The notes beneath the pieces were generated by a model. The model was not told the origin of the DNA, made no database searches, and was given only the letters and a program-made list of their open reading frames with translations. The position numbers and the translations under genes were made by a program. Shown one piece after another: positions 1-64,000 of a stretch of 64,000 bases of DNA. Source of the stretch: Candidatus Multivorans sp. (GTDB lineage: Bacteria; Acidobacteriota; Thermoanaerobaculia; Multivoradales; Multivoraceae); NCBI GenBank assembly GCA_965224025.1, contig OZ245033.1, positions 1,952,001-2,016,000 on the forward strand, in the 5' to 3' direction. Positions within the stretch are counted from its first letter, which is position 1. Each line of letters begins with the position of its first letter.

Positions 1-282
1 GGCGCCTACACGGGCCTTGTCAGCGGCATGCTGACCTTCATCCTGCTGCGCAGCGGCCTGCCCTGGATGATCGTCGACCCGAGCTCGCTCGGGCCGCTGT
101 CCGGAATTGCCGAGTGGCTGCACCACTACCGGGCCAACCCGTTCTCCTGCGCGGTCGTCGGCGAGGTCGTGTCCATCGCCGGTACTTGTGCGGTGTCCAA
201 GTTGACCCAGCCGCTGCCTGAAGACCACGTCGAACGGCTGTTCGCGGCGCCGTCGGAGCCGGCTGAGGCAGCGGGGGGTTAG
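1..282 (+). CDS. C-terminal end of a membrane protein, possibly a sodium:solute symporter (partial, runs off the window)
   Basis: Hydrophobic segments ending VSKLTQPLPEDHVERLF resemble SSS-family C-termini; no start codon in window. Confidence 0.45.
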   Translation, partial: GAYTGLVSGMLTFILLRSGLPWMIVDPSSLGPLSGIAEWLHHYRANPFSCAVVGEVVSIAGTCAVSKLTQPLPEDHVERLFAAPSEPAEAAGG

Positions 283-290
283 CCTGGTTC

Positions 291-916
291 GTGTCTGCCA
301 GAGAATCCAGAAACCGTTGATTCTACAAGGGCTTGTGGCGGATCTGCGAGTGCGAAGATGGCGTTGATGTCGTAGTCTACGGGCTTGAATCGCGGTCTTG
401 GGGCGGTTTTGGCTTGATCTTCGGAGGTCTTGGGATGCGGGAAGTCCATCGTCGGCAGTTCGAGTTGGGCCAGACGCCGATTGGCGAGATCTGGATCGAC
501 CCGAAGTGTCGGGACGACATTCCGGCGGTGTTGCGGGGCGTCTCGCCGCCACCGCTCTGGCAGTAGCGCAGCGTCGGGCGTGCAGCTTCGACCGCAACTT
601 CCACATCCCGGAGAACCGCATCCGGCTCGACGAGCTTCTCGATCTCAACGTGCTGCCGAAGAAGGGCTATCCGTCGGTCGTCGATCGGGAGCGTGAGAAC
701 GGCGAAGCGTTCGTCGCCGCCCGGCGTGCGCATCCGGCAGTCGAATCGGCGATCAACGCTCTGGAGCATCGCGGCCTCGACCGTGTCCGAAGCGGCGGCG
801 CCGACGGCTTCGAGCGCACTGTCGCCCTCTCGGTACTCGCAGCCAACCTGCATCGCCTCGGCCGAATGCTCCAGGCGCTCGAACGAAAGCGCCGGCGGCG
901 ACGACGCGCCGCCTGA
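291..916 (+). mobile_element. Internally deleted ISNCY-like transposase remnant
   Basis: N-terminus MREVHRRQFELGQTPIGEIWIDPKCRDDIP (from 435) lies next to the C-terminus HPAVESAINALEHRGLDR...LAANLHRLG in another frame; the central domain is missing. Confidence 0.65.
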
Positions 917-1079
917 CCGCCGCGGCAGCTTGCACTACGCGCGGCGCCGCCTTCCCGCTCATTTCAGGATTGGAAAGCACTTCCCGCCGGAGGCCTTCCG
1001 CGAAGGTGGCGGGCGGCGGTCCGAGACCGAAGCGAAGACAACCCGGCATGCCGGCCCAGCGGCCCGCGACCAGTAGCAC

Positions 1080-1406
1080 GCTTCGGATGGCTCAGGTAGA
1101 TGAGCTTCGTCCGTTCGCCGACGGCGGCCTCGAACGTCTTCCAGTCGAGCGACCAACTCGACTCGTCTTCGCCGGGCAGGAGCGACACGTCCCGCACCAC
1201 CGCGCCCGGCGCCCCGCGCCGCCAGCGCCACTTGCAGATAGGTGGGCACGATCGCCACCACCTCGTCGCCGGGCTCGATCAACACCTGCACGGTCACGTA
1301 GTTCGCCTCGGACGAGCGGCTCGATGCCGCTCTCGCTCAGATTGACGTCCACCCGGTGTTCCCAGAGCGACTGCTGCCGCTACAGTTCGAAGGTCTCCAT
1401 TTCCAC
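1080..1406 (-). pseudogene. Class I/II PLP aminotransferase remnant
   Basis: VEMETFEL*RQQSLWEHRVDVNLSESGIEPL (in-frame stop), then EPGDEVVAIVPTY and RTKLIYLSHP in different frames. Confidence 0.7.
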
Positions 1407-1451
1407 TTCAATGCCCTCTGTGGTTCCTCTTCCGCCGCTGGGCGCCGCAGT

Positions 1452-3104
1452 ATGCCCGCCTCCGTCAGGATAGGGGTCGTGCCTCGTGCTCGAATCCTGC
1501 TGCGGCTGCTCGGCGCGGTACACCTCGTCTCCTTCGTCTCACTCTGGGTGCAGGTCGACGGTCTGATCGGGTCGCGCGGCATCCTGCCGGCCGGGGAGTT
1601 CTTCGCCTACCTCGAGCGCGTGCTCGGACCCGGCACGCTCGAACGCCTGGCGAAGGCGCCGTCGTTGCTCTGGTTTTCTCCCAGCGACACGGCGCTGCAC
1701 GCCCTCTGTGCGGCCGGCGTCGTCCTCTCGCTGCTCGCGGTCGCCGGCATGGTGACCGTCCCCGTCTTCGGCGCTCTCTGGCTCTGCTACCTGTCGCTGG
1801 TCTGGGGCGGACAGACCTTTCTCGCCTTCCAGTGGGACACGCTGCTGCTCGAGGCAACGGTCTGCGGCATCGTGCTCGCGCCCCTGGGTTGGCCGTTCCG
1901 AAGTCCGCCAGGAGTGCCGCCGGGTTCCGAGCCGCGGCTGCGGTCGTTCACGGCCTCCGTCCGTTCTGCCTTCCAGGTCGCTCCGGAAACGGCGGCAAGC
2001 CGGCCCGGCCTGTGGCTCTTCCGCCTCCTGGTGGTCAAGCTGATGTTCCTCTCCGGCGCGGTCAAGCTGCTCAGCCTCGATTCGACGTGGTGGCAACTGA
2101 CCGCACTCGATGTCCACTACTTCACCCAGCCGTTGCCGGTCACGGCGAGCTGGTACGCGCACCACCTCCCGGACTGGTTCCAGCGCCTGTCGGTGCTGAT
2201 CATGTTCGCGGTGGAGCTGGCGGCGCCGTGGTTTGTGTTCTCTCGGCGACTGCGTCGCACCGGCATGGGATTGCTGCTGGCGCTTCAACTCCTGATTGCC
2301 GCCACCGGCAACTACGGCTTCTTCAACCTGCTGAGCGTGGTGCTCTGCCTGTCGTGGCTCGACGGCGGCGGGTTCGGTTGGATGGCCGGTCGCGGCTGGC
2401 AGGTGGACAGCCCCGCTCAACCAGCTCCGATTCCCAGGGACGGCAGCCCCCTGCCGGCCGCCTCCCAACGGATCCGCTGGGCGGCAGCCGCCGCGATCCT
2501 CTGTCTGAGCCTCCTGGTCGCCACCCGCGAACTCACCCGCTCCCTGCCGCGCGGACCGGACACTCCCCCACGGGCGACCGCTGCCGCTGACCTGCTGGAC
2601 CGGTTGCTGGTCGATCCGGCAACGCCCCTGCTACGAGCCATCGCCCCCTTCCGCTCGATCAACGGTTACGGCCTGTTCCGCGCCATGACGACTTCGCGTC
2701 CGGAGATCGTGATCGAGACGAGTGCCGACGGCGTGAGGTGGACGGAGCTTGCCTTCCGCTTCAAACCCGGCGACGTGAAACGTCCACCGCGCGCCGCCCA
2801 ACCGCACATGCCCCGACTCGACTGGCAGATGTGGTTCGCGGCGCTCGATCCGCAGCGGGCCGACTGGTTGGGCCCCTTCGTGACGCGGCTGTTCGAGGGC
2901 GAACCTGCGGTGTTGCGGCTGCTCGGCGCCGACAGCCGGCAGGCCGAACGGCCCAACTACGTGCGCCTGCGGCTCTACGACTACTCGTTCAGCGAACCTG
3001 GTGCGGGCGAACCCTGGTGGCGAAGGGAACTGCTCTACGATCTCTCGCCCGTGCTCGAACGAACTGCCTTCGTGGCAGTGCCGGTCCAGAAAGCCGGCTT
3101 GTGA
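1452..3104 (+). CDS. Lipase maturation factor (LMF1) family membrane protein
   Basis: Motifs FQWDTLLLE, HYFTQPLP, TGNYGFFN, YGLFRAMT, PHMPRLDWQMWFAA. Confidence 0.9.
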   Translation: MPASVRIGVVPRARILLRLLGAVHLVSFVSLWVQVDGLIGSRGILPAGEFFAYLERVLGPGTLERLAKAPSLLWFSPSDTALHALCAAGVVLSLLAVAGMVTVPVFGALWLCYLSLVWGGQTFLAFQWDTLLLEATVCGIVLAPLGWPFRSPPGVPPGSEPRLRSFTASVRSAFQVAPETAASRPGLWLFRLLVVKLMFLSGAVKLLSLDSTWWQLTALDVHYFTQPLPVTASWYAHHLPDWFQRLSVLIMFAVELAAPWFVFSRRLRRTGMGLLLALQLLIAATGNYGFFNLLSVVLCLSWLDGGGFGWMAGRGWQVDSPAQPAPIPRDGSPLPAASQRIRWAAAAAILCLSLLVATRELTRSLPRGPDTPPRATAAADLLDRLLVDPATPLLRAIAPFRSINGYGLFRAMTTSRPEIVIETSADGVRWTELAFRFKPGDVKRPPRAAQPHMPRLDWQMWFAALDPQRADWLGPFVTRLFEGEPAVLRLLGADSRQAERPNYVRLRLYDYSFSEPGAGEPWWRRELLYDLSPVLERTAFVAVPVQKAGL

Positions 3105-3167
3105 GGTCCGCCGGGGAACTCGCCGGCGGCGGCCCGTACAGCCGCGTGCGATCGGGCAAAACGCCTC

Positions 3168-4196
3168 CTACGGCAACGCATGAACCGACGGCATGACGTC
3201 CACGGCGGGGCTCCCGAAGCCGAAGTCCGTCGGCTCGTACTCGCCCACGATCCGCACGTCGCTCTGCTCCGGGATCCGGTCCTCCATCCCGAGTCCCCAG
3301 TACACGGCGTTCACCACCAGCCGCCGGAGCCCCTCGCTTTCGAAGTCCGTAGAGGCGCCCATCGTGGTCGTGAACACGCGCGCGGACTTGCCGCCGCTGC
3401 CCGTGTACGAGCGGGTCCAGGCCAAGGGTTCCATGGGCTCGTTCTTCGGTCCCTCGACGGGCGGATCGTCCGGAGACATACCGGCCAGCACCGCGCCCAA
3501 CAGCAGCACGTCGGCGTCGTCACCGAGGTTCTTGACGCCGTAGACGTCCGTCGGACCCCAGACATCGGTCACGCCGCGCAGGATCGGATGGCCGGCGGCG
3601 CCGGGCGCCATGACGCCGCGGGTGCTCTCCCGGCCGTGGTGACCGTGGTGGTTGATCCACGTTTCACCGAGCACCTGTTGCCCGAATCCGCCCGGCCAGG
3701 TCTCGCTGCGAAAGCTCCAGTGCGAGTACGGGCTGTCCGGGTTGCGCTGATAGGAGAAGGCGTGCGTGGCGGTCCGCAGGCCCACGATCGGCCTCCCCGA
3801 TTCGACGTAGTCGACGATGTGCTTCATCTGCTCGTCGGGAAGCTCCCGGAACCGCGTCGCGATGACCATCAGGTCAGCGTCGTCGAGCGCTTCGAGACCC
3901 GGGATGTTCGTCTGCTCTTCCGGATCGATCGCCCCGGTCTCGGCGTCGATCGAGAACAGCACGACGCACTCGAAGCCGTGCCGCACGGAGAGCACCTTGC
4001 CCAGCATCGGCATCGCCTCTTCCGAGCGGTACTCCTCGTCGCCGGCGATCAGGACGACCTTGCGGCCGGCGCCGGGGCCGTCGCCGCCGGAGTAGATCAC
4101 CCACTGCTGTTCGCTGCTGAATGCCGGCCCGTGCAGGAAGGGCAAGAGCACCGCACACAACGCCGGCCCGGCCGGAAGAAGACGATCCATTCTCAT
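3168..4196 (-). CDS. Secreted ThuA-like (class I glutamine amidotransferase-fold) domain protein
   Basis: Signal-like N-terminus; GDEEYRSEE, GLRTATHAF, FTTTMGAS motifs. Confidence 0.8.
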   Translation of the reverse strand: MRMDRLLPAGPALCAVLLPFLHGPAFSSEQQWVIYSGGDGPGAGRKVVLIAGDEEYRSEEAMPMLGKVLSVRHGFECVVLFSIDAETGAIDPEEQTNIPGLEALDDADLMVIATRFRELPDEQMKHIVDYVESGRPIVGLRTATHAFSYQRNPDSPYSHWSFRSETWPGGFGQQVLGETWINHHGHHGRESTRGVMAPGAAGHPILRGVTDVWGPTDVYGVKNLGDDADVLLLGAVLAGMSPDDPPVEGPKNEPMEPLAWTRSYTGSGGKSARVFTTTMGASTDFESEGLRRLVVNAVYWGLGMEDRIPEQSDVRIVGEYEPTDFGFGSPAVDVMPSVHALP

Positions 4197-4466
4197 TTCT
4201 GAAGCCTCCAGGATCAGCCTGAGAGCTTGCGCCGCAGGACGCAGCGTAGCAAGTCTGCGGCGAAAGCTCCCAGGCGAGGACGGGATGGGCCGAAACACCG
4301 AGCCTGCGAGGGGTTTCGGGGCGGTAGCACCTAGCCCTAGCACGTGACGCTCCGGACAGCACGGGCGGACGCCTGCATCCAGCAGCCGAGTTGGCGCTAC
4401 TTCCCGCATCACGTACACTCAACGGCCACTTTCGACGGCTTGCACCGTACGTTCCAGGAAGCCCAA

Positions 4467-4703
4467 ATGAAGAGACAACTCCCTCACCTTGCCTTCTTCC
4501 TCGGCGTGCTCCTGCTCGCAACCGGTAGCGCGGAGGCACAAGAATTGAAGACGGAATTCCTCGGCTCGCAGCCGGGCTTCTCACACATCGCCAAGACGAC
4601 CGCGGGCAGCGTCACCACGATCCTCATCTCGGGCCAGGTCGGCTGGGCCGACGACGGCGCGCCCGCGGACACTCTCGCGGAGCAGGTCGAGAAAGCGAAA
4701 TGA
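4467..4703 (+). pseudogene. Truncated RidA/YjgF-family protein with signal peptide
   Basis: PGFSH...TILISGQVGW...LAEQ, then stops before the C-terminal half. Confidence 0.6.
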
Positions 4704-6180
4704 GCCGTCGTGCCGAGTCCACTCCCGCCTCCCGCCGGCCAGTTCCCGGCCCCGGAGCAGGAGTACAGGCGTACCCGCAAGCGGCGTGCCGCCCCGCGCC
4801 GTCGGTGACGGTTTGACGCCTGCCTGCTCTGACTACAACCCCGGGTAGACCAACGCCGTTCGCGGTCACTGCGCCGGCCACCGAGCCCGACGCGTCGCCT
4901 AACTCGAGCCTAACCTCCACGGTTTCTCCGGCGACGACCTGCACGGAAGTTCTCGCATCCTCCAGCGCTCCGGCGCCGCTGGCAACCACGTCGTATCGCC
5001 CCGCCTCAAGGCCAGCCACGCGGAACGTGCCATCACCGGCCGTCGGGCCCCCGATCCATCTGTCGTGCGCCGCCCGTGAACTCTGCTCAAGGTGCACCCA
5101 AGTACGAACGGGCGTCCCCGCGTGGGTCACTCGCCCTCGAACAACTGCCTCGGGCTGCAGAACGACCCGCAGAGGGGCGGCGCCGGTCGGCGCAACGGCC
5201 AAGAGTCGCTCGGTCGCCAGCCCCGAGGCGGAAACCTCAAGATCGACCAGGGAGTACTCGTTCAATCCGGTGACGAGGAACTGGCCGAGCGGATCGCTTC
5301 GCAGTTCCGCGGCGACTTGGCTCCCCCGGAACAGTTCGGTCCGTGGGACCCGTCCGTGCCCCCATCGACAACCCCGGCCGCCAGAATCCGGGCGCCTGGG
5401 ACCGGAACGAGATCCTGGTCAGGTAGCCGGGGCGTTCCGTGGACACCAGCAGGGAACTCAGCGGGTCCGCCGGCAACGGGCCGAAGACTGGGCGCGTCGG
5501 GCGAGTGATGCGCCCACCCACGAACTCGAACCACAAACGGCCGGAGAGAAGGGCCGCGTCGACTTTGAACCTCCCGGCCGCGTCGGTCACGGCCAATGGC
5601 ACGCCCGCCCTGTCTCGAACCAGCGAACCTGAGAGCAACTGGCCAGCCCCGTCGCGCAGTTCCACCTCGGCTGCGGAAGCCCCCTCCAAGCGAACAGCCG
5701 ACGTCGAGCCGGGACGGCACGTCGAGGTCCGGCTGCGATAGCCGGGGGCGGCAACCAGCAGTTCCGACGGCTCTCCACTGGGTACGACGATCGAGGCGAC
5801 CCCGCGTTCGTCGGTGCGCGTCGGCGGCCGCCACATGCGCCACGCGGGAATCACAGAAGGCCGTCGACCCTCATCGTCCGGTTCGGCCGCGGCGTGTGCC
5901 ACCACTCGCGCCGCCGCTACCGGGTTACCATCGCCTCCCGCCACCGCGACCCGGCACGCCGATGCTTCGACCGGCGACGGCGCCGACAGGTGGCCTGGGG
6001 CCACTTCCTGCCGCCAGAGGAGAGCCATCGGCAGTCGCCCGCCGCCTTCGACCACGACCCACCACGAAGCTCCCTCCGGCGCCGTGCCCCGCACAACGCC
6101 CGTCCCGTCCGCCGAAGACACGACAACGACCGGACGGAGCGCTTCAGGCGGCGACTCGGCGAGCCAGTCTCCCGCTCCCT
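4700..6180 (-). pseudogene. Carboxypeptidase-regulatory-like repeat protein, frameshifted
   Basis: Repeated TDERG/TDAAGRF/TAGDGTF...GRYDVVAS beta-sandwich motifs split across ORFs 5237-6235 and 4624-5265. Confidence 0.55.
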
Positions 6181-6201
6181 GTCCCGCGCTCCGCGCGGGC
6201 A

Positions 6202-6276
6202 TGGAGCGGGAGACGGGATTCGAACCCGCGACCAACAGCTTGGAAGGCTGTGACTCTACCCCTGAGTTACTCCCGC
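6202..6276 (-). tRNA. tRNA-Gly(TCC)
   Basis: GCGGGAGTAACTCAG...CTTCCAAG...GGTTCGAATCC...CCA cloverleaf. Confidence 0.97.
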
Positions 6277-6297
6277 GCGCCCGCGAAGGGGAAGAAG

Positions 6298-6384
6298 TGG
6301 TGGAGGCGGATGGATTCGAACCATCGTAGGGCGTTGCCCGACAGATTTACAGTCTGTTGCCTTTGACCGCTCGGCCACACCTCC
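6298..6384 (-). tRNA. tRNA-Tyr(GTA)
   Basis: GGAGGTGTGGCCGAGCGG...CTGTAAA..., long variable arm, GGTTCGAATCC...ACCA. Confidence 0.97.
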
Positions 6385-6398
6385 GGCAACTTCCTCCG

Positions 6399-6474
6399 TG
6401 GAGCCGGCACCCGGATTCGAACCGAGGACCTACTGCTTACAAGGCAGTTGCTCTACCAACTGAGCTATGCCGGC
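6399..6474 (-). tRNA. tRNA-Thr(TGT)
   Basis: GCCGGCATAGCTCAGTTGG...CTTGTAA...GGTTCGAATCC...CCA. Confidence 0.97.
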
Positions 6475-6515
6475 CCTCGCAACGAGGCTTCTGAGTGCCA
6501 CGGCGACGCCGGAGT

Positions 6516-7307
6516 CTACGCCAAGCTCTCCGGCCTGACAAGACGCTGGCGCACCGCTTCGTAGAGCAGCGCCGCGGCCGCCGTGGAGAGGTTGAGGGAC
6601 TCGACGCGGCCCCGCATCGGCAGGCCGAGAAGGCCGTCGCAGAGACTCTTCGTCCGATGGCGTAAGCCGCGCGCCTCGCCGCCGATGCAAAGCACGATCG
6701 GGCCGCTCAGGTCGACCGTCCACGGCGCTTCACCTGTGGCGTCGGCGCCGTAGACCCAGAAACCGTCCCGCTTGAGGCGTTCGATCTCCTGGCCGCTGTT
6801 CACAATCCGCTCGACTTCGAGCCAGTCGACCGCACCCGCGGCGGTTCCGCCGACCGCGGCGGAGAGCGGCGCCGCGCCGCGGTCGCGGATCAGAACACGG
6901 CCAACCCCGGCCCCCTCGCACACTCGCAGCAGGGCACCCAGGTTCCGTGGATCCTGCACGTCCTCGACCAGCACCAGGAGTTCCGTGTCGGCAGCAGCAA
7001 TCGGCGATCCGCCGCGCCTTCGCGGCACAAGGACCGCCGCGAAACCGCGCGCCGCCCGGTGATCAAGTCCCGCCGCTTCGAGCCGCGCCCGCAGTTCAGC
7101 GGCGGCCACGCTCTGAACCGGCACGCGATGTCTCGTGCACAGGCCCTCGATCGTCCGCCGGCGCTCCCCTGCCGCCCTCGAGATGACGATTTCGGCGACC
7201 TGGTGTGGCTGGCTGCGGAGGATCTCACGGACCGGCTGGAAGCCCAGCCGCCATTCCGGGTCAGGGGCTCGCTCCGGCGTACCACGGCGATCTCCCTGTC
7301 TGCTCAC
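6516..7307 (-). CDS. rlmB: 23S rRNA Gm2251 methyltransferase (SpoU/TrmH family)
   Basis: QDPRNLGA, GGEARGL, ESLNLS SPOUT motifs; typical position upstream of the Thr-Tyr-Gly tRNAs. Confidence 0.88.
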   Translation of the reverse strand: MSRQGDRRGTPERAPDPEWRLGFQPVREILRSQPHQVAEIVISRAAGERRRTIEGLCTRHRVPVQSVAAAELRARLEAAGLDHRAARGFAAVLVPRRRGGSPIAAADTELLVLVEDVQDPRNLGALLRVCEGAGVGRVLIRDRGAAPLSAAVGGTAAGAVDWLEVERIVNSGQEIERLKRDGFWVYGADATGEAPWTVDLSGPIVLCIGGEARGLRHRTKSLCDGLLGLPMRGRVESLNLSTAAAALLYEAVRQRLVRPESLA

Positions 7308-8497
7308 GAGCGCCGCCGCTCGATCAGTACGACTGCCTCGGCCGCCATGCCCTCACCTCGACCGAGGGGGCCCAGCCCTTCATGGGTCGTGGCCTTGAAG
7401 TTCATGCGCCCGGGGTCGAGTCCGAGCAGGCGCCCCACATGGTCCTCGATCGCCTCGCGGTAGGGCGCCATGGACGGCCGCTCGGCAATCAGCGTCACAT
7501 CGCAGTTCCGTACCTCGAACCCCTGCTCCCGGACCAGGTCGACGATCCGCCGGAGCAGATCCGAGCTGTCGGCTCCGCGCCAGGTCTCGCTCGACGGCGG
7601 AAAGTGAACTCCCAGGTCACCGAGCCCCGCGGCGCCGAGCAGGGCGTCGCCGATGGCGTGGAGCACCACGTCGGCATCGCTGTGACCGTCCAGACCGACC
7701 TCGTGCGGAATCCGCTGGCCGGCGAGGATCAAGGGCCGCCCAGCGACCAGCCGGTGCACGTCGTAGCCCTGGCCGACCGCGGTCTCGACGACCCCTCGCG
7801 CCCCGTGCCGCGGTCGCAGCAGCGCCTCGATCATGGCGCGATCCGACGGATCGGTGAGTTTCGGGTTCGGGTGGGACGCCGCAACGGCGGCGATCGAACC
7901 CGGCTCGAACAGGCTGCTCTCGTCGTTCACCTCCAGATCCCGCGCGGCCGCCCGATCAAGCGCCGCCGCCAGTTTCCCAGCCCGGAAGACCTGGGGCGTC
8001 TCGGCCCGAAACAGACCCGCCCGATCGACCGTGGCGCCGAGCCGGCCCGACTCGACCGTCTTCAGGGTGTCGCTCACGGGGCGTCCGAGGACCGCGCCGG
8101 CCCTGCCATTCTCGGCCGCCGCCCGGACGACGGCTTCGAGGTCCACCGCGCTCAGACAGGGACGGGCGCCGTCGTGAACCGCAACCCAGTCGGAGGGATC
8201 CGCGGCGGTCGCGGCGAGCGCGGCCGCTACGGAATCCTGGCGGCGCCGGCCACCCTCCACCGTGGCGACCGCAACTCCCGGCCGCGGCCCAACTTCCTCC
8301 GCCAGCATCTCCAGCGTCTCCTTGGCGCTCCCCGCGGGCGCCGCGACGACCACCCGGTCGATGACCGTGACGGCGACAAGCCGCTCGACCGTCCAGGCCA
8401 GTACCGGGCGGTCCAGGAGCAGGGAGAACTGCTTCGGCCGATCGCCACCGAACCGCCTGCCCCTTCCGGCGGCCGGGACAATTGCGTGAACGGTCAA
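7304..8497 (-). CDS. ispDF: Bifunctional IspD/IspF
   Basis: PAAGRGRRF...PKQF and HDGARP (IspD) fused to GYDVH, HSDADV and KATT (IspF). Confidence 0.93.
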   Translation of the reverse strand: MTVHAIVPAAGRGRRFGGDRPKQFSLLLDRPVLAWTVERLVAVTVIDRVVVAAPAGSAKETLEMLAEEVGPRPGVAVATVEGGRRRQDSVAAALAATAADPSDWVAVHDGARPCLSAVDLEAVVRAAAENGRAGAVLGRPVSDTLKTVESGRLGATVDRAGLFRAETPQVFRAGKLAAALDRAAARDLEVNDESSLFEPGSIAAVAASHPNPKLTDPSDRAMIEALLRPRHGARGVVETAVGQGYDVHRLVAGRPLILAGQRIPHEVGLDGHSDADVVLHAIGDALLGAAGLGDLGVHFPPSSETWRGADSSDLLRRIVDLVREQGFEVRNCDVTLIAERPSMAPYREAIEDHVGRLLGLDPGRMNFKATTHEGLGPLGRGEGMAAEAVVLIERRRS

Positions 8498-8519
8498 AGC
8501 AGGGCTCGAGGACGGGCTG

Positions 8520-9074
8520 CTAGACCTCGAGGATGTCCTTCTCCTTGTTCGCCAGCGCCTGGTTCACCAGGCCGATGTAGTGGTCGTGCAGCCTCTGCAT
8601 CTCGTCGAACCCCCGGCGTTCCTCGTCCTGCGAAATCTCCTTGCCCTTCTCCATCTGCTTCAGGCGATCGTTGCCTTCGCGACGCACGCCGCGCACGGTA
8701 TTGCGGAAGCGCTCCGTGATCTCGTGGCCGCGCTTCACCATCTCCTTGCGACGCTCCTCGGTGAGGGGAGGCACCGGGATACGGACGATCCTGCCGTCGT
8801 TGGAGGGATTCAGCCCCAGATCGGCAACCAGGATCGCGCGCTCGATCGCGGCGATCTGGGTCGGATCGAACGGCTGCGCCACCAGCAGCGTGGCGTCGGC
8901 GACCGACAGGCTCGCGAGCTGATTGAGTGGCGTCGGCGTGCCGTAGTACTCCACGGCGACCCCATCGAGCAGCGCCGTCGAGGCCCTACCGGTCCGTAGC
9001 GTCTTCAGCTCCTGGTGAAGGTGGTCGACGCCATCCCTCATCTTGAGCTCCATCTCCAAGAACAGTTCTTGCAT
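8520..9074 (-). CDS. frr: Ribosome recycling factor
   Basis: RTGRA, PPLTEERR motifs; follows pyrH. Confidence 0.97.
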   Translation of the reverse strand: MQELFLEMELKMRDGVDHLHQELKTLRTGRASTALLDGVAVEYYGTPTPLNQLASLSVADATLLVAQPFDPTQIAAIERAILVADLGLNPSNDGRIVRIPVPPLTEERRKEMVKRGHEITERFRNTVRGVRREGNDRLKQMEKGKEISQDEERRGFDEMQRLHDHYIGLVNQALANKEKDILEV

Positions 9075-9139
9075 GTGACCCTCTGCCTCCGTCTACCGAC
9101 TCTAACGCCGCGCCGGGTTGCGGCTCGACGCAGAACGGT

Positions 9140-9868
9140 TCACGTGACCAGGGAACCGACCGTCTCGCCCAGAACCACCCGCCGGATGTTGCCCTCGACA
9201 CCGAGGTCGAACACCGCGATCGGCAGGTCGTTCTCCCGGCACAAACTGATCGCGGCAGCGTCCATGATGCCCAGGTTGCGCTCCAGGACCTCCTGATAGG
9301 TCACTTCGGGCAGGCGTTTCGCCCCGGGGTCGCGGCGCGGGTCGGCACTGTAGACGCCGTCGACCTGGGTTGCCTTGAGCAGGATCTCGGCCTGGACTTC
9401 GTTCGCACGGAGCGCGGCGGCAGTGTCCGTCGTCAGGTAGGGGTTGCCGGTACCGGCGCCGAAGATCACGACCCGGCCCTTCTCCAGGTGCCGGATCGCC
9501 CGGCGGCGAATGAACGGCTCGGCCACGCTGCGCATCTCCAGGGCCGTCTGCACCCGGGTCGGAACACCGGTCTTCTCCAGCGCGTCCTGCATTGCCAGGC
9601 TGTTGATCACGGTCGCCAGCATGCCCATGTAGTCGCCCGTGGCCCGCTCGACGCCGCGGTGACTCGCCGCCAGGCCGCGAATCACGTTGCCGCCCCCGAC
9701 CACGATGCCGATCTCGACGCCGAGCTCGAAGACATCCCGAATCTGAGCGGCGATCTTGCCGACCACGACCTCGTCGATGCCGAACGGCTTGTCGCCCATC
9801 AGGGCTTCGCCCGACAGCTTGAGCAGGATGCGGCGGTAGGCCGGCTCGGCAGCGGCGGCTGCGGTCAT
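9140..9868 (-). CDS. pyrH: UMP kinase
   Basis: [23 protein letters not shown]. Confidence 0.97.
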
Positions 9869-9875
9869 CCGGCCA

Positions 9876-10520
9876 TCAGGAGGGATCGGAAGCCGGAGAA
9901 ACCGCTGTCGCGACGGTCGAGTCGCCGCCGAGCTGGAACCTGGCGAAACGGCAGATACGCATGTTCTCCCCCAGCTTAGCGATCGCCCCCTTGAGCACGT
10001 CCTCGACCTTCCGGTCCGTGTCCTTGACGAATTGCTGCTCCAGGAGGCAGTTCTCGGCGAAGAACTTACGAATCCGGCCCTCAACGATGCGCTCGACGAT
10101 GTGATCAGGCTTGCCCGACTCGAGCGCCTGCTCGCGGTGAATCCTCTTCTCCCGTTCGAGAACGTCCGCGGTCACCTCGTCGCGACCGATGAAACGGGGC
10201 TGGCTGGCGGCCACGTGAAGCGAAAGATCGTGCGCCAACTGCCGGAAGTCGTCCGTGCGAGCGACAAAGTCCGTCTCGCAGTTGATCTCGAGCAACACGC
10301 CGATCTTGCCGCCGGCGTGGATGTAGGAGATCACGAGACCGTCGCTGGTGGCGCGGCCCGCCTTCTTCGCGGCGGAGGCCAACCCCTTCTTGCGCAGCGT
10401 GTCGAGCGCGGCTTCCACGTCACCGCCGGTCTCGACCAGGGCCTTCTTGCAGTCCATCATGCCCGCTCCGGTCCGCTCGCGGAGCTCCTTGACCATGGCG
10501 ACTGTCACTGCTTTGCTCAT
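9876..10520 (-). CDS. tsf: Elongation factor Ts (short form)
   Basis: [24 protein letters not shown]. Confidence 0.97.
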
Positions 10521-10628
10521 CTCTTCCTTCTCCCTACGGGGCTTGACCCGCCCCTGACTGGAACTTCACTGAATCTCGCTCGCCGGACGAAGAACCGTCG
10601 GCGCCTCACCACGAACCTGACGGCCGGC

Positions 10629-11459
10629 TTACGCGCTGCCGCTGGCCGCGGCAGGTTCCGCCACCTCGGCTGCCGGCTCGGCCTGCTCTTCCGAGTCCGG
10701 GGTTTCAGCCGGCGCCGGGGCTTCGCCATCAGGCTCGACGGCCGCCTCGGGTTCAGCTTCCGCCTCGCCGCCCTTTCTCCAAGCGGCAGCACCGTCGATG
10801 TACGAGTCGGCAATGCGGCCGGCAAACAACCTAATCGTCCGTATCGCGTCGTCGTTGCCAGGAATCACGTGATCCACGAGCTCCGGGTCGCAGTTCGTGT
10901 CGACGATGGCCACGACCGGGATGTTCAGCTTGTTCGCCTCGGCTATGGCAATGTGCTCGCGCCTCGGATCGACGACGAAGAGGGCGTCCGGAAGCCGCTC
11001 CATATCCCGGATTCCATCGAGGTTGCGGACCATCTTCTCCCGGTCACGATCCAGGCGTAGACGTTCCTTCTTGGTCAGCAGGCTTTCCTCGTCGGCGAGC
11101 TTCTTCTCCGTATCCTGAAGGCGCTCGACCGAGGCGCGGATGGTGACGAAGTTGGTCAGCGTACCGCCGAGCCAGCGATGCGTAACGTAGAACTGGCCGC
11201 AGCGCCGCGCCTCTTCCTCGATCGCCTGCTGCGCCTGACGCTTGGTGCCGACGAACAACAGCCGGCGGCCCATGCGAGCCATGTGTTCGACATAGTCCGC
11301 CGCCTCGCGGAAGCGCAGCAGGGTCTGCTGAAGGTCGATGATGTAGATGCCGTTACGGCGGCCGAAGATGTAACCGCGCATCTTCGGATTCCAGCGTCTG
11401 GTCTGATGGCCGAAGTGGACACCCGCCTCCAGCATCTCCTTCATCGTGACGTGAGCCAA
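10629..11459 (-). CDS. rpsB: 30S ribosomal protein S2
   Basis: [30 protein letters not shown]; TTG start inferred. Confidence 0.97.
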
Positions 11460-11472
11460 TAACCTGTCCCCG

Positions 11473-11862
11473 CTACCTTTTACTGAACTGGAAGCGCGCA
11501 CGCGCACCCTTCTGACCGTACTTCTTGCGTTCCTTGCGCCGCGGATCCCGGGTCATGAACCCGGCCGCCTTGAGCGGTTCGCGGAAGGCTGGCTCGAAGT
11601 CCACCAGGGCACGCGAGAGGCCGTGCCGAATGGCGCCTGCCTGGCCCGAACTGCCGCCTCCGCGGACCGTGGCCCACATGTCGACCTCGCCTTCCTTCTC
11701 GACCACCTGCAGGGGCTGGTGGACGATCATCTTCAGCACTTCGCTGCTGAAGTAGTCGTCCATCCCCATGCCGTTGACCGTCATCTCGCCACTGCCGGCG
11801 CGCAGGAACACGCGCGCGGTGGCCGTCTTGCGACGGCCGGTCCCGTAACTCGCTTCCGTCAA
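11473..11862 (-). CDS. rpsI: 30S ribosomal protein S9
   Basis: YGTGRRK...[10 protein letters not shown]...QFSKR. Confidence 0.97.
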
Positions 11863-12332
11863 CTCGGACTCCCTGTAATCGCGATCGGCGCCGGCTGCTG
11901 CGCGGCGTGCGGATGATCCGCGCCGGCATAGACCTTGAGCTTCCGCAGTTGTCGGCGGCCCAGACGGTTCTTGGGCAGCATGCCCCGCACGGCCAACTCG
12001 ACGAGCCTGATCGGCCGGCGGCCACGCAGACGGCCCGCGGTCTCCGACTTGAGCTTGCCCGGCTGTCCGCTGTGGCGGTAGTAAATCTTCTTGTCGTCCT
12101 TGCCGCCGGTGAGAACCGCCCTCTCGGCGTTGACGACCACCACGAAGTCGCCGACATCGATGTGGCGCGCGTAGGTGGGCTTGTCCTTGCCCGTCAGGAT
12201 GCGCGCCACCCGCGTGGCCAGACGTCCAAGCGTCGCGCCTTCCGCGTCCACCACGTACCAGCGTCGCTCGATCTCCCCCACCTTGGGGCTCCAGGTCGGG
12301 TTCGCCGTTCTTGCTCTTGCTATTGCAGTCAT
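11859..12332 (-). CDS. rplM: 50S ribosomal protein L13
   Basis: WYVVDA...[26 protein letters not shown]. Confidence 0.96.
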
Positions 12333-12521
12333 TCGTGTTCCTACCCTGGCCGACCGGCGCTTACTCACCGGAATGCGGGCCCTCCTTTGCGCGCAGCATG
12401 ACCGGAGGAGCAGGCATACTCCTACCGAACCACCTCGCGCAGAGGAACGGGGATCGTAGAGTCCCAACCGGGGCTTGTCAAGACGAGCGACGGTCCCGTG
12501 GCGGCGTATTCTCACGCCACC

Positions 12522-12638
12522 ATGACTGCTCTACGGGTGGGACTCACCGGCGGCATCGCCAGCGGCAAGTCCACGGTCGGCGCCATGCTGGCCGAGATGG
12601 GCTGCGTCGTCACGGACGCGGACGCCCTGGTCGCCGAG
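12522..12638 (+). pseudogene. coaE: 5' fragment of dephospho-CoA kinase
   Basis: [19 protein letters not shown]...DADALVAE, then homology ends. Confidence 0.85.
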
Positions 12639-13110
12639 TTCCGCGTAGGTCCGTTCGTGTCCATCGGGCTCGAATACCGGATCCCAGCCGAAGCCGCCCC
12701 CACCTCGGGGCGGCAGCACCAGTCTGCCGGCGGTCGAGCCCTCGGCGATCACCTCCCGGTCGCCACCCCTGAGCATGAGGGCGCATCGCGCCACCACACC
12801 GGGGTTGCCGGCGCGAATCGCTACTTTCGCGATGCCCTCGTCACCGACCGCCTCCAGCATCCACTTGACCAACGGCCCGGGGAAGCCGTTCATCCAGGCC
12901 AGTTCCAGGCCGGTCTCCTCGACAACGACCGGCCGCTCGAGCCGCTGCCAGGCAGCCTCCGCCTTGAACCGCAACACGTCGATCAGGTCGCCCGACTGGA
13001 TCTCCGGCAGATCGATCGCCGCCGTCTCCAGCCGGTGGCCGACGATCCGCTCCGCCTCGCGCCGCTTGTTCGCGTTCCCGGTGACCAGCACCCACGGGCG
13101 CTCGCTGCCA
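12630..13110 (-). pseudogene. Ham1/ITPase non-canonical purine NTP pyrophosphatase, 3'-truncated
   Basis: VTGNANK, PEIQ, GFPGP, GFGWDPVF...TYAELGD; C-terminal SHR motif missing; start uncertain. Confidence 0.8.
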
Positions 13111-13208
13111 TTTCCGCCACTCGCCTGTCGGCGCCTGGAACCGGGAGAGCCAAGGGACAGACAGTGTAGCCGGCCACTACAATCCGGCCCAACGGAGGGA
13201 TGTCTCAC

Positions 13209-14129
13209 ATGCCTGAACACCTGATCTCGATCGCCGACCTGGAGGAGGGCCAACTCGAGTCGATCCTCGAACTGGCCCTGCAACTCGAAGCCGGGCCGCA
13301 AGCCCACCGCGACACCCTCAGAGGCAAGTCGATCGGCCTCTACTTCGAGAAGGCGTCGACGCGAACCCGAGTCAGCTTCGAAGTGGGCATGGGGCAACTC
13401 GGAGGTCAGGCGATCTTCCTCTCGAGCCGCGATCTGCAGATCGCCCGCAGGGAAACGATCGCCGACACCGCCCGCGTCCTTTCACGCTACGTGGACCTCC
13501 TCATGCTGCGCACCTTCGAGCACAGCACCGTGGTCGAGATGGCCGAGCACGCCACGGTGCCCGTGATCAACGGGTTGACCGACGAGCTGCACCCCTGCCA
13601 GGCGCTCGCCGACCTGATGACCGTCCACCAGGAGTTCGGCGGCCTGCGCGGCCGCCGGATCGCCTACATCGGCGACGGCAACAACGTCGCCCACTCCCTG
13701 ATGATCGCCTGCGCCCGCGCGGGAGTCGACTTCTCCATCGCCTCGCCTCCCGGCTACGAAGTCACCGACGAGTACCTCGACCTCGCCGGAGGACTCGCCG
13801 CCGACACCGGCGCCGGGATCGAAACCGGCGCCGACCCGCACGCCGCCGCCGGCGGCGCGGACGCCGTCTACAGCGACGTCTGGACCTCGATGGGCCAGGA
13901 GAAGGAACGAGAGCAGCGCCTCGCCGACTTCGACGGCTACACCGTCGACGACGACCTGATGTCCAGAGCAAGAGGCGACGCGATCTACCTCCACTGCCTG
14001 CCCTGCCACCGGGGCGAGGAAGTCACGGCTTCCGTCGTCGACGGCCCCCGGAGCCGCGTCTTCGACCAGGCCGAGAACCGCATGCACACCCAGAAGGCCG
14101 TCATGCTCCGCCTCCTCGACCGCGCGTAG
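13209..14129 (+). CDS. argF: Ornithine carbamoyltransferase
   Basis: STRT, HPCQ, SMG, HCLP motifs. Confidence 0.93.
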   Translation: MPEHLISIADLEEGQLESILELALQLEAGPQAHRDTLRGKSIGLYFEKASTRTRVSFEVGMGQLGGQAIFLSSRDLQIARRETIADTARVLSRYVDLLMLRTFEHSTVVEMAEHATVPVINGLTDELHPCQALADLMTVHQEFGGLRGRRIAYIGDGNNVAHSLMIACARAGVDFSIASPPGYEVTDEYLDLAGGLAADTGAGIETGADPHAAAGGADAVYSDVWTSMGQEKEREQRLADFDGYTVDDDLMSRARGDAIYLHCLPCHRGEEVTASVVDGPRSRVFDQAENRMHTQKAVMLRLLDRA

Positions 14130-14176
14130 CTGCGGCGGCGCACACCTGGCGGTGCAGCGCACCCGCCGGCTGGGGG

Positions 14177-14279
14177 CATGGGCGGTCAACCTCCAGGTGT
14201 TGTTCGCGATGGGTCGGACTATGAGGGGGGCTGCGCTCGCTCCTTCCCACTCGGAGTCCGGTGAACCGGGACCACCTCA
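14177..14279 (-). mobile_element. Possible IS3-family left-end remnant abutting the broken ISL3
   Basis: TGAGGTGGTCCCGGTTCACCGGAC resembles IS3 IRs and is followed by GGAGG...ATGCCC; it begins about where ISL3 homology stops. Confidence 0.4.
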
Positions 14280-14282
14280 CAG

Positions 14283-15548
14283 AGTGCTTCAAGGAAGCCG
14301 TTGGTCTTTCTGGTTCGCGCCCAGGCGGCGACGGCCTTCATCGGTTCGACCCAGGAGCGGTTCACGTTGGTGCACCACTGGTGGAGCATTCGCAGGACGA
14401 CGTTGATCTGCTTGCGGTTGAGGATCTCGCGGAGGTGTTCCCGGTAGAGCCAAGCCCGGGCGGTACGGCGGCTGGCGACCTGAGCCACGAGAGCATCTAG
14501 GTCGGCGCGCTGGGCGTTCGCCAGGGCGCCGCGGTCCTTGAGCAGAGTCCAGCGCAGGCCTTTGAGGCTGGGATCGAGGCGCTGCTCGATGCGCCTGGTC
14601 TCGTCCACCGCCTTCGAGGCGAGGGCGACGACGTGGGAACTCGTCGACGGTCAGTCGGCGTTGGGCAGGGTCTCCCGGACTCCCTTGATGAAGGCGGCCG
14701 ACATGTCGATGGAGACCCGGAAGATCCGGGAAGGATCGCCGCCATGCCGGAGCAGGTCGTCGGCGAAGTCCCTGATGGTGGTTGCGCTGCGTCCTTCGGC
14801 AAGGAACACCACCCGCCGACGCCCCGCATCGGCTACCGTCGTCACGTACTTGTGGCCCTTGGCGCGCGATGTCTCGTCGATGGCTACGTTGCCGGCATCG
14901 GAGGGGTCCCTCTGCTCGCAGGCCTCCTCGACGTACCGCTTGCGGACCGCCCGCACCCGGTGCCAGGACTCGCCCGTCAGGCGGGACACCGCCTGGAAAG
15001 GCATTTCCCGGCACAGGCTGAGGATCAAAGCCTCATACAACAGGGTGAACCCCGACAGCCTGCCCGACCACGGCGGCTCGACCAACGCCACGCGGTCGTC
15101 GGGAAGCCGCACCCGCGGCATCCGGGCCTCGAGCAGGCACTCGTGCTGGAAGAAGTTGAGGTGCCGGTACCGCTTCAGCTGGGTGACGTGCATCGGGTGC
15201 GCTCCGCCGGTCTCGCCGTGCGCGAAGCGGCTGCCCCTCCTGAAGTCCATCCGCACCGTCAACCGGCGCTCGCCCTCGTCGAAGTCGACGCCAGCCACGA
15301 GCCAGGGCTCTGACACCCCGAGCGCCCTCGAAAACAGCTCCTGCTCCATCTCCCTCGCCTCCTTGGTCCAAAGGGGCGAAGTCTGACCCGGAAACGCTCC
15401 AAAAACCACCCGGCCATACTGGCCCACCAACCGTTTTCCGCAGCTTCCACAGGCTTCCGCAGACCCGGCGACGGCGGCTCACGGCCAGTAACGACTCGAC
15501 CGCACGCACCTGCACCAAGCCTCTACCCACTCGCAACTCAGAATAGGC
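14283..15548 (-). mobile_element. Degenerate ISL3-family element (frameshift near 14650, 33-bp in-frame deletion, 3' end lost)
   Basis: Left IR GCCTATTCTGAGTTGCGAGTGGGT at 15548; protein similar to the 51597-52823 transposase (YRHLNFFQHEC, IDETSRAKGH, SIDMS). Confidence 0.9.
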
Positions 15549-15647
15549 GGGAAAGACCACCCTACATCTCGGCAACGCACCAACCGTCGCTCGCCATTGC
15601 ACACGCTATTCGAGATTCGAGCCCGAGTACTCGCAAATCAAGACTCA

Positions 15648-15851
15648 CTAAGGAGCCGGCGGCACTTTACGGTCGAACACGGGTCGGACGACGACGTAGA
15701 CCAAGAGAAGAGCCGGCAAGATCAGGCCGATCCACACGAGCGCCGCTTGGTAGTGCCATAGGCCCTTTTCCGTAGCGAACCAATACACTACAAGCCCAAG
15801 CACCGACATGCCGGTGACAATCCGGACAATATTCGCAGCGGTCAATCTCAC
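15648..15851 (-). CDS. Small hypothetical two-TM membrane protein
   Basis: 67-aa ORF with two hydrophobic helices, directly after the upstream ORF. Confidence 0.45.
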   Translation of the reverse strand: MRLTAANIVRIVTGMSVLGLVVYWFATEKGLWHYQAALVWIGLILPALLLVYVVVRPVFDRKVPPAP

Positions 15852-15853
15852 TT

Positions 15854-16050
15854 CTAAATGGGGTTGCCTGTGAGGTTACAGAAGTCCACGATGATTTGGT
15901 CGGCGTGACCGCCAGCAACGAAAAGTCCCAGCACGCCGGCCAACTGCTTCTTGAGTTCGGCATTCTTAACCGAGGGCTTGCCGAAAATCTCGTTCTCGGT
16001 GAGATCCAACCACATAGCCACGGGAGAGAGCATCCCTATGCCTATACGAA
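15854..16050 (-). pseudogene. 3' remnant of an unknown gene cut by the IS1595 TIR
   Basis: Reading frame runs into the TIR at 16051. Confidence 0.4.
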
Positions 16051-16080
16051 GGGGATTATGTCGAATAGTGCCCAAGCCGC

Positions 16081-16269
16081 TCACCGGCGCGGGCGCTTGG
16101 TGTAGGTGATCTCAACGGGCTGAAGCAGTCGCCGCGCACCTTCGGCAAGCCGTTCCATCAGCGGCAACTCCATCAAGTCCGCTGGCGGCGCTACTTCGTC
16201 GCGCTGTTCGGCCCGTGACGGCTGGTAGTCCGCCTTGACCAGTTCGATCTTCCGCTTCTTCTTGCTCAC
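16081..16269 (-). CDS. Small basic hypothetical protein ending next to the TIR
   Basis: 62 aa, GGAGG RBS before GTG; MSKKKRKIELVKADYQPS. Confidence 0.6.
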   Translation of the reverse strand: MSKKKRKIELVKADYQPSRAEQRDEVAPPADLMELPLMERLAEGARRLLQPVEITYTKRPRR

Positions 16270-16495
16270 GTTGCCTCCGTTCTCCTAGAACTGGTGCTGC
16301 TACAGTAGCGGCTTGCAATCGTCAGCAGCGGGACCTGAGTCGGGTTACCCGCTGAATACAACAGCCTGTTCTGAGGCTGCGGGTAGCTCCCGAAGCCGGG
16401 CGAATAGGCGGGAGCCTTGTCCGTGCTCGCTGCATGGCGGTTGCAACGGCCCGGCGCCAATCCAGGGGCTGGTGCCTCAACTGGAGGAGGCCCCC

Positions 16496-17812
16496 ATGAA
16501 GAGACTCGCCGCCGCACTGGCGTTGACCGCGCTCGGCTGCGTATCGACCACCACGTCGGCACCAACCGTCAACCCGACCGCCTACAACGCCACGGTCGCG
16601 GAAGCGGCGAAGAAGCACATGGAGCAGTTCGAGAGGCTCCAGAGCGTCTGGTTCCGACTCACAAGCGCCAACTCGGGCCGATGCACGAAGACGCGGTTGA
16701 TGTCGGGTTTCTGGTTCGCCGACCTCGCGACAGCCGCGCAGCCCTATCGCAGTGCATGGACGGCGAAGTACGGCCCGAGCGAGTACGTGACCGTGACCCA
16801 CGTAGCTGCAGGATCCCCGGCCGAAAAGGCGGGCCTGCGAGCGGGCGACCGGATCGTGGCCCGCGACGGGAAGGATCTCGGCACTGGACGACGAGCCGAG
16901 CGACGGATGAAGCGTAGCCCGCAGTCGCTTCACTACAGGCTGACCGTTCTTCGAGACGGAGGCGAAGCCACGCTCTACATGGCGAGCACTCGGCACTGCA
17001 ACTACCCGGCTGGCCTGCTCGAACACGCGACCGTGAACGCATTCGCGGACGGGAAGTCGGTGGCGGTCACGACCGCCGCGATGGACTTCATCAAGACCGA
17101 CGACGAACTCGCGTACCTGCTCGGCCACGAACTCGCGCACAATGCCTACGGGCATCTCGCGGCCGTGAAGCAGAACCAGATCCTCGGCGCTCTGCTGGGA
17201 GCCGTCGTGACGGTCGCGACTGGCGTCTACCAGGACTACAGCGCCCTCGGGGCGCTCTACCACGCGCCGAAGTTCGAGGTCGAGGCCGACTATGCGGGGG
17301 TCTACTTGGCCGCGCGGGCGGGCTACGACGTGGGGTGCGTCTCGGCGTTCTGGGAGAAGATGATCGCTAGGAATCCCGGTGCCGCGTGGGCCGCGAGTCT
17401 CACGCACCCCGACGGGTCTTCGAGGCTGCACGTACTGGACGCGACCGCAGCGGAGATCCATCAGAAGCGCGAGAACGGGCGGCCACTCGTCCCGAACCTC
17501 AAAGGCACGTTGGAAGCTGATCGGGTCGATGTCGGGTCGTTCTTGGCCGGTACTGATTGCGCCGCCGTAAGGGGCGCAACGAGCGACCTGCAAGACCTTC
17601 AAGACGCCAGTTGCAAGAGCGCGGCGGCGAGCATCGCTGTCTCCGTCGAGGGCCTTCAGACGATTCACGAGGCCAACAAGCCTACGGAGGCTCAGTGCGA
17701 TCTGTACCGCGCCCAAGCGAACCTCTGCCCGAAGGGCCTTGGGCACTGCTCGGACGATGACCGGAGCAAGTGCGCCGCGTGGGACGATCTGGTCGCCGAG
17801 CATTGCGATTGA
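16496..17812 (+). CDS. PDZ + M48 metallopeptidase lipoprotein (passenger)
   Basis: GGAGG RBS, lipobox ALGC, PDZ motif GSPAEKAGLRAGD, NAFA, HELAH, EVEAD, THP; Cys-rich tail. Confidence 0.85.
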   Translation: MKRLAAALALTALGCVSTTTSAPTVNPTAYNATVAEAAKKHMEQFERLQSVWFRLTSANSGRCTKTRLMSGFWFADLATAAQPYRSAWTAKYGPSEYVTVTHVAAGSPAEKAGLRAGDRIVARDGKDLGTGRRAERRMKRSPQSLHYRLTVLRDGGEATLYMASTRHCNYPAGLLEHATVNAFADGKSVAVTTAAMDFIKTDDELAYLLGHELAHNAYGHLAAVKQNQILGALLGAVVTVATGVYQDYSALGALYHAPKFEVEADYAGVYLAARAGYDVGCVSAFWEKMIARNPGAAWAASLTHPDGSSRLHVLDATAAEIHQKRENGRPLVPNLKGTLEADRVDVGSFLAGTDCAAVRGATSDLQDLQDASCKSAAASIAVSVEGLQTIHEANKPTEAQCDLYRAQANLCPKGLGHCSDDDRSKCAAWDDLVAEHCD

Positions 17813-17826
17813 GGACTCCATCCTTA

Positions 17827-19140
17827 TCAGGTTACGGTCTGATTCGCCATGAATCCGTCCTTCTTGTTCTTCCTCCGCAGGCCGATCAGCGTGAGCGTGT
17901 TGGATTTGCGCCGGTTGCACGGGCCGCAGAGCAGGCGACGGTTCGAGATGTTGTTGCTGCCCCCACTGGAGCGTGGCGTGTTGTGGTCCAGTTGCAGGTA
18001 CTCGGACGAGTCAAATCCCCGGTCGCAACCGTCGCAGTACACGTAGCCGTCTTCGTCCGTGCTCTGTTCGACCAACAGCGCCTTGCGTTGCGCGTTCGTG
18101 TATCCGTCTGGCGGTTCCTCGAAGAAGTGCTTGCGGCTCTTCATCTTCGGTGCCGCTATCTGCTCGTCGTCCGTACGTACTGGAACGTCCGTACTGTAGT
18201 GAACAGAGCCGACCATCGACTCTCGATCATCTGCGGCCATCCCTTCCGTTTCCAAGCGGTCAAGAACGACCCCATGGGCACCTTTCCATATATCGATGCC
18301 TGTCCACTTCCGATTCAGACGATGCGCCGCCACGCACGTCGTAGCGCAACCGCAGAACGGGTCAAGAACCATGTCTCCCTCGTTGGACGATGCACGGATG
18401 AAGCGCTCGTACAGCGCAAGCGGCTTCTGAGTGTTGAATCCCGTCCGCTCTTTCGCCCAGGGCATGACGCCGTGCATCTCGATTACATCATCCGGTATCT
18501 TGCCTCGCGCGTCTCTTTCGCTGCCGTCCGCTCTCTTCTGGCCATCGACCCACTTGTGTGGAACACGAACGTCATCGACGTTGAACGTCCACGCTGACTT
18601 GTGCTTGGTGTAGAACAGCAACGTGTCGTGCTTCCGTGCGAAGCGGCGCTTGGATGCACCCCCGCCACTGTAGTACCAGACGAGCTCGTTCTGAAACTGG
18701 AATCGTCCGAACACAGCGTCCATGAGCATCTTGAGGTACGCGCCTGCCGTGTGGTCGCAGTGCAGGTAGACCGAACCGGTCGGCTTCAAGACCCGCCTCA
18801 TCTCCAGCAACCGAATCCCCATCCAGACCAGGAACGCCGCCATGTCCTCGCCGTAGCACGCCCCGGCTGACTCGACCAGTTCCTTGATCGCAGGCCAGTC
18901 ATCGGCGATCTTGTCCACCCACTCTTGTTGGACGTCGTTCTCCCACGTCCAGCGGTCCTTGAAGGACGCGCCTGCCGCGAGGCTGTCGGGCGTCGCGTGG
19001 AAGTCCCGCCCTTTGTTGAACGGCGGGTCTGTGGCGATCAGGTCCACCGTCTCACTGTTCATGCCGCGCAAGACCTCTAGGTTGTCCCGGTGGAACAAAG
19101 TCCGGTTCTTCCAGTTGGGCTCGGAAGTTGCAGTGGACAA
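17827..19140 (-). CDS. N6/N4 DNA methyltransferase fused to C-terminal HNH endonuclease
   Basis: DPPF, TQKP, DPFCGCAT (beta order); CDGC...LDHNTPRSSGGSNNISN..LLCGPCNRRK (HNH). Confidence 0.9.
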   Translation of the reverse strand: MSTATSEPNWKNRTLFHRDNLEVLRGMNSETVDLIATDPPFNKGRDFHATPDSLAAGASFKDRWTWENDVQQEWVDKIADDWPAIKELVESAGACYGEDMAAFLVWMGIRLLEMRRVLKPTGSVYLHCDHTAGAYLKMLMDAVFGRFQFQNELVWYYSGGGASKRRFARKHDTLLFYTKHKSAWTFNVDDVRVPHKWVDGQKRADGSERDARGKIPDDVIEMHGVMPWAKERTGFNTQKPLALYERFIRASSNEGDMVLDPFCGCATTCVAAHRLNRKWTGIDIWKGAHGVVLDRLETEGMAADDRESMVGSVHYSTDVPVRTDDEQIAAPKMKSRKHFFEEPPDGYTNAQRKALLVEQSTDEDGYVYCDGCDRGFDSSEYLQLDHNTPRSSGGSNNISNRRLLCGPCNRRKSNTLTLIGLRRKNKKDGFMANQTVT

Positions 19141-19145
19141 TTCCG

Positions 19146-19201
19146 GCGCTGGCGCGCTGGCGCGCTGGCGCGCTGGCGCGCTGGCGCGCTGGCGCGCTGG
19201 C
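19146..19201. repeat. Perfect tandem repeat (GCGCTGGC)x7
   Basis: Seven contiguous 8-bp units between the transposase stop and the MTase body. Confidence 0.97.
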
Positions 19202-19210
19202 CGTCCGCCG

Positions 19211-20200
19211 TCATGCCGAACGTGCGCCGGACGGCAGACCGTTGTCGGCGATCAACTCGCGGTAGCGGAGTCGCTTGCCGACCAGCCACGCTGATACGAC
19301 CGTCATTTGGTCGATGGTGTCGAACTCCCGAATGTTCTGCCGCCCCGCGAATTCATCGACATAGCGCTGTAGGTGCTTCGGCGAGAGCTTGTGGTAGACG
19401 CCCTTGTGGGCGCGCTTGAGCATCGACCAAAGCGACTCGATGCTGTTCGTGTGGATCTTGCCGTCCACGTACTCGCCGACCGAGTGCCGGACGGTGCCGC
19501 GCTCGTACTCGGTCAGACCGCTGTACGCCCCGGTATCGTCGCTGTACACCGTCGCGCCGGGTTCGACGTGCTCGCGCACGAAACCTTGAAGCGTCCCGCC
19601 GTCAGTCGAGCGGACGACCCGCGCCGCGACCTTCTTGGTCTCCCGATCCTTGATGCCGACCACGGCGGTCTTGCCCACGGTGCCGCGGCCTTCAAGGGTC
19701 TTCCGCTTCTTCGCGTGCATGTTCTTCCGCAGACCGCCGATGTACGTCTCATCGACCTCTACCGGCCCCTCGAAGACGACTCGCGGCCCTTCGGCCTCAA
19801 ACGCCTTGCGGAGACGGTGAGCGAGGTGCCACGCGGTCTTCTGCGTCACGTCCAAGTCACGGTGCAGCTTCATGCTCGATACGCCCTTGAGACCCGTCAG
19901 GAGCAGGTACAGCGCCATCGCCCACACTTGGTAGCCGAGGTTGCTCGCCTCCATGACGGTGCCAGTCTTGAGGCTGAAGCGCTTGCGGCACGTCCGGCAG
20001 CGGTACGGCATCGTCTTGTGCTTCGCGCCACTTTGGACGTTCTCGGAGCCGCAGTGCGGGCACGATGGACCTTCGGGCCAGCGGATGCACGTGAACCACG
20101 CTTCCGCCGCCGCATCGTCGGGGAACAGGCGGATCGCGTCGATCAGGCTCATGCCCTTCCGGTAGTGCTTACCGGGTGCGTCTTGCAGTGTCGTCGTCAT
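19211..20200 (-). CDS. IS1595-family transposase
   Basis: Zn ribbon CPHC...CRTC, VEVDETY, YSDD, HTNSIES, LQRYVDEF. Confidence 0.95.
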   Translation of the reverse strand: MTTTLQDAPGKHYRKGMSLIDAIRLFPDDAAAEAWFTCIRWPEGPSCPHCGSENVQSGAKHKTMPYRCRTCRKRFSLKTGTVMEASNLGYQVWAMALYLLLTGLKGVSSMKLHRDLDVTQKTAWHLAHRLRKAFEAEGPRVVFEGPVEVDETYIGGLRKNMHAKKRKTLEGRGTVGKTAVVGIKDRETKKVAARVVRSTDGGTLQGFVREHVEPGATVYSDDTGAYSGLTEYERGTVRHSVGEYVDGKIHTNSIESLWSMLKRAHKGVYHKLSPKHLQRYVDEFAGRQNIREFDTIDQMTVVSAWLVGKRLRYRELIADNGLPSGARSA

Positions 20201-20207
20201 GCCCAGA

Positions 20208-20236
20208 AGATTACAGGATAGTGCCCGTCCTGTCAA
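20208..20236 (-). promoter_or_regulatory. Sigma70 promoter of the IS1595-A transposase (probably leaderless)
   Basis: TTGACA-17 bp-TAATCT ending 7 nt before the ATG at 20200. Confidence 0.7.
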
Positions 20237-20244
20237 GTGGTAAG

Positions 20245-20568
20245 ATGGCCTCCATGTCGGACAGTGAACGCCTCGGCGACCTCATGCTGAAGCGGCGGCA
20301 AGCCGAGAATTCAGCAGCCTGCTACCGCACCAAGGCGAAGGGGATCGCTCGGTCTCTGACACAAGCCGCCGCGTCAATGCTGAGCGCCATCGGAGACGCG
20401 GATCAGAACGTCCGAATGACTGGCGGCTATCCGGTCGAGATGCGAGATGCGCGCTACGTGGACTACGCCGAAGCACTCCGCGCCATAGAGCAGTACACGA
20501 AGAACCTCCATGCCGCCGCCGACATCGAACGGAAGATCGAAGAACTACTGCCGCCGCAGTGCCAATGA
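20245..20568 (+). CDS. Hypothetical coiled-coil passenger protein
   Basis: ORF divergent from the transposase, inside the TIRs; ATGA overlap with the next ORF. Confidence 0.5.
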   Translation: MASMSDSERLGDLMLKRRQAENSAACYRTKAKGIARSLTQAAASMLSAIGDADQNVRMTGGYPVEMRDARYVDYAEALRAIEQYTKNLHAAADIERKIEELLPPQCQ

Positions 20569-21002
20569 GCGAAGAACCCCAACGAGATAACGCCACAGAA
20601 GCTCCGCGATGGGTCTTTCGACGTGCGGCTTGCAACTCGGATTCTCTCTTGGAGAACGAGGTTCGGCAGCTTGTCGAGCGCGATACCGCGGACATGAACA
20701 AGCTCTTGGAGTGCCGGGGCGAGAAGTATCGGTACGAGGTCGTCAAAGAAGAACTCACGTTGCGAGTCGCGCAAAAACGAGACGGAGAGTCGGTTGCTGC
20801 CGTATCGTTCCAGTCGACCGGCCTACAACTGCGGTTCTTGATGGCGGAGCAGTCAGATGTGATCGTCACGCCTCGATGGAGCGCGGTAGAGATGCGTTGT
20901 CACCTCCACAAGCCCGGATCGGCAGGCACACGAATCGCTCTCGATGTCTTCGTGCGCGAGAACCTCGAACGGTTCTTCTTCCACGCCGCCGGTATCCCGT
21001 GA
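20565..21002 (+). CDS. Hypothetical passenger protein
   Basis: ORF coupled to the previous one; stops 1 bp before the TIR. Confidence 0.5.
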   Translation: MSEEPQRDNATEAPRWVFRRAACNSDSLLENEVRQLVERDTADMNKLLECRGEKYRYEVVKEELTLRVAQKRDGESVAAVSFQSTGLQLRFLMAEQSDVIVTPRWSAVEMRCHLHKPGSAGTRIALDVFVRENLERFFFHAAGIP

Positions 21003-21030
21003 CGCTTGGGCACTATTCGACATAATCCCC

Positions 21031-21251
21031 ATCCGAAAGCACCTGCAAGCGATCGCTGCCTGGGCGCGAACCCGGCAGACCAACGGCTTCCTCGAAGCCC
21101 TCAACGGACTCTTCCAGTCCGCCAAACGCAAGGCCAGAGGCTACAAGCGATTCGACACCATACGCATCGCCTTCTTCCTCATCGCCGGCAAACTCGACTT
21201 CCACACGCTCAACCCGCACACCGCTTGACCCACTCGTAATTCAAAAGAGCC
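21031..21251 (+). mobile_element. ISL3 3' fragment with right IR
   Basis: 221 bp that read identical to 52626-52846, ending ACCCACTCGTAATTCAAAAGAGCC. Confidence 0.95.
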
Positions 21252-22439
21252 ATTGTTATTCTGGTCGGCGACGCGCAGCTCGAAGAACGCTGACGGGCTG
21301 ACGACATAGCCCCAACTCGCCGTCACCATGTCGGCGGGGAGCTGGATGGGGAAGGGGCCAAAGTTGTCGCCGGAGGTGGGGGGGATCGCGAGTACCCTGG
21401 TCGGGCTATCGATTCCCAGCAGCCTCATCTGGTTGCGGTCGTTGGGCTGGAAGTTGAGCTTGACGAGCGCCGGCTCGTTGGTGCGGCCGGCGGCTAAAGG
21501 GGTGCCGGTCGCGGTGATCTTGTCGACGCGATTCTGGTCCAGCTCGGCGTAAGCGGCGAAGAACCATGCCTTGTCGCTGACGATGGGTCCGCCGACGTTG
21601 GCCTCGAAGCTCGAGATGATCGAGTCCGAGCGGGGGATGTCGATATTCTCGTCGGCGGCCCGCCACTCCTGGCTCTGGGGGATGTAGAGAAACTGGCCGT
21701 GGAGAATGTTGGTGCCGCTCTTGACCACCGCGTTGGTGACCCCACCGACCACCCGCCCGTACTCGGTCGAGAAACCGGCGCTTTCCAACTGCACCTCCTG
21801 AAGGGCGCTGGTGGGCAGGAACGTGCGCGCGCTGCCGCCCAAGCGGGAGAAGCTCGAGTCGACGCCGTCGATCATGCCTGCCACTTCGGTGTCCTGGCCG
21901 CCGTTGACCGCCATCTTCTGGTCGCTCTGCCTCCGCGACCTGGCGGAGTGCGTGACGCCAGGCAGTGCGTTGAAGGAAGATTGATATTGGCGCCCACCGA
22001 AGCTCAAGTTCTCCGCCACCGCCGTCTCGAGGCTGGCGGAGGTGCCGACGACGTAGCGGTCGACGAGAGCCGCCCCGGCGGTGACGGTGAGCGTCTCCTC
22101 GGTGACGGCGCCCAGAGTCAGCTCCAGGGTGCGACGGGCGCCGGTCTCTAGACGGGCAGATGTTGCCTCGCTCTCCCCGAGCCCCTCGAGGGCGGCCTTC
22201 ACCGTGTACTCTCCCGCCTCGAGCAGGGCGAACCGGAAGACGCCGTCGTCGCCTGTAATCACGGCCTTCTCGCCGCGGGGACCGGAGAGGGTCACGGTCA
22301 CCCCCGGCAGCGGTTGGCTCTGAGCGTCGAGCACCAGGCCGTCGAGGGTCCCGGTCTGCGGACCGTCGGCCAGAAGTGGCAAGGCGCAGAGGGCGATGAC
22401 GATGCTCCAGATAGAAGACCTAAGGGCGGTGGCGTCCAT
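21252..22439 (-). pseudogene. TonB-dependent receptor (Oar-like), truncated by ISL3
   Basis: Signal peptide, carboxypeptidase-regulatory domain, plug EYGRVVGGVTNAVVKSGTN, GGPIVSDKAWFF; frame runs into the IS. Confidence 0.88.
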
Positions 22440-22608
22440 GATCTCTCCTTCCAGAGTCTTGCGACCCGGTTGAATCGGGATCTCGGGCTCTCTCGAAATT
22501 CTCTACGTCTATATCTTCAGCACGCACTCCCCTCTTGTCCAGGAGACGGGGCAGATTTCTTCGGAGAACCTCTAAAACCTCGCTCGATATACTCGCGGAG
22601 GACCGGCG

Positions 22609-23370
22609 TTGCGTCCGAACAGTCCAGTGAGAGTCTCCGAGCCAGATCGCCGATCGTACTCGTTCGGTGCCTTCCGTCTCGAAGTCGGCGAGAGGCGACT
22701 TCTGCGCGGCGGTCACACCGTTCCACTTCGATCGAGGAGCTTCGACACTCTGCTGGCCCTCGTCGAGAACAGCGGGCGTCTATTGGAGAGAGACGAGCTC
22801 ATGAGGCTCATCTGGCCGGACTCGACGGTCGACGACAGCAACCTCACCCAGAACATATCGGTTCTGCGCAAGATCCTGGGGAAGGAGACCGAGGGCACGC
22901 CCTACATCGTGACGGTTCCCGGCAAGGGATATCGATTCGTAGCGCGGGTCGAGGCAGCGCTGGAGGGCTCGATCGCAGTGCTTCCCATCGCCAATCTGAG
23001 CTCCGACCCGGAGCTCGACTTCTTCTGTGACGGGCTGGCTGAAGAGATCATCGACGCCCTGGCGCAGGTGAAGGGGCTGCGGGTCATTGGCCGAGCCTCG
23101 TCCGCCAACGTCGGGCTCAAGGGGCTGGACGACTCGGAGATCGGGAACAAGCTCGGAGTAGCGACGCTCGTCGAGGGCAGCGTGCGCAAGTCCGAGGGCC
23201 GTTTACGAATCGCCGTCCGGTTGACACGGGCGTCGACCGGCTTCCAGCTTTGGTCGGAGCACTACGATCGAGAGCTGGGCGACGCCTTCGCCATCCATGA
23301 CGACATTGTCACAGCGATCGTCGCGCAGGTTAGGAAGACGATTCTGGGTCCCCGACTCCTTCCCGGTTGA
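22609..23370 (+). CDS. OmpR/CadC-type winged-helix + TolB-like domain regulator (N-terminal half)
   Basis: WPDSTVDDSNLTQNISVLRK, TVPGKGYRF, SIAVLP, VEGSVR. Confidence 0.8.
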   Translation: MRPNSPVRVSEPDRRSYSFGAFRLEVGERRLLRGGHTVPLRSRSFDTLLALVENSGRLLERDELMRLIWPDSTVDDSNLTQNISVLRKILGKETEGTPYIVTVPGKGYRFVARVEAALEGSIAVLPIANLSSDPELDFFCDGLAEEIIDALAQVKGLRVIGRASSANVGLKGLDDSEIGNKLGVATLVEGSVRKSEGRLRIAVRLTRASTGFQLWSEHYDRELGDAFAIHDDIVTAIVAQVRKTILGPRLLPG

Positions 23371-24356
23371 AGAGGCCGACCGAGAATCGGGAGGTCTACC
23401 GGCTCTACCTGGAAGCTCGGTACCAGTTCGCACGTGAGTTCCGCCACCTGGAACGAGCGGTCGAGCTGCTGGAGAGAGCGCTCGAGCTGGAACCGGACTT
23501 TGCCCACGGTCTTGCCTTGCTCGGCCTCGCCCTCACCGATCTGTGTCATTACGGGCTGGCGCCGTTCGAGGACACCCTCCCCAGGGCGGAGGATGCGGTG
23601 AGCCGGGCACTCGAGCTCGACGACTCCCTCCCCGGGGCTCATCGAGCCCTCGGGATCATCCGTTCCACCTTCTACTGGGATTGGCCGGGTGCGCACCGAG
23701 CGATCGAACGCGCGCGGCAGCTCGACCCAGGAGCAGCCAGAGTGCATCTCGCCTACGCCATTTTCTTTCTGGCCCCGGTCGGCCGTCTCGAGGAAGCCGA
23801 GCGAGAGATGAGGATAGCTGTCGATCTCGACCCCCTGGCCCCGCGGTGCAGTCGGGCTCTCGCTCAGGTTCTCTTTTTTTCGCGGCAGTACGATGCGGCC
23901 ATCGGGCAACTCCGCCACACCCTCGAGTTCGAGACCGACTTCCCCGCGACCCGCAACCTGCTCGCCACCGTCTACACCGCCATGGGGCGACCCGATGACG
24001 CGATCCACGAGCGGCAGATCCACCTGCAGAGGCGGGGGCAACCAGAGCAGGCGGAAGAAATGGGTCGGATCTACACCTCGGAAGGAGAGGAAGGCGTCTT
24101 CCGCTGGCTGGCTAAGAAGCAGTTGCTGCGGTTGAAGGCCGGCAAAGCCCATCCCTACGGCCTGGCACTACTCTATGCTTGGCTCGACGAGCGGGAGCCA
24201 GCCCTTGAATGGCTGGAGGAGGCCTTCGCCCGAAAGGGCAGCCTCACTTTGTGGACGAAGGTCCATCCCTGGCTAGACAACCTGCACGGCGAGCACCGCT
24301 TCGAGGCCCTTCTCGACCGCCTGGGGGTCAACCCATCGCAGAATCCCAACCAATGA
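23367..24356 (+). CDS. TPR-repeat protein (C-terminal half of the same regulator architecture)
   Basis: Repeated RALELEP/RALELDD/QLDP TPR motifs, ends HGEHRFEALLDRLG; overlaps the previous ORF by 4 nt. Confidence 0.8.
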   Translation: MKRPTENREVYRLYLEARYQFAREFRHLERAVELLERALELEPDFAHGLALLGLALTDLCHYGLAPFEDTLPRAEDAVSRALELDDSLPGAHRALGIIRSTFYWDWPGAHRAIERARQLDPGAARVHLAYAIFFLAPVGRLEEAEREMRIAVDLDPLAPRCSRALAQVLFFSRQYDAAIGQLRHTLEFETDFPATRNLLATVYTAMGRPDDAIHERQIHLQRRGQPEQAEEMGRIYTSEGEEGVFRWLAKKQLLRLKAGKAHPYGLALLYAWLDEREPALEWLEEAFARKGSLTLWTKVHPWLDNLHGEHRFEALLDRLGVNPSQNPNQ

Positions 24357-25822
24357 ATGCCGGATTACGCGCGATCAGAGTGCTCGGAATCGTTCTCGCG
24401 ACGGTCCTGACCGCGCTGCCGGGATCCGTTCTCGCACAAACAGACGCAGGCGAGCGCCCCCACGTCCTGTTTGTTTCGATCGACGACCTGAACGACTGGG
24501 TCGGTCCCCTGGGCGGCAATACCCAGGTCAAGACGCCGAACATGGACCGGCTCGCGGAACGGGGGATGACATTCACGAACGCCCGCTCGCCCAGCGTCCT
24601 CTGCAACCCATCGCGAACGGCCATGATGACCGGCCTGCTGCCCTCGACCTCGGGCATCTATCAAAACCTGCCCGACTGGCGGATTCAGGAGACGTTTCAG
24701 GACATTCGGACCATCCCGGGACACTTTCAGGATGCCGGTTACACGACCGTCGGCGCGGGCAAGCTCTTTCACAGCTCGACCTTTAGCGCCTGGGCCTATT
24801 CCGGCTACAACGACACCACGGCGTGGGACGCCTACTACCCTTCACCTGAACGGCAGATTCCCGACGAGATCAGGCCCCACGACCGACCGGCCAACGGTAC
24901 GCCCCTCAACCGGAACTTCGACTGGTCCACTGTCGTCGCCGATGACCGGGCCATGGGCGACGGCCAGGTAACCGCCTGGTCCGTTGAACGGATCCTCGCT
25001 CCCGGCGAGGGCCCGCGCTTTCATGCCGTGGGCATCTACCGTCCCCATCTTCCCTGGTATCTGCCCCAGAAGTACTTCGACATGTACCCGCTGGAGGACA
25101 TCGAGCTGCCGAGCGTCCCGGAGAGCGATCTGGACGACATCCCGGACTACATGAAACAGGATTCAGGTGGGGAGTTGGCGTCCATGCAGCTCCATCGGTG
25201 GGTACTCGAGGCCGGTGTCTGGCGGGAAGGCGTGCGCGCGTACCTGGCCAGCGTCAGCTTCGCCGATGCCATGCTGGGACAGGTGCTCGACGCACTCGAG
25301 GAAAGTGGTCGCGCGGAAAACACCATCATCGTCTTGTGGTCCGACCATGGATTTCATCTCGGCGAGAAGTCGCGCTGGCGAAAACAGACCCTCTGGAACG
25401 AGTCGACCCGTGTGCCGATCATCGTCGTCGCGCCTGGCGTGACCGAGGCGGGGACGCGTTCCGCGGCCACCGTTTCACTGATGGACATCTACCCGACCCT
25501 GACCGAGCTGGCCGGGCTCGAGACGCCGGATCACATCGAGGGCGTGAGTCTCGTGCCGTTACTGAAGGACCCGGACGCCGAGTGGAATCGATCCGCCCTG
25601 ACGACCAACGGCTATCGTAATCACGCGCTGACGTACGGTCACTACCGCTACATCCGCTATGCCGATGGCACCGAAGAGCTCTACGATCTCGAGTCCGATC
25701 CCAACGAGTGGATGAATCGGGCTGACGACGCCGAGATGGCGGACATCAAGGCCGATCTCATCGCCCGGTTGCCGAAGTACGACGCGCCGGATGCGCGCGG
25801 CGCCGAGACGCCCGGTAACTAG
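24353..25822 (+). CDS. Sulfatase (iduronate-2-sulfatase-like)
   Basis: Signal peptide, SIDDL, CNPSR, GKLFH, SDHG. Confidence 0.92.
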   Translation: MNAGLRAIRVLGIVLATVLTALPGSVLAQTDAGERPHVLFVSIDDLNDWVGPLGGNTQVKTPNMDRLAERGMTFTNARSPSVLCNPSRTAMMTGLLPSTSGIYQNLPDWRIQETFQDIRTIPGHFQDAGYTTVGAGKLFHSSTFSAWAYSGYNDTTAWDAYYPSPERQIPDEIRPHDRPANGTPLNRNFDWSTVVADDRAMGDGQVTAWSVERILAPGEGPRFHAVGIYRPHLPWYLPQKYFDMYPLEDIELPSVPESDLDDIPDYMKQDSGGELASMQLHRWVLEAGVWREGVRAYLASVSFADAMLGQVLDALEESGRAENTIIVLWSDHGFHLGEKSRWRKQTLWNESTRVPIIVVAPGVTEAGTRSAATVSLMDIYPTLTELAGLETPDHIEGVSLVPLLKDPDAEWNRSALTTNGYRNHALTYGHYRYIRYADGTEELYDLESDPNEWMNRADDAEMADIKADLIARLPKYDAPDARGAETPGN

Positions 25823-25846
25823 ACCAGCGAATGCACGTCCGTCCCG

Positions 25847-26998
25847 TCAGCGTGGCGGGCGATAGGTCTCGACCGGCGGGAGCTGCGAGCCGGACAGGTC
25901 GGCCGGAACGCCCTCCTCGGCCCTGACGGTGTGGGTCAGCGTGCCGATCCCCTCGATGCTGGCGCTGATCGTCTCGCCCGCCTGCAGGTACCCCGAGCCT
26001 GTCGCGCGCTGGACGCGACCGGCGCCGGTTCCGCCGGACGTCCCGCTTTGCAGAACGTCACCAGGGAACACCGTAATGAGCGACGACGCATACTCGATCA
26101 GCTCCGGGATGTTGTGGATCATGTCTCCCGCCCTGGCCTCCTGGACGGTCACGCCGTCGATGACCAGGGTCTGGTGCAGGCGCTCCATCGGGTCGCCGTA
26201 GAACTCCTTCGGAACGATCCAGGGCCCATGGGGCGCGAACGTGTCATGGCCCTTACCGACGAACCAGTCCAGGACGGCGCCGAAGCCACCGGGAGGACGC
26301 CCGCCACGATCGGATATGTCCATGGCGACCATGTAGCCGAACACGTGGTCGTATGCACGGCTCGCGGAGATGTACTTGCCCGCGCGGCCGAAGACGATGG
26401 CCATTTCGACTTCCCATTCGATCCGGTCACGGCCGTGGGGCATCACGATGTCCTCGCCGCTGCCGATGATCGCGCCGCGGGTGGGCTTCAGGAAGAGATA
26501 GGGCACGCCCCGGTTCTCTTGCCGCTCCCTGGTCCGCGCCTTCAGCTCCTCCTCGGTGCAGCCCTCGCACGCGTGTGTGTAGAAGTTGACCGCCGCGTTC
26601 ATCAGCTTGCTCGGATACAGGATCGGCGCAAGGATCCTGACGTCGTCGACGTTGTGGACGTAGGCGGCGCGCGCGCCCTCCGACAGCCGGTTCCCGGCGA
26701 CGAGGTCGTTGACGATCTCGTAGAGCCGGTACTTGAGGCCGTACTCGTACCGGCCGATCAGCTCAAGCATGTCGGCCGGCATGGCGAGGCGGGGGTAGCT
26801 TGAATCCAGCTCCAGCTCGGTGTTCGCCGCGCCGATGTCGACGATCAGCGAATCCCGCAGCACGAGCCCCACGACGGCCTCCCCATCGATCTGGAAGGTG
26901 CCGACTTTGAAGGGTTCGACCGATTCCATGGCCTGGGCCTGGAGCCCGGCCGGAGCCGCGAGTACCACGAGCAGGACAGCGAGAACAGTTGAGCGCAT
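25847..26998 (-). CDS. Fumarylacetoacetate hydrolase family protein with signal peptide
   Basis: EWEVE, DISDR, GKGHDTFAP, GDVLQSGT. Confidence 0.88.
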   Translation of the reverse strand: MRSTVLAVLLVVLAAPAGLQAQAMESVEPFKVGTFQIDGEAVVGLVLRDSLIVDIGAANTELELDSSYPRLAMPADMLELIGRYEYGLKYRLYEIVNDLVAGNRLSEGARAAYVHNVDDVRILAPILYPSKLMNAAVNFYTHACEGCTEEELKARTRERQENRGVPYLFLKPTRGAIIGSGEDIVMPHGRDRIEWEVEMAIVFGRAGKYISASRAYDHVFGYMVAMDISDRGGRPPGGFGAVLDWFVGKGHDTFAPHGPWIVPKEFYGDPMERLHQTLVIDGVTVQEARAGDMIHNIPELIEYASSLITVFPGDVLQSGTSGGTGAGRVQRATGSGYLQAGETISASIEGIGTLTHTVRAEEGVPADLSGSQLPPVETYRPPR

Positions 26999-27160
26999 TC
27001 AGTCCTCCGTGTGAATCGAGTTCAGCGTTCCAGAATGACCGCTCGGAGGGCTGTCGTCAAGACCAATTGTCCTCGCGCCGGGACTCTTCGGTTTCCACCC
27101 CACAACAACGGCGGAAGTGACGGGCGTAGACCGATCCGCTACATTCCGACCGCTCCCACC

Positions 27161-29275
27161 ATGAACCACAGCCAGATCGTCAGCTTCCTCTGGGGCGTCG
27201 CGGACCTGATCCGCGACACCTTCAAGCGCGGCAAGTACCAGGACGTGATCCTGCCGCTGACCGTGCTGCGCCGACTCGACTACGTGCTGGCGCCCACGAA
27301 GGCGGAGGTGCTGGCGACCCAGGCCCGGTACAAGGACGAACTCGGGAATCTGGACGGGCTGCTAAGCCGCGCCTCCGGTTTCGCGTTCTACAACACGTCC
27401 CCTTACGACTTCGGGAAGCTCCTCGCCGATGCGCCCGATCTCGCGAAGAACCTGCGCGCCTACATCGCCGGCTTCAGCCCCAACATGCGCGAGGTGCTGG
27501 AGAAGTTCGACTTCGACAACACGATCTCGAAACTGGACGAATCGGGATTGCTCTTCCAGGTCCTGCAACGGTTCGGCGACCCGAAGGTCAACCTCCACCC
27601 GGACGAGATCGACAACTTCACGATGGGCACGATCTTCGAGGAACTCATCCGGAAGTTCAACGAGGCGCTGAACGAGAACCCCGGCGAGCACTTCACGCCC
27701 CGCGACGTGGTCCATCTCATGGTCGACCTGATGCTGGCGGGCGACGAGGAAGAGCTGCGGACGGAGGGCGTTGCGCGCAGCATCTACGACCCTTGCTGTG
27801 GCTCGGGCGGAATGCTCACGATCGCCAAGGAGCACACGACCCTCGGCGAGATCCGAGACGGCAAGCGCCTGAGCGACCCGGTCAACTCGGACGCTCACAC
27901 GCACCTGTTCGGCCAGGAGGTGAACCCCGAGACCTTCGCCCTCTGCAAGTCGGACCTCTTCATGAAGTCGGAGGACGGCGGCGACGCGAAGAACATCCTG
28001 TTCGGAAGCACCCTCTCGAACGACCGGCACGCCGGAACCGGCTTCGACTACATGATCGCCAATCCGCCCTACGGCAAGGACTGGAAGCGAGACCAGGCCG
28101 CGGTACGGACCGAGCACGACCGGGGCGCCGCCGGCCGCTTCGCGCCAGGCCTGCCGCGGATCAGCGACGGACAACTCCTGTTCCTGCTCCACATGCTCGC
28201 GCACACGAAGGAGCCGGCCGAAGGCGGGTCGCGGATCGCGATCATCATGAACGGCTCGCCCCTCTTCACCGGTGACGCCGGCAGTGGCGAGAGCGAGATC
28301 CGCCGCTTCATCCTCGAAAACGATCTGCTCGAGGCGCTCATCGGGCTCCCCGAACAGCTCTTCTACAACACCGGCATCGCCACCTACGTCTGGGTGCTCA
28401 CCAACCGGAAGCGGCCCGAGCGCCGCGGCAAGGTCCAGCTCATCGACGCCACCTCGTTCTGGGTTCTGCTCCGCAAGAGCCTGGGCGCCAAGCGCCGCGA
28501 GATCCCGTTCGAGCGGAAGGAAGACATCCTGCGGCTGCTCCGGGACTACGAGGACGGCGCCACCCGGACGGTCGTCGAGGATGGCGAGGAGCGCGATGTC
28601 GTCGTCAGCCGCATCTATCCGACGACGCACTTCGGCTTCCGCAAGATCACCGTCGAGCGGCCGCTCCGGCTCGACTTCCAGGCCAGCCCCGAGCGCATCG
28701 CCCGCCTGGACGACCAGCGCGCCTTCGCCAACCTGGCCGTTTCCCGCAAGAGGGACCCCGAAGCCAAGGCCAAGGACGAGCAAGCCGGTAGAGAGAAGCA
28801 GGCAGCGATTCGCGCCCTGCTGGCGACACTGCCCGATCGGCTGTTCCTGGACAGGGCGGCCTTCGAGGTCGAACTGAACCAGGCGGTCCAAGCAGCCGAC
28901 CTGAAACTCACTGCGCCCATCAGGAAGGCCGTGCTCTCCGCTCTGTCCGAGCGCAACGAGAAAGCAGAGATCTGCCGCGACCGTCAGGGCCGCCCCGAGC
29001 CCGATCCGGAACTCCGCGACACCGAGAACGTGCCCCTCTCCGAGAGCATCGACTCGTTCTTCGAGCGCGAAGTGAAGCCCCACGTTCCCGACGCCTGGAT
29101 CGACACGAACCGGCAGGATGACAAGGACGGGAAGGTCGGCATGGTGGGCTACGAGATCAACTTCAACCGCTACTTCTACGTGTATCGCCCGCCCCGCCCC
29201 TTGGAGGAAATCGAGGCCGACATTCAGCGGGTGGAGAAGGAGATCGTGGCGATGTTGGGGGAAGTGACGGGCTGA
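27161..29275 (+). CDS. hsdM: Type I R-M methyltransferase subunit
   Basis: GEHFTPR, DPCCGSGG, NPPY, GYEINFNRYFY. Confidence 0.95.
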   Translation: MNHSQIVSFLWGVADLIRDTFKRGKYQDVILPLTVLRRLDYVLAPTKAEVLATQARYKDELGNLDGLLSRASGFAFYNTSPYDFGKLLADAPDLAKNLRAYIAGFSPNMREVLEKFDFDNTISKLDESGLLFQVLQRFGDPKVNLHPDEIDNFTMGTIFEELIRKFNEALNENPGEHFTPRDVVHLMVDLMLAGDEEELRTEGVARSIYDPCCGSGGMLTIAKEHTTLGEIRDGKRLSDPVNSDAHTHLFGQEVNPETFALCKSDLFMKSEDGGDAKNILFGSTLSNDRHAGTGFDYMIANPPYGKDWKRDQAAVRTEHDRGAAGRFAPGLPRISDGQLLFLLHMLAHTKEPAEGGSRIAIIMNGSPLFTGDAGSGESEIRRFILENDLLEALIGLPEQLFYNTGIATYVWVLTNRKRPERRGKVQLIDATSFWVLLRKSLGAKRREIPFERKEDILRLLRDYEDGATRTVVEDGEERDVVVSRIYPTTHFGFRKITVERPLRLDFQASPERIARLDDQRAFANLAVSRKRDPEAKAKDEQAGREKQAAIRALLATLPDRLFLDRAAFEVELNQAVQAADLKLTAPIRKAVLSALSERNEKAEICRDRQGRPEPDPELRDTENVPLSESIDSFFEREVKPHVPDAWIDTNRQDDKDGKVGMVGYEINFNRYFYVYRPPRPLEEIEADIQRVEKEIVAMLGEVTG

Positions 29276-29314
29276 CGCCAAGCATGGCGCCGGGTGTAGT
29301 CTCTCGCCCAAGCC

Positions 29315-32300
29315 ATGGACTCCATTCCGGAACCCAGCCAGACCGAGGAACGGACGACCTCGCGACACGCCGAACCCGGTGCGCGGTGGTTGCGCTGCGA
29401 TCTGCACGTACACACTCCGTTCGACCAAGAGAAGCGTTTCGGAGAGGACATCCGGGCCGCGATCGAGGCAATGCAGAAGTCCGACGCAACTCGACTCGCC
29501 GCAATCGCCGAGAACTTCGTCGATGCCTGTCGAGCCGCCGACCACGGTCGCGGAATCGACCTCGTCGCCCTCACTGACCACAACAGCATCGAGGGCTACA
29601 GACGGCTCAGGCCACAGTTCCAATCCATCGCTGATCGCGCGCAGGACGAAGGGAAGCCGATGCCGGCCATTCTCCCCGGCGTCGAGTTCAGCGTTGGAGG
29701 CGAGCGCCCACTTCACTTTCTCACCATCTTCGCGTCCGATACTCGTCCCGAAGACATCGAATCCGTGATCCGCTTTGTCTTTGGCGAACGGGAGCGCTTC
29801 GACCCGAAGTTCGGTACGCCCCGCGCCACCGGCGAGTCGGTCCGCACCTTCCTTGAGAGGCTGTACAAGTTCGCGAAGCCCGCGACCGGCGAAAGAAACC
29901 TGAGCTTTGTCCTGCTGCCGGCCCATGCCGACGGCGACCGCGGAGTGGCACGCGAGTCCGGCGCCCACCAGCTTCGCGTCTCCACCAGCCTTTGGGACGA
30001 GATGAAAGGGCACCTCCGGCAGTGGGCCGTGGCACGTACCGAGTGGAACGGCTTCGAAACGGCGCGGCCCTTCGACCGCCTGCCGGACGCGTTCCAGGAC
30101 CTCCTGTGCCGTTGGACCGTCGCGAAGCTGGCCAAGGACTGGGACGGGCTCTCGAAGCCCGAGCGACAGCGCGTGCGGGAGCAGCGTCACTGGCCGATCG
30201 TCGAGTGCTCGGATCCCCACAAGTACGAAGCCATCGGCAGTCGGTTTACGTGGCTCAAAATGGAAGCGCCGGACGTGGAGGGGATCCGTCTGGCGCTACT
30301 TGACCCGGAGTCGCGACTGCGCCGCATGGCGGATGGTCCGCCCGGCCGGAACTACCCTCGCATCGAGCGTTTACATGTGGCAAGCACGGATTTCTTCGAG
30401 GACATTGAAGTCTTCTTCAACCCTTGTCTGACGACGCTCATTGGAGGCCGCGGAACGGGAAAGTCCACCGCCATCGAGTACCTCCGCTATGCCCTGGATC
30501 GCGCGCGCAGAAACGACCTGCACGACGGCGAGGCCTCCGGCGGCCGGGCTCGCATCCAATCCGTGCTGTTGACGAAGAAGGAACGCGACTTCGGTCACAC
30601 CAGAGGAACGCTCTTGCCCGAGCACGAATTGACCGCCGATGTCGTGGTCGCCGAGCGCCGCTACCGGGTCCGCCGTTCGGTCGACGGTCTTGAAGTGACC
30701 CAGGACTGGGACCAGCCGAACGCTCAAGCCGTCCCCATTGAAGTTCGCAGCCTCCTTGCTCCCCGCATCCTCTCCCAGCGTCAGATCGCACGCATCGCTC
30801 GGGATCCTGCCTCGCAGCGCAAAGAACTTGACGCCTTGATCGACTCCACACACCTGAGGGAGCTAGACGACAGACGGCGGTCCCTTGGCGAGTCCCTCGC
30901 CCAGCTCCAAGGCACACGGCGGCACCTCCGGGATCAACGAGTCAAGCGCCCGTCGATCCAGACCGAACTGCAAACGGTACGCGACCAAATCGAGTTTCTC
31001 GAAGACGGGGACCGCAAGGAGATACTCGGTAGATTCGCAGCGTTCGAACGAGAGCGCCGCTGGCTGGAAGACCTGCAAAGCCACATGGGCGCCATCGCCT
31101 CGAAGCTAGCGGAAGAGGCGGAGGCGGTTGGCCAAGACGACTTCGGTCCCGGAGCCCCTCCCGACTCGACGCCGACAACTGTCTGGCTTCGCTCCGTAGC
31201 CGACCGCCTGGCCACTGCTCACAAGTCCCTCGCCACGGCCCTGCAGGCGCAAGTCGCCTCGTTGCAGGCGCTCGCTTCCGACATCCGGCAGGAGCAAACC
31301 CAGGGGTGGAAAGCCCAGTACGACAAAGCCCGAACCGAGTACGAGGCGCTACGCCACGACATGGCTGAGCGACGCGTCGACTTCGCGCAACACGAGAAGC
31401 TGCTGCAGCGCCGAGCCCAACTCGAACGCGAGTTGGCCGCCTTGGACAAGACCGGCCAAGAACTCGAAGAGAACGCCCGCAAGCTACGCGATACGCGTCT
31501 CCAACTTGTCGAGACTCATGAAGCGCGTCTAGCCGCGCGAAGGCAACAGGCGCAGTCACTCCAGGAGATGGACGCCGATGTCCGGCTTGAAGTTCGCTCC
31601 TTCCGCGACCGTGACGACTTCGAGTCGCGGCGCGAGGAGTGGTTTGGCGGCGCGGGACTGCACGAGCGCGACTGGACGGTCCTTTGCGACCACGTCTTCG
31701 CCCGGAGCGGGGAGGTGCCTGACCGGATAGCCACGCTTGCCGAAGCGATCCGTGCCGACCTGGAAGCCACAGCCGCGGTCGGTGGAGTCCTTGATCTGTC
31801 CGACTCCAAGGTCATAGCGTTCGTCGGTCAGTCACTCACCCGGAATTTCCTCAACGCTCTCGCGCGTCCGGAGCGCATTCGCCTCAACGAGATGGAGCGT
31901 TTTCTGCCGGAGGATCTCGTGGAGGCGCGGGTAAGGACCGCCGATGGCTCGTTCAAGACCATCGAGACCGGTTCAGTCGGCGAAAAGAGCACAGCCATTC
32001 TGAGCCTACTGCTATCCGCAGGCGACCAACCCATCATCATCGATCAGCCTGAGGACGACCTCGACAACCAGTACGTCTACAACGTTGTCGTGAACCTCTT
32101 GCGCCGCCGGAAGTTCTCCCGCCAAGTCATTATCGCAACTCACAACGCCAACATTCCAGTCAACGGCGACGCCGAGTCGATCGTTGCGCTCGGGACGGAG
32201 GAACGGTCAGGCGTAGTCCTTGGCGCCGGCAGTATTGACCGTCCCGAGATCAAGGAACTCGTCAGCAAGATCATGGAAGGAAGCGCCGAGGCGTTCCGGC

Positions 32301-32326
32301 TGCGCTCGGAACGCTACGGCTACTGA
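29315..32326 (+). CDS. PHP phosphoesterase + SMC/ABC-type ATPase (TrlF/Ppl-like)
   Basis: DLHVHT, TDHN, GVE, AH, SDPH; Walker A GGRGTGKS, coiled coil, SVGEK, DQPEDDLD, THN. Confidence 0.88.
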   Translation: MDSIPEPSQTEERTTSRHAEPGARWLRCDLHVHTPFDQEKRFGEDIRAAIEAMQKSDATRLAAIAENFVDACRAADHGRGIDLVALTDHNSIEGYRRLRPQFQSIADRAQDEGKPMPAILPGVEFSVGGERPLHFLTIFASDTRPEDIESVIRFVFGERERFDPKFGTPRATGESVRTFLERLYKFAKPATGERNLSFVLLPAHADGDRGVARESGAHQLRVSTSLWDEMKGHLRQWAVARTEWNGFETARPFDRLPDAFQDLLCRWTVAKLAKDWDGLSKPERQRVREQRHWPIVECSDPHKYEAIGSRFTWLKMEAPDVEGIRLALLDPESRLRRMADGPPGRNYPRIERLHVASTDFFEDIEVFFNPCLTTLIGGRGTGKSTAIEYLRYALDRARRNDLHDGEASGGRARIQSVLLTKKERDFGHTRGTLLPEHELTADVVVAERRYRVRRSVDGLEVTQDWDQPNAQAVPIEVRSLLAPRILSQRQIARIARDPASQRKELDALIDSTHLRELDDRRRSLGESLAQLQGTRRHLRDQRVKRPSIQTELQTVRDQIEFLEDGDRKEILGRFAAFERERRWLEDLQSHMGAIASKLAEEAEAVGQDDFGPGAPPDSTPTTVWLRSVADRLATAHKSLATALQAQVASLQALASDIRQEQTQGWKAQYDKARTEYEALRHDMAERRVDFAQHEKLLQRRAQLERELAALDKTGQELEENARKLRDTRLQLVETHEARLAARRQQAQSLQEMDADVRLEVRSFRDRDDFESRREEWFGGAGLHERDWTVLCDHVFARSGEVPDRIATLAEAIRADLEATAAVGGVLDLSDSKVIAFVGQSLTRNFLNALARPERIRLNEMERFLPEDLVEARVRTADGSFKTIETGSVGEKSTAILSLLLSAGDQPIIIDQPEDDLDNQYVYNVVVNLLRRRKFSRQVIIATHNANIPVNGDAESIVALGTEERSGVVLGAGSIDRPEIKELVSKIMEGSAEAFRLRSERYGY

Positions 32327-32343
32327 GCAGGGACTCAGAGAGC

Positions 32344-33591
32344 ATGTTCGACACCCTGGAAGAGATTCGAAGGCAACTGGAGGTCAAGGAGGACGCCCGA
32401 GCAGAATTCAAGGAAGTCAAGCTAGGCAAGCACGGCGTCCGGTCCCCAAACACGGAGGACATGGCCGGCGAGATGGTTGCTTTCGCGAATGCCGAGGGCG
32501 GCGTGCTCTTCCTCGGTGTAGACGACGACGGCGTGGTGCGCGGCCTTCCAACCGACCGAGTGCGCGACGTGGAAGCCTGGGTCATCAACGTCGCCAGCAA
32601 CAACTGCGATCCCCCTATTCGTCCGATCCTGCGAAGAGAGCAGCTAGCCGGCCCGGATGGTTCGGATCGACTCGTGATTCTTGTGCAGGTCGGACGCGGG
32701 CTGTACGTCCACGGCACAAGCGGCGGGCGCTACCACGTTCGCGTCGGCTCCACGAAGCAACTCCTGAAGCGTGCCGCCTTGGCCCGCCTTTTTCAGGAGC
32801 GTGGACGCACCTTCGTCTTCGACGAACAACCGGTACCGACGGCGACGATGGACGATCTTGACCGCGACGACATGAGCGCATTCTTCGCCACTCGACCTCC
32901 GAAGATTCCTTGGCAGGACCTTCTTCGGAACACGCGCGTCGCGGCTGCAGAGGACAGCTTGGTGGAACGCCCTACCGTCGCAGGTCTGTTGGCGTTCGGC
33001 GCCAGACCTCAGGCACACCTGCCGTCAGCATACGTGGAAGCGGCGGTCTACCGGGGACACCGCCTCACGTCGGACGATCTCGTGCATGCCGAGTCCATCA
33101 AGGGCCAAGTCCGCGACCAGGTCGACGACTCGGTCGAGTTCGTCGACCGCTTCATGCTGCGGCCTGCACGCAAGGCGGCTGGCCGCACGGATCATCCTCA
33201 GTACAACATCGACGCGGTCCACGAAGCCATCGTGAACGCGCTGGCACACCGCGACTACTCGCTGGCTGGCGCGAAGATCCGGCTCTTTCTCTTCGCAGAC
33301 AGGATGGAACTCTACAGCCCAGGCGAACTCCCCAACACGCTGACCATCGAGACGATGCCCTACCGGGTCTTCACCCGCAATCAACTTCTGGTGAGTTTCC
33401 TGTCGCGCATGACGAGCCGCCGAACGGGCCGCGCCTTCCTTGAGTCGAGGGGCGAAGGCGTACGCGGCATCCTTGAAGCCAGCGAGGAGCATGCGGGCCG
33501 GCGGCCTGAATACAAGCTCTTCGGAGAAGAGTTGCGCCTGACCATCTGGGCGAAACCTTCGCCTCACGACGCAGGGCACGCTGAGCCGTGA
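32344..33591 (+). CDS. AlbA_2 (Schlafen-like) + HATPase_c_4 domain protein
   Basis: AEFKE, AFANAEGG.LFLGVDD, EAIVNALAHRDY, SPG, GEG. Confidence 0.88.
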   Translation: MFDTLEEIRRQLEVKEDARAEFKEVKLGKHGVRSPNTEDMAGEMVAFANAEGGVLFLGVDDDGVVRGLPTDRVRDVEAWVINVASNNCDPPIRPILRREQLAGPDGSDRLVILVQVGRGLYVHGTSGGRYHVRVGSTKQLLKRAALARLFQERGRTFVFDEQPVPTATMDDLDRDDMSAFFATRPPKIPWQDLLRNTRVAAAEDSLVERPTVAGLLAFGARPQAHLPSAYVEAAVYRGHRLTSDDLVHAESIKGQVRDQVDDSVEFVDRFMLRPARKAAGRTDHPQYNIDAVHEAIVNALAHRDYSLAGAKIRLFLFADRMELYSPGELPNTLTIETMPYRVFTRNQLLVSFLSRMTSRRTGRAFLESRGEGVRGILEASEEHAGRRPEYKLFGEELRLTIWAKPSPHDAGHAEP

Positions 33592-33652
33592 TGCCGAGCA
33601 CCTGGATGTGGAGACCGGGCGACGTTGGGCGAGATGGCGACCTGATGTATCG

Positions 33653-33715
33653 AACTGTCGGCACCCCCTTTCGGTTGCCGACAGTTTGACACACTAGGAC
33701 AAGCCAGCCTATGCT
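33653..33715 (+). promoter_or_regulatory. abiE promoter with inverted-repeat operator
   Basis: 11-bp IR AACTGTCGGCA (33653-33663) / TGCCGACAGTT (33676-33686) touching TTGACA-18-TATGCT; ATG at 33722. Confidence 0.7.
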
Positions 33716-33721
33716 CTCGGC

Positions 33722-34378
33722 ATGGCTGGCGAGAACAGCAGGCAACTGTCCACGATTGCCGACGTTTCCGACCACCGTTCCTCGCTGACCGGCGCCGCCC
33801 GGCAGAGCCTCGGCGCCAGGGGCTTCTTCCGCCAGCGCGATGCAGCCCAACTGGGCGTCCACTCCCGCCAACTACGGCAACTCGTGGATGCCGGGTCGGT
33901 CGAGAGAGTTGCCCGCGGTCTCTACCGGCTTGCCGACCTGGAACCCACCGAGCACTACACCCTGGCCGCCGTTTGCGCGCGGGTCCCGAACGCCATCGTC
34001 TGCCTGCTGTCCGCGCTGAGTGTCCACGGCCTTGGGACCCAGCTCCCGTGGCAGGAGTGGATCGCCATTCCGCACAAGGCCAGAGCCCCTCAACTTGGTG
34101 AGCTACCGGTCAAGCTCGTTCGCTTCTCCGGTGCCTCGCTCCACTACGGGGTCGTCACGGCGACCTTCGAGGGGGTTCCGACGCGCATCACGGGCCCGGC
34201 CCGAACGGTCGTGGACTGTTTTCGCTTCCGCAGGCTGGTCGGGAAAGACGTGGCGCTGGAGGCACTTCGCGACGCCCTGGGCGACCGGAAGGCAAGTGCC
34301 GACGAGATCTGGCGCGCGGCGGAGGTCTGCCGCGCGAAGTCGCTGGTCGGTCCGGTCCTGGAAGCTCTGTCGGCATGA
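33722..34378 (+). CDS. Type IV TA antitoxin, AbiEi family
   Basis: RVARGLYRL wHTH, CLLSALSVHGL, RTVVDCFRFR. Confidence 0.9.
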   Translation: MAGENSRQLSTIADVSDHRSSLTGAARQSLGARGFFRQRDAAQLGVHSRQLRQLVDAGSVERVARGLYRLADLEPTEHYTLAAVCARVPNAIVCLLSALSVHGLGTQLPWQEWIAIPHKARAPQLGELPVKLVRFSGASLHYGVVTATFEGVPTRITGPARTVVDCFRFRRLVGKDVALEALRDALGDRKASADEIWRAAEVCRAKSLVGPVLEALSA

Positions 34379-35334
34379 GCCGCAAGAGGGAGATCCGCAA
34401 CGTTCCCGCCTCCATTCACCAGCGCCTGCTGAACCTCGCTCACCGCCAGGGGATCCGCTTCAATCTCCTGCTCCAGCGCTACGCCATGGAGCGCTTTCTG
34501 TACCGTCTCGCGGTCTCCCGTGAAGTGGATCGATTCACCCTGAAGGGTGCCGCTCTCTTCCGGATATGGACCGGACAGGAACTGCGACCCACCCGGGACA
34601 TCGACTTTCTCGCGTCTGCACCCGAAGACCATGCGGCCCTACGGACCTCATTCGAAGCGATCTGCGCCGTGCCGTGCCCCCAGGACGGCGTCATCTTCGA
34701 CCCGGCGACGATCCAGATGCGCGACATCCGCGAAGAACAGCCCTACGGCGGCGTGCGGCTACGGATGCAGGGCCGTCTCGGCCAAGCGCGACTCCACCTC
34801 CAGGTGGACATCGGCTTCGGCGACGTCATCACGCCCGAGCGCGAGGAGCGCGACTACCCGACCCTTCTCGACCTGCCTGCCCCGCGTCTATGGACCTACC
34901 CGCGGGAGACTCTCGTCGCCGAGAAGTTCGACGCGATGGTGAACCGGGGCATGACGAACACTCGGGTGAAGGACCTATGGGACATCGCCTGCCTCGCAAG
35001 GCGTTTCGCGTTCGACGGTGAGACGTTGCGCACCGCGATCGAGGAGACTCTCCGGAGACGGCGAACACCACTCGCAGGCGAGAGGCCCGTAGCGCTCACG
35101 CCCGGCTACTACCTGGATGCCACGCGCGCGCAACGGTGGCAGGTCCTGCAGGGACAGATTGGCGCGTCGGCCGACGGGCCTGCCCTGCTCGTGGACGCGG
35201 GGGAAGAGCTGCTGCGCTTCTTGGGGCCGGTGTGCGACAGCCTCATCGAGGGCGGCGCGTTCACGCAGGCCTGGTCCGCCGGTGGGCCTTGGCGGCCGGG
35301 AACTGGGGCGACAGGGGGAGGCGAAGGATCGTGA
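34375..35334 (+). CDS. Type IV TA toxin, AbiEii nucleotidyltransferase
   Basis: LKGA, RPTRDIDF, AEKF, RVKDLWD. Confidence 0.92.
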   Translation: MSRKREIRNVPASIHQRLLNLAHRQGIRFNLLLQRYAMERFLYRLAVSREVDRFTLKGAALFRIWTGQELRPTRDIDFLASAPEDHAALRTSFEAICAVPCPQDGVIFDPATIQMRDIREEQPYGGVRLRMQGRLGQARLHLQVDIGFGDVITPEREERDYPTLLDLPAPRLWTYPRETLVAEKFDAMVNRGMTNTRVKDLWDIACLARRFAFDGETLRTAIEETLRRRRTPLAGERPVALTPGYYLDATRAQRWQVLQGQIGASADGPALLVDAGEELLRFLGPVCDSLIEGGAFTQAWSAGGPWRPGTGATGGGEGS

Positions 35335-36689
35335 CCGGCAAGAGGAGTCGGCCCGGGCTGCATCCACTGTGGCGCTTTGCTCCCTACCCGGAGTACAAGG
35401 ACTCCGGCGTCGAGTGGTTGGGCGACGTCCCAGCTAACTGGAAGCTCAAACGGCTCAAGACCCTAGCCTCCGTCCGCCTGAGCAATGTCGACAAGAAGTC
35501 CGAAGAAGGCCAAGTTCCGGTCAGGCTCTGCAACTACGTCGACGTGTACTACAACGACTTCATCACGGCCGAAATCGAGTTCATGAACGCGACCGCAACA
35601 CCCGGCCAGGTGCGCCGATTCCGGCTTCGGACCGGGGACGTCCTGGTCACGAAGGACTCTGAGGCCTGGAACGACATCGCGATTCCTGCCGTCGTCACGG
35701 AAGAACTCGCCGACGTGGTCTGTGGCTATCACCTAGCGCTGATCAAGCCACAGCGGGGCCTTGACGGGCGGTTTCTTGCCCGCCAGTTCTCAGCAATCGG
35801 CATACGGAACCAGTTCCATCTGGCCGCTAACGGCATAACAAGGTTCGGTCTGGGAGGAGACGCAATCCGGACAGGCCTTCTTCCCGTCCCGCCCATCGAG
35901 GAGCAACAAGCCATCGCGGGCTTCCTCGACCGCGAAACGGCGAAGCTCGACGATTTGGTAGCTCAAAAGGAACGCCTGATCGAGTTGCTTCAGGAGAAGA
36001 GCTCTGCTCTCATCACCCGCGTCGTCACCAAGGGCCTCGACGCCAGCGTCCCCATGAAGGACTCCGGTGTCGAGTGGCTGGGCGAGATCCCGGGACACTG
36101 GGGGAAAAAGAAGATCAAGCGGCTCTTTGTGTACAAGAAACGCCAAGGGTTCCCTGAGCGAACGGTTCTTTCTGTGTATCGCGAGCACGGAGTGATCGAG
36201 AAGTCGTCACGAAACGACAATTTCAACCGCACACCAGAGAACTTGGACAGTTACCAAGTTGTGGATCCGGGAGACCTCGTCATCAACAAGATGAAGGCCT
36301 GGCAAGGTTCTCTCGGAATCTCTTCGCTCCCGGGCATTACGAGCCCCGACTACATCGTGTACGCCCCGGTTCACGAAGAAAGTGAGAGGTTTCTACATTA
36401 CTTCTTGCGGTGCAAGCTCTTGGCCCGCATCTACCTCACCATGTCGAACGGCATTCGCCCGAGCCAGTGGCGGCTTGAGCCGCAACGATTCGAGGATCTC
36501 GCCGTGTTCTGCCCGCCGCCCGTAGAACAGGATCGGATCGCGGCGTGCCTCGATAGAGAGACAATGAAGATCGATGCCCTCGCCGCCGAGATTCGCAAAG
36601 CCATCGACCATCTCAACGAACTTCGCACCGCCCTCATATCCGCCGCCGTCACCGGCAAGATCGACGTTCGGGAGACAAGGCCGCGATGA
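35331..36689 (+). CDS. hsdS: Type I R-M specificity subunit
   Basis: Two KDSGVEWLG.. repeats, PP.EEQ helices, [10 protein letters not shown]. Confidence 0.93.
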
Positions 36690-37122
36690 CCTTCGATCCT
36701 CACTTCACCGTCACCAACAAGATCACCGCCGACCTTACGCGCATCGAGCGGGCACGCGGATTCCTGGAGGCGGCGACACTCTCCGAGGACTGGATCCGCC
36801 AGATGGGTGCTGGTGCTCTGATCCTCGAAGCGCACCACACGACCCACATCGAGGGAACGAAGCTCTCGCTGGACGAATCCGAGCGGCTTCTGGCTGGCGA
36901 GGCCGTACCCGGGGCGGACCCCGAGGACGTTCGCGAACTCCTGAACTACCGCGACGCGTTCGATTTCGTCTCCGCCTGGCTCGGCAGCGGCGGACCGATC
37001 ACCGACGCCTGCTCTCGACACTCTGCTCGTACAGAGCCGGGTACGAAGGCTTGCTCGTCGGAGGGGGAACCGCCCCGACAGATCCAACGCGGCACTACCG
37101 GCCGGCACCCGGCCTGATGTGA
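36686..37122 (+). pseudogene. Fic-family protein, internally deleted
   Basis: N-terminal AHHTTHIEG...ELLNY present, HPFxDGNGR absent; C-terminal-like GLL...PTDPTRHY in another frame. Confidence 0.75.
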
Positions 37123-37129
37123 CCGAGCG

Positions 37130-37184
37130 AGCTACGACAAGCTGCGACACCAGCTACGACAAGCTGTGACATCGAGCTGTGACA
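37130..37184. repeat. Five copies of decamer AGCTRYGACA
   Basis: Copies at 37130, 37140, 37152, 37162, 37175. Confidence 0.85.
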
Positions 37185-37227
37185 CGGCACCGCGCCCAGA
37201 TCGCATCCTTCAAACCCACCGTCCAAC

Positions 37228-40200
37228 ATGACCCCCGATATCTCCGAACGCGCCTTCGAAAACGCCATCGAGCGGGCGCTCCTGCGGCACGGCCCTGACG
37301 CCTACCCGGAGGACGCAGGAGAACTGCGGGAGCCGGCCGCGTCATACGGCGACGACCCACTGCCCGGCAGCTTCCACAAGCGCAGCAGCAAGGACGACTA
37401 CGACCGCAGCCTCTGCCTCGTCCCCACCGACGTCCTCGACTTCTTCCTGGCAACTCAGCCCAAGGAGTGGCAGAAGCTCAAGCAGCACTACGGCGCCGAC
37501 GTCAAGCCACGCTTCCTGGGCCGCCTCTCCCGCGAGATCGCCCGGCGGGGCGCGCTCGACGTGCTGCGAAATGGCGTAAGAGACTCGGGCTGCAAGTTCC
37601 GGCTCGCGTACTTCCAGCCGGCGAGCGGCCTCAACGAGGAACTCCAGCGCCTCCACGCGGCGAACCTCTTCGCCGTCGTACGCCAGCTCCGCTTCAGCGA
37701 AAACTCTGAGAAGAGCGTCGACCTCGGACTCTTCCTGAACGGCATTCCCATCTTCACGGCCGAACTGAAGAACCCTCTCACCGGGCAGACCGTGGAGGAC
37801 GCGATCCGCCAGTACAAGACCGACCGCGATCCGCGCGAGCCGCTTTTCGGGTACGGCCGCTGCCTCGCCCACTTCGCCGTCGACCCCGAACAGGTGTTCG
37901 TGACCACGCACCTCCTTGGACCGAAGACCCGCTTCCTGCCGTTCAACCAGGGCCGCTTCGGCGGCGCCGGCAACCCGCCCGTCCCGCCCACGCGCGAGGG
38001 CTACGCAACCGACTACCTCTGGGAGCGGATCTGGGCCCGCGACAGCATCCTCGACCTAGTTCGCCAGTTCATCCAGGAAGTCGAGGAGGAAGACGAACGC
38101 AACCGCAGGACGGGTAAACGCTTCCTGATCTTCCCGCGCTACCAGCAACTCGACTGCGTCCGCCGGCTCGTCAGCCACGCCCGCAACCACGGCCCCGGCG
38201 AGCGCTACCTGATCCAGCACTCGGCCGGCAGCGGCAAGAGCTACACCATCGCCTGGCTCGCCCACCGGCTCTCGGTGCTGCATGACATCGACGACCGGCG
38301 CGTCTTCGACTCCGTCGTCGTGGTGACCGACCGTCGCGTGCTCGACCGCCAGCTCCAGCAGACCGTCCGGCAGTTCGAGCAGACCCTCGGCGTGGTCGAG
38401 AACATCGACCAGACCTCCCGCCAACTCCGCCAGGCTCTGGAAGCCGGTCGGACGATCATCGTCACCACGCTCCAGAAGTTCCCGGTCATCGCCGACGAGA
38501 TCGGCCAGCTCCCCGGAAAGCGCTTCGCGGTGATCGCGGACGAAGCGCACTCCTCCCAGTCAGGCGAGAGCACGAAGAGCCTCAAGGCGGTCCTCGACGC
38601 CGAGAGCCTGGAGGACGCCGAGCAGGAGGAGGCGGGCGCAGCGACACCCGAGGAGGAGATCGAGGACCGCGTCCACGAGGAGATCCGCCAACGCGGCCCA
38701 CTCCCGAACCTCTCGACGTTCGCCTTCACGGCGACCCCAAAGCCCAAGACTCTCGAGCTCTTCGGCGAGAAACAGCCGGACGGCAAGTTCAAGCCCTTCC
38801 ACCTCTACAGCATGCGCCAGGCGATCGAGGAGGGGTTCATTCTCGACGTTCTCGAGAGCTACACCACCTACAAGGCCTACTGGCGCCTGAAGAAGAAGAT
38901 CGAGGCCGACCCCCGGTACGACAAGTCGAAGGCCGAGCACCTGCTCAAGTCCTTCGTGGAACTCCATCCGCACGCCATTCACGAGAAGATCGCCATCTGC
39001 GTGGAGCACTTCGCCGAACTCGTCGCACACGAGGTCCGCGGCCGCGCCAAGGCGATGATCGTCACCCGCTCCCGCCTGCACGGGGTGCGCACCAAGCTCG
39101 CCCTGGATCGCTACCTGCAAGAGAAGGCCCGCTCCTGGAAGGCGCTCGTCGCCTTCTCCGGAACGGTCAAGGACTGCGGCGAGTCCTACACGGAGTCCGG
39201 CATGAACTCCGTCGGACAGGACCGGGTGATCGGCGAGCGGCAGACGGCCGCCGAGTTCGACAAGCCCGAGTACCGCTTCCTGGTGGTCGCCAACAAGTTC
39301 CAGACCGGGTTCGACCAGCCGCTGCTGCACACGATGTACGTGGACAAGAAACTCGGCGGCGTGAACGCCGTCCAGACCCTGTCCCGCCTGAACCGCACCC
39401 ACCCCGACAAGGGCGGCACGATGGTCCTCGACTTCGCCAACGAGCCCGATCAGATCCGCGAAGCGTTCGAGCCGTACTACGAGACCACTCTGCTATCCGA
39501 GGAGACCGATCCCAACCTGCTCTACGAGGTTCAGGGCCGGCTGCTCGACTTCGGCGTGTTCGCGGCAACCGACATCGGGACTTTCGCCACCGTGTACTTC
39601 GGGGGGAAAGCGACGCAGGACCGGCTCTACGCCGCACTCGAACCCGCGCGGCAACGCTTCGCCGAGCTCGTCGATGAGGAAGGGCGAGACTTCCTCGGCC
39701 AACTCACCTACTACGTGCGCCTCTACGCCTTCCTCTCCCAGGTCCTGACCTTCGCCGACACCGACCTCGAGAAGCTCTACCAGTTCGCCAGGCACCTTCG
39801 CCGCCTCCTGTCAGTGGGCCGAGAGGCCCTGCCCCTCGAGGTGCAGCAGAACATCGACATGGAGTCGTTCCGCATCCAGCGAACGAGCCGCGGCCGGATC
39901 GCACTCGAACGGCATGTACGGCCACTGGAGCCGGCCGGAAGCAAGACAGAAAGAGGCGCCGGCGGCGAGCAGTTGGAAGCCCTCTCCCGGATCATCGAGG
40001 GCCTGAACGAGCGATTCGGCCTCAACCTCACCGACGAGCACCGCGTGACGCTCGAACAGATCCGCTCCGCCCTCGACAAGGACGCCGGACTCACCGCGAG
40101 CGCCCGCGTCAACACCCGCGAGAACGTCCGCCTGACCTTCGACCCGAAGGTCGAGGACAAGATCCAGGAGATCGTCGAGACCAACTTCGACCTCTACAAG

Positions 40201-40767
40201 CGCATCACCGACGATCCCGAGTTCGGCCAGGCCCTCAAGGACGTCCTCTTCGAGGACTACATCCGTCGACACCGTCGGGCCGAGGAGCTCCTCAAGCTCC
40301 AGGAGTCCAAGACGCTTGAGTTCAAGTCCAGCCTGCGCTGGAGCCTGAAGGAGGACCGCAAGGACGACCGGCACGTCACCCACGCCGCGCTCAAGACGAT
40401 CGCCGCCTTCCTCAACACCGAAGGCGGCGACCTTCTGATCGGCGTCGACGACGACCGCAAGGTGCTTGGCATCGACCACGATCGCCTGGAGAGCGACGAC
40501 AAGTTCATGCGACACCTTGCCCAGGTCGTGCGCAACGGCCTGGGTGACCGTGCGGGCACCTGCATCGATCCTGAGACGCAGATCGTGGAGGGAAAGACCG
40601 TGTGTCTGGTGAGTTGCCAGCGAAGCCCGGAACCCGTGTACCTGCGGTGGAAGGGGCTGGAGAAGACCGAGATGGGCGATTTCTTTGTGCGGAGCGGCCC
40701 AGGAACGGTGCGGCTTGGCGAGAAGGACGCCGGGAAGTTCGTGGCTACTCACTTCCCGGCCGACTGA
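37228..40767 (+). CDS. hsdR: Type I R-M restriction subunit with extra C-terminal AlbA_2 domain
   Basis: D..ELK nuclease, HSAGSGKS, DEAH, FTATP, TGFD, QTLSRLNR; tail LEFKSSLRW...AFLNTEGGDLLIGVDD. Confidence 0.93.
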   Translation: MTPDISERAFENAIERALLRHGPDAYPEDAGELREPAASYGDDPLPGSFHKRSSKDDYDRSLCLVPTDVLDFFLATQPKEWQKLKQHYGADVKPRFLGRLSREIARRGALDVLRNGVRDSGCKFRLAYFQPASGLNEELQRLHAANLFAVVRQLRFSENSEKSVDLGLFLNGIPIFTAELKNPLTGQTVEDAIRQYKTDRDPREPLFGYGRCLAHFAVDPEQVFVTTHLLGPKTRFLPFNQGRFGGAGNPPVPPTREGYATDYLWERIWARDSILDLVRQFIQEVEEEDERNRRTGKRFLIFPRYQQLDCVRRLVSHARNHGPGERYLIQHSAGSGKSYTIAWLAHRLSVLHDIDDRRVFDSVVVVTDRRVLDRQLQQTVRQFEQTLGVVENIDQTSRQLRQALEAGRTIIVTTLQKFPVIADEIGQLPGKRFAVIADEAHSSQSGESTKSLKAVLDAESLEDAEQEEAGAATPEEEIEDRVHEEIRQRGPLPNLSTFAFTATPKPKTLELFGEKQPDGKFKPFHLYSMRQAIEEGFILDVLESYTTYKAYWRLKKKIEADPRYDKSKAEHLLKSFVELHPHAIHEKIAICVEHFAELVAHEVRGRAKAMIVTRSRLHGVRTKLALDRYLQEKARSWKALVAFSGTVKDCGESYTESGMNSVGQDRVIGERQTAAEFDKPEYRFLVVANKFQTGFDQPLLHTMYVDKKLGGVNAVQTLSRLNRTHPDKGGTMVLDFANEPDQIREAFEPYYETTLLSEETDPNLLYEVQGRLLDFGVFAATDIGTFATVYFGGKATQDRLYAALEPARQRFAELVDEEGRDFLGQLTYYVRLYAFLSQVLTFADTDLEKLYQFARHLRRLLSVGREALPLEVQQNIDMESFRIQRTSRGRIALERHVRPLEPAGSKTERGAGGEQLEALSRIIEGLNERFGLNLTDEHRVTLEQIRSALDKDAGLTASARVNTRENVRLTFDPKVEDKIQEIVETNFDLYKRITDDPEFGQALKDVLFEDYIRRHRRAEELLKLQESKTLEFKSSLRWSLKEDRKDDRHVTHAALKTIAAFLNTEGGDLLIGVDDDRKVLGIDHDRLESDDKFMRHLAQVVRNGLGDRAGTCIDPETQIVEGKTVCLVSCQRSPEPVYLRWKGLEKTEMGDFFVRSGPGTVRLGEKDAGKFVATHFPAD

Positions 40768-40945
40768 TCCGGCTCGCCTACGCCGCGCGAGCCACGGAGA
40801 CTCCAAGATCCGTCCAACAAACTGAGACCTTTTACGCTTCAACCGATCGAGTCGATAGAGAGGACACACCAGGGACATCGCCGTGTGCCCTCATGTCGAC
40901 GCGCGTTTCCCTCCTGTACACTGGCTCGATCCAGTGGCGCCCTCC

Positions 40946-42916
40946 ATGAACGTGGCCAAGACCCTGCTCCTCTCCTGTTGCGCGGCGCCGCTGCTCGTCG
41001 CCGCTGTCGCGACTGCCGCCGACACCGACTGGCCCAACTTCGGCAACGACGCCGGCAATTCGAAGTACTCGCCGCTGGCCCAGATAGACGCCGACAACTT
41101 CGATCGTGTGCGGGTGGTCTGGACCTGGGAGTCGGTCGACACCCGGATTCCGAACCTGCCTGACTCGATCAGGCCGCGGTCTTTCAAGGCCATTCCGGTG
41201 GTCATCGACGGCCGTATGTACGTGAGCACCTCCCTCGGCCAGGTGGCGGCGATCGACGCCGCCTCGGGCAAGCCGCTGTGGAGCTACGACCCCCAGAGCT
41301 GGGAGGCGGGGCGGCCGGCGAACATGGGGTTCCAACACCGCGGAGTGGCGATCTGGGGCAAGGGGGAGAAGCAACGAGTGATGATGGCCACCCACGACCG
41401 GCGCCTGCTCTCGCTCGACGCCACGACCGGCAGGCCCGATCCCGCCTTCGGGAATCGGGGCGCACTGGGGATGACCGAGGATCTGGGCCGCAAGGTCCTC
41501 GAGTCGCGAACCACACACAGCTCGCCGCCGGCGATCTGTCGCGACACCGTGATCGTGGGCTCGATCGTGGCCGATATAGCCACACATCAAGAGGCGCCGC
41601 CGGGCTTCGTGCGCGCCTATGACGCCGAGAGCGGCGCCCTGGCGTGGGTCTTTCACACCATACCCCAGCAGGGAGAGGAGGGCACAGAGACCTGGGAGAA
41701 CGAGTCGTGGCGCTACAGCGGCAATACCAATGTGTGGTCGATGATCACCGTCGACGAAGAGCTCGGCCTCGCCTATCTTCCGATCGGCACACCGACGAGT
41801 GACCTCTACGGTGGTCATCGCCTTGGCGACAACCTCTACGCCGAGAGCCTGGTGGCGGTCGACTGCGAGACCGGCCAAAAACGCTGGCACTTCCAGATCG
41901 TGCACCACGGCCTCTGGGACTACGACCTGCCACCGCCGCCGAACAGGATCGATCTGATGGTGGATGGCAAGCCCCGGAAGGTGGTGGCGCAAGCCAGCAA
42001 GCAGGCCTTCCTCTTCGTCCTCGACGCGGTGACGGGAGAGCCGCTGTGGCCGGTCGAAGAGCGTCCCGTGCCTCCGAGCCAGGTGCCTGGAGAGAGCGCC
42101 TCGCCGACCCAGCCTTTCCCCACCAAGCCCGCCGCCTACGATCGCCAGGGCATCAGCGTAGACGACCTGATCGACTTCACCCCCCAGCTTCGGGAAGAAG
42201 CCCTCGAGATCGCGAGCGCGTACGAGCTGGCGCCTCTCTACACGCCGCCTCGGGTCGCGGGCGAGGGTAAGCCGGTGATCCAGCAGCCCGGTCCGGGTGG
42301 AGGCACCAACTGGACCGGCACCGCGGTGGACCCCGAAAGCGGCATGATCTACGTGCCTTCCTACGCCACCCCGAGATCCGTTTCTCTCACCTCGCCCGAC
42401 CCCAATCGATCGAATCTGCGTTACGTACCCGACGGCTGGTACGAGCACGTCGAGGGTCCTCGAGGTCTGCCGCTGGTCAAGCCGCCATACGGACGCGTCA
42501 CCGCGATCGATCTCGCTACCGGCGAGCACGTCTGGGTCGCGGCCCACGGTGAGGGGCCGCGCAACCACCCGGCGATCAAGCACCTGGGCCTGGATCGCCT
42601 GGGCTCCCCGAACCGGTTTGCAGCGCCGCTGGTGACCAGGACTCTGTTGTTCGTCACCCATCGTGCCGAGAGCACCACCGGCGCCGATCCTCCCACCACG
42701 GATCGACCCGCCGAGATCAGCGTTTACGACAAGAAGACCGGGGCCTACCTGGGCGGCATCGAGCTCCCCGCCTTGCCCAACTCGAACCTCATCACCTACG
42801 AAGTGGGGGGTCGTCAGTATCTCGCGCTAAGCGTCGGTGGCGGAAGAGAGGCTACCGAGACCGACCCTCCTGCCGGTGTGGTCGCACTCGCGCTCGCCGG
42901 AGAGGAGGCAGAGTAG
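40946..42916 (+). CDS. PQQ-dependent dehydrogenase (glucose/quinate DH-like)
   Basis: Signal peptide, YSPLAQI, WHFQIVHHGLWDYD, SPTQPFP, KPPYG. Confidence 0.9.
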   Translation: MNVAKTLLLSCCAAPLLVAAVATAADTDWPNFGNDAGNSKYSPLAQIDADNFDRVRVVWTWESVDTRIPNLPDSIRPRSFKAIPVVIDGRMYVSTSLGQVAAIDAASGKPLWSYDPQSWEAGRPANMGFQHRGVAIWGKGEKQRVMMATHDRRLLSLDATTGRPDPAFGNRGALGMTEDLGRKVLESRTTHSSPPAICRDTVIVGSIVADIATHQEAPPGFVRAYDAESGALAWVFHTIPQQGEEGTETWENESWRYSGNTNVWSMITVDEELGLAYLPIGTPTSDLYGGHRLGDNLYAESLVAVDCETGQKRWHFQIVHHGLWDYDLPPPPNRIDLMVDGKPRKVVAQASKQAFLFVLDAVTGEPLWPVEERPVPPSQVPGESASPTQPFPTKPAAYDRQGISVDDLIDFTPQLREEALEIASAYELAPLYTPPRVAGEGKPVIQQPGPGGGTNWTGTAVDPESGMIYVPSYATPRSVSLTSPDPNRSNLRYVPDGWYEHVEGPRGLPLVKPPYGRVTAIDLATGEHVWVAAHGEGPRNHPAIKHLGLDRLGSPNRFAAPLVTRTLLFVTHRAESTTGADPPTTDRPAEISVYDKKTGAYLGGIELPALPNSNLITYEVGGRQYLALSVGGGREATETDPPAGVVALALAGEEAE

Positions 42917-44424
42917 TGATGGCATTTCGATTCAGAGACTGTGCGCTCGCCGTGGGACTGATCGCCGCGTTCGGCTGTCAATCTTCTGAGCCGCCACCGG
43001 AGACCTCGATTCCCCCACCGGCGCCAGCACCGCCGCCGAACATCGTCGTCATCGTCGGTGACGACCTGGGCTACGGCGACATCGGGGTGTACGGCTCGCA
43101 GATCCCCACGCCTCACATCGACCAGTTGGCACGCGACGGCGTGCGCCTGACCGACGGCCATGTGTCCGCAGCCGTCTGCAGTCCGATGCGAGCGGGTTTC
43201 CACACCGGGCGGTATCAGAATCGCTTCGGCTGGGAGTACAACCCCACCGACCACAACCTCGGGCTTCCGTTGGATCAGAAAACGGTCGCCAACCACTTTC
43301 AGGACGCCGGCTATGTCACCGGCCTGATCGGTAAGTGGCACCTGGGCGTGGCCGAGCCGCACCATCCACTCCACCGCGGCTTCGACGAGTTCTACGGAAT
43401 GCTGGGAGGCGCCTCCAGCTACATCGACTCCCGACTTCCAGGCACCCACGAGTGGCCCGCCGAGGGAGCCCCCACCACCCGCACCAGCGACTCGCGTGTC
43501 ATCCGCGACGGCTTCGAGGTGATCGAGGTCGAGGAGTATCTGACTGACGTCTTTGCCGAGAAGGCGGTCGACTTCATCGATCGCCACGCCGACGAGCGCT
43601 TCCTCCTGATGCTGACTCCCAACACTCCGCACACCCCGCTCCAGGCGACCGACGAGTACATGGAGCGGGTGCGGCACATCGAAGGCGATGGAGCGCGCGT
43701 CTACGCTGCGATGGTCGTCTCGCTCGACGACTACGTCGGCGACGTCGTCGCGGCCCTACGCAAGTACGACCTCGAGCGCGACACGCTGGTCGTCTTTCTC
43801 TCCGACAATGGGTGCATCAACTACATGACCGAGCCGATCTGCACCAACGCGCCGCTGGCGGGGAACAAGCGCTACCACCTGGAAGGCGGTCATCGTGTTC
43901 CCTTCATCCTCAAGTGGCCGGCGGGCCTTCCTCAGGGCGAGGTCTACCGCGAGCTTGCCAGCGCACTCGATCTCTACGCCACTTTCACTGCCGCGAGCGG
44001 TCTCGAAGCGGATAGCCCGGACAGCGTCAACCTGCTTCCGCATCTACGCGGCGAGACCAGCGAGCCGCCGCACGAGTTCCTCTATTGGCGGGCGGCGCCG
44101 AACATCGCCATCCGCTGGGGCAAGTGGAAGATGTGGAGAGTGAACAACACCGACATGGAGGTCCCTGACGGGCGACCGGGCCAGACGACCCCGCTGAGGG
44201 AATACCCACCCGACGACTCACCCATGGGTCAGACCACCGTTCTGTACGATCTGGAGGCTGACATCGGCGAGACCAACAACATCGCAGATCAGCACCCCGA
44301 GATCGTAGAGCGCCTGGAGAGCGAGCTCGCCGCCTGGGAGGCCGAGCTTGCCGAGCCACTCTGGGTCAACCATCGCGGGACTCTTCACTCGCTTCACGGT
44401 CAGACGGTTCAGCTCTTCTTTTAG
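42916..44424 (+). CDS. Arylsulfatase-family lipoprotein
   Basis: Lipobox AFGC, DDLG, CSPMR, GKWHLG, SDNG. Confidence 0.92.
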   Translation: MMAFRFRDCALAVGLIAAFGCQSSEPPPETSIPPPAPAPPPNIVVIVGDDLGYGDIGVYGSQIPTPHIDQLARDGVRLTDGHVSAAVCSPMRAGFHTGRYQNRFGWEYNPTDHNLGLPLDQKTVANHFQDAGYVTGLIGKWHLGVAEPHHPLHRGFDEFYGMLGGASSYIDSRLPGTHEWPAEGAPTTRTSDSRVIRDGFEVIEVEEYLTDVFAEKAVDFIDRHADERFLLMLTPNTPHTPLQATDEYMERVRHIEGDGARVYAAMVVSLDDYVGDVVAALRKYDLERDTLVVFLSDNGCINYMTEPICTNAPLAGNKRYHLEGGHRVPFILKWPAGLPQGEVYRELASALDLYATFTAASGLEADSPDSVNLLPHLRGETSEPPHEFLYWRAAPNIAIRWGKWKMWRVNNTDMEVPDGRPGQTTPLREYPPDDSPMGQTTVLYDLEADIGETNNIADQHPEIVERLESELAAWEAELAEPLWVNHRGTLHSLHGQTVQLFF

Positions 44425-44500
44425 GGGATTATATCTCTAGGTTGACAAACTGGCTCTCCGTCCGGTAGGGTATACCTCACGGTTGACGGAGGGAGAAGCG

Positions 44501-45487
44501 ATGAACGACACAGAACTCAAGGCACCCGGCAAGGCTCACCGGAAGGGCATCACGCTGTTCGACTTGCAGCGGATGTTCCCCGATGAGGAAGCGGCGCGGC
44601 AGTGGTTCGAGGCGATCGTCTGGCCGGACGGCGAGCGCTACTGCCCGCACTGCGGCACCGACAACAACCACGAGTGCAGCCACGCGAAGATGCCGTACCG
44701 CTGCCGCGACTGCAAGCGGTACTTCTCGGTGAAGACCGGCACCGTGATGGCGCGGTCGAAGCTGCCTCTGCTCAAGTGGCTGTACGCGATCTACCTCGAC
44801 ACAACGAGCCTCAAGGGCGTGTCGTCGATGAAGATCCACCGTGACCTGGGCGTCACTCAGAAGACCGCGTGGTTCATGCTCCAGCGCATCCGCGAGTTCA
44901 GCGACTCGGGGCCGACCGTGCGCTTCGAGGGACCGGCAGAAGCCGATGAGGCGTACTTCGGCGGTCTGCGGAAGAATATGCACGCGAAGAAGCGCAAGAC
45001 CCTCGAAGGCCGTGGCTCTGTCGGCAAGACAGCGGTGGTGGGCGTCAAGGACCGCGAGACCGGCATGGTGGCGGCGCGTGTCGTCCGTTCGACCGACGGC
45101 GAGACCCTGCAAGCGTTCGTCCGTGAGCACGTCGAACCCGGCGCAACGGTCTACACGGACGATACGGGGGCGTACAGCGGTTTGACCGAGTACGAGCGCG
45201 GCACCGTCAAGCACTCGGTCGGCGAGTACGTTGCGGGCAAGGTTCACACGAACTCGATCGAGAGCTTCTGGTCGATGCTCAAGCGCGCCCACAAGGGCGT
45301 GTACCACAAGCTCTCACCGAAGCATCTACAGCGCTACGTCAACCAGTTCGCGGGCCGTCACAACTTCCGCGATCTCGACACGCTGGCGCAAATGGCGTCC
45401 GTCACCGAGGGGCTGGCGGGCAAGCGGCTCCAGTACCGTGACCTGATCGCCGACAACGGCCTGCCGTCCGGCGCTCGCTCGGCATGA
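44501..45487 (+). CDS. IS1595-family transposase
   Basis: CPHC...CRDC, EADEAY, YTDD, HTNSIES. Confidence 0.95.
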   Translation: MNDTELKAPGKAHRKGITLFDLQRMFPDEEAARQWFEAIVWPDGERYCPHCGTDNNHECSHAKMPYRCRDCKRYFSVKTGTVMARSKLPLLKWLYAIYLDTTSLKGVSSMKIHRDLGVTQKTAWFMLQRIREFSDSGPTVRFEGPAEADEAYFGGLRKNMHAKKRKTLEGRGSVGKTAVVGVKDRETGMVAARVVRSTDGETLQAFVREHVEPGATVYTDDTGAYSGLTEYERGTVKHSVGEYVAGKVHTNSIESFWSMLKRAHKGVYHKLSPKHLQRYVNQFAGRHNFRDLDTLAQMASVTEGLAGKRLQYRDLIADNGLPSGARSA

Positions 45488-47070
45488 ACCCACCGGACGC
45501 GGGCACGCTGTACTACGGTGACTGCCTCGACTGGATGCAGCGATGGGACGATCAGTCCGTAGACCTGATTTACCTCGATCCGCCATTCAACTCGAAGGCC
45601 GACTACAACATCCTCTACTCGGCTCGCGGCGGCGCTGACGCGCAGTACCGGGCGTTCAGCGACACATGGGCGTGGGACGAAGCCGCGGCGGACCGCTACG
45701 CGGCCTACGAGGGTGCGCCCGCACGACGCGCCCACGACGCGATAGTGGGCCTACGGCACGCCATCGGCCCGTCCGGGATGCTCGCCTACCTGACCTACAT
45801 GGCGGAGCGCTTGGAGCACATGCACCGGCTCCTCAAGCCAACAGGTTCGATCTACTTGCACTGTGACCCGACCGCGAGCCACTATCTCAAAATCGTCATG
45901 GACGCGATCTTCGGTGTGCCGAATTTCCGATCCGAAATCGGATGGAAGCGAACCAGCAGCCACAACGACGGCGCGCAGGGAAGACGACAATTTGGACGTG
46001 TACTGGATCGCGTCCTCTACTACTCGAGGGGCGACGGTTGGGCTTGGAATCCGCTGTACACGCCATACGATGACCAATACGTCGACGGTTTCTACCGCTA
46101 TGTCGAAGAAGACACTGGACGGCGCTATCGACTCAGCGATATGACTGGGCGCGGCGGTGCAGCGAAGGGCAACCCGCAGTACGAGGTACTGGGCGTAACG
46201 CGCTATTGGGCCTACTCCCGCGAGCGGATGCAGCGGATGATCGACGAAGGACGGGTTGTACAAACAGCGCCGGGCCGCGTCCCGGCCTACAAGCGCTATT
46301 TGGACGAGGCCAAGGGCCGGCCGTTGCAGGACCTATGGACGGACATAGGGCCGATCGGCGCCCAGGCGAAGGAACGGATGGGTTACCCGACCCAGAAGCC
46401 CCGCGCGTTGCTGGAGCGGATCATCGAAGCGAGCAGTAACCCTGACGACCTGATTCTCGATCCGTTCTGCGGTTGCGGTACGACCATTGAAGCGGCGCAG
46501 CGTCTCGGCCGACAGTGGGCCGGGATCGACATTTCGTCATTCGCTATCGACCTGATCCGTGAGAAGCGGCTGAAGAACCGGACGATCCCGACGAAGGGGA
46601 TCCCGGTCGATCTCGCATCGGCGCGCAAGCTGGCAACCGAGCAGCCGTTCAGCTTTGAATCGTGGGCGGTGACGCGGCTCCCCGGTTTCGCGCCGAACAT
46701 GAAGCAGGTTGCGGACGGCGGCGTGGACGGTCGCGCCGTGATCGCCGCTCAGCCGGACGACTACGATTCCCGTCTCGCGCTGGCGCAGATCAAGGGCGGT
46801 GGATTCCATCTCGGAGCGTTGCGGGACTTCCGCCATGTCACAGACCGCGACGAAGCGGCTCTCGGCTGCTTCGTCACACTGGAACCAGTCGGCTCGCGTG
46901 CAGCGCGGGCGGAAGCGGCAGAGGCTGGCACGATCAGCGTGTCCGGTCAGCCCTACAGGAGAATGCAGCTATGGCCGATCAGCGAGTACTTCGACGGGAG
47001 ACTGCCACGCTTGCCGACGATGAACGATCCGTACAGCGGCAAGCCGATGGCGCAGCAGGAACTGTTCTGA
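45484..47070 (+). CDS. N6/N4 DNA methyltransferase fused to Mrr-like PD-(D/E)xK domain
   Basis: DPPF, YPTQKP, DPFCGCGT; C-terminal FESW...DGGVDG...AQIK; ATGA overlap with the transposase stop. Confidence 0.88.
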   Translation: MNPPDAGTLYYGDCLDWMQRWDDQSVDLIYLDPPFNSKADYNILYSARGGADAQYRAFSDTWAWDEAAADRYAAYEGAPARRAHDAIVGLRHAIGPSGMLAYLTYMAERLEHMHRLLKPTGSIYLHCDPTASHYLKIVMDAIFGVPNFRSEIGWKRTSSHNDGAQGRRQFGRVLDRVLYYSRGDGWAWNPLYTPYDDQYVDGFYRYVEEDTGRRYRLSDMTGRGGAAKGNPQYEVLGVTRYWAYSRERMQRMIDEGRVVQTAPGRVPAYKRYLDEAKGRPLQDLWTDIGPIGAQAKERMGYPTQKPRALLERIIEASSNPDDLILDPFCGCGTTIEAAQRLGRQWAGIDISSFAIDLIREKRLKNRTIPTKGIPVDLASARKLATEQPFSFESWAVTRLPGFAPNMKQVADGGVDGRAVIAAQPDDYDSRLALAQIKGGGFHLGALRDFRHVTDRDEAALGCFVTLEPVGSRAARAEAAEAGTISVSGQPYRRMQLWPISEYFDGRLPRLPTMNDPYSGKPMAQQELF

Positions 47071-47113
47071 GGGAGCATTCCATCTACGGCGGGCCTAGGT
47101 GAGCGGCGCTGTT

Positions 47114-47248
47114 ATGAAGATCAAGAAGCCTCGCCGCAAGGGATTGAAGGCCAACTACAACGGCGCGACTCCGAAGCAGGTGGCGCACTGGCTGCTGATG
47201 AAGGACCGGGCGAAGCCGGTCAAGGCCACCAAGAAGGCCGAGGCGTGA
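47114..47248 (+). CDS. Small basic hypothetical protein (44 aa) next to the TIR
   Basis: MKIKKPRRKGLKANYNGATPKQVAHWLLMKDRAKPVKATKKAEA; below the ORF-track cutoff. Confidence 0.5.
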   Translation: MKIKKPRRKGLKANYNGATPKQVAHWLLMKDRAKPVKATKKAEA

Positions 47249-47355
47249 TCGGTTTCTGTCAACCTACGGATATAATCCCCTTCTTTTAAGGCTCCGCGTC
47301 CTACAATTCCAGAGAGCGTTGTCGCGGCCTCCGAGACACGACTCAGCCGCTCGCC

Positions 47356-47400
47356 ATGAAGCCTGGCCGGGCGATTGTCGATACAAACGTCGTCGTCTCC
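47356..47400 (+). pseudogene. PIN-domain toxin N-terminal remnant
   Basis: RAIVDTNVVVS motif, then homology lost. Confidence 0.45.
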
Positions 47401-47572
47401 CGACAGGCGGCGGCTGATCCTGGAATCGCTACCCGTCCGAGCTCACTGGCGTCCCGGTATGATTCTTGCAACCATTTGCGCATTAGGGTCATTTTTGACA
47501 TAGTAGCCCGCTTCGAGCCGAACCCGGTCTCAAGCGGGACTCAAACATAAGGGCTCCTTCTGGAGGACAGCA

Positions 47573-50278
47573 ATGCTGCGAGCGAAAGCTGCCACTGTCA
47601 GGTCAGTTCTCTGTGTCTTCGCCATCGCCTGTGTGGTTCAGGCGCCGCTCTTGGCCGATGGTCCGCAGACATCGACCATTGACGGCACCATTACCGATGC
47701 CCAGGGTGCCGGCCTGCCCGGCGTCACGGTGACCCTGGCCGGCCCTCAGAACACCAGGAGGGAGATCACCAACGCCGAGGGCGACTATCGCTTCGCCCTG
47801 CTGCAGCCCGGCAACTATAAGGTGACCGCCAACCTCGAGGGTCTCGGCTCCGCCGAGCGCGATGTAAAGCTAGATCCCGGCCAGCGCCAGGACGTCGACC
47901 TCACCCTCCAGGCGGCCACCTCCGAGACCATCACCGTCACCTCCGAGGCGGCGCTGATCTCGAAGTACGACACCGGTGCCGCTTCTGCCATCCCGGAAGA
48001 GGCGCTCGAGAACGTCACCTACTCCTCGCGCAACTACAATTCGAGCGTCAGGCAGATGCCGACTCTGGTGACGCGCAGACAGGAGAATGATTTCCAACCC
48101 TCGGTCAACGGTGGCATCCGCACCGAGCTGGGTGTTTTCATCGACGGCGTCGACGTGGGCATGCCTCTTCGCGGCGGCGAGCTGCGCTTCCAGCTCCCGT
48201 CGAGCGCGATCACCGAGACCAAGATGGAAACGGCCGGTTTCGGCGCCGAGTACGGCCGCGCGACGAACGGAGTGATGAACTCGACGATCAAGACCGGCAC
48301 CAACAAGTTCCACGGCGACTTCCTCTATATCGGCCAGAACCCGAGTTGGCGTGACGAGGACTGGCTCGGAATCGAGCGCCCCGATGAGATGATCAACAGC
48401 TTCGAGACCTCGCTCGGTGGCCCGATCTGGCCCGACAAGGCCTGGTTCTTCGCCTCCTACAACGAGATGAGTGACAACCGGCTCGACCAGACTCGTACCG
48501 CCGTGGTGACCCCCACCTCGCGCGAAGCGGAGCCGCTCATCGCCAAGGTGAACGCCCAGCCCGGCAACCGCCACCAGCTTTCGCTAACCGCCATCGACTC
48601 CCCGTCCGTGGCGATCGCCGGGTCCGGCATTGTGCTAGCCGGCGACCAGTACTCCCTCATGAGCTTTCCGCTCAATAACCGGATTCAGACCCTGACCTGG
48701 AGCTTCGCCATGACCAGCTCGGCGTTCCTCGAGGTCAAGGGCGCCAACCGCGAAGAGTTTATTGCACGCGTTGCTTTCCCGCCAGCTCCGATCGTTCCCC
48801 GCGCCTCGGTCGACTCTCCCAACGGCAACGACTTCCGCTACATCGATCTCAACAACGCTTTGCGCTACAACGGTCCCCTAATAGGCCTGGGGTCTGGGTT
48901 CAACGACCTTCCGCGCGATCAGGCGAATGGCTCGGTGACTCTCTTCGAGGGCAATCACGAGATCAAGGTCGGCGTCGACATCCAGGACATCACCTTCAAC
49001 AACCTGACCGACATCGGTACCGAGTATCGTGGCCGCGGTTTCTGCCGCGAGTGCCCTTCTGGCTACGACAGGCCGGCCAACAAGCGGGTCTACGACCCCG
49101 CCGCCCCGATCTCGATGGATACTCTGATGAGTGCTGCCTATGCCCAGGACCGGATCGAGGTCGGTGACCACCTGACCTTCCACCTCGGCGTGCGCTACGA
49201 CGAGCAGTGGATCGAGAACGACGTCATGGAGCGGGTCAACGACTACGGCGAGTGGGCGCCGCGTGCATCGGTGGTCTACGACATCAACGCCGACGGCAAG
49301 ATGCTGGTGCGGGGAAGCGCCGGCCGCTACTTCCGCAACATCGGCCTCACTGTCATCTTCCAGGAGTTCACCCGTGGCAACAACGGCGCGAACATCTACA
49401 ACCAGTTCCTGTGGAATCCCGCGACGGAGCTCTACGATCGCTTTCAGCGCCGCATCGAGCCCTCCTCGAGTAATGACGTCGCCGGCATCGAGCCCTACTA
49501 CAAGGACGAGGTGTCGGTGGGCTTCGACTGGCAGTTCGCCAACAACTGGATCTTCACCTCGCGCGCGGTTGTGCACGAGTCGGATGACCTCTACTCGGCC
49601 AGCCTGCAGTTCGACGAGGACGGCGAGGTCTTCCGCGACCTGCGCAACTGGTCCAACAACTACCGCGAGTACGAGGGCCTCTCGTTCCAGGTCAACCGTG
49701 CGTTTCGCAACAACTGATCGCTGCAGTCTAACTTGTCGATCGGTAACGCCGACGGCACCATCGAGTCCTCCAGCGACGACGACAACCACAACGAAGGCTT
49801 CGGCGGCATCGAGGTATCGACGGGCGATCTCAACACCACCAGTAGCCCCTTCTGGGACGGGCCCATGACCCACGACCGGGAGTTCATGGTCAACATCGTC
49901 GGCCTCAAGCGCTTCGTGTTCGGCAAGCATGACCTCATGACCAGTGCTTACTTGAAGTATTCCGCCGGCGAGCCCTGGGCATTGCACCCCTCCACCAGGG
50001 TGGCGCACCCGGTGTCCGGCCAGACCATCAGAACCTCGACTTTCCGCGAGCCGAGAGGCTCTCAGCAAATGGAGGACTTCTGGAACCTCAACCTGAGTGT
50101 CACCTACCAGTTCCCGATTGCGGGCTCGGTGCAGGGCAGTATCGGCGGTGAGGTTGCCAACGCCACCAACGAGCAGGCTGTGGTCCGGATCAACGAGAGG
50201 ACCGGCAGACCGCATTCCTCGGTCGCGTCTCACCAGTACCCGCGGGAGTATCGCCTCAAGGTCGGTTTCCGCTTCTAA
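47573..50278 (+). pseudogene. TonB-dependent receptor interrupted by a single in-frame TGA (49715-49717)
   Basis: ORFs 47573-49717 and 49733-50278 share a frame; C-terminal barrel signature REYRLKVGFRF. Confidence 0.85.
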
Positions 50279-50314
50279 GCAACGTCGGGACACGATCGGC
50301 TTGCCTGAGGTTCC

Positions 50315-50349
50315 AAGACACCGGCGGCCGCCGCCGGTGTCTTTTTCTT
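50315..50349 (+). terminator. Rho-independent terminator
   Basis: AAGACACCGGCGG-ccg-CCGCCGGTGTCTT followed by TTTCTT. Confidence 0.85.
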
Positions 50350-50446
50350 ATGTCTGAAAGTCGCTCGACGGTCTCGACGACCGGCCTGCGCTGCTCATCA
50401 AACTGTGCATCCGACAGCTGGGACTTCTGAAGGCAACAAAGGAGAC

Positions 50447-51348
50447 ATGATGAAGCGCACGTGCAAGAGATTCGCGTTGGGTTTGGCAGTCGGCGCGATG
50501 TGGGTCGGGGCGGGCAGCAGTTTGAGCGCCGCGACGCCCCCGGGCGTCGATGACTGCGAGACCTTGCCGGCGATGGACTTCACAAGCATTCAGGATGCGC
50601 CGACGCAGGCGACGGCGACCCGAATGGTGGAGGCCACCGGCGAGGTGCCCGCCCATTGCCGGATGGATGGGTATGTCACGCCCAATGTCCGGATCGTGCT
50701 AGACCTGCCCAACAGCGCCTCGTGGAACGGCAAGTATCTGCAGGCGAGCCCTGGTGGCCAGGGCGGCTCGACGGAACAGGAGGCCGGCTGGTGCGATGAG
50801 GCCTTGCGGAGAGGCTATGCCTGTCTCACACACGATACGGGGCATTTCGGCATAACAAGAAGGTCCTCGTGGGCCTACAACAATCTCCAGGCGGAGCTCG
50901 ATTACGGCATCCGCGGGTCACCATGTCGCCGCTCTGGCGGGCAAGGCCATCACCGAGCACTACTACGGCCGGGCGCCGGCGTTCTCCTATCATGTGGGCT
51001 GTTCCGCCGGCGGGAAGCAGGGAATGGTCCAAGCGAGTCGCTTTCCCTGGAACTTCGACGGCATTCTCGCCCAGGAGCCCGCGAACGTAACGGCCGTGGG
51101 CGTGATGATCCTGTGGAACGCCCTGGCATCGTACGACGCGGACGGCCAGCCGCTGTTCACACCCGCCGATCTGGACGTGCTGCACGCGGGGGCCATTGCC
51201 GCCTGCGATGCGGACGATGGCCTCGAGGATGGGATCATCGGTGGCGATCCGCGCACTTGCCAATTCGATCCGGCCGACCTCGCCTGCGCGTCGGGGCAGA
51301 CATCGGGCTGTCTATCGCCGGTCCAGGTGGAGGCGGCCAAAAAAAAGT
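50447..51348 (+). pseudogene. Tannase/feruloyl esterase, frameshifted and truncated by ISL3
   Basis: WNGKY, HDTGH, GCSAGG, CDADDGLEDG; frameshift near 50915; frame runs into the IS. Confidence 0.85.
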
Positions 51349-52846
51349 GCCTCTTTCGAGTTGCGAGTGGGTAGGGCGCGGGCGAGTGCAGATGCTGAGG
51401 GGGTCTTGGGATAGCGGCCTCCGCCGCCGTAGCCGCCGCCGTCGGGCTGTGGAATCTGCGGAAGACCGGTAGCGGCGAGGGCGCAAGCTGTCCGGTGGGG
51501 AGGGCGTTCGCGGCGATTTCGGGTGGCGGCTGTAGTCGCGGGCGATCGGAATGAGCAAGACTCGTCTCTCCTGTTCCGACTGAAGGAGGACGAGAGATGC
51601 AGAGGGAATTGTTCGCGAGAGCGCTGGGCGTGTCGGCGCCGTGGTTCGTTGACGGCGTGGACTTCTGTGAGAGGGAGCGTCGGTTGACGATACGGATCGA
51701 CTTCAGGAAGGGCAGCCGATTCGCCCACGAGGGGGACGGCGGTTCTCATCCGGTGCACGACACGCAGATCAAGCGCTATCGGCACCTCAACTTCTTCCAG
51801 CACGAGTGCCTGCTCGAGGCGCGAGTGCCCCGTGTGCGACTCCCCGACCAGCGGGTGGCGTTGGTGACTCCGCCCTGGTCGGGCAGATTGTCCGGCTTCA
51901 CGCTGCTGTTCGAAGCCTTGATTCTGGCCATGTGCCGAGACATGACCTTCGCTGCGGTGGCCCGGTTGACCGGGGTGTCGTGGCATCGGGTGCACGCGAT
52001 CTGCAAGCGCTACGTCGAGCTGGCGGTCGACCGGGACGACCTCTCCGAACTGCGCCACGTGGCCATTGACGAGACTTCCCGCGCCAAGGGGCACGACTAC
52101 GTGACCGCGGTCGCCGACAGCGAGCGCCGGCGCGTGGTGTTCCTCGCCGAGGGACGCAAGTCCGGCACGATCGAGGAGTTCGCCGACGATCTGCAAAGGC
52201 GCGGCGGCGATCCCGCCGCGATCAGCCGGGCGTCCATCGACATGTCGGCCGCCTTCCTCAAGGGCGTCGCCGAGAATCTCCCCAACGCCGAGGTGACCCT
52301 CGACAAGTTCCACGTCATGGCCCTGGCCTCGAAGGCGGTGGACGAGACCCGGCGCCTCGAACAGCGCCTCGATCCGTCGCTGAAGGGCCTGCGCTGGACG
52401 CTGCTCAAGAACCGCGACTCCCTGACGCCGGCCCAACGGGCCGACCTCGACCGCTTCGTCAAGAGGGTCGCCAGCCGACGCACCGCACGCGCCTGGCTCT
52501 ATCGGGAGCAACTCCGCGAAATTCTCAACCGCAAGCAGATCAACGTCGTGCTGCGAATGCTCCATCAGTGGTGCACCAACGTGAACCGCTCCAAGGTCGA
52601 ACCCATGAAGGCCGTCGCCCGCACCATCCGAAAGCACCTGCAAGCGATCGCTGCCTGGGCGCGAACCCGGCAGACCAACGGCTTCCTCGAAGCCCTCAAC
52701 GGACTCTTCCAGTCCGCCAAACGCAAGGCCAGAGGCTACAAGCGATTCGACACCATACGCATCGCCTTCTTCCTCATCGCCGGCAAACTCGACTTCCACA
52801 CGCTCAACCCGCACACCGCTTGACCCACTCGTAATTCAAAAGAGCC
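51349..52846 (+). mobile_element. ISL3-family element, complete (1498 bp)
   Basis: IRs GCCTCTTTCGAGTTGCGAGTGGGT / GGCTCTTTTGAATTACGAGTGGGT (20/24); no TSD. Confidence 0.93.
51597..52823 (+). CDS. ISL3 transposase
   Basis: IDETS, IDMS, DKFHV, NGFLEALN, KRKARGY. Confidence 0.95.
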   Translation: MQRELFARALGVSAPWFVDGVDFCERERRLTIRIDFRKGSRFAHEGDGGSHPVHDTQIKRYRHLNFFQHECLLEARVPRVRLPDQRVALVTPPWSGRLSGFTLLFEALILAMCRDMTFAAVARLTGVSWHRVHAICKRYVELAVDRDDLSELRHVAIDETSRAKGHDYVTAVADSERRRVVFLAEGRKSGTIEEFADDLQRRGGDPAAISRASIDMSAAFLKGVAENLPNAEVTLDKFHVMALASKAVDETRRLEQRLDPSLKGLRWTLLKNRDSLTPAQRADLDRFVKRVASRRTARAWLYREQLREILNRKQINVVLRMLHQWCTNVNRSKVEPMKAVARTIRKHLQAIAAWARTRQTNGFLEALNGLFQSAKRKARGYKRFDTIRIAFFLIAGKLDFHTLNPHTA

Positions 52847-53275
52847 ACTTTTCTTCCAGACGAAAGACGTGACAAAATTCGAACGCCCGAACAACTCGTC
52901 CATTACGACCTTGAGGTAGTGCGCCTCGTTGTCGTCAATCGACACCCAGATCGAGCCGTCCTCGGCCAGCAACTCCCTCAGCAACTCCAGCCGCGGCCAC
53001 ATCATCGCCAACCACTGGCTGTGTTCAAGGTTGTCGTCGTAGTGCTCGAATGCCGAGCGCGTGTTGTACGGCGGATCGATGTAGACGCATTTCACCCGGC
53101 CGGCGTAGAACGGCAGGAGTGCCTTGAGAGCGTCCAGATTGTCGCCCTGGATCAGCATGTTCGTCGCGTCGCAGTCACCAGCAGAAAGGTCGGCCGCCTC
53201 TTCGAACAGCCGGTAGGGGACGCGCTGCGCCGCACTGACGTCCTCTTCCCGGCTCAGCCAGTTCAAGATCGGCAT
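52847..53275 (-). pseudogene. Type III R-M Mod methyltransferase 5' fragment cut by ISL3
   Basis: NMLIQGDNLDAL, YIDPPYNT, SIDDNE; frame runs into the IS. Confidence 0.85.
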
Positions 53276-53342
53276 CTACAGGGATCGTCCTTCCCACGAT
53301 GGCGAACCACGCCGGCCCAAGAGGCCCGCGAACCAGGCGACG

Positions 53343-54152
53343 CTAGAACAGTAGGTCATCGTCCACCTCCAGACCGCCCGACTCATCTGCCGCTGGCCGT
53401 TCCTCTTCCAACGCCGCAGTGAACCTGACCACGCTGGCAACGTGGTTGAAGATCAAGAGGCTCTCGCTACGACTGAGGACCGGATTGTCGTGGGCGAGGC
53501 TCCGGTCGTTTCGCACCTTGTTGAAAGCCTCCAAGGTCGAGATCGTGGATTTGAGTATCCGTTCCGTCATCTCCGATTCAATGAAACCGTCCGCCCCCAG
53601 CCTCTTGACGTACTCGCCGAACAGGCTGTGGAGTGGCTTGGTCCGTTCAGTGCCGATGTCGCGCTCGCGGCAGAGAACCCGAACGTACTTGACCATGAAC
53701 GTGTGCAGCCGGTCGATTCCGGCTTCCGGTTCGTTCCTGTCGATCGCGTCCCTGACTTCCTTCGCTACGAGTTCAAATGTCGCGCTGGCGCTGTTCGGCG
53801 TCAGCGCTTTGATATCGAGAACCGGGGCGGCTTCCTGAAGCCTCACCGCAATCCGGCGGCACGCAGCGTAGATCTCGCGCTCCTCCGAGTCCTCTGCGGG
53901 AGCGCCGTGGTGGTCAAGCAGGTCGGAGACGAGCTGGCCCGCAACGTGGTTCGGCTCCTTCTTCCAGAAAGCGCGGAGTCGATTCGACTTTGATCCGGTC
54001 GCGTAGTGGTACCTCGCGTCCTCGATGTCCAGGCCGACGCTGTCGAAGACGAACTCCCGGAATGTCCGGTCCACGAAGTCCAGAACCCAGCCGCTCCCCA
54101 TACCTAGGCACCGCTCCAGGCGCTCTCTCTCCATGTAGGACAGGTCGGCCAT
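53343..54152 (-). CDS. Abortive infection family protein (AbiJ-N-like + Abi_C-like)
   Basis: GMGSGWVLDF..., GSKSNRLRAFW, C-terminal RNDRSLAH (RxxxxxH). Confidence 0.75.
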   Translation of the reverse strand: MADLSYMERERLERCLGMGSGWVLDFVDRTFREFVFDSVGLDIEDARYHYATGSKSNRLRAFWKKEPNHVAGQLVSDLLDHHGAPAEDSEEREIYAACRRIAVRLQEAAPVLDIKALTPNSASATFELVAKEVRDAIDRNEPEAGIDRLHTFMVKYVRVLCRERDIGTERTKPLHSLFGEYVKRLGADGFIESEMTERILKSTISTLEAFNKVRNDRSLAHDNPVLSRSESLLIFNHVASVVRFTAALEEERPAADESGGLEVDDDLLF

Positions 54153-54378
54153 CGGACCGCTACCTGGACCTGCTGGCGAAAGGTGCATTCGTTCCAGCGC
54201 GCCGGTCCACCCGGTGCTCCGACAATCTGGTGCCGCTAACATGGTCCAGCAGAGCGCGTCGATCCATCGGGCCCAAGTATAAGTGTCGTTTGAGGGGGCC
54301 TCCGGCCGCCAAGTCCGCGTCATCTCCTGGGCTCATCTCAGGATAGGAGAGTCCACCGCTCGTTGACTCACTCGGTGG

Positions 54379-54774
54379 TCAAGACCAGATCCGTCCCTGC
54401 CAGCCCGATGTCCCTTCGAGCGAGTCGAACTCGGCATCCTTGGAGATCAGCGGACAACCCAGTTCGATCGAGGAAGCGGCGATGAGACGGTCGAACGGAT
54501 CGCGATGCTCCCAGTCGAGCATGCCGGCACGAGCTGCGACGGCCCGCGTGAAGGGAGCGGCCAGCGTCTCGGTCTCCGTCACCAGGGCGCCGACGTGCGG
54601 CTCCATGTCCGGCCATTTGCCGAGTCGCACCTTTCTCGTCACTTCGTAGACACCGATCGGGCTGACATAGACCACGTCGGCTGCGAGCACGGCGGCCTTC
54701 ACGGTGTCCGTCAGGCGCTCCGGCGCCATGAGACTCCAGATCCACGCGTGCGTGTCGAGCAGGACGGAACTCAG
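54379..54774 (-). CDS. vapC: VapC PIN-domain toxin
   Basis: LLDTHAWIW, HRDPFDRL, SKD; apparent CTG start overlapping the antitoxin stop. Confidence 0.88.
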   Translation of the reverse strand: MSSVLLDTHAWIWSLMAPERLTDTVKAAVLAADVVYVSPIGVYEVTRKVRLGKWPDMEPHVGALVTETETLAAPFTRAVAARAGMLDWEHRDPFDRLIAASSIELGCPLISKDAEFDSLEGTSGWQGRIWS

Positions 54775-55001
54775 GACGTTCCTTCCCAGGAAGCCAGTTC
54801 GGCCTCATCCATCGCTTCGTCGAAGTCAGGCACGGTCTTGACCAGATAGGCCAGACTCCCGAAGCGGAACGCCTTCGACGACACCGGAACCAGCCTGACC
54901 GCGGGCTTGCCCCTGCGGGCGATGATCACGTCGTCGCCCGCTTCGGCGGCGACAATGAGCTTCGACAGTTGCGACTTGGCGGCGTGCATGTTGACGAGCA
55001 T
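54771..55001 (-). CDS. Phd/YefM antitoxin
   Basis: VNMHAAKSQLSKLI...GDDVIIARRGKP. Confidence 0.9.
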   Translation of the reverse strand: MLVNMHAAKSQLSKLIVAAEAGDDVIIARRGKPAVRLVPVSSKAFRFGSLAYLVKTVPDFDEAMDEAELASWEGTS

Positions 55002-55013
55002 TGCGCCCTCCTC

Positions 55014-55030
55014 CTAGCTAGTCTAGCTAG
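55014..55030. promoter_or_regulatory. Palindromic operator of the phd-vapC operon
   Basis: CTAGCTAG-T-CTAGCTAG directly upstream of the GGAGG RBS. Confidence 0.65.
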
Positions 55031-55344
55031 ATCAGCGTAACAGCGAATCGTACTACGACCCGGCGCAGTCGCGCCGCTCAACGCCGATGAAGTGAATCGC
55101 GTGTGGAGCGGAGCCGGCCGGAAGGCCGGCGCACCTGTACCTTTCTCGGGTGGATTCTGGTGGGTCGTTGAGAGAGGTGGAATCGACCAGTAGCCGTCGT
55201 GGCTGCGGTAGCTGTGGGAAACCGGCTTGCCGGTTTTCCAAGGTCCGGCGGGAAACGGTCTGCCGTTTTCCGCCGGACCGGCAGCTTCCGCAGCCGGGAC
55301 CGCCGGTCGGTTTCGTTTCCGGCCTGCCGGAGTCACTGAAGGAA

Positions 55345-55501
55345 GGTCGGCAAGCAGCCAGGAGCGACCACCGGCGCACTGTGCTTCGAGCACCTGGCTG
55401 GGACCCGTGCCCTGGCTGCTTCGCCGCGTTGGACGCCCAGTGGAGAGTCAGTGCCTTAGAGCACCAGTACAGGTACGGGCAGGCAACGCGGCATGCCGAC
55501 C
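55345..55501 (+). ncRNA. IS110 bridge RNA (target-binding and donor-binding loops)
   Basis: Two stem/internal-loop modules whose loop sequences match the reconstructed target and donor sites (see findings); the true 5' end may lie near 55150. Confidence 0.85.
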
Positions 55502-55535
55502 AGGCAACACTACCGCAAGGGAGAAGGAGGACGAG

Positions 55536-56789
55536 ATGACCAGGACGTGGTTCGTCGGCGTGGACTGGGGGTCCGAGACCCACCACGTGTGTGTGCTGGA
55601 TCGGGACGGCAAGGTGAGGGGGGAGCGGGCGTTCGACCACAGCGGCAAGGGACTTGCCGCCATGGCCGACTGGCTCCTTGGACATACCCGACCGACGTCT
55701 CCGGACGAGATCGGCGTCGCCATCGAGGTGCCGCACGGACCGGTGGTCGAGACTCTCCTGGAGCGGGGCTTCGCCGTGCATTCGATCAACCCCAAGCAGC
55801 TCGACCGCTTCAGGGACCGCTTCTCCGTCGCCGGCGCCAAGGATGACCGCCGCGATGCACGGGCGCTCGCCGCCGCGCTTCGCACCGACCCCGAGTGCCT
55901 GAACCGCGTGCAACCATCCGATGCAGCCATCGTGATGCTGCGCGAGGTGTCCCGCGGCCGCAAGCAGTTGGTCGGCCAGAAGAACCGCCTGGAGAACCAG
56001 GTCCGCGACCAGCTCTGGCGCTACTACCCGCAGTTTCTCGCCGTGGTCAAGAACGAGGTGTCGGCGCCCTTCGCGCTGGCCTTGTGGCGACTGGCGCCGA
56101 CCCCCGGCAAGGCTCGACGGCTGCGCGAAGCCACGCTCGCCAAACTGCTCAAGGAACACCGCATCCGGCGCCTGACCTCCGCCCAACTGCGCGATCAACT
56201 GCGGGCCGAGCCGATCGCCGTTTCCCCGGACACCGTTAAGGCCGCCGTCGAACACATAGGACTCCTCCGGCCGGTGCTCGACACCGTCTGCCGCCAACTC
56301 GCCGACGCCGACAAGCGGCTGGAGCGGATGACCCGCGCACTCGAGGCCCCGGCCCAACGGGAAAACGACGACGACTCCCCTAAGCCGAGCGACGCCGCCA
56401 TCCTCAGGTCGCTGCCCGGACTCGGCAAGGTCGGCCTCGCCACCCTGCTCTCCGAGGCCGATCAAAGCCTGGGCCGCAGAGACCACGAGGCACTGCGTTG
56501 CCTCTGCGGAGTGGCGCCGGTGACCGTCAAGTCCGGCAAGAAGCTCATCGTCATGCGACGACTCGCCGCCAACGAACACCTCAGCGACGCCGTCTATCAC
56601 TGGGGACGAGTCGCCATCCAGCACGACCCGATCAGCCGCGCCAAGTACGACGCCATGAAAGCCCAGGGAAAGACGCACGGACGCGCCATCAGACAACTCG
56701 TCGACCGACTCCTCGGCGTCGCCTGCGCCATGCTCCGAGACCGAACTCTCTTCGACCCCAACAAGCGATGCCATGCCCAGGTCGCATGA
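55536..56789 (+). CDS. IS110 DEDD recombinase
   Basis: FVGVDW, AIE, KDDRRDA (RuvC-like DEDD); SLPGLG, GVAP..KSG catalytic Ser; GGAGG RBS. Confidence 0.95.
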   Translation: MTRTWFVGVDWGSETHHVCVLDRDGKVRGERAFDHSGKGLAAMADWLLGHTRPTSPDEIGVAIEVPHGPVVETLLERGFAVHSINPKQLDRFRDRFSVAGAKDDRRDARALAAALRTDPECLNRVQPSDAAIVMLREVSRGRKQLVGQKNRLENQVRDQLWRYYPQFLAVVKNEVSAPFALALWRLAPTPGKARRLREATLAKLLKEHRIRRLTSAQLRDQLRAEPIAVSPDTVKAAVEHIGLLRPVLDTVCRQLADADKRLERMTRALEAPAQRENDDDSPKPSDAAILRSLPGLGKVGLATLLSEADQSLGRRDHEALRCLCGVAPVTVKSGKKLIVMRRLAANEHLSDAVYHWGRVAIQHDPISRAKYDAMKAQGKTHGRAIRQLVDRLLGVACAMLRDRTLFDPNKRCHAQVA

Positions 56790-56851
56790 CCTCCCTGACC
56801 CGCAGCAGCCTCCCCAAAACACACTTGCTAAAGGGTGGAGAGTCCCAGTAG

Positions 56852-58381
56852 CTACCCGCTTCCCGGAATCGCCTCGACCAGCAACGTCAGCGCCTTCTGC
56901 AACGACGCGCCGGCATGGCCACCGAACGACCCCTCGTACAGACCGAGCCGGACGACCACCATCTCGTGCGAGGGCACGATGATCGTGCTTTGCCCGCCCG
57001 CGCCCTGCATGCTGAAAGCGCTCTCCGGCAGTGAGGGGTAGCGCCTGTTGCCGCCCCGAGGCGGCTGGTTGATCCAGAAGAAGCCGCCGTAGATGGGCCT
57101 GCCGTCGGCGACCCAGGCCGGCGCCGGTGTGCTGACGAAACGGGCGAGCCCCTCCGGCAGCACGCGCTCGCCGGTCGGCGAGACGCCGTCATCCAGGTAG
57201 AGCTGGCCGAGCCGCGCCCAGGTGCGGCCGGAACCGAAGCCATAGCCGTTCAGCAGGAAGTTGCCGTACGGATCCGCCTCGGCGACGAAGCGCCGTACGC
57301 CGATCCGGTCGAAGAGGTGCTTCTGGGGGAACTGGTGGTAGTTGTCGCCGCGACCCTCGACCGCCAGCCGGACGAGGTGGTTGATCAGGATCGGATCACA
57401 GTTCCGGTAGCGGCCGATCGCGTTCGGGGGCCATTGCGGCGAACGCTCCGTGGCCCAGAGGTGGGAGTTCACCGTGCCGGTGTAGAGGTAGAGGTGGTCC
57501 GGGTAGCCCATCGCCGCCTCGTCGTACTCGGGGTCCCCGGCGTTCACGCATCGCAGGCCGCTCGACATGCGCAAGATGTCCTGGATGCGGATCGTGCCGC
57601 GGACGTCGTCCGGGTCCTGGTGCCAGGAATCGACCGGCGCCAACTGGTCGAGGGTGTAGGCGCCCTGCTCGATCAGCACCCCCATCAGGGTCGCCGACAG
57701 GCTCTTGTTCATCGACCAACTCTCGAGCGGGGTGTCCTTGTCGATGCCATCGCGGTAGCGCTCGGCGACCAGGCGGCCCCGGTGGAGCACGACGAAGGCC
57801 AGGGTCATCGCCTCGGGCTCGAAGGCCGCTTCCACCGCGGCCGCGAGCTTCTCCGCGTCCACGTCGTCCGGGAGCGGCTCATCCGGCAGCGCGTCGCCCA
57901 TCGGCCAGGGGGCGCTCTCATCGAGCGCGCTGGTGACCGAAACCGTCTCGTAGAACGGCGCGACCTCGCCCTTCGGCAGGGACACGCAGCCCTGGTCGCC
58001 GTGCAACACCGCGGTGCGGGTCACGCCGGTGTCGGTCGTGACGTGGACGCGCTGGTTCTCGCGATCGAGCCGGCGTCCCGGTAGCCGGTCCCGGTACCGG
58101 TGGCGAGAGGTGAACCCGCCGATCCAGGTCTGGGCGCCCTCGAAGTCGAGTCCGGTCAGGAAGACGGCGGAGCACAGGACCTTGGCGAACCCGGCGGCCT
58201 CATGCTCGATGAAATCGCCCGGGGGCGGTACGCGGACGGTGTCGAGTTCGTGTTCCTGGCCGCGGGCTACCAGGCTTTCGCTGAGCGTGAGTTCCTGGCC
58301 TGCGGCCGCGGGCTGGTTGCCGCCGGCGTCGGCGCAGCCGGCGAGCAGAGCCGACGTGAGGAAGATCCAGCGGGAGAGCAT
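56852..58381 (-). CDS. Serine hydrolase, beta-lactamase class C fold, lipoprotein
   Basis: Lipobox LAGC, SWSMNK (SxxK), YRN, QGAGGQ. Confidence 0.88.
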   Translation of the reverse strand: MLSRWIFLTSALLAGCADAGGNQPAAAGQELTLSESLVARGQEHELDTVRVPPPGDFIEHEAAGFAKVLCSAVFLTGLDFEGAQTWIGGFTSRHRYRDRLPGRRLDRENQRVHVTTDTGVTRTAVLHGDQGCVSLPKGEVAPFYETVSVTSALDESAPWPMGDALPDEPLPDDVDAEKLAAAVEAAFEPEAMTLAFVVLHRGRLVAERYRDGIDKDTPLESWSMNKSLSATLMGVLIEQGAYTLDQLAPVDSWHQDPDDVRGTIRIQDILRMSSGLRCVNAGDPEYDEAAMGYPDHLYLYTGTVNSHLWATERSPQWPPNAIGRYRNCDPILINHLVRLAVEGRGDNYHQFPQKHLFDRIGVRRFVAEADPYGNFLLNGYGFGSGRTWARLGQLYLDDGVSPTGERVLPEGLARFVSTPAPAWVADGRPIYGGFFWINQPPRGGNRRYPSLPESAFSMQGAGGQSTIIVPSHEMVVVRLGLYEGSFGGHAGASLQKALTLLVEAIPGSG

Positions 58382-60354
58382 CACTCGCCCTCCGGCCGGT
58401 ACCAGATCGGCGATGTCCAGGCCATCTCCTGGATCGCGTCGGGATACGAGCCGTCCGAGCACACGGCCGGACGGTCCTCCGGGGCGAGGCGCTGGCAGTC
58501 GTACGAGGTCCAGCGCGGGCTGGGTTCCTCCACGACCCGCAGGTAGTAGTAGGCGTGCAGGCCCGGATCGAACTCCTCGTCGCGATACACCGTGCAGAGG
58601 CTGTCGTGACCGTTGGGCGACCCGGCGATCGGGATGACCAGGGTGCGGCCGGTCCCATCGGCGTCGACCCAGCCCTTGACGAGCTGGAGCACATGCAGGA
58701 GCCCGGCGTCCTCCGCCGGGTCGCGGGCGGCGAAGGCGAGGAAGGTCGGCGCAGCGCCGGCGGCCGCCTCCGTGAGGTCGCCGCCCATCGGCACGCCGCC
58801 GGCGTACGCCTGGTCGAGCAGGTCCGCCTGGTCGCAGAGATTCGGCGGGTAGTCCCAGCCTCCGAAAAACCGCGGACGGATGCGCGGACCCGAGGTGCCG
58901 AACACCTCACGCCGTTCCATCGCCTCGAAGATCGCGTCGCGGGAGTTCTCGACTGCCCAGACGCCGGCCAGACCGCCGGGATTGCCGTCGATGCCGCTGG
59001 TCAGGAGACCCGGCTGAAGGCGCTCCTCGGGCGTCTGCTCCACGGACACCGCGCCGCCCCAGTCGTCTTCGGCCACCGCCCCCGGCGTCGCCGTGTGCGT
59101 GTCGGTCGACGCGATGATGCCGAGCTTGACCGGATTGAGCCCGGTCTCCATCTCCTCCTCCAGGCCGACGACGAGCGCCGAGCGAACGAAGTCCGTCCGG
59201 TCGACGCAGCCGGCGCCAAGCATGCCCTGGTTGCCGTTCTCGCCCTCCGGGCACTCCTCCGTCCGCAAGGTGGCCTCGCCCGTAAGCAGGGACTGGACCG
59301 TCTCTTCGCGGCCCATCACCCGCACCGCCTCGACGTTGCACAACTCGTCCGGCTCGGCGAACACGGTCGACAGCCCGTTGATGCACTCGGAGCCGCCCTT
59401 GTGCTGGAAGATCTCGATGATCGGTTCCCGCTCCAGCCGCTTCTCGGCGTACCCGCGGCGCGCTTCGAGCGTTCCGGCGAGTCCGCGATACGGCGCCATC
59501 CGACCGTTCGCGAGATTGCTGTTGTGCGGGATCGTCAGGTAGTCGCAACCGGGCCGCGCCGTCCCGTCGCCGCAGACCGCGTCGAGCCCTTGCCAGAGCA
59601 GGCTGTCCGTCGGCGCGTCGATGTACGACACCGGCAGATCGGGCACCTCCGAGCTCCGGAAGACGACGTTGCGGTGGTAGTTCGAGATCCCCGGCGTGCC
59701 GGTGTACTCGTAGCCGACGAAGCTGGTGAAGCTGCACTCCTCCGTCCGGTCGTAGGCGTCCTCCGCCGCGTCGATGATCGCCTCCCAGGGGCTCTTCGCC
59801 CATTCGAGACAGAGCGACCCGTCCTCGCCGCACAGTTCCTCGATGCGGCTCGGCGTCTCGGTCGTGATGACGGCGCCGAGCATCTGCATCCCGACTCGCT
59901 GGTTTGAGCGGGACTCGGTGCAGAACTCGCTGTCGTAGCGCGGGGACTCGGGATCCCGGCACAGGCGGCGCTCGCCCAGGAACTCGCCGTGGTCGGTCAC
60001 CGCGACGAAGTCGAGCGGCCGGTCGATCATGATGCTGCCCTCGGGCGTGCCGTCCGAGCCGATGGGCCAGAACGGGATCGACTCGCCCTTCGCGAAGCGG
60101 TAGGCGTCCGCCGGCGTGGCCCCGGTGCTGTTCGCCGCCGCGTCGAAGGAGAAGCTCGTGTGGACGTGCAGGTCGCCGAACAACGCCTGGCGGAGCGGTG
60201 TCGCGTCGAGGCAGCCGGGCCGGTCTTCCGTGCGCGAGACGGTGCTGCCTGGGATAGCCGGGTCCTGCGAAGTGCCTTCGACCGAAGGACCGGCGCACGC
60301 AACCACGGCGGCGGCCATGAGGATCGGCAGGGCGCGGTACGACTCGTTTCTCAT
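58381..60354 (-). CDS. DUF3604 (PHP-like) lipoprotein
   Basis: FGDLHVHTSFSFD, TDHGE, HRNV, PHNSN, STDTH, AWTSPIWY. Confidence 0.88.
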   Translation of the reverse strand: MRNESYRALPILMAAAVVACAGPSVEGTSQDPAIPGSTVSRTEDRPGCLDATPLRQALFGDLHVHTSFSFDAAANSTGATPADAYRFAKGESIPFWPIGSDGTPEGSIMIDRPLDFVAVTDHGEFLGERRLCRDPESPRYDSEFCTESRSNQRVGMQMLGAVITTETPSRIEELCGEDGSLCLEWAKSPWEAIIDAAEDAYDRTEECSFTSFVGYEYTGTPGISNYHRNVVFRSSEVPDLPVSYIDAPTDSLLWQGLDAVCGDGTARPGCDYLTIPHNSNLANGRMAPYRGLAGTLEARRGYAEKRLEREPIIEIFQHKGGSECINGLSTVFAEPDELCNVEAVRVMGREETVQSLLTGEATLRTEECPEGENGNQGMLGAGCVDRTDFVRSALVVGLEEEMETGLNPVKLGIIASTDTHTATPGAVAEDDWGGAVSVEQTPEERLQPGLLTSGIDGNPGGLAGVWAVENSRDAIFEAMERREVFGTSGPRIRPRFFGGWDYPPNLCDQADLLDQAYAGGVPMGGDLTEAAAGAAPTFLAFAARDPAEDAGLLHVLQLVKGWVDADGTGRTLVIPIAGSPNGHDSLCTVYRDEEFDPGLHAYYYLRVVEEPSPRWTSYDCQRLAPEDRPAVCSDGSYPDAIQEMAWTSPIWYRPEGE

Positions 60355-60457
60355 TCAGTGTCTCCCCATGCGATGCGGTGTGAAGGCCGGCTTCCGGCGG
60401 CACCCCACGGTATCGCCCTCTATAGTGACTTCAATTCAACTTCCAAGGAGAACGCAG

Positions 60458-61798
60458 ATGAAGCCCTCGCTGCCGACCGTTCTCGCCGCCGCCCTGGCGT
60501 CCACCGCCATCGCCGCGCCCGCTTCGAGCGCCGAACCCGACGACGTGCGCTCGCGGTGGGAGACCTCCTGCATGATCCGGCACGACAAGTTCGACTACGT
60601 GCTGCCGGGCGCCATGCGCCGCAACGACATCGACATGTGGATCGTCATCGATCGGGGCCGCGGCACCCAGCCGATGACCCGCGACTTCGGGATCGCGACC
60701 GTCAACGGCCAAGGCTTCTTCATCTTCACCGACCGCGGCGGCGATCGCATCGAACGGATCCAGCTCGGCCCCGAGACCGACCTGGCCAGGGAGTGCGGCG
60801 CCTACGACCGGTTCGGCGACCCGGGCGAGTTGCGGTCGATCGTCGAGGAGCGCGATCCGGAGACCATCGGGCTGAACTACCTTGCCGTGCCCTACGAGTC
60901 CGAGGGACTCCACGTCGCGGACGGACTCACGCACACCGACTTCAAGGGCCTCACGAACGAACTGGGCGAGAAGTACGCGTCGCGCTTCACCTCGGCCCAG
61001 CACCTGATCGCCGACTTCCACGGCGAGCGGGTGGCGGGCGAGATCGTCGAGTTCGCGAAGATCGGCGACCTCACGCGCCGGCTGATCGAACGGGCGCTCT
61101 CGAACGAGGTCGTCACCCCTGGCAAGACGACCCACGCCGAGGTCGCCCGCTGGCTGGAACAGAAGCTGCACGACCACAATCTGCTGCGCGCCTGGTACCC
61201 GACCGTCTACAGCCACCGTCCGGACGGCAGCGAGATCGGCGGCACCGAGCGGGTCATCCAGCGTGGCGACGTGCTGCAGATCGACTGGGGCGCCGGCCGG
61301 AACAACTTCTCCACCGACATCAAGCGCTTCGCCTACGTCCTCCGCGACGGCGAGACCGAGCCGCCGCCGGACGTGCTGAAGACGTTCGCCGAATCGAAGA
61401 AGGTGCAGGAGATCATCCGCAAGCACGTCCGCTCCGGACGAACCGGGCGCGAACAGTTCGACGAACTGAAGCAGATCATTCGCGACGCCGGCTACGTCTA
61501 CACCGAGCTCGAAGAGGCGGGCCCCGACGCGCCCGGCATCGAGGTCAACGTCGGGATGCACGCGGCCGGCAACATCGGCCACGACATGGCCGCCAGCCTG
61601 TTCGAGATCTTCCCCGAGCGGACCAAGTACGTCGTCCGCCCCAACTCGATCATCTCGCTCGAGTACATCGTCTTCATGCCGGCCGAGGAATGGGAAGGCA
61701 ACAAGATCCCCATCAACGTCGAGGAGAACGCGCTGATCACGGAGCGCGGGATCGAGTGGCTCCATCCGCCGCAGGCGCGGGTGTTGGTGATTCGGTAG
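60458..61798 (+). CDS. Secreted M24/Xaa-Pro aminopeptidase-like protein
   Basis: AMRRNDIDMWI, RGDVLQIDWG, TDIKR, H, E, EEN metal ligands. Confidence 0.85.
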   Translation: MKPSLPTVLAAALASTAIAAPASSAEPDDVRSRWETSCMIRHDKFDYVLPGAMRRNDIDMWIVIDRGRGTQPMTRDFGIATVNGQGFFIFTDRGGDRIERIQLGPETDLARECGAYDRFGDPGELRSIVEERDPETIGLNYLAVPYESEGLHVADGLTHTDFKGLTNELGEKYASRFTSAQHLIADFHGERVAGEIVEFAKIGDLTRRLIERALSNEVVTPGKTTHAEVARWLEQKLHDHNLLRAWYPTVYSHRPDGSEIGGTERVIQRGDVLQIDWGAGRNNFSTDIKRFAYVLRDGETEPPPDVLKTFAESKKVQEIIRKHVRSGRTGREQFDELKQIIRDAGYVYTELEEAGPDAPGIEVNVGMHAAGNIGHDMAASLFEIFPERTKYVVRPNSIISLEYIVFMPAEEWEGNKIPINVEENALITERGIEWLHPPQARVLVIR

Positions 61799-61858
61799 TG
61801 CGGCGCCGGGCTTGCCGGCTCGCCTGCGAATGGCGAGTCGGCGCGGGCCGCACTACCG
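61793..61858. repeat. REP-like nested inverted repeat
   Basis: CGGTAGTGCGGC (61793-61804) / GCCGCACTACCG (61847-61858) enclosing a second hairpin. Confidence 0.6.
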
Positions 61859-61898
61859 GGAACAGTGCCAAACCACAACGGGCCACCAAGACAGAGGG

Positions 61899-63158
61899 GT
61901 GAACTCATGCGCGTGGTTGCTATGGACGCCGTTGGTTCAGGCACAGACGATCAAGGAAGAGACACTCCAGCGGATGCAGAAGCAGATCCGCGACGACAAG
62001 TTCGACCAGGTGCTGCCGCGGGCGATGCGCGACAACGGCGTGGACATGTGGATTCACGTGATCCGCGACCGGAATCCCGATCCGATCGCCCGCAACCTGG
62101 GCGGCGAATCGGGGGTCTTCGTGTTCACGGACCGTGGCGGCGACCGGACCGGACGGGCGATCCTCGGCGGGACCGACGAGGCGCTGTGGGGAGACGAGGC
62201 TTACGACCTGTTCGTGGGCGAGGAAGGCATCGAGGGTGATCCTGGCTGGCAGAACGTCGTCGGTGACTTCGTGGCCGAGCGCGACCCCGAACGCATCGCG
62301 GTCAACTTGGCGAAGCAGAACCCCTTGGCGGACGGAATCTCCCACACGGACTACGAGACGCTGGTGGACGCCCTGGGCGAGAAGTACGCGTCCCGGGTCG
62401 TTTCCGCGGAGGGCGTGATCTCCGACTTCGTGGCAGGCATCGTCGTCGGCGAGATCGCGCTCGCCGGCTACTTCGGAATGCTGACGATGCAGACCCTGGA
62501 CGAGGAGTTCGCGAAGATCGAACCCGGCGTCACCCGGCTGGAGGAGCTCGACGGCAACGTCTTCGTCCGGGACCCGGACGGCAACGAGGACAACAACGAG
62601 TACGTGCTGCAACGCGGCGACCTCATCACGATCCTGAACGGCGCCGGCGAGGGCTGGTTCGTTGCCGACCTCGGGGGCAACGGCTACCTGCTGCGGGAGG
62701 ACGAAACGGAGCTGCCGCCGCGGGTGCAACGGATCTGGGATCACGCGATGCAGGTGCGAGAGATCCTTCGCGTCAACATCCGCATCGGCCCGACGGCGGG
62801 AGAGACTCTGGCGCTGCTCGCCGAGAAGATCGAAGAAGCAGGCTTCCTCTACATCGACAGGGACCAGTACGACGCGACGCTCGATCCCACAAAGACCCAG
62901 GTCCACCTCGACCTCCACGCCCAAGGGCGGCGCGACATGGACGCGCCCCGGATCTCGCCGCTAGGCGGTGACTGGCAGCGGGACATGAAGCTGCCGCTCT
63001 TCCACAGCTTCACACTCGAGTACATGGTCCACATGCCCGTGCCGGAATGGGGCCCCGACAAGCACCTGTACATCGCCTTCCACGACGGCGCGATCGTTAC
63101 GCCGCGCGGGATCGAGTTTCCGTATCCGCCGGACCCGGGGATCCGGCTCATCCGCTAG
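61899..63158 (+). CDS. Second M24-like peptidase paralog with divergent metal ligands
   Basis: IRDDKFDQVLPRAMRDNGVDMWI matches the upstream paralog; start uncertain. Confidence 0.75.
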   Translation: MNSCAWLLWTPLVQAQTIKEETLQRMQKQIRDDKFDQVLPRAMRDNGVDMWIHVIRDRNPDPIARNLGGESGVFVFTDRGGDRTGRAILGGTDEALWGDEAYDLFVGEEGIEGDPGWQNVVGDFVAERDPERIAVNLAKQNPLADGISHTDYETLVDALGEKYASRVVSAEGVISDFVAGIVVGEIALAGYFGMLTMQTLDEEFAKIEPGVTRLEELDGNVFVRDPDGNEDNNEYVLQRGDLITILNGAGEGWFVADLGGNGYLLREDETELPPRVQRIWDHAMQVREILRVNIRIGPTAGETLALLAEKIEEAGFLYIDRDQYDATLDPTKTQVHLDLHAQGRRDMDAPRISPLGGDWQRDMKLPLFHSFTLEYMVHMPVPEWGPDKHLYIAFHDGAIVTPRGIEFPYPPDPGIRLIR

Positions 63159-63161
63159 CGG

Positions 63162-63506
63162 CTAGCCGTCAACTTGGATCAGCAGCCGACAGTGATCGCT
63201 CGCACCCCACCCCTCCACGGAGTTCAACGCGCACGTTCGGATCTTCTCGTGAAAGCCGCGTGAGGCGAACACATAGTCGAGCTGCTTGGTTGCCTGAGCG
63301 GGCTCGCCCTCGTGCGTCGTGTAGAACTTGTACCAGTCCGAGTTCCAGCAGTGAGAGTTCCAATGCCCCTCGGGAATCTCTCCTAGTCGGCGCAGATGGG
63401 GAGTGGAGGCTTCTTGCAGCAGAGCAACGTCGACGTCCATCTCCCGGAGTTGGTCCCACGGCTTCTTGCGTCCCGCGATGTTCCAGCACACTACTCTCGT
63501 CGTCAC
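63162..63506 (-). pseudogene. Endonuclease/exonuclease/phosphatase family, internally deleted
   Basis: CWNI, LLQE, LDYVF, SDH present but the central GDxN region is missing (114 aa). Confidence 0.7.
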
Positions 63507-63609
63507 TCGCCCACCTCAAGTCTTGCGTCGATTCTCGTCACTCGACCGTCGCCCGCTCTTTCGCTCCCCACCACCGCAGGCTTTCTCGACCTCCGGCGCG
63601 GTCCCAGCC

Positions 63610-63945
63610 TCAAAGGTCGACCCCGTCTTCGCGGATCGTCCGGCGCATGTCCTCCGTCGCCGACTCGATGGGGATGATGTCGATGTTGAACTCGGTCAAC
63701 TCCTCCGCCTGCGCGGAAACGCTGAAGAAGCTCTCCACCGGAAGACCGGCCACGGCGAGGTCGATGTCCGAGCGCCAGGTAAACCGACGCTCTGGAACGA
63801 ATGCCGAGCCGATGCTGACGACGCGGCTGGCGCCTTGCTGTTTCAGAAACGCGGCGATCTGGCGAGCATCCCTGCGGGCCTTGGCCCTGCGGCCAGGCGG
63901 CAACCTCGTGCGACGGACATGGTCAAGGAGTACACGACGATCCAC
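63610..63945 (-). CDS. Minimal nucleotidyltransferase (MNT) domain protein; no intact HEPN partner seen
   Basis: IGS...SDIDLAV, IDII...EDGVDL. Confidence 0.75.
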   Translation of the reverse strand: MDRRVLLDHVRRTRLPPGRRAKARRDARQIAAFLKQQGASRVVSIGSAFVPERRFTWRSDIDLAVAGLPVESFFSVSAQAEELTEFNIDIIPIESATEDMRRTIREDGVDL

Positions 63946-64000
63946 CAGGTCCAAGTATAAGTGCGGTCAGGTCACGGACTACGCTCCAACCACCGCCTCG

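Follow-up and report, generated by a model that had tools for sequence, protein, structure and literature searches.

Does a tandem repeat between a transposase gene and its methyltransferase-nuclease passenger decide whether the passenger is translated? In the 64,000-nucleotide stretch of DNA analysed here (the window), the perfect octanucleotide repeat (GCCAGCGC)x7 sits between the ATG at 19214 and an intact ORF that joins an N6/N4 methyltransferase (MTase) to an HNH nuclease. Tandem Repeats Finder returns it with period 8, 7.0 copies, 100% matches and a score of 112, the highest of 28 rows in the window (runner-up 77), in agreement with the seven copies that an earlier note on this DNA had counted between the ATG and the MTase body. 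The earlier note took the tract for a mobile ON/OFF switch that is currently out of frame. The tract does lie where a translational phase switch would be placed, but a rival start codon downstream of it, TTG 19140, gains some support from the comparison of relatives described below.

The transposon and its cargo

The overall architecture of the element that carries the repeat (element A) is that of an IS1595-family transporter IS (tIS), with a DDE_Tnp_IS1595 transposase, a Zn-ribbon and terminal inverted repeats (IRs) that bound the transposase and its passengers (Table 1). The transposase matches PF12762 (3e-40), the N-terminal Zn-ribbon PF12760 (7.5e-08) and the NCBIfam model transpos_IS1595 (NF033547; 3.2e-53, 180.8 bits against a cut-off of 75). 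The left IR reads GGGGATTATGTCGAATAGTGCCCAAGC on the minus strand, and its tip, GGGGATTAT, is the same as in element B. The MTase had been placed on a transposon by the earlier note; this is a real multi-copy IS1595-type transposon, but the 4,980-bp unit between perfect 27-bp IRs holds more cargo than a transposase and an MTase. PADLOC gave no match for the M48/PDZ peptidase, and family searches gave none for the two small ORFs. In element B, the MTase (45484-47070) starts at an ATG that overlaps the transposase TGA (ATGA, 45484), with no repeat. The flanks of element A are unlike each other (TTTCGGAT versus TTCGTATA, in element orientation), and each has its counterpart beside another copy, with 1 nt of difference in one pair, which would fit 8-bp duplications reshuffled by recombination between copies. 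A promoter and terminator scan of 17600-20400 found no separate promoter or terminator around the transposase-MTase junction at the thresholds of the scan. The motif TTGACA-17-TAATCT before the transposase was considered as a promoter and rejected on its −10 sequence.

Table 1. Features of element A, its transposase-MTase junction and element B, in window coordinates.
Feature	Position	Strand	Basis or remark
Element A, whole transporter IS, IS1595 family, 4,980 bp, three copies in genome	16051..21030	-	homology among copies ends exactly at IRs
Left terminal IR (transposase side)	21004..21030	-	perfect 27-bp match to other end
Right terminal IR, 27 bp	16051..16077	+	perfect match to left IR
Two small candidate ORFs (20254-20568, 20609-21025)	20254..21025	+	inside IRs, divergent from transposase
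IS1595-family transposase, 329 aa from ATG 20200	19211..20200	-	mechanical ORF start is TTG 20236
ATGA: transposase stop TGA (19213-19211) overlapping candidate coupled start ATG (19214-19212)	19211..19214	-	direct reading
Dead-end leader ORF from ATG 19214 in present state, 45 codons + TAG (19079-19077)	19077..19214	-	crosses TTG 19140 in another frame
(GCCAGCGC)x7, perfect octanucleotide repeat	19146..19201	-	Tandem Repeats Finder
TTG, sole canonical in-frame start upstream of conserved N-terminus (rival start)	19138..19140	-	
Internal in-frame ATG (M of RGMNSETVDL)	19060..19062	-	chosen by gene callers in close relatives
MTase-HNH ORF, 437 aa from TTG	17827..19140	-	Pfam, PADLOC, PDB relatives
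Predicted beta-class amino-MTase domain	about 18280-19047	-	PF01555 2.5e-51
HNH domain	about 17899-18036	-	PF01844 7.3e-10
M48 peptidase with PDZ domain, cargo inside IRs, convergent with MTase	16313..17812	+	PF01435 1.5e-15; PDZ_6 6.7e-09
Element B, second IS1595 transporter IS	44424..47280	+	8-bp target duplication TTCTTTTA on both sides

The passenger combines predicted modification and restriction functions in one chain. Its PF01555 match covers profile positions 1-214 of 221 and its PF01844 match positions 1-46 of 47. DPPF lies at residues 39-42 and DPFCGCATT further on; a DPPF/Y motif that precedes the AdoMet-binding motif, together with the full-length domain match, points to a beta-class MTase. 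The HNH motif with paired CxxC is present (CDGC...LDHNTPRSSGGSNNISNRRLLCGPCN), hence a predicted nuclease. PADLOC assigns the protein to MTase_II (1.5e-54), and its sequence relatives in the PDB are M.MboIIA, M.RsrI, CcrM and EcoP15I Mod, the last at 2.8e-12. The family N-terminus is canonically MxxP-NW, with the motif at index 4 in 76 of the 120 best homologs, so that translation of an active protein has to begin upstream of PNW. From TTG 19140 the conserved NW motif is 8 residues from the start (typically 4), and a full-length protein is plausible. A start equivalent to the internal ATG has been called in P0003, P0004, P0017 and P0023, and the product from this ATG would be without the conserved PNWKNRTLFHRDNLEVLRG segment.

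Reading frames across the repeat

At the junction, the repeat is perfect, its unit is not a multiple of 3, and it lies on the 5′ side of the MTase; whether it is translated depends on the start used. The overlap of ATG 19214 with the transposase stop, as in element B, could be read directly in both elements, as the earlier note had described. The leader that begins at this ATG translates as MTADGQRASAPARQRASAPARQRRNCPLQ..., and ATG 19214 and TTG 19140 are 74 nt apart, out of frame, as had also been noted together with the stop at 19077; 6 or 9 units would bring them into frame. That 6 or 9 copies read through with no stop agrees with the frame arithmetic and with a natural relative carrying 12 GCCAGCGC units (L041), which is stop-free and reads VTTDGDGQRASAPAR(QRASAPAR)n..APAPELSTATSEPNWKNRTLW. 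The MTase frame itself is open across the whole repeat, and the first ATG, GTG or TTG in it is TTG 19140. A programmed −1 frameshift that would carry ribosomes out of the ATG frame and into that of the MTase was considered and set aside, as no X XXY YYZ heptamer was seen in the leader.

Repeat variation at the junction

In this genome, the leaders of the three element copies are identical except for their unit counts of 7, 7 and 4. The difference of 24 nt keeps the frame, and all three local copies are out of frame alike. The 5.14-Mb genome (67.6% GC) holds 82 perfect simple sequence repeats (SSRs), the longest of which are the two 56-nt arrays; only four are octanucleotide repeats, and three of those are these transposase-MTase junctions. 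While 58 of the 82 are 3-, 6- or 9-mers, the junction units are all 7 or 8 nt and never a multiple of 3. The junction repeat is far beyond chance and, judged from its variation between copies and relatives, the tract is hypermutable. Contigs assembled from sequencing runs (4 of the 5 runs, from 3 studies, that contain the stretch) end inside the array after some 30 nt, whichever side they come from; two such contigs span 18836-19175 and 19178-19337. One of four sequencing runs examined carries a relative with a different junction.

A comparison of homologous elements, proposed in the earlier note as a check, found that unit counts vary between paralogs (7/7/4 here, 8/8/2 in G023 and 11/12/5 in G035) and that different units arose at the same junction. 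Same-genus relatives hold at least four other 7- or 8-base units there, in 1 to 20 copies. G023 has CGACCGGG x8 (two copies) and x2, with CGGGGGC x10 on another element; G034 has GACGCGG x9, G031 has GCGACCG x20, and G003 has GGGACGC in at least 16 units, in an array interrupted by an assembly gap. The start of the G001 contig lies within (GACCGGC)14, the G035 arrays are GCCAGCGC x11, x12 and x5, and a metagenome contig carries CGACCGGG x7. This leader type is confined to one genus: at E <= 1e-15 it occurs in 11 of the order's 300 genomes and in 0 of 259 outside the genus. Searches with the leader pattern returned 8 loci in genome contigs, all in three genomes already found, 52 matches in metagenome contigs, of which only 2 were relatives, and one match, by chance, in viral contigs. 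For homologs in other phyla, tracts were scored at 79 of the 80 loci returned, a set that does not include the locus of the database protein P0058. Frame-setting tracts of other kinds occupy this spot, with no in-frame start ahead of them, in an Acidimicrobiales MAG (C15), a Dehalococcoidia MAG (C9) and, after an IS1595 transposase, an Arenicellales MAG ((GCAA)6).

The NTGA overlap is kept at 15 of 16 repeat-bearing junctions. In the repeat-free relatives (L015, L057, L010 and element B) the MTase is in frame from the stop-overlapping NTG in 4 of 4. Natural in-frame forms also include L023, whose MTase body is intact, and the database proteins P0058 (MTTRKSDSLKQG(QPASPPAR)x3...), P0082 (...(RSEAK)x3...) and P0005 (MTT..., leader in frame). 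Bodies of 385-460 residues after DPPF are intact at 13 of the 16 repeat-leader junctions; the broken ones have a 1-nt insertion after DPPF in G035 copies and an in-frame stop in G036 copies. The NTG is in frame at 1 of 13 junctions with intact bodies versus 2 of 3 with broken bodies (one-sided Fisher p = 0.07; binomial p = 0.04 for at most 1 of 13; the rows are related), a skew that is suggestive of a cost of expression from NTG.

Proposed repeat-gated translation and its alternatives

The repeat probably acts as a random switch of expression; the type is known, the mobile setting new. We give about even chances to the reading that the tract is a hypermutable SSR in the 5′ leader of IS1595 transporter IS cargo and sets whether re-initiation at the ATG reaches the methylase. 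Ribosomes would finish the transposase at its TGA and re-initiate at the overlapping ATG 19214, and the number of 8-nt units would decide what they read next. With n = 3, 6, 9 and so on, the methylase-nuclease would be read (ON or high) with a QRASAPAR-type N-terminal extension; with n = 7, as at present, or n = 4, as in the sister copy, they would run into the 45-codon dead end across TTG 19140 (OFF or low). Slipped-strand mispairing would alter n, so that protein output would switch within a population and leave it a mixture of cells with and without the enzyme, which could differ in methylation and restriction. The element could still transpose silently while the enzyme is OFF and, as the earlier note suggested, may plausibly avoid autotoxicity on arrival in a new host.

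A rather unlikely alternative is that the repeat is an untranslated spacer and that the methylase-nuclease is made from TTG 19140, or from ATT in most relatives, at any n, with length being neutral or allowing modest tuning through hairpin stability or spacing. All 18 of 18 leaders have AATT immediately 3′ of the repeat, which in every case puts ATT (12) or TTG (6) into the MTase frame at the position of TTG 19140. Both codons are uncommon in this genome (ATT, 10.3% of Ile codons; TTG, 6.4% of Leu codons), and such conservation suggests a role at the level of the nucleotides, for instance as a start codon. In the leaders with a frame-shifting 1-nt indel (element A, G035 and L021 of G027), TTG takes the place of ATT in frame. 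The out-of-frame state in 12 of 13 relatives with intact bodies is also what a start downstream of the repeat would allow, the more so as these include four relatives (G037, L044 of G023, and L050 and L021 of G027) among the five with only 1-2 units, which no longer slip easily. The repeat RNA is predicted to form a long imperfect hairpin (MFE -99.1 kcal/mol, z = -3.2) just 5′ of this TTG. The earlier note had seen no clear ribosome-binding site for TTG 19140, and indeed only a GGAA abutting the TTG is present, with no Shine-Dalgarno-like motif at a usable distance. Such motifs precede 229 of 1,002 long ORFs with an unambiguous first start versus 139 of 1,002 at a control position, in a set that includes spurious ORFs; their use in this genome thus seems weak and noisy, and their absence here is weak evidence against TTG. 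A spacer, however, leaves unexplained the repeated origin, at exactly this junction, of non-triplet repeats with four or more different units, of homopolymers and of a tetranucleotide tract, as well as the rank of the junction arrays as the longest SSRs in the genome. It would also leave the NTGA overlap with no role, although this is kept beside nearly all the repeats and the NTG is used by every repeat-free relative. Ribosomes coming from ATG 19214 across TTG 19140 would be expected to disturb initiation there, initiation at ATT is very inefficient in the handful of cases known, and the C15 and C9 homologs are without any in-frame start.

Instead of a switch, the junction could be a neutral mutational hot spot, in which GC-rich units with 4-nt palindromes form hairpins and expand within decaying, dispensable cargo, so that an out-of-frame copy is a dead gene with no selected switching. 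The units do hold GCGC, CCGG or CGCG and self-fold, bodies are broken in several relatives, and three of three local copies are out of frame. We nevertheless consider this explanation distinctly unlikely. Most bodies behind repeat leaders are intact, as are all three local MTase-HNH ORFs (437-450 aa, catalytic motifs conserved). Immediately past the repeat, the TSEP codons show synonymous changes at third positions, which indicates coding constraint there, and no other such arrays occur in the 5.1-Mb genome, with its GC content of 67.6%. That the array is misassembled, with a true count of 6 or 9 and a gene simply in frame, is next to negligible: repeat counts can be misassembled, and MAGs of the genus built from short reads have breaks or gaps at such arrays (G001, G003), but a near-complete 3-contig assembly reads exactly 7 at two separate loci and 4 at a third, an error of whole 8-nt units at two loci is unlikely, and the proteins of close relatives are likewise called from the internal ATG, so that those relatives, too, have no in-frame upstream ATG or GTG.

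Repeat-gated translation might extend to a selector with three positions, which we regard as a long shot. In 7 of 16 relatives the junction is in register +1, so that methylase and transposase share a frame and are separated by a single TGA-C stop. Such a selector would couple a self-contained restriction-modification (R-M) enzyme to translation of the transposase on the same element: register 0 would make the enzyme, +1 would give, by rare read-through, a transposase-methylase-nuclease fusion, and +2, as in this window, would be silent. It would have evolved repeatedly, with different units, in IS1595 elements spread through many phyla of sponge-associated bacteria, and would let a potentially self-toxic module transpose or transfer silently and then switch on in a minority of cells. 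Transposase-MTase fusion proteins are absent among the 120 best homologs (PF12762 in no row).

Accounts of the phase-variable Type III mod methyltransferases (phasevarions: modA, modH, modM and others) describe a non-triplet SSR in the 5′ part of the ORF, the repeat number of which sets the frame (PMC7383803, PMC11868660). As far as these accounts go, element A is similar in its predicted beta-class MTase, its perfect non-triplet SSR on the 5′ side and a copy number that differs between copies and strains; here, too, repeat number sets the frame between the ATG and the MTase body. Unlike Type III mod, the MTase has no res partner and is fused to an HNH nuclease instead, its neighbours being the IS1595 transposase and the M48/PDZ peptidase rather than an adjacent res helicase-nuclease. 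It is also the cargo of a three-copy transposon, with units of 7-8 nt and a start that overlaps the transposase stop, in a host from an uncultured environmental symbiont lineage and not a host-adapted pathogen. Type I hsdM genes with SSRs are on record as well (PMC7383803). The slippage-type ON/OFF control of an R-M methylase gene that is proposed for element A resembles that of hsdM and of poly-G Type IIG genes, and restriction and modification share one polypeptide as in Type IIG. Campylobacter jejuni Cj0031c is a single-chain Type IIG enzyme gated by poly-G; unlike it and hsdM, element A has a C-terminal HNH nuclease and another MTase class, and is transposon-borne and coupled to the transposase gene. 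Transporter IS are presented as IS-like elements with passenger genes, so far only from the IS1595 and IS66 families (bioRxiv 10.1101/2021.05.26.445724). Element A shares with the IS1595 members, within what that source describes, the DDE transposase and Zn-ribbon, terminal IRs and passengers inside the IRs, while the 8-bp target duplication is seen in element B; element A differs from those described there in its size of 5 kb, with up to four passenger ORFs, and in the proposed gating of a passenger by a hypermutable repeat. Our literature search did not find a description of repeat-gated transporter IS cargo.

What would be new here is slippage logic on the cargo of a multi-copy transposon, in a gene for a fused methylase and nuclease from an acidobacterial lineage (Thermoanaerobaculia) that is uncultured. 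To our knowledge, phase-variable methyltransferases come almost only from host-adapted pathogens, as chromosomal Type I or Type III genes. The other slippery tracts at the same position in MAG homologs of many phyla would imply hypermutable R-M modules that are mobile. A working switch would let costly defence genes spread silently, would be a source of heterogeneity in epigenetic state and phage resistance within dense symbiont communities, and would amount to a natural experiment in the repeated evolution of contingency loci. Paralogs that differ in unit number and in their central segment make the switch idea directly testable within one sample. This central (target-recognition) segment of the MTase is swapped among the three local copies, A1 having diverged from A2/A3.

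The transposase–methyltransferase junction

On the minus strand the transposase ORF of element A, an IS1595-type transposon with three genomic copies (A1, A2 and A3), ends in GCA TGA, and the A of GCA together with the TG of the stop forms an ATG at 19214. Thirteen bases after this ATG lies a perfect run of GCCAGCGC, for which TRF returns period 8, 7.0 copies, 100% matches and a score of 112, the top of 28 rows in the window. The array is followed by CGGAA and then by TTG 19140. This TTG is the first canonical start codon available to a methyltransferase (MTase)-HNH ORF of 437 codons, whose frame stays open upstream through the repeat and is devoid of ATG, GTG and TTG before 19140. The frame of ATG 19214 is 74 nt out of register with the MTase and closes after 45 codons. 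In element B, the second IS1595 transposon of the window, the same ATGA overlap is present and the MTase reads in frame from its ATG, free of any repeat. An earlier note, made from the sequence alone, had described the overlap shared with element B, where it starts the MTase, the seven copies before the MTase body, the 74-nt offset and the stop of the ATG frame at 19077; direct reading of the sequence and TRF reproduce every one of these points, and its sequence statements are therefore correct.

The leaders of the three copies are identical apart from repeat number. Genome-wide (5.14 Mb, 67.6% GC), 82 perfect simple sequence repeats pass the thresholds chosen for the scan; 58 are 3-, 6- or 9-mers, the longest are the two 56-nt arrays, and three of the only four octanucleotide repeats are element A junctions. 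The GCCAGCGC tract is hypermutable and no chance feature. RNA folding predicts that the array pairs with itself as one long hairpin with imperfections, at an MFE of −99.1 kcal/mol (z = −3.2); none of 200 shuffled versions reached that stability. The repeat units contain GCGC, CCGG or CGCG, motifs that may both favour slippage and impede nearby initiation. Unitigs from the five sequencing runs that match the stretch (as contigs) end inside the array. Elsewhere in the genome, a GCCGAA hexanucleotide repeat has seven copies on the chromosome (G000:C1:2355937-2355978) versus four at G000:C2:24242-24265, with identical flanks; the 77-kb contig C2 may thus represent this C1 region in another strain, or be its haplotig.

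Features of element A and its surroundings (window positions)
Feature	Position	Strand	Remarks
ISL3-type transposase gene, diverged copies	14282-15430; 51594-52856		PF01610, PF13542; first copy adjoins the transposon
8-bp flanks	16043-16050; 21031-21038		
27-bp inverted repeats	16051-16077; 21004-21030		perfect
M48 peptidase with PDZ domain	16313-17812	+	inside inverted repeats, convergent with MTase
MTase-HNH	17827-19140	minus	inside inverted repeats; N6_N4_Mtase and HNH
TAG ending the ATG 19214 frame	19079-19077	minus	
GCCAGCGC array	19201-19146	minus	7 copies
Transposase stop TGA	19213-19211	minus	
ATG overlapping the stop	19214-19212	minus	
IS1595 transposase			inside inverted repeats; NCBIfam transpos_IS1595, 180.8 bits (cut-off 75)
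Two small ORFs	20254-20568; 20609-21025	+	inside inverted repeats, divergent from transposase; no family match
Direct repeat, 233 nt	21029-21261		99% identical; abuts left end of transposon
Element B	44424-47280	+	MTase without repeat

Repeat arrays at the same junction in relatives

With a 431-nt query spanning the junction, 29 of 42 genus genomes gave hits at E ≤ 1e-3, many of them in the transposase part only. Across the order, 11 of 300 genomes had a hit at E ≤ 1e-15; all 11 belong to the source genus, and the 259 genomes from 88 other genera had none. The distinct sequences collected in this analysis that run on past the C-terminus of an IS1595-type transposase comprise 31 junctions, and 20 of these continue into an MTase N-terminus. 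Sixteen junctions share a leader made up of NTGA (a start codon overlapping the transposase stop), a short spacer, the repeat, CGGAATT and conserved N-terminal codons. As tabulated, the units found at this one junction are 7 or 8 nt long and of at least four plainly distinct kinds, and repeat number varies among paralogs of one genome. The comparison of homologous elements proposed in the earlier note accordingly finds both number and unit to differ between copies and genomes.

Repeat arrays between transposase and MTase
Source	Locus	Unit	Copies	Remarks
Source genome	A1, A2, A3	GCCAGCGC	7, 7, 4	
G035	L012	GCCAGCGC	11	
G035	L041	GCCAGCGC	12	
G035	L042	GCGCCAGC	5	GCCAGCGC repeat rotated
G036	L046	CGCCAGCG	2	GCCAGCGC repeat rotated; two copies of locus
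G027	L021	GCCAGCGC-like	2	imperfect
G023	L043	CGACCGGG	8	two copies of locus
G023	L044	CGACCGGG	2	
G037	L127	CGACCGGG	1	two copies of locus
Metagenome contig	L118	CGACCGGG	7	
G027	L050	GACCGGGC	2	two copies of locus
G023	L045	CGGGGGC	10	
G034	L023	GACGCGG	9	
G031	L018	GCGACCG	20	
Outside the frame census, frame not assignable (four arrays)				
G003		GGGACGC	8 + 8	flanking a run of N
G001		GACCGGC	14	contig begins within array
Metagenome contig	L120	CGACCGGG	6	contig begins within array
G011		TTCACGGC	9	~85 nt upstream of in-frame GTG

Simple tracts also precede MTase homologs in other phyla: C15 in an Acidimicrobiales MAG (L153), C9 in a Dehalococcoidia MAG (L155) and, after an IS1595 transposase, (GCAA)6 in an Arenicellales MAG (L184). 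Each separates the conserved N-terminus from an ATG or a transposase further upstream. Starts were scored at 79 of 80 homolog loci, and in most of the others an ATG precedes the N codon by 12 nt.

Start site and reading frame of the methyltransferase

Repeat-free MTase junctions (L015, L057, L010 and element B) are in frame from the stop-overlapping NTG in four of four cases, as in GTG AGC GAG CCG AAC TGG, which reads MSEPNW. Homologs number 4,669 at E ≤ 1e-10; in 76 of the 120 top-ranking ones the NW motif stands at index 4 (MxxP-NW). Given this placement, the segment PNWKNRTLFHRDNLEVLRG is part of the protein. A product begun at the internal ATG 19062, whose equivalent is the start chosen by gene callers in the close relatives P0003, P0004, P0017 and P0023, would be without it.

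Fifteen of the 16 junctions with a repeat retain NTGA. Relative to NTG, the MTase frame is 0 in three, +1 in seven (counting L042, which is without an overlapping NTG) and +2 in six, among them all three source-genome copies. The natural in-frame junctions are L023, with an intact body, and L041 and L046, with broken ones; in-frame database proteins read MTTRKSDSLKQG(QPASPPAR)x3 (P0058) and (RSEAK)x3 (P0082). Three of the 16 bodies are broken. Two G035 copies (L012, L041) share a 1-nt insertion (AAA for AA) directly after the DPPF codons, ~100 nt past the MTase start, owing to which the 12-unit, in-frame L041 is still broken, and the G036 copies (L046) carry a single in-frame stop. One of 13 intact bodies is in frame with NTG versus two of three broken ones (one-sided Fisher p = 0.07; binomial p = 0.04 for one or fewer in 13), values that are suggestive only since the rows are related. 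Such an out-of-frame excess among intact genes fits, suggestively, a cost of expression from NTG. From their frames, the majority of intact genes would need some other start in order not to be silent. In the seven +1 junctions (L050, L044, L043, L012, L021, L042 and L018) the MTase lies in the transposase frame, and where the stop is TGA the two are parted by that single codon, with C next.

That the hypermutable repeat gates translation of this transposon-borne methylase-nuclease is the most likely reading, with about an even chance, in our estimate, of being right. The main rival, a constitutive TTG or ATT start next to the repeat, we consider rather unlikely. In its favour, all 18 leaders have a conserved AATT immediately 3′ of the repeat, which gives the MTase frame ATT (12) or TTG (6); these make up only 10.3% of Ile and 6.4% of Leu codons, respectively, as counted over 567 ORFs with 800 or more codons. 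Four of five leaders with only one or two units are out of frame with NTG but have intact bodies. Against it, ribosomes from ATG 19214 would, in the present register, cross TTG 19140, and the C15, C9 and (GCAA)6 homologs have no in-frame start whatsoever upstream of the N-terminus in their present state. Among the papers listed in our literature search, none dealt with a repeat-gated methylase on an insertion sequence or with phase variation in sponge symbionts; translational gating by repeat number is a known kind of switch, and its transposon-borne methylase-nuclease form would be new.

The mobile element and its enzyme

The other two genomic copies are homologous to the window over ~5 kb, beyond transposase and MTase, and this homology stops at the inverted repeats (GGGGATTATGTCGAATAGTGCCCAAGC) that delimit a 4,980-bp element. 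For an IS1595 element the M48/PDZ peptidase and the two small ORFs make unusual cargo, and a PADLOC search matched none of them. As described in a preprint (bioRxiv 10.1101/2021.05.26.445724), transporter IS are insertion sequences with passenger genes, known to date in two families only, IS1595 and IS66; element A matches this definition. Its two 8-bp flanks are unlike each other and each recurs at another copy: in L059 the right flank is the window's left one, in L060 the left flank is the window's right one, and the remaining pair (left of L059, right of L060) agrees but for one mismatch. Such permutation is the expected trace of homologous recombination between element copies, and would hence imply chromosomal rearrangements.

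The MTase is a beta-class enzyme with a full N6_N4_Mtase domain (PF01555, 2.5e-51) and a C-terminal HNH domain (PF01844, 7.3e-10). Its sequence relatives in the PDB are M.MboIIA, M.RsrI, CcrM and EcoP15I Mod, and its PADLOC hit is MTase_II (1.5e-54); no res gene is present at the locus, which rules out a Type III system. A1 and A2/A3 are almost the same over the first ~120 residues and at the HNH end, and differ strongly in a central block of ~100 residues that is bounded by the NExVW and TQKP motifs. DNA identity to L002/L003 along the MTase (18280-18700 region, minus strand) passes from 98.6% through an unalignable stretch to 87.8%. This pattern suggests an exchanged target-recognition segment, in which case the element copies may methylate different sites.

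Diverged ISL3-type transposase genes and a direct repeat also lie in the window (table), and the region around the transposon is a patchwork of insertion sequences.

Follow-up and report, generated by a model that had tools for sequence, protein, structure and literature searches.

An IS110-group insertion sequence with a CC core and a predicted bridge RNA in an uncultured acidobacterium

Introduction

RNA-guided recombination by insertion sequences of the IS110 family has been known since 2024, and 'RNA-guided transposase' is the name that proteins of this kind already bear in the NCBI family model. In the published description of IS621, the bridge RNA carries left guides that have the sequence of the top DNA strand and right guides in reverse-complement form (Durrant 2024, PMC11208160), with the core included in all four pairings (PMC11208160); the concept of handshake bases is that of the companion structural account (PMC11208158). 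Elements of the IS110 group are described as carrying their RNA in a long left end, the right end and the subterminal inverted repeat both being short (PMC11208160), and these short subterminal repeats flank the donor (PMC11208160). The reported cores hold T at the second base, being CT, AT, GT or TT in one account (PMC11208160) and CT or GT in another (10.1101/2025.05.14.653916).

Here we describe an element from Candidatus Multivorans sp. that lies in a window of 64,000 nucleotides (assembly GCA_965224025.1, contig OZ245033.1, positions 1,952,001 to 2,016,000), the whole stretch of DNA that was analysed and to which all coordinates below refer. With IS621 and IS622/ISCro4, as these are published, it shares a DEDD RuvC-like domain and a Tnp domain with a catalytic serine (PMC11208160; Hiraizumi et al. 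2024, PMC11208158; Perry et al. 10.1101/2025.05.14.653916), a putative RNA gene in a long left end opposite a short right end, a 5′ stem-loop ahead of two stem-loops that have internal loops, the strands of the guides, a core of 2 nt, handshake bases located immediately 3′ of the right guides, a subterminal inverted repeat that is short, and a -35-like hexamer in the right end. It differs from the published IS621 in that the core is CC rather than CT, the right target guide (RTG) has 7 nt (core + 5) rather than 4 nt with an optional extension, and the second core position is a wobble or a mismatch in the left guides. Furthermore, its arms are closed by an outer stem with linkers of 0-2 nt, where those of IS621 are joined by a flexible linker, its 5′ stem-loop spans ~180 nt, and its host is an uncultured acidobacterium.

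It is also worth comparing the element with other relatives. ISPpu10 of Pseudomonas putida, according to the available report (10.64898/2026.03.19.712850), likewise has a REP target with a GC-rich 5′ stem-loop overlapping the left target; it too has many identical genomic targets, tolerates a U.G wobble between left target guide (LTG) and left target (LT), and has been proposed to use a hybrid junction promoter. However, its core is CT, and its activity and the role of its target stem-loop were shown by experiment, whereas the stem-loop described here is known from sequence alone. The IS1111 group, studied under the names seekRNA and bridge RNA, resembles it in transposase family and in choosing targets by means of RNA, but is reported to carry its RNA in a long right end, to have repeats of 7-17 bp and often to place its donor guides in a multi-loop (PMC11208160); in the present element the left end contains the RNA region, only 56 nt make up the right end and the repeat has 5 bp. 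ISPpu9 is also of the IS110 family, uses REP sites and has an extra RNA module, Ssr9, with further genomic copies, although that module is described as lying downstream of the transposase gene (PMC12288879). Our literature search found no paper joining 'CC core' with IS110 or bridge RNA, and the IS110 database of PMC11208160 may well list such elements; nor did it find a paper joining 'bridge RNA' with 'three-way junction' or 'Acidobacteriota'.

Results

Anatomy of the element and its recombinase

The anatomy can be read directly from the window. The insertion sequence, of IS110 type, measures 1710 bp (55136-56845, plus strand, as are all features below unless stated) when one copy of the core is counted, its limits being ambiguous by the 2-nt core. 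At the left junction CCGGCGCA (55126-55133) is followed by CC (55134-55135) and TGTAC (55136-55140), and at the right junction GTGGAGAGT (56835-56843) is followed by CC (56844-56845) and CAGTAG (56846-56851). The 8-nt LT and the left core copy thus occupy 55126-55135, and the left donor (LD) and the right core copy 56835-56845. The right donor (RD) TGTAC is the left end of the element itself (55136-55140), and TGTACC is kept in all 76 parsed orthologous loci; the right target (RT) CAGTA lies at 56846-56850, and the right flanks of the copies read CAGT, CAGC or CGGT. Terminal inverted repeats are absent, and CC stands at both junctions and once in empty sites. A 5-bp subterminal inverted repeat is formed by CCTTT (55140-55144) and AAAGG (56830-56834). 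The left end (55136-55535), which holds the RNA region, is 400 nt long and the right end (56790-56845) 56 nt, so that the long left end, short right end and 5-bp repeat place the element in the IS110 group and not in IS1111. These ends are independently confirmed by termini common to 12 full-length copies in the same genome and by 57 uninterrupted genomic sites that fit them. A neighbouring gene of 536 aa on the minus strand has its stop codon at 56852-56854, next to the RT.

The recombinase gene (55536-56789; 417 aa), with AAGGAGGA just upstream, matches the Pfam domains PF01548 (2.1e-33, profile positions 1-155) and PF02371 (1.1e-12), and scores 176.5 bits against the cut-off of 140 of NF033542, the NCBIfam equivalog model 'IS110 family RNA-guided transposase'. 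Aligned to the IS621 chain 8wt6_A, its residues D10, E64, D104 and D107 fall on D11, E60, D102 and D105, and S333-G334 on S241-G242, in agreement with the published list of IS621 catalytic residues (PMC11208158). The overall similarity to the IS621 protein is weak (phmmer E = 2e-11; 417 aa versus 326 aa). On the basis of both Pfam domains, the catalytic residues and a score above the NCBI cut-off, the predicted protein is a transposase of the IS110 family.

Guides in the window copy

The guide matches are likewise directly visible. The LTG, CCGGCGCAC followed by U at the second core position (55371-55380), is identical at 9/9 positions to 55126-55134, and the left donor guide (LDG) GTGGAGAGTC (55440-55449) at 10/10 positions to 56835-56844. 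The right donor guide (RDG) GTACAGG (55467-55473) is the 7/7 reverse complement of CC+TGTAC and is kept in 76/76 parsed loci. For the RTG, the initial annotation had given CTGGG; this word is present at that place, but homology with the orthologs, which sets the register, makes the guide 7 nt long rather than 5 (GGCTGGG, 55396-55402, the reverse complement of CC+CAGCC). Against the right flank of the window copy it matches at 5/7 positions with one G.T wobble in addition. At the second core position, the U of the LTG forms a wobble with the bottom-strand G and the A of the LDG a mismatch, and the right guides cover CC fully; the left guides of some orthologs have full CC at this position, for example the LTG of the L054 class.

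Each of the four words, CCGGCGCAC at 55371, CTGGG at 55398, GTGGAGAGTC at 55440 and GTACAGG at 55467, occurs once in the left end. As a chance control, 55141-55535 was shuffled 20,000 times with dinucleotides preserved: the 9-mer appeared in 125 shuffles, the 10-mer in 29, the 7-mer in 426 and CTGGG in 10,945, so that this 5-mer is uninformative alone, and no shuffle (0/20,000) contained all four. On re-reading the window, the coordinates, junctions and guide matches given in the initial annotation proved exact.

Folding of the putative RNA

In the minimum free energy (MFE) fold of the left end, an outer stem encloses two arms, each with an internal loop. The fold of 55340-55505 has -85.1 kcal/mol (z = -3.55), and 0/200 shuffles were as stable. 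It contains all the loop stems previously proposed, namely AAGCAGCCAGG/CCTGGCTGCTT, GTGCT-tcg-AGCAC and CCGCGTTG..GCCC/GGGC..CAACGCGG, together with the outer stem GGTCGGCA (55345-55352) paired with TGCCGACC (55494-55501); the one correction is that A55352, which had been placed in two stems at once, is assigned by the fold to the outer stem. The predicted target-binding arm (55353-55421) consists of a closing stem, the LTG, a distal hairpin (55381-55393), the RTG and the other strand of the closing stem, and the predicted donor-binding arm (55424-55491) of closing stems, the LDG, a distal hairpin (55452-55464), the RDG and the returning strands. Owing to the outer stem, the linkers between the arms have only 0-2 nt.

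Homologous left ends uphold this fold. In an RNAalifold consensus of 24 distinct orthologous sequences, 13/36 pairs show compensatory changes, with the closing stem of the target arm (alignment columns 19-31/77-88) rich in them and the donor arm represented by columns 91-106/149-165 and 120-123/131-134; such changes in the guide-arm stems argue for an RNA. The suggestion that an extra stem closes both arms into a three-way junction is also sustained, with an outer helix of at least 7 pairs in the MFE folds of 23/24 distinct orthologous sequences as against 17.8% of 960 tail-shuffled controls. A search of Rfam (E up to 1) found no family that covers the guide arms, and gave only three weak, chance-level matches (mir-4660, isrG, Cgb105), all in the long hairpin described below and far below their gathering scores.

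Upstream of the arms lies a long imperfect hairpin (55155-55333), predicted by folding, which forms an enlarged 5′ stem-loop; the 191-nt stretch folded here gives -122.7 kcal/mol. Inside it is a Y-shaped, sequence-conserved module of ~94 nt (55202-55295), whose consensus fold from 12 sequences has 36 pairs, 6 of them with compensatory change, and which is nearly invariant across elements whose proteins share 65-76% identity. Elsewhere in this genome, a repeat of the IS21 family carries the module at its end. We considered whether its standalone copies are the left ends of another IS110 element and rejected this, since the IS110 domain is absent there and IstB_IS21 is present. Orthologs from Vicinamibacterales have no long hairpin, only a small 5′ stem-loop, and their left end has ~232 nt versus ~390-400 nt here; as they keep the same scaffold, the basic mechanism can do without the large 5′ domain.

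Covariation of guides with targets and donors

Of 81 orthologous loci, 76 could be parsed and five could not; in 10 the retrieved locus contained no right end. The set used for target guides comprised 64 loci in 18 guide classes, mostly from Acidobacteriota. Cognate guides and flanks matched at 8.09/9 positions on the left and 6.31/7 on the right, as against 5.30/9 and 4.17/7 in 1088 non-cognate pairs. As first parsed, 10/18 guide classes had a cognate RTG match of 7/7, and L103 joined them once the outer right end was used. At least seven distinct target specificities are found on one scaffold, for example GGGGTC|CC|TTTTC with the guides AGGGGTCCC and GAAAAGG. The exceptions are L050, in which the right flank misfits the RTG, and L084 and L091, in which the right flank resembles the RD. 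On the donor side, the LDG agrees with the LD at 9-11 of 11 positions in 66/66 loci, through three sequence states (GAGAG, GGAAG and GGGAG).

Covariation extends to the handshake positions. In the target arm the bases AC (55403-55404) are complementary to donor positions 6-7 (GT, 56842-56843); they stand opposite GT in 62/66 loci and AT in 4, and the A is opposite donor T7 in 66/66 loci while being mismatched with position 7 of the locus's own target. In the donor arm (TA, 55474-55475) the pairing with target position 7 (A55133) is made by the first base, and across the orthologs this pair is Watson-Crick in 75/76 (U-A 33, G-C 38, C-G 4) with 1 wobble. These positions had not been noticed in the initial annotation. 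The core, which that annotation gave as CC, is CC in the window and in every one of the 76 parsed orthologous loci, which excludes the element from the narrow IS621-like (CT-core) subgroup but not from the family. Hence the expected covariation of guides with flanks is borne out for the target guides, the donor guide and the handshake positions, and the proposed IS621-like bridge-RNA architecture agrees with the recombinase residues, the two internal-loop arms, the guide geometry and the guide covariation alike.

Copies and target sites in the same genome

Both the multi-copy state and the site specificity are seen directly in the host genome, which contains 12 full-length copies (1708-1713 bp, 97-100% identity) as well as two copies with a left-end deletion and one split copy. 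Compared with the window copy over 1710 bp, nine copies have 9-14 substitutions and three have 37-50. The 417-aa ORF is intact in 10/14 copies examined, with 0-12 aa differences among these, and frameshifted in 4/14, for which assembly error is another possible cause.

The target is a REP-like site, GCCGGC-N4-5-GCCGGCGCA|CC|CAGY, with dozens of occurrences in the genome. In the left flank of the window copy it takes the form of a hairpin, GCCGGCC-GGAA-GGCCGGC (55113-55130), whose 3′ arm overlaps the LT, and the context GCCGGC-N4-5-GCCGGC lies upstream of most occupied sites. The target motif surrounds every copy whose flanks were read, the left flank of the 14th copy being read from the left-end alignment only; left target and core read CCGGCG[C/T]ACC at 13 of 14 junctions, the coordinate taken for the remaining one being misplaced, and the same was seen in 9 copies with a located left end. 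The 57 empty sites have the form CCGGCG[CT]ACC-C[AG]G with a single CC (...GCGCA-CC-CAG...), as does the right flank of L010 with respect to the single CC. Among the MFE folds of these 57 sites, 23 have the two commonest shapes of a 7-bp stem with a 4-nt loop; a fold test for the hairpin was positive in 51/57 real sites and in 47/57 with shuffled upstream sequence, and so does not discriminate in this GC-rich DNA. The initial annotation had held that differing ends in other copies or empty sites would speak against it, and the same termini recur in the 12 full-length copies.

Its expectation that guides track flanks from copy to copy fared less well within this genome than among the orthologs, where they do covary. 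LTG position 55377 is C or T among the copies (T in the contigs of four public runs), and across 15 left ends this position, LTG position 7, agrees with the flank in 10 and disagrees in 5, which is not significant. The five comprise two with a C guide and a T target, a true mismatch, and three with a U guide and a C target, a wobble; such disagreement obliges one to assume that the RNA acts in trans or that gene conversion has occurred.

We also looked for the pre-insertion allele in 40 same-genus genomes and found no strictly orthologous empty site. The neighbouring hydrolase gene is present in 35/40 of them (86-92% identity), and at nine hydrolase loci examined the intergenic region differs in all: five are without REP, an empty REP stands inverted at L110 and L111, a variant REP is present at L112 and yet another sequence at L117. 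Among the 23 public runs listed, none is recorded as RNA. In the contigs of four public runs (X1-X4) there is neither a joint of right end to left end nor one that skips 55136-56845, and such contigs cannot show rare circles. The element is fragmented there at high depth; one X1 contig spans the left junction (54972-55153), and five joints with sides of 21-37 nt look like other copies or relatives.

A candidate promoter at the circle junction

Joining the right end to the left end would bring TTGCTA (56825-56830), a candidate -35 hexamer, to a distance of 17 nt from TACCTT (55138-55143), a candidate -10 with 3/6 consensus positions, giving a putative promoter that would exist only on the circle junction. 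Together they match 7/12 sigma-70 consensus positions, as judged by eye, which is below the scan threshold; a scan of the linear element found no sigma-70-like promoter. A hexamer TTG[AC]NN stands at exactly the same distance from the right end in 25/25 distinct orthologous right ends, the sequence upstream of it being unrelated.

Discussion

We consider it highly probable that this is an insertion sequence of the IS110 group with a CC core, moved by bridge-RNA-guided recombination and placed in a REP-like site. On this reading, the 400-nt left end would encode a non-coding RNA in which a large 5′ hairpin is joined by two arms, one binding the target and the other the donor. In the donor-binding arm, GUGGAGAGUC and GUACAGG would recognise the joined ends of the element itself just as the target arm recognises its site, and for the two bases past each right guide (AC and UA) pairing, with the other DNA at position 7, would become possible only after top-strand exchange. 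Strand exchange at the CC core would be the work of the 417-aa DEDD/Ser recombinase, leaving the element inserted in the REP-like hairpin site. Expression of the RNA from the junction promoter, a circular intermediate, the chemistry and present-day activity are proposed here by analogy with work on IS621, IS622 and ISPpu10. The initial annotation called the recombinase active and reprogrammable: copy number, near-identity and intact ORFs are what suggest the former, and natural guide/target diversity among relatives the latter.

These observations must be weighed against other readings of the same locus. The matches between loops and flanks might reflect subterminal DNA repeats read by the protein, or a captured REP fragment, rather than RNA guides. 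The 9-mer CCGGCGCAC does belong to the genome's abundant REP family, so that a captured fragment is conceivable, and CTGGG alone turns up in more than half of the shuffles; however, orthologs with unrelated, non-REP targets keep the relation at the same loop positions, in them the reverse complement is invariably found in the right guide and the same strand in the left guide, and the stems around the guides are kept by compensatory changes. Given, in addition, that the three-state covariation of handshake and target is not what a protein-read repeat predicts and that the geometry equals the one solved for IS621, we regard this explanation as extremely improbable. A different concern is that a genuine IS110 element with a bridge-RNA gene is no longer mobile in this genome, its copies being relics of a past burst and the window copy inert. 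The four frameshifted copies of 14, the two with left-end deletions and the split one would fit such a history, as would the three copies at 37-50 substitutions, the missing circle-junction joint in the contigs of the four runs and the missing strictly orthologous empty site in the 40 same-genus genomes. Against this, 10/14 copies have the full 417-aa frame, nine are only 9-14 substitutions from the window copy in 1710 bp, the guides, stems and catalytic residues are all intact, 57 target sites are still free, and rare circles cannot appear in contigs; we therefore think it unlikely that the element has become immobile.

It is also conceivable that the RNA works as in IS621, but that its use is altered by the large 5′ domain and by the closure of the three-way junction, for example if a single RNA could not provide a synapse with both of its arms, or if a factor of the host or of the element, bound to the Y-shaped module, controlled the level of the RNA. 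The conserved outer stem and the very short arm linkers lend themselves to this idea, since the arms of IS621 are joined flexibly and those of one synapse are reported to come from two RNAs (PMC11208158), as does the nearly invariant Y-shaped module held in common with an IS21-family element. However, the Vicinamibacterales orthologs use the same scaffold with a small 5′ stem-loop only, and removing the 5′ stem-loop from IS621 is reported to have lowered recombination only slightly (PMC11208158), and an altered use of this kind seems to us rather unlikely. A bolder proposal is that the Y-shaped module leads an autonomous existence, as RNA or as DNA, and passes from one insertion sequence to another that is unrelated to it (IS110 and IS21-family), controlling bridge-RNA level or recombinase loading, and that together with the closed three-way junction it marks a CC-core clade whose RNA is handled unlike that of IS621; we hold this to be doubtful speculation.

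Returning to guided recombination of the IS621 type, our preferred reading, the element clearly adds a new example to a type of RNA-guided recombination system that is already known. For those who engineer bridge recombinases, the clade-wide CC core and the arms tied into a three-way junction could be of interest, as could the 7-nt right target guide, which would extend the recognised target to 8+2+5 nt. With regard to host biology, it is an abundant, site-specific insertion sequence in REP hairpins and opens no new question. Within the family, it provides a clean natural example of a bridge RNA from the Acidobacteriota, and the presence of at least seven guide/target pairs on one RNA scaffold implies that the system has been 'reprogrammed' repeatedly by nature.

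Anatomy of the element and its transposase

The insertion sequence occupies 55136-56845 (1,710 bp), and on re-reading of the window the coordinates given in the initial annotation proved exact. On the forward strand, the left flank ends in CCGGCGCA-CC (55126-55135), the element starts with TGTAC at 55136 and ends with GTGGAGAGT-CC (56835-56845), and the right flank starts with CAGTAG after 56845. A non-coding left end of 400 nt lies between the left terminus and the element's single open reading frame (55536-56789, forward strand; 417 aa), which is followed by a right end of 56 nt.

The 417-aa protein matches the Pfam families DEDD_Tnp_IS110 (2.1e-33) and Transposase_20 (1.1e-12) as well as NCBIfam NF033542 (176.5 bits; cut-off 140), for which NCBI's own name is 'IS110 family RNA-guided transposase'. 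A sequence search of solved structures with this protein matched the IS621 and ISCro4 transposases only. Its residues D10, E64, D104, D107 and S333-G334 align with D11, E60, D102, D105 and S241-G242 of IS621, which form the composite active site according to the sections of Hiraizumi et al. (PMC11208158) drawn on here.

Guides that follow their targets and donors

The four guide words that had been proposed to match the element's own target and donor each occur once in the left end, at 55371-55379, 55398-55402, 55440-55449 and 55467-55473. As the chance control the left end was shuffled 20,000 times with its dinucleotide composition preserved: the 9-mer CCGGCGCAC was present in 125 shuffles, the 10-mer GTGGAGAGTC in 29, the 7-mer GTACAGG in 426 and the 5-mer CTGGG in 10,945, so that the 5-mer has no evidential value by itself; all four words were jointly present in none, and the set is not due to chance.

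Covariation of guides with flanks across copies, proposed with the initial annotation as a check, is seen among relatives. Scanning a single genome from each species yielded 80 loci encoding a related protein: in 'Candidatus Multivorans' MAGs (91-93% and 72-76% protein identity; the genus belongs to the Acidobacteriota, class Thermoanaerobaculia), in Thermoanaerobaculia MAGs (65%), in Vicinamibacterales MAGs (56-59%) and at one locus of Azospirillum canadense (59%). Every parsed locus starts with TGTACC and ends with GTGG[AG][AG]AGT-CC, and the CC core is therefore a clade-wide property. The target arm and left flank were parsed in 76 of 81 sequences (the remainder being L074, L075, L085, L087 and L104), with the right end inside the fetched locus in 66 of the 76; leaving out L084 and L091, whose right flank begins with TGTAC, gives 64 loci in 18 guide classes. 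Cognate guide and flank pairs scored 8.09 of 9 on the left and 6.31 of 7 on the right, against 5.30 of 9 and 4.17 of 7 for 1,088 non-cognate pairs, whose scores are inflated because several guide classes have one target in common. The guides AGGGGTCCC and GAAAAGG, for example, accompany the target GGGGTC-CC-TTTTC, GCGATCCC and CAAATGG accompany GCGATC-CC-ATTTG, GTGGACGC and GGGGAGG accompany GTGGACG-CC-TCCCC, TTCGTCCC and GGGAGGG accompany TTCGTC-CC-CTCCC, and GTGATA(A)CCC and GACAAGG accompany GTGATAC-CC-TTGTC. The ortholog alignments also settle how the right target guide is to be read, namely as a 7-nt word, which makes the window's guide GGCTGGG (55396-55402), a better fit to CAGC-type REP variants than to the window copy's own CAGTA.

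A few loci deserve separate mention. L103 was considered as an exception (right match 2 of 7) and rejected as such, since the outer of its two right-end-like sequences is followed by TCCTC, as its guide GAGGAGG predicts; the two sequences, at 2786 and 2982 of that locus, lie about 200 nt apart and each has its own TTG hexamer. L050 stands as an exception, with a right flank that does not fit its right target guide. At L084 and L091, donor-like TGTAC follows the right end in place of a flank that fits the right target guide. The ends of L103, L084 and L091 bring to mind features reported in preprint 10.64898/2026.08.14.744561, namely boundary matches to the donor only and non-coding repeats in tandem.

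On the donor side, the left donor guide changes in step with the right end, which occurs in three states (GTGGAGAGT, GTGGGAAGT and GTGGGGAGT), with 9-11 of 11 positions matched in 66 of 66 loci. A third layer of covariation, missed in the initial annotation, concerns the handshake guides, which Hiraizumi et al. (PMC11208158) describe as the two bases directly 3′ of each right guide; top strands must be exchanged before these bases can pair with the other DNA, at its positions 6-7. In the target arm the bases after the right target guide are AC, complementary to the donor's GT, in 62 of 66 loci and AT in 4, and in no locus are they complementary to the locus's own target position 7. In the donor arm GTACAGG is followed by U, G or C, and at 75 of 76 loci this base makes a Watson-Crick pair with the A, C or G at target position 7, the remaining locus having a wobble. 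The handshake covariation is strong support for the published mechanism operating here.

Copies and target sites in the host genome

BLAST of the element against the 5.14-Mb host assembly, in which the window is C1:1952001-2016000, located 12 full-length copies (1,708-1,713 bp, 97-100% identity), two further copies that lack 79 or 91 nt within the left-end hairpin, and one split in two. The halves of the split copy (13083-13635 and 5044243-5045399 of contig C1, both minus strand; broken at element position 552-553) lie near opposite ends of the contig, about 15 kb apart if it is circular, and one adjoins a copy (5042840-5043274) of a second, distinct IS110-family element, present in about 16 copies (for example C1:111845-112279 and 225688-226122; PF01548, about 92.5 bits). 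Among 14 copies examined, 10 have an intact 417-aa frame, three share the loss of 1 nt close to the gene's 3′ end, and one has a 2-nt insertion; these indels may be real or may be artefacts of assembly.

Wherever the flanks of a copy were read, GCCGGC-N4-5-GCCGGCG[C/T]A-CC precedes it and CAGT, CAGC or CGGT follows it. A further 57 sites in this genome, of the form CCGGCG[CT]ACCC[AG]G, are uninterrupted, mostly in the same hairpin context, one of them 25 nt past a resident copy, in the right flank of locus L010. Such empty sites carry a single CC, which fixes the 2-nt core and the element ends, in agreement with those first proposed. Given this common motif at occupied and empty sites, the element is an insertion sequence that is site-specific for a REP-like hairpin family. 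Site specificity for REP-like hairpins has long been known for IS110 elements. For ISPpu10, REP-hairpin targeting has recently been dissected (sections 6-7 of preprint 10.64898/2026.03.19.712850).

Other features of these sites were observed as well. Three copies lie inside 20 kb (C1:2007136-2027155, at 2007136, 2020657 and 2025446), the third of which has an empty target site 57 nt upstream, at 2025389. The host's own copies vary between C and T at window 55377 (position 7 of the left target guide), with T in 5 of 15 left ends and in contigs of all four public runs examined (the U variant of the guide); the same polymorphism occurs in the REP target, with T in 6 of 57 empty and 4 of 14 occupied sites.

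A predicted closed junction and an enlarged 5′ hairpin

Folding of 55340-55505 (-85.1 kcal/mol; z = -3.55; equalled by 0 of 200 shuffles) recovers the stems already proposed, namely an outer stem and two arms, each with a closing stem, internal loop and distal hairpin; no Rfam family matched this guide-arm region. RNAalifold on 24 distinct orthologous sequences gave 36 pairs, 13 with compensatory changes, mostly in the closing stems of both arms. The outer stem, said in the initial annotation to close both loops into a three-way junction, was assessed sequence by sequence because its MAFFT alignment was wrong between clades. Minimum-free-energy folding predicts an outer helix of at least 7 pairs between the 5′ and 3′ flanks for 23 of 24 sequences; among 960 controls, in which the last 26 nt had been shuffled, the rate was 17.8%. 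The bases that pair are not the same in every clade (GTCGGCA/TGCCGAC in one, GAGTCGGGC/GCCCG..CGACTC in another). As a prediction, then, the three-way junction is real, with only 0-2 nt between helices. In IS621, by contrast, a flexible linker connects the arms, and one synapse takes its two arms from two RNA molecules (PMC11208158).

Ahead of the arms, Vicinamibacterales orthologs have a small stem-loop in a left end of about 232 nt, whereas in the elements of Multivorans and Thermoanaerobaculia the left end reaches about 390-400 nt, the extra part being a long hairpin (about 55155-55333). A Y-shaped module of about 94 nt (55202-55295) occupies the centre of this hairpin and is near-invariant across elements with 65-76% protein identity, with compensatory changes in 6 of 36 pairs and no matching Rfam family. 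The module recurs at five other places in the host genome (C1:2474161-2474283, 3672584-3672706, 4048787-4048909, 1301954-1302035 and 3408854-3408974; 84-88% identity), two of which form the end of a repeat. This repeat, at least 1.6 kb long, is an IS21-family element: it codes for an IstB_IS21 ATPase (PF01695, 1.3e-23) and for a fragment resembling the C-terminal domains of Mu transposases. Among 18 same-genus genomes searched, 8 contain the module, in 1-11 copies each.

Expression, activity and surroundings

No sigma-70-like site was found in the linear element. A TTG[AC]NN hexamer lies at a constant distance from the end in 25 of 25 distinct orthologous right ends, preceded by unrelated sequence; in the window it is TTGCTA (56825-56830, forward strand), which joined ends would place 17 nt from TACCTT (55138-55143), an arrangement that fits the published junction-promoter model. 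We hesitate to go beyond a candidate promoter that would form at the circle junction, because this -10 is poor and overlaps the conserved donor word.

None of the public runs that contain the stretch is recorded as RNA. In four public runs, available as contigs only, the element is at high depth and one contig spans the left junction; neither a circle junction nor an empty site was seen in those contigs. From copy number, near-identity and intact parts we infer present activity, and only infer it, since these contigs lack the circle junction and no exact pre-insertion allele occurs among the same-genus genomes searched, where the intergenic region differs.

Directly left of the insertion lies a type II toxin-antitoxin pair (54379-55001, minus strand; PIN-domain protein, PF01850, 2.2e-11; Phd/YefM antitoxin, PF02604, 1e-08), the antitoxin starting about 130 nt from the element. 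To the right, 6 nt separate the element from the end of a 536-aa protein with a Beta-lactamase family serine hydrolase domain (PF00144; 56852-58462, minus strand); it has orthologs in 35 of 40 same-genus genomes (86-92% identity), and none of the nine ortholog loci examined has an insertion sequence next to the gene.

Standing among known systems

All those features by which IS110-group bridge-RNA systems are defined and that could be tested are present in the element, which bears out the IS621-type architecture proposed at the outset; the narrower IS621-like trait of a CT core is absent, the core here being CC. Its mechanism, guide geometry, handshake, REP-hairpin targets and left-target-guide wobble are already published, in sources that include the relevant parts of PMC11208158 and preprint 10.64898/2026.03.19.712850. 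In a literature search no paper combined 'CC core' with bridge RNA or IS110, or 'bridge RNA' with 'three-way junction' or 'Acidobacteriota'; supplementary catalogues of thousands of IS110 elements, which may contain the clade, lay outside that search. Set beside this shared mechanism, the CC core, the predicted closed junction, the 7-nt right target guide and a Y module that may have been exchanged are side features of the element, and the Y module is the least ordinary feature of the region.
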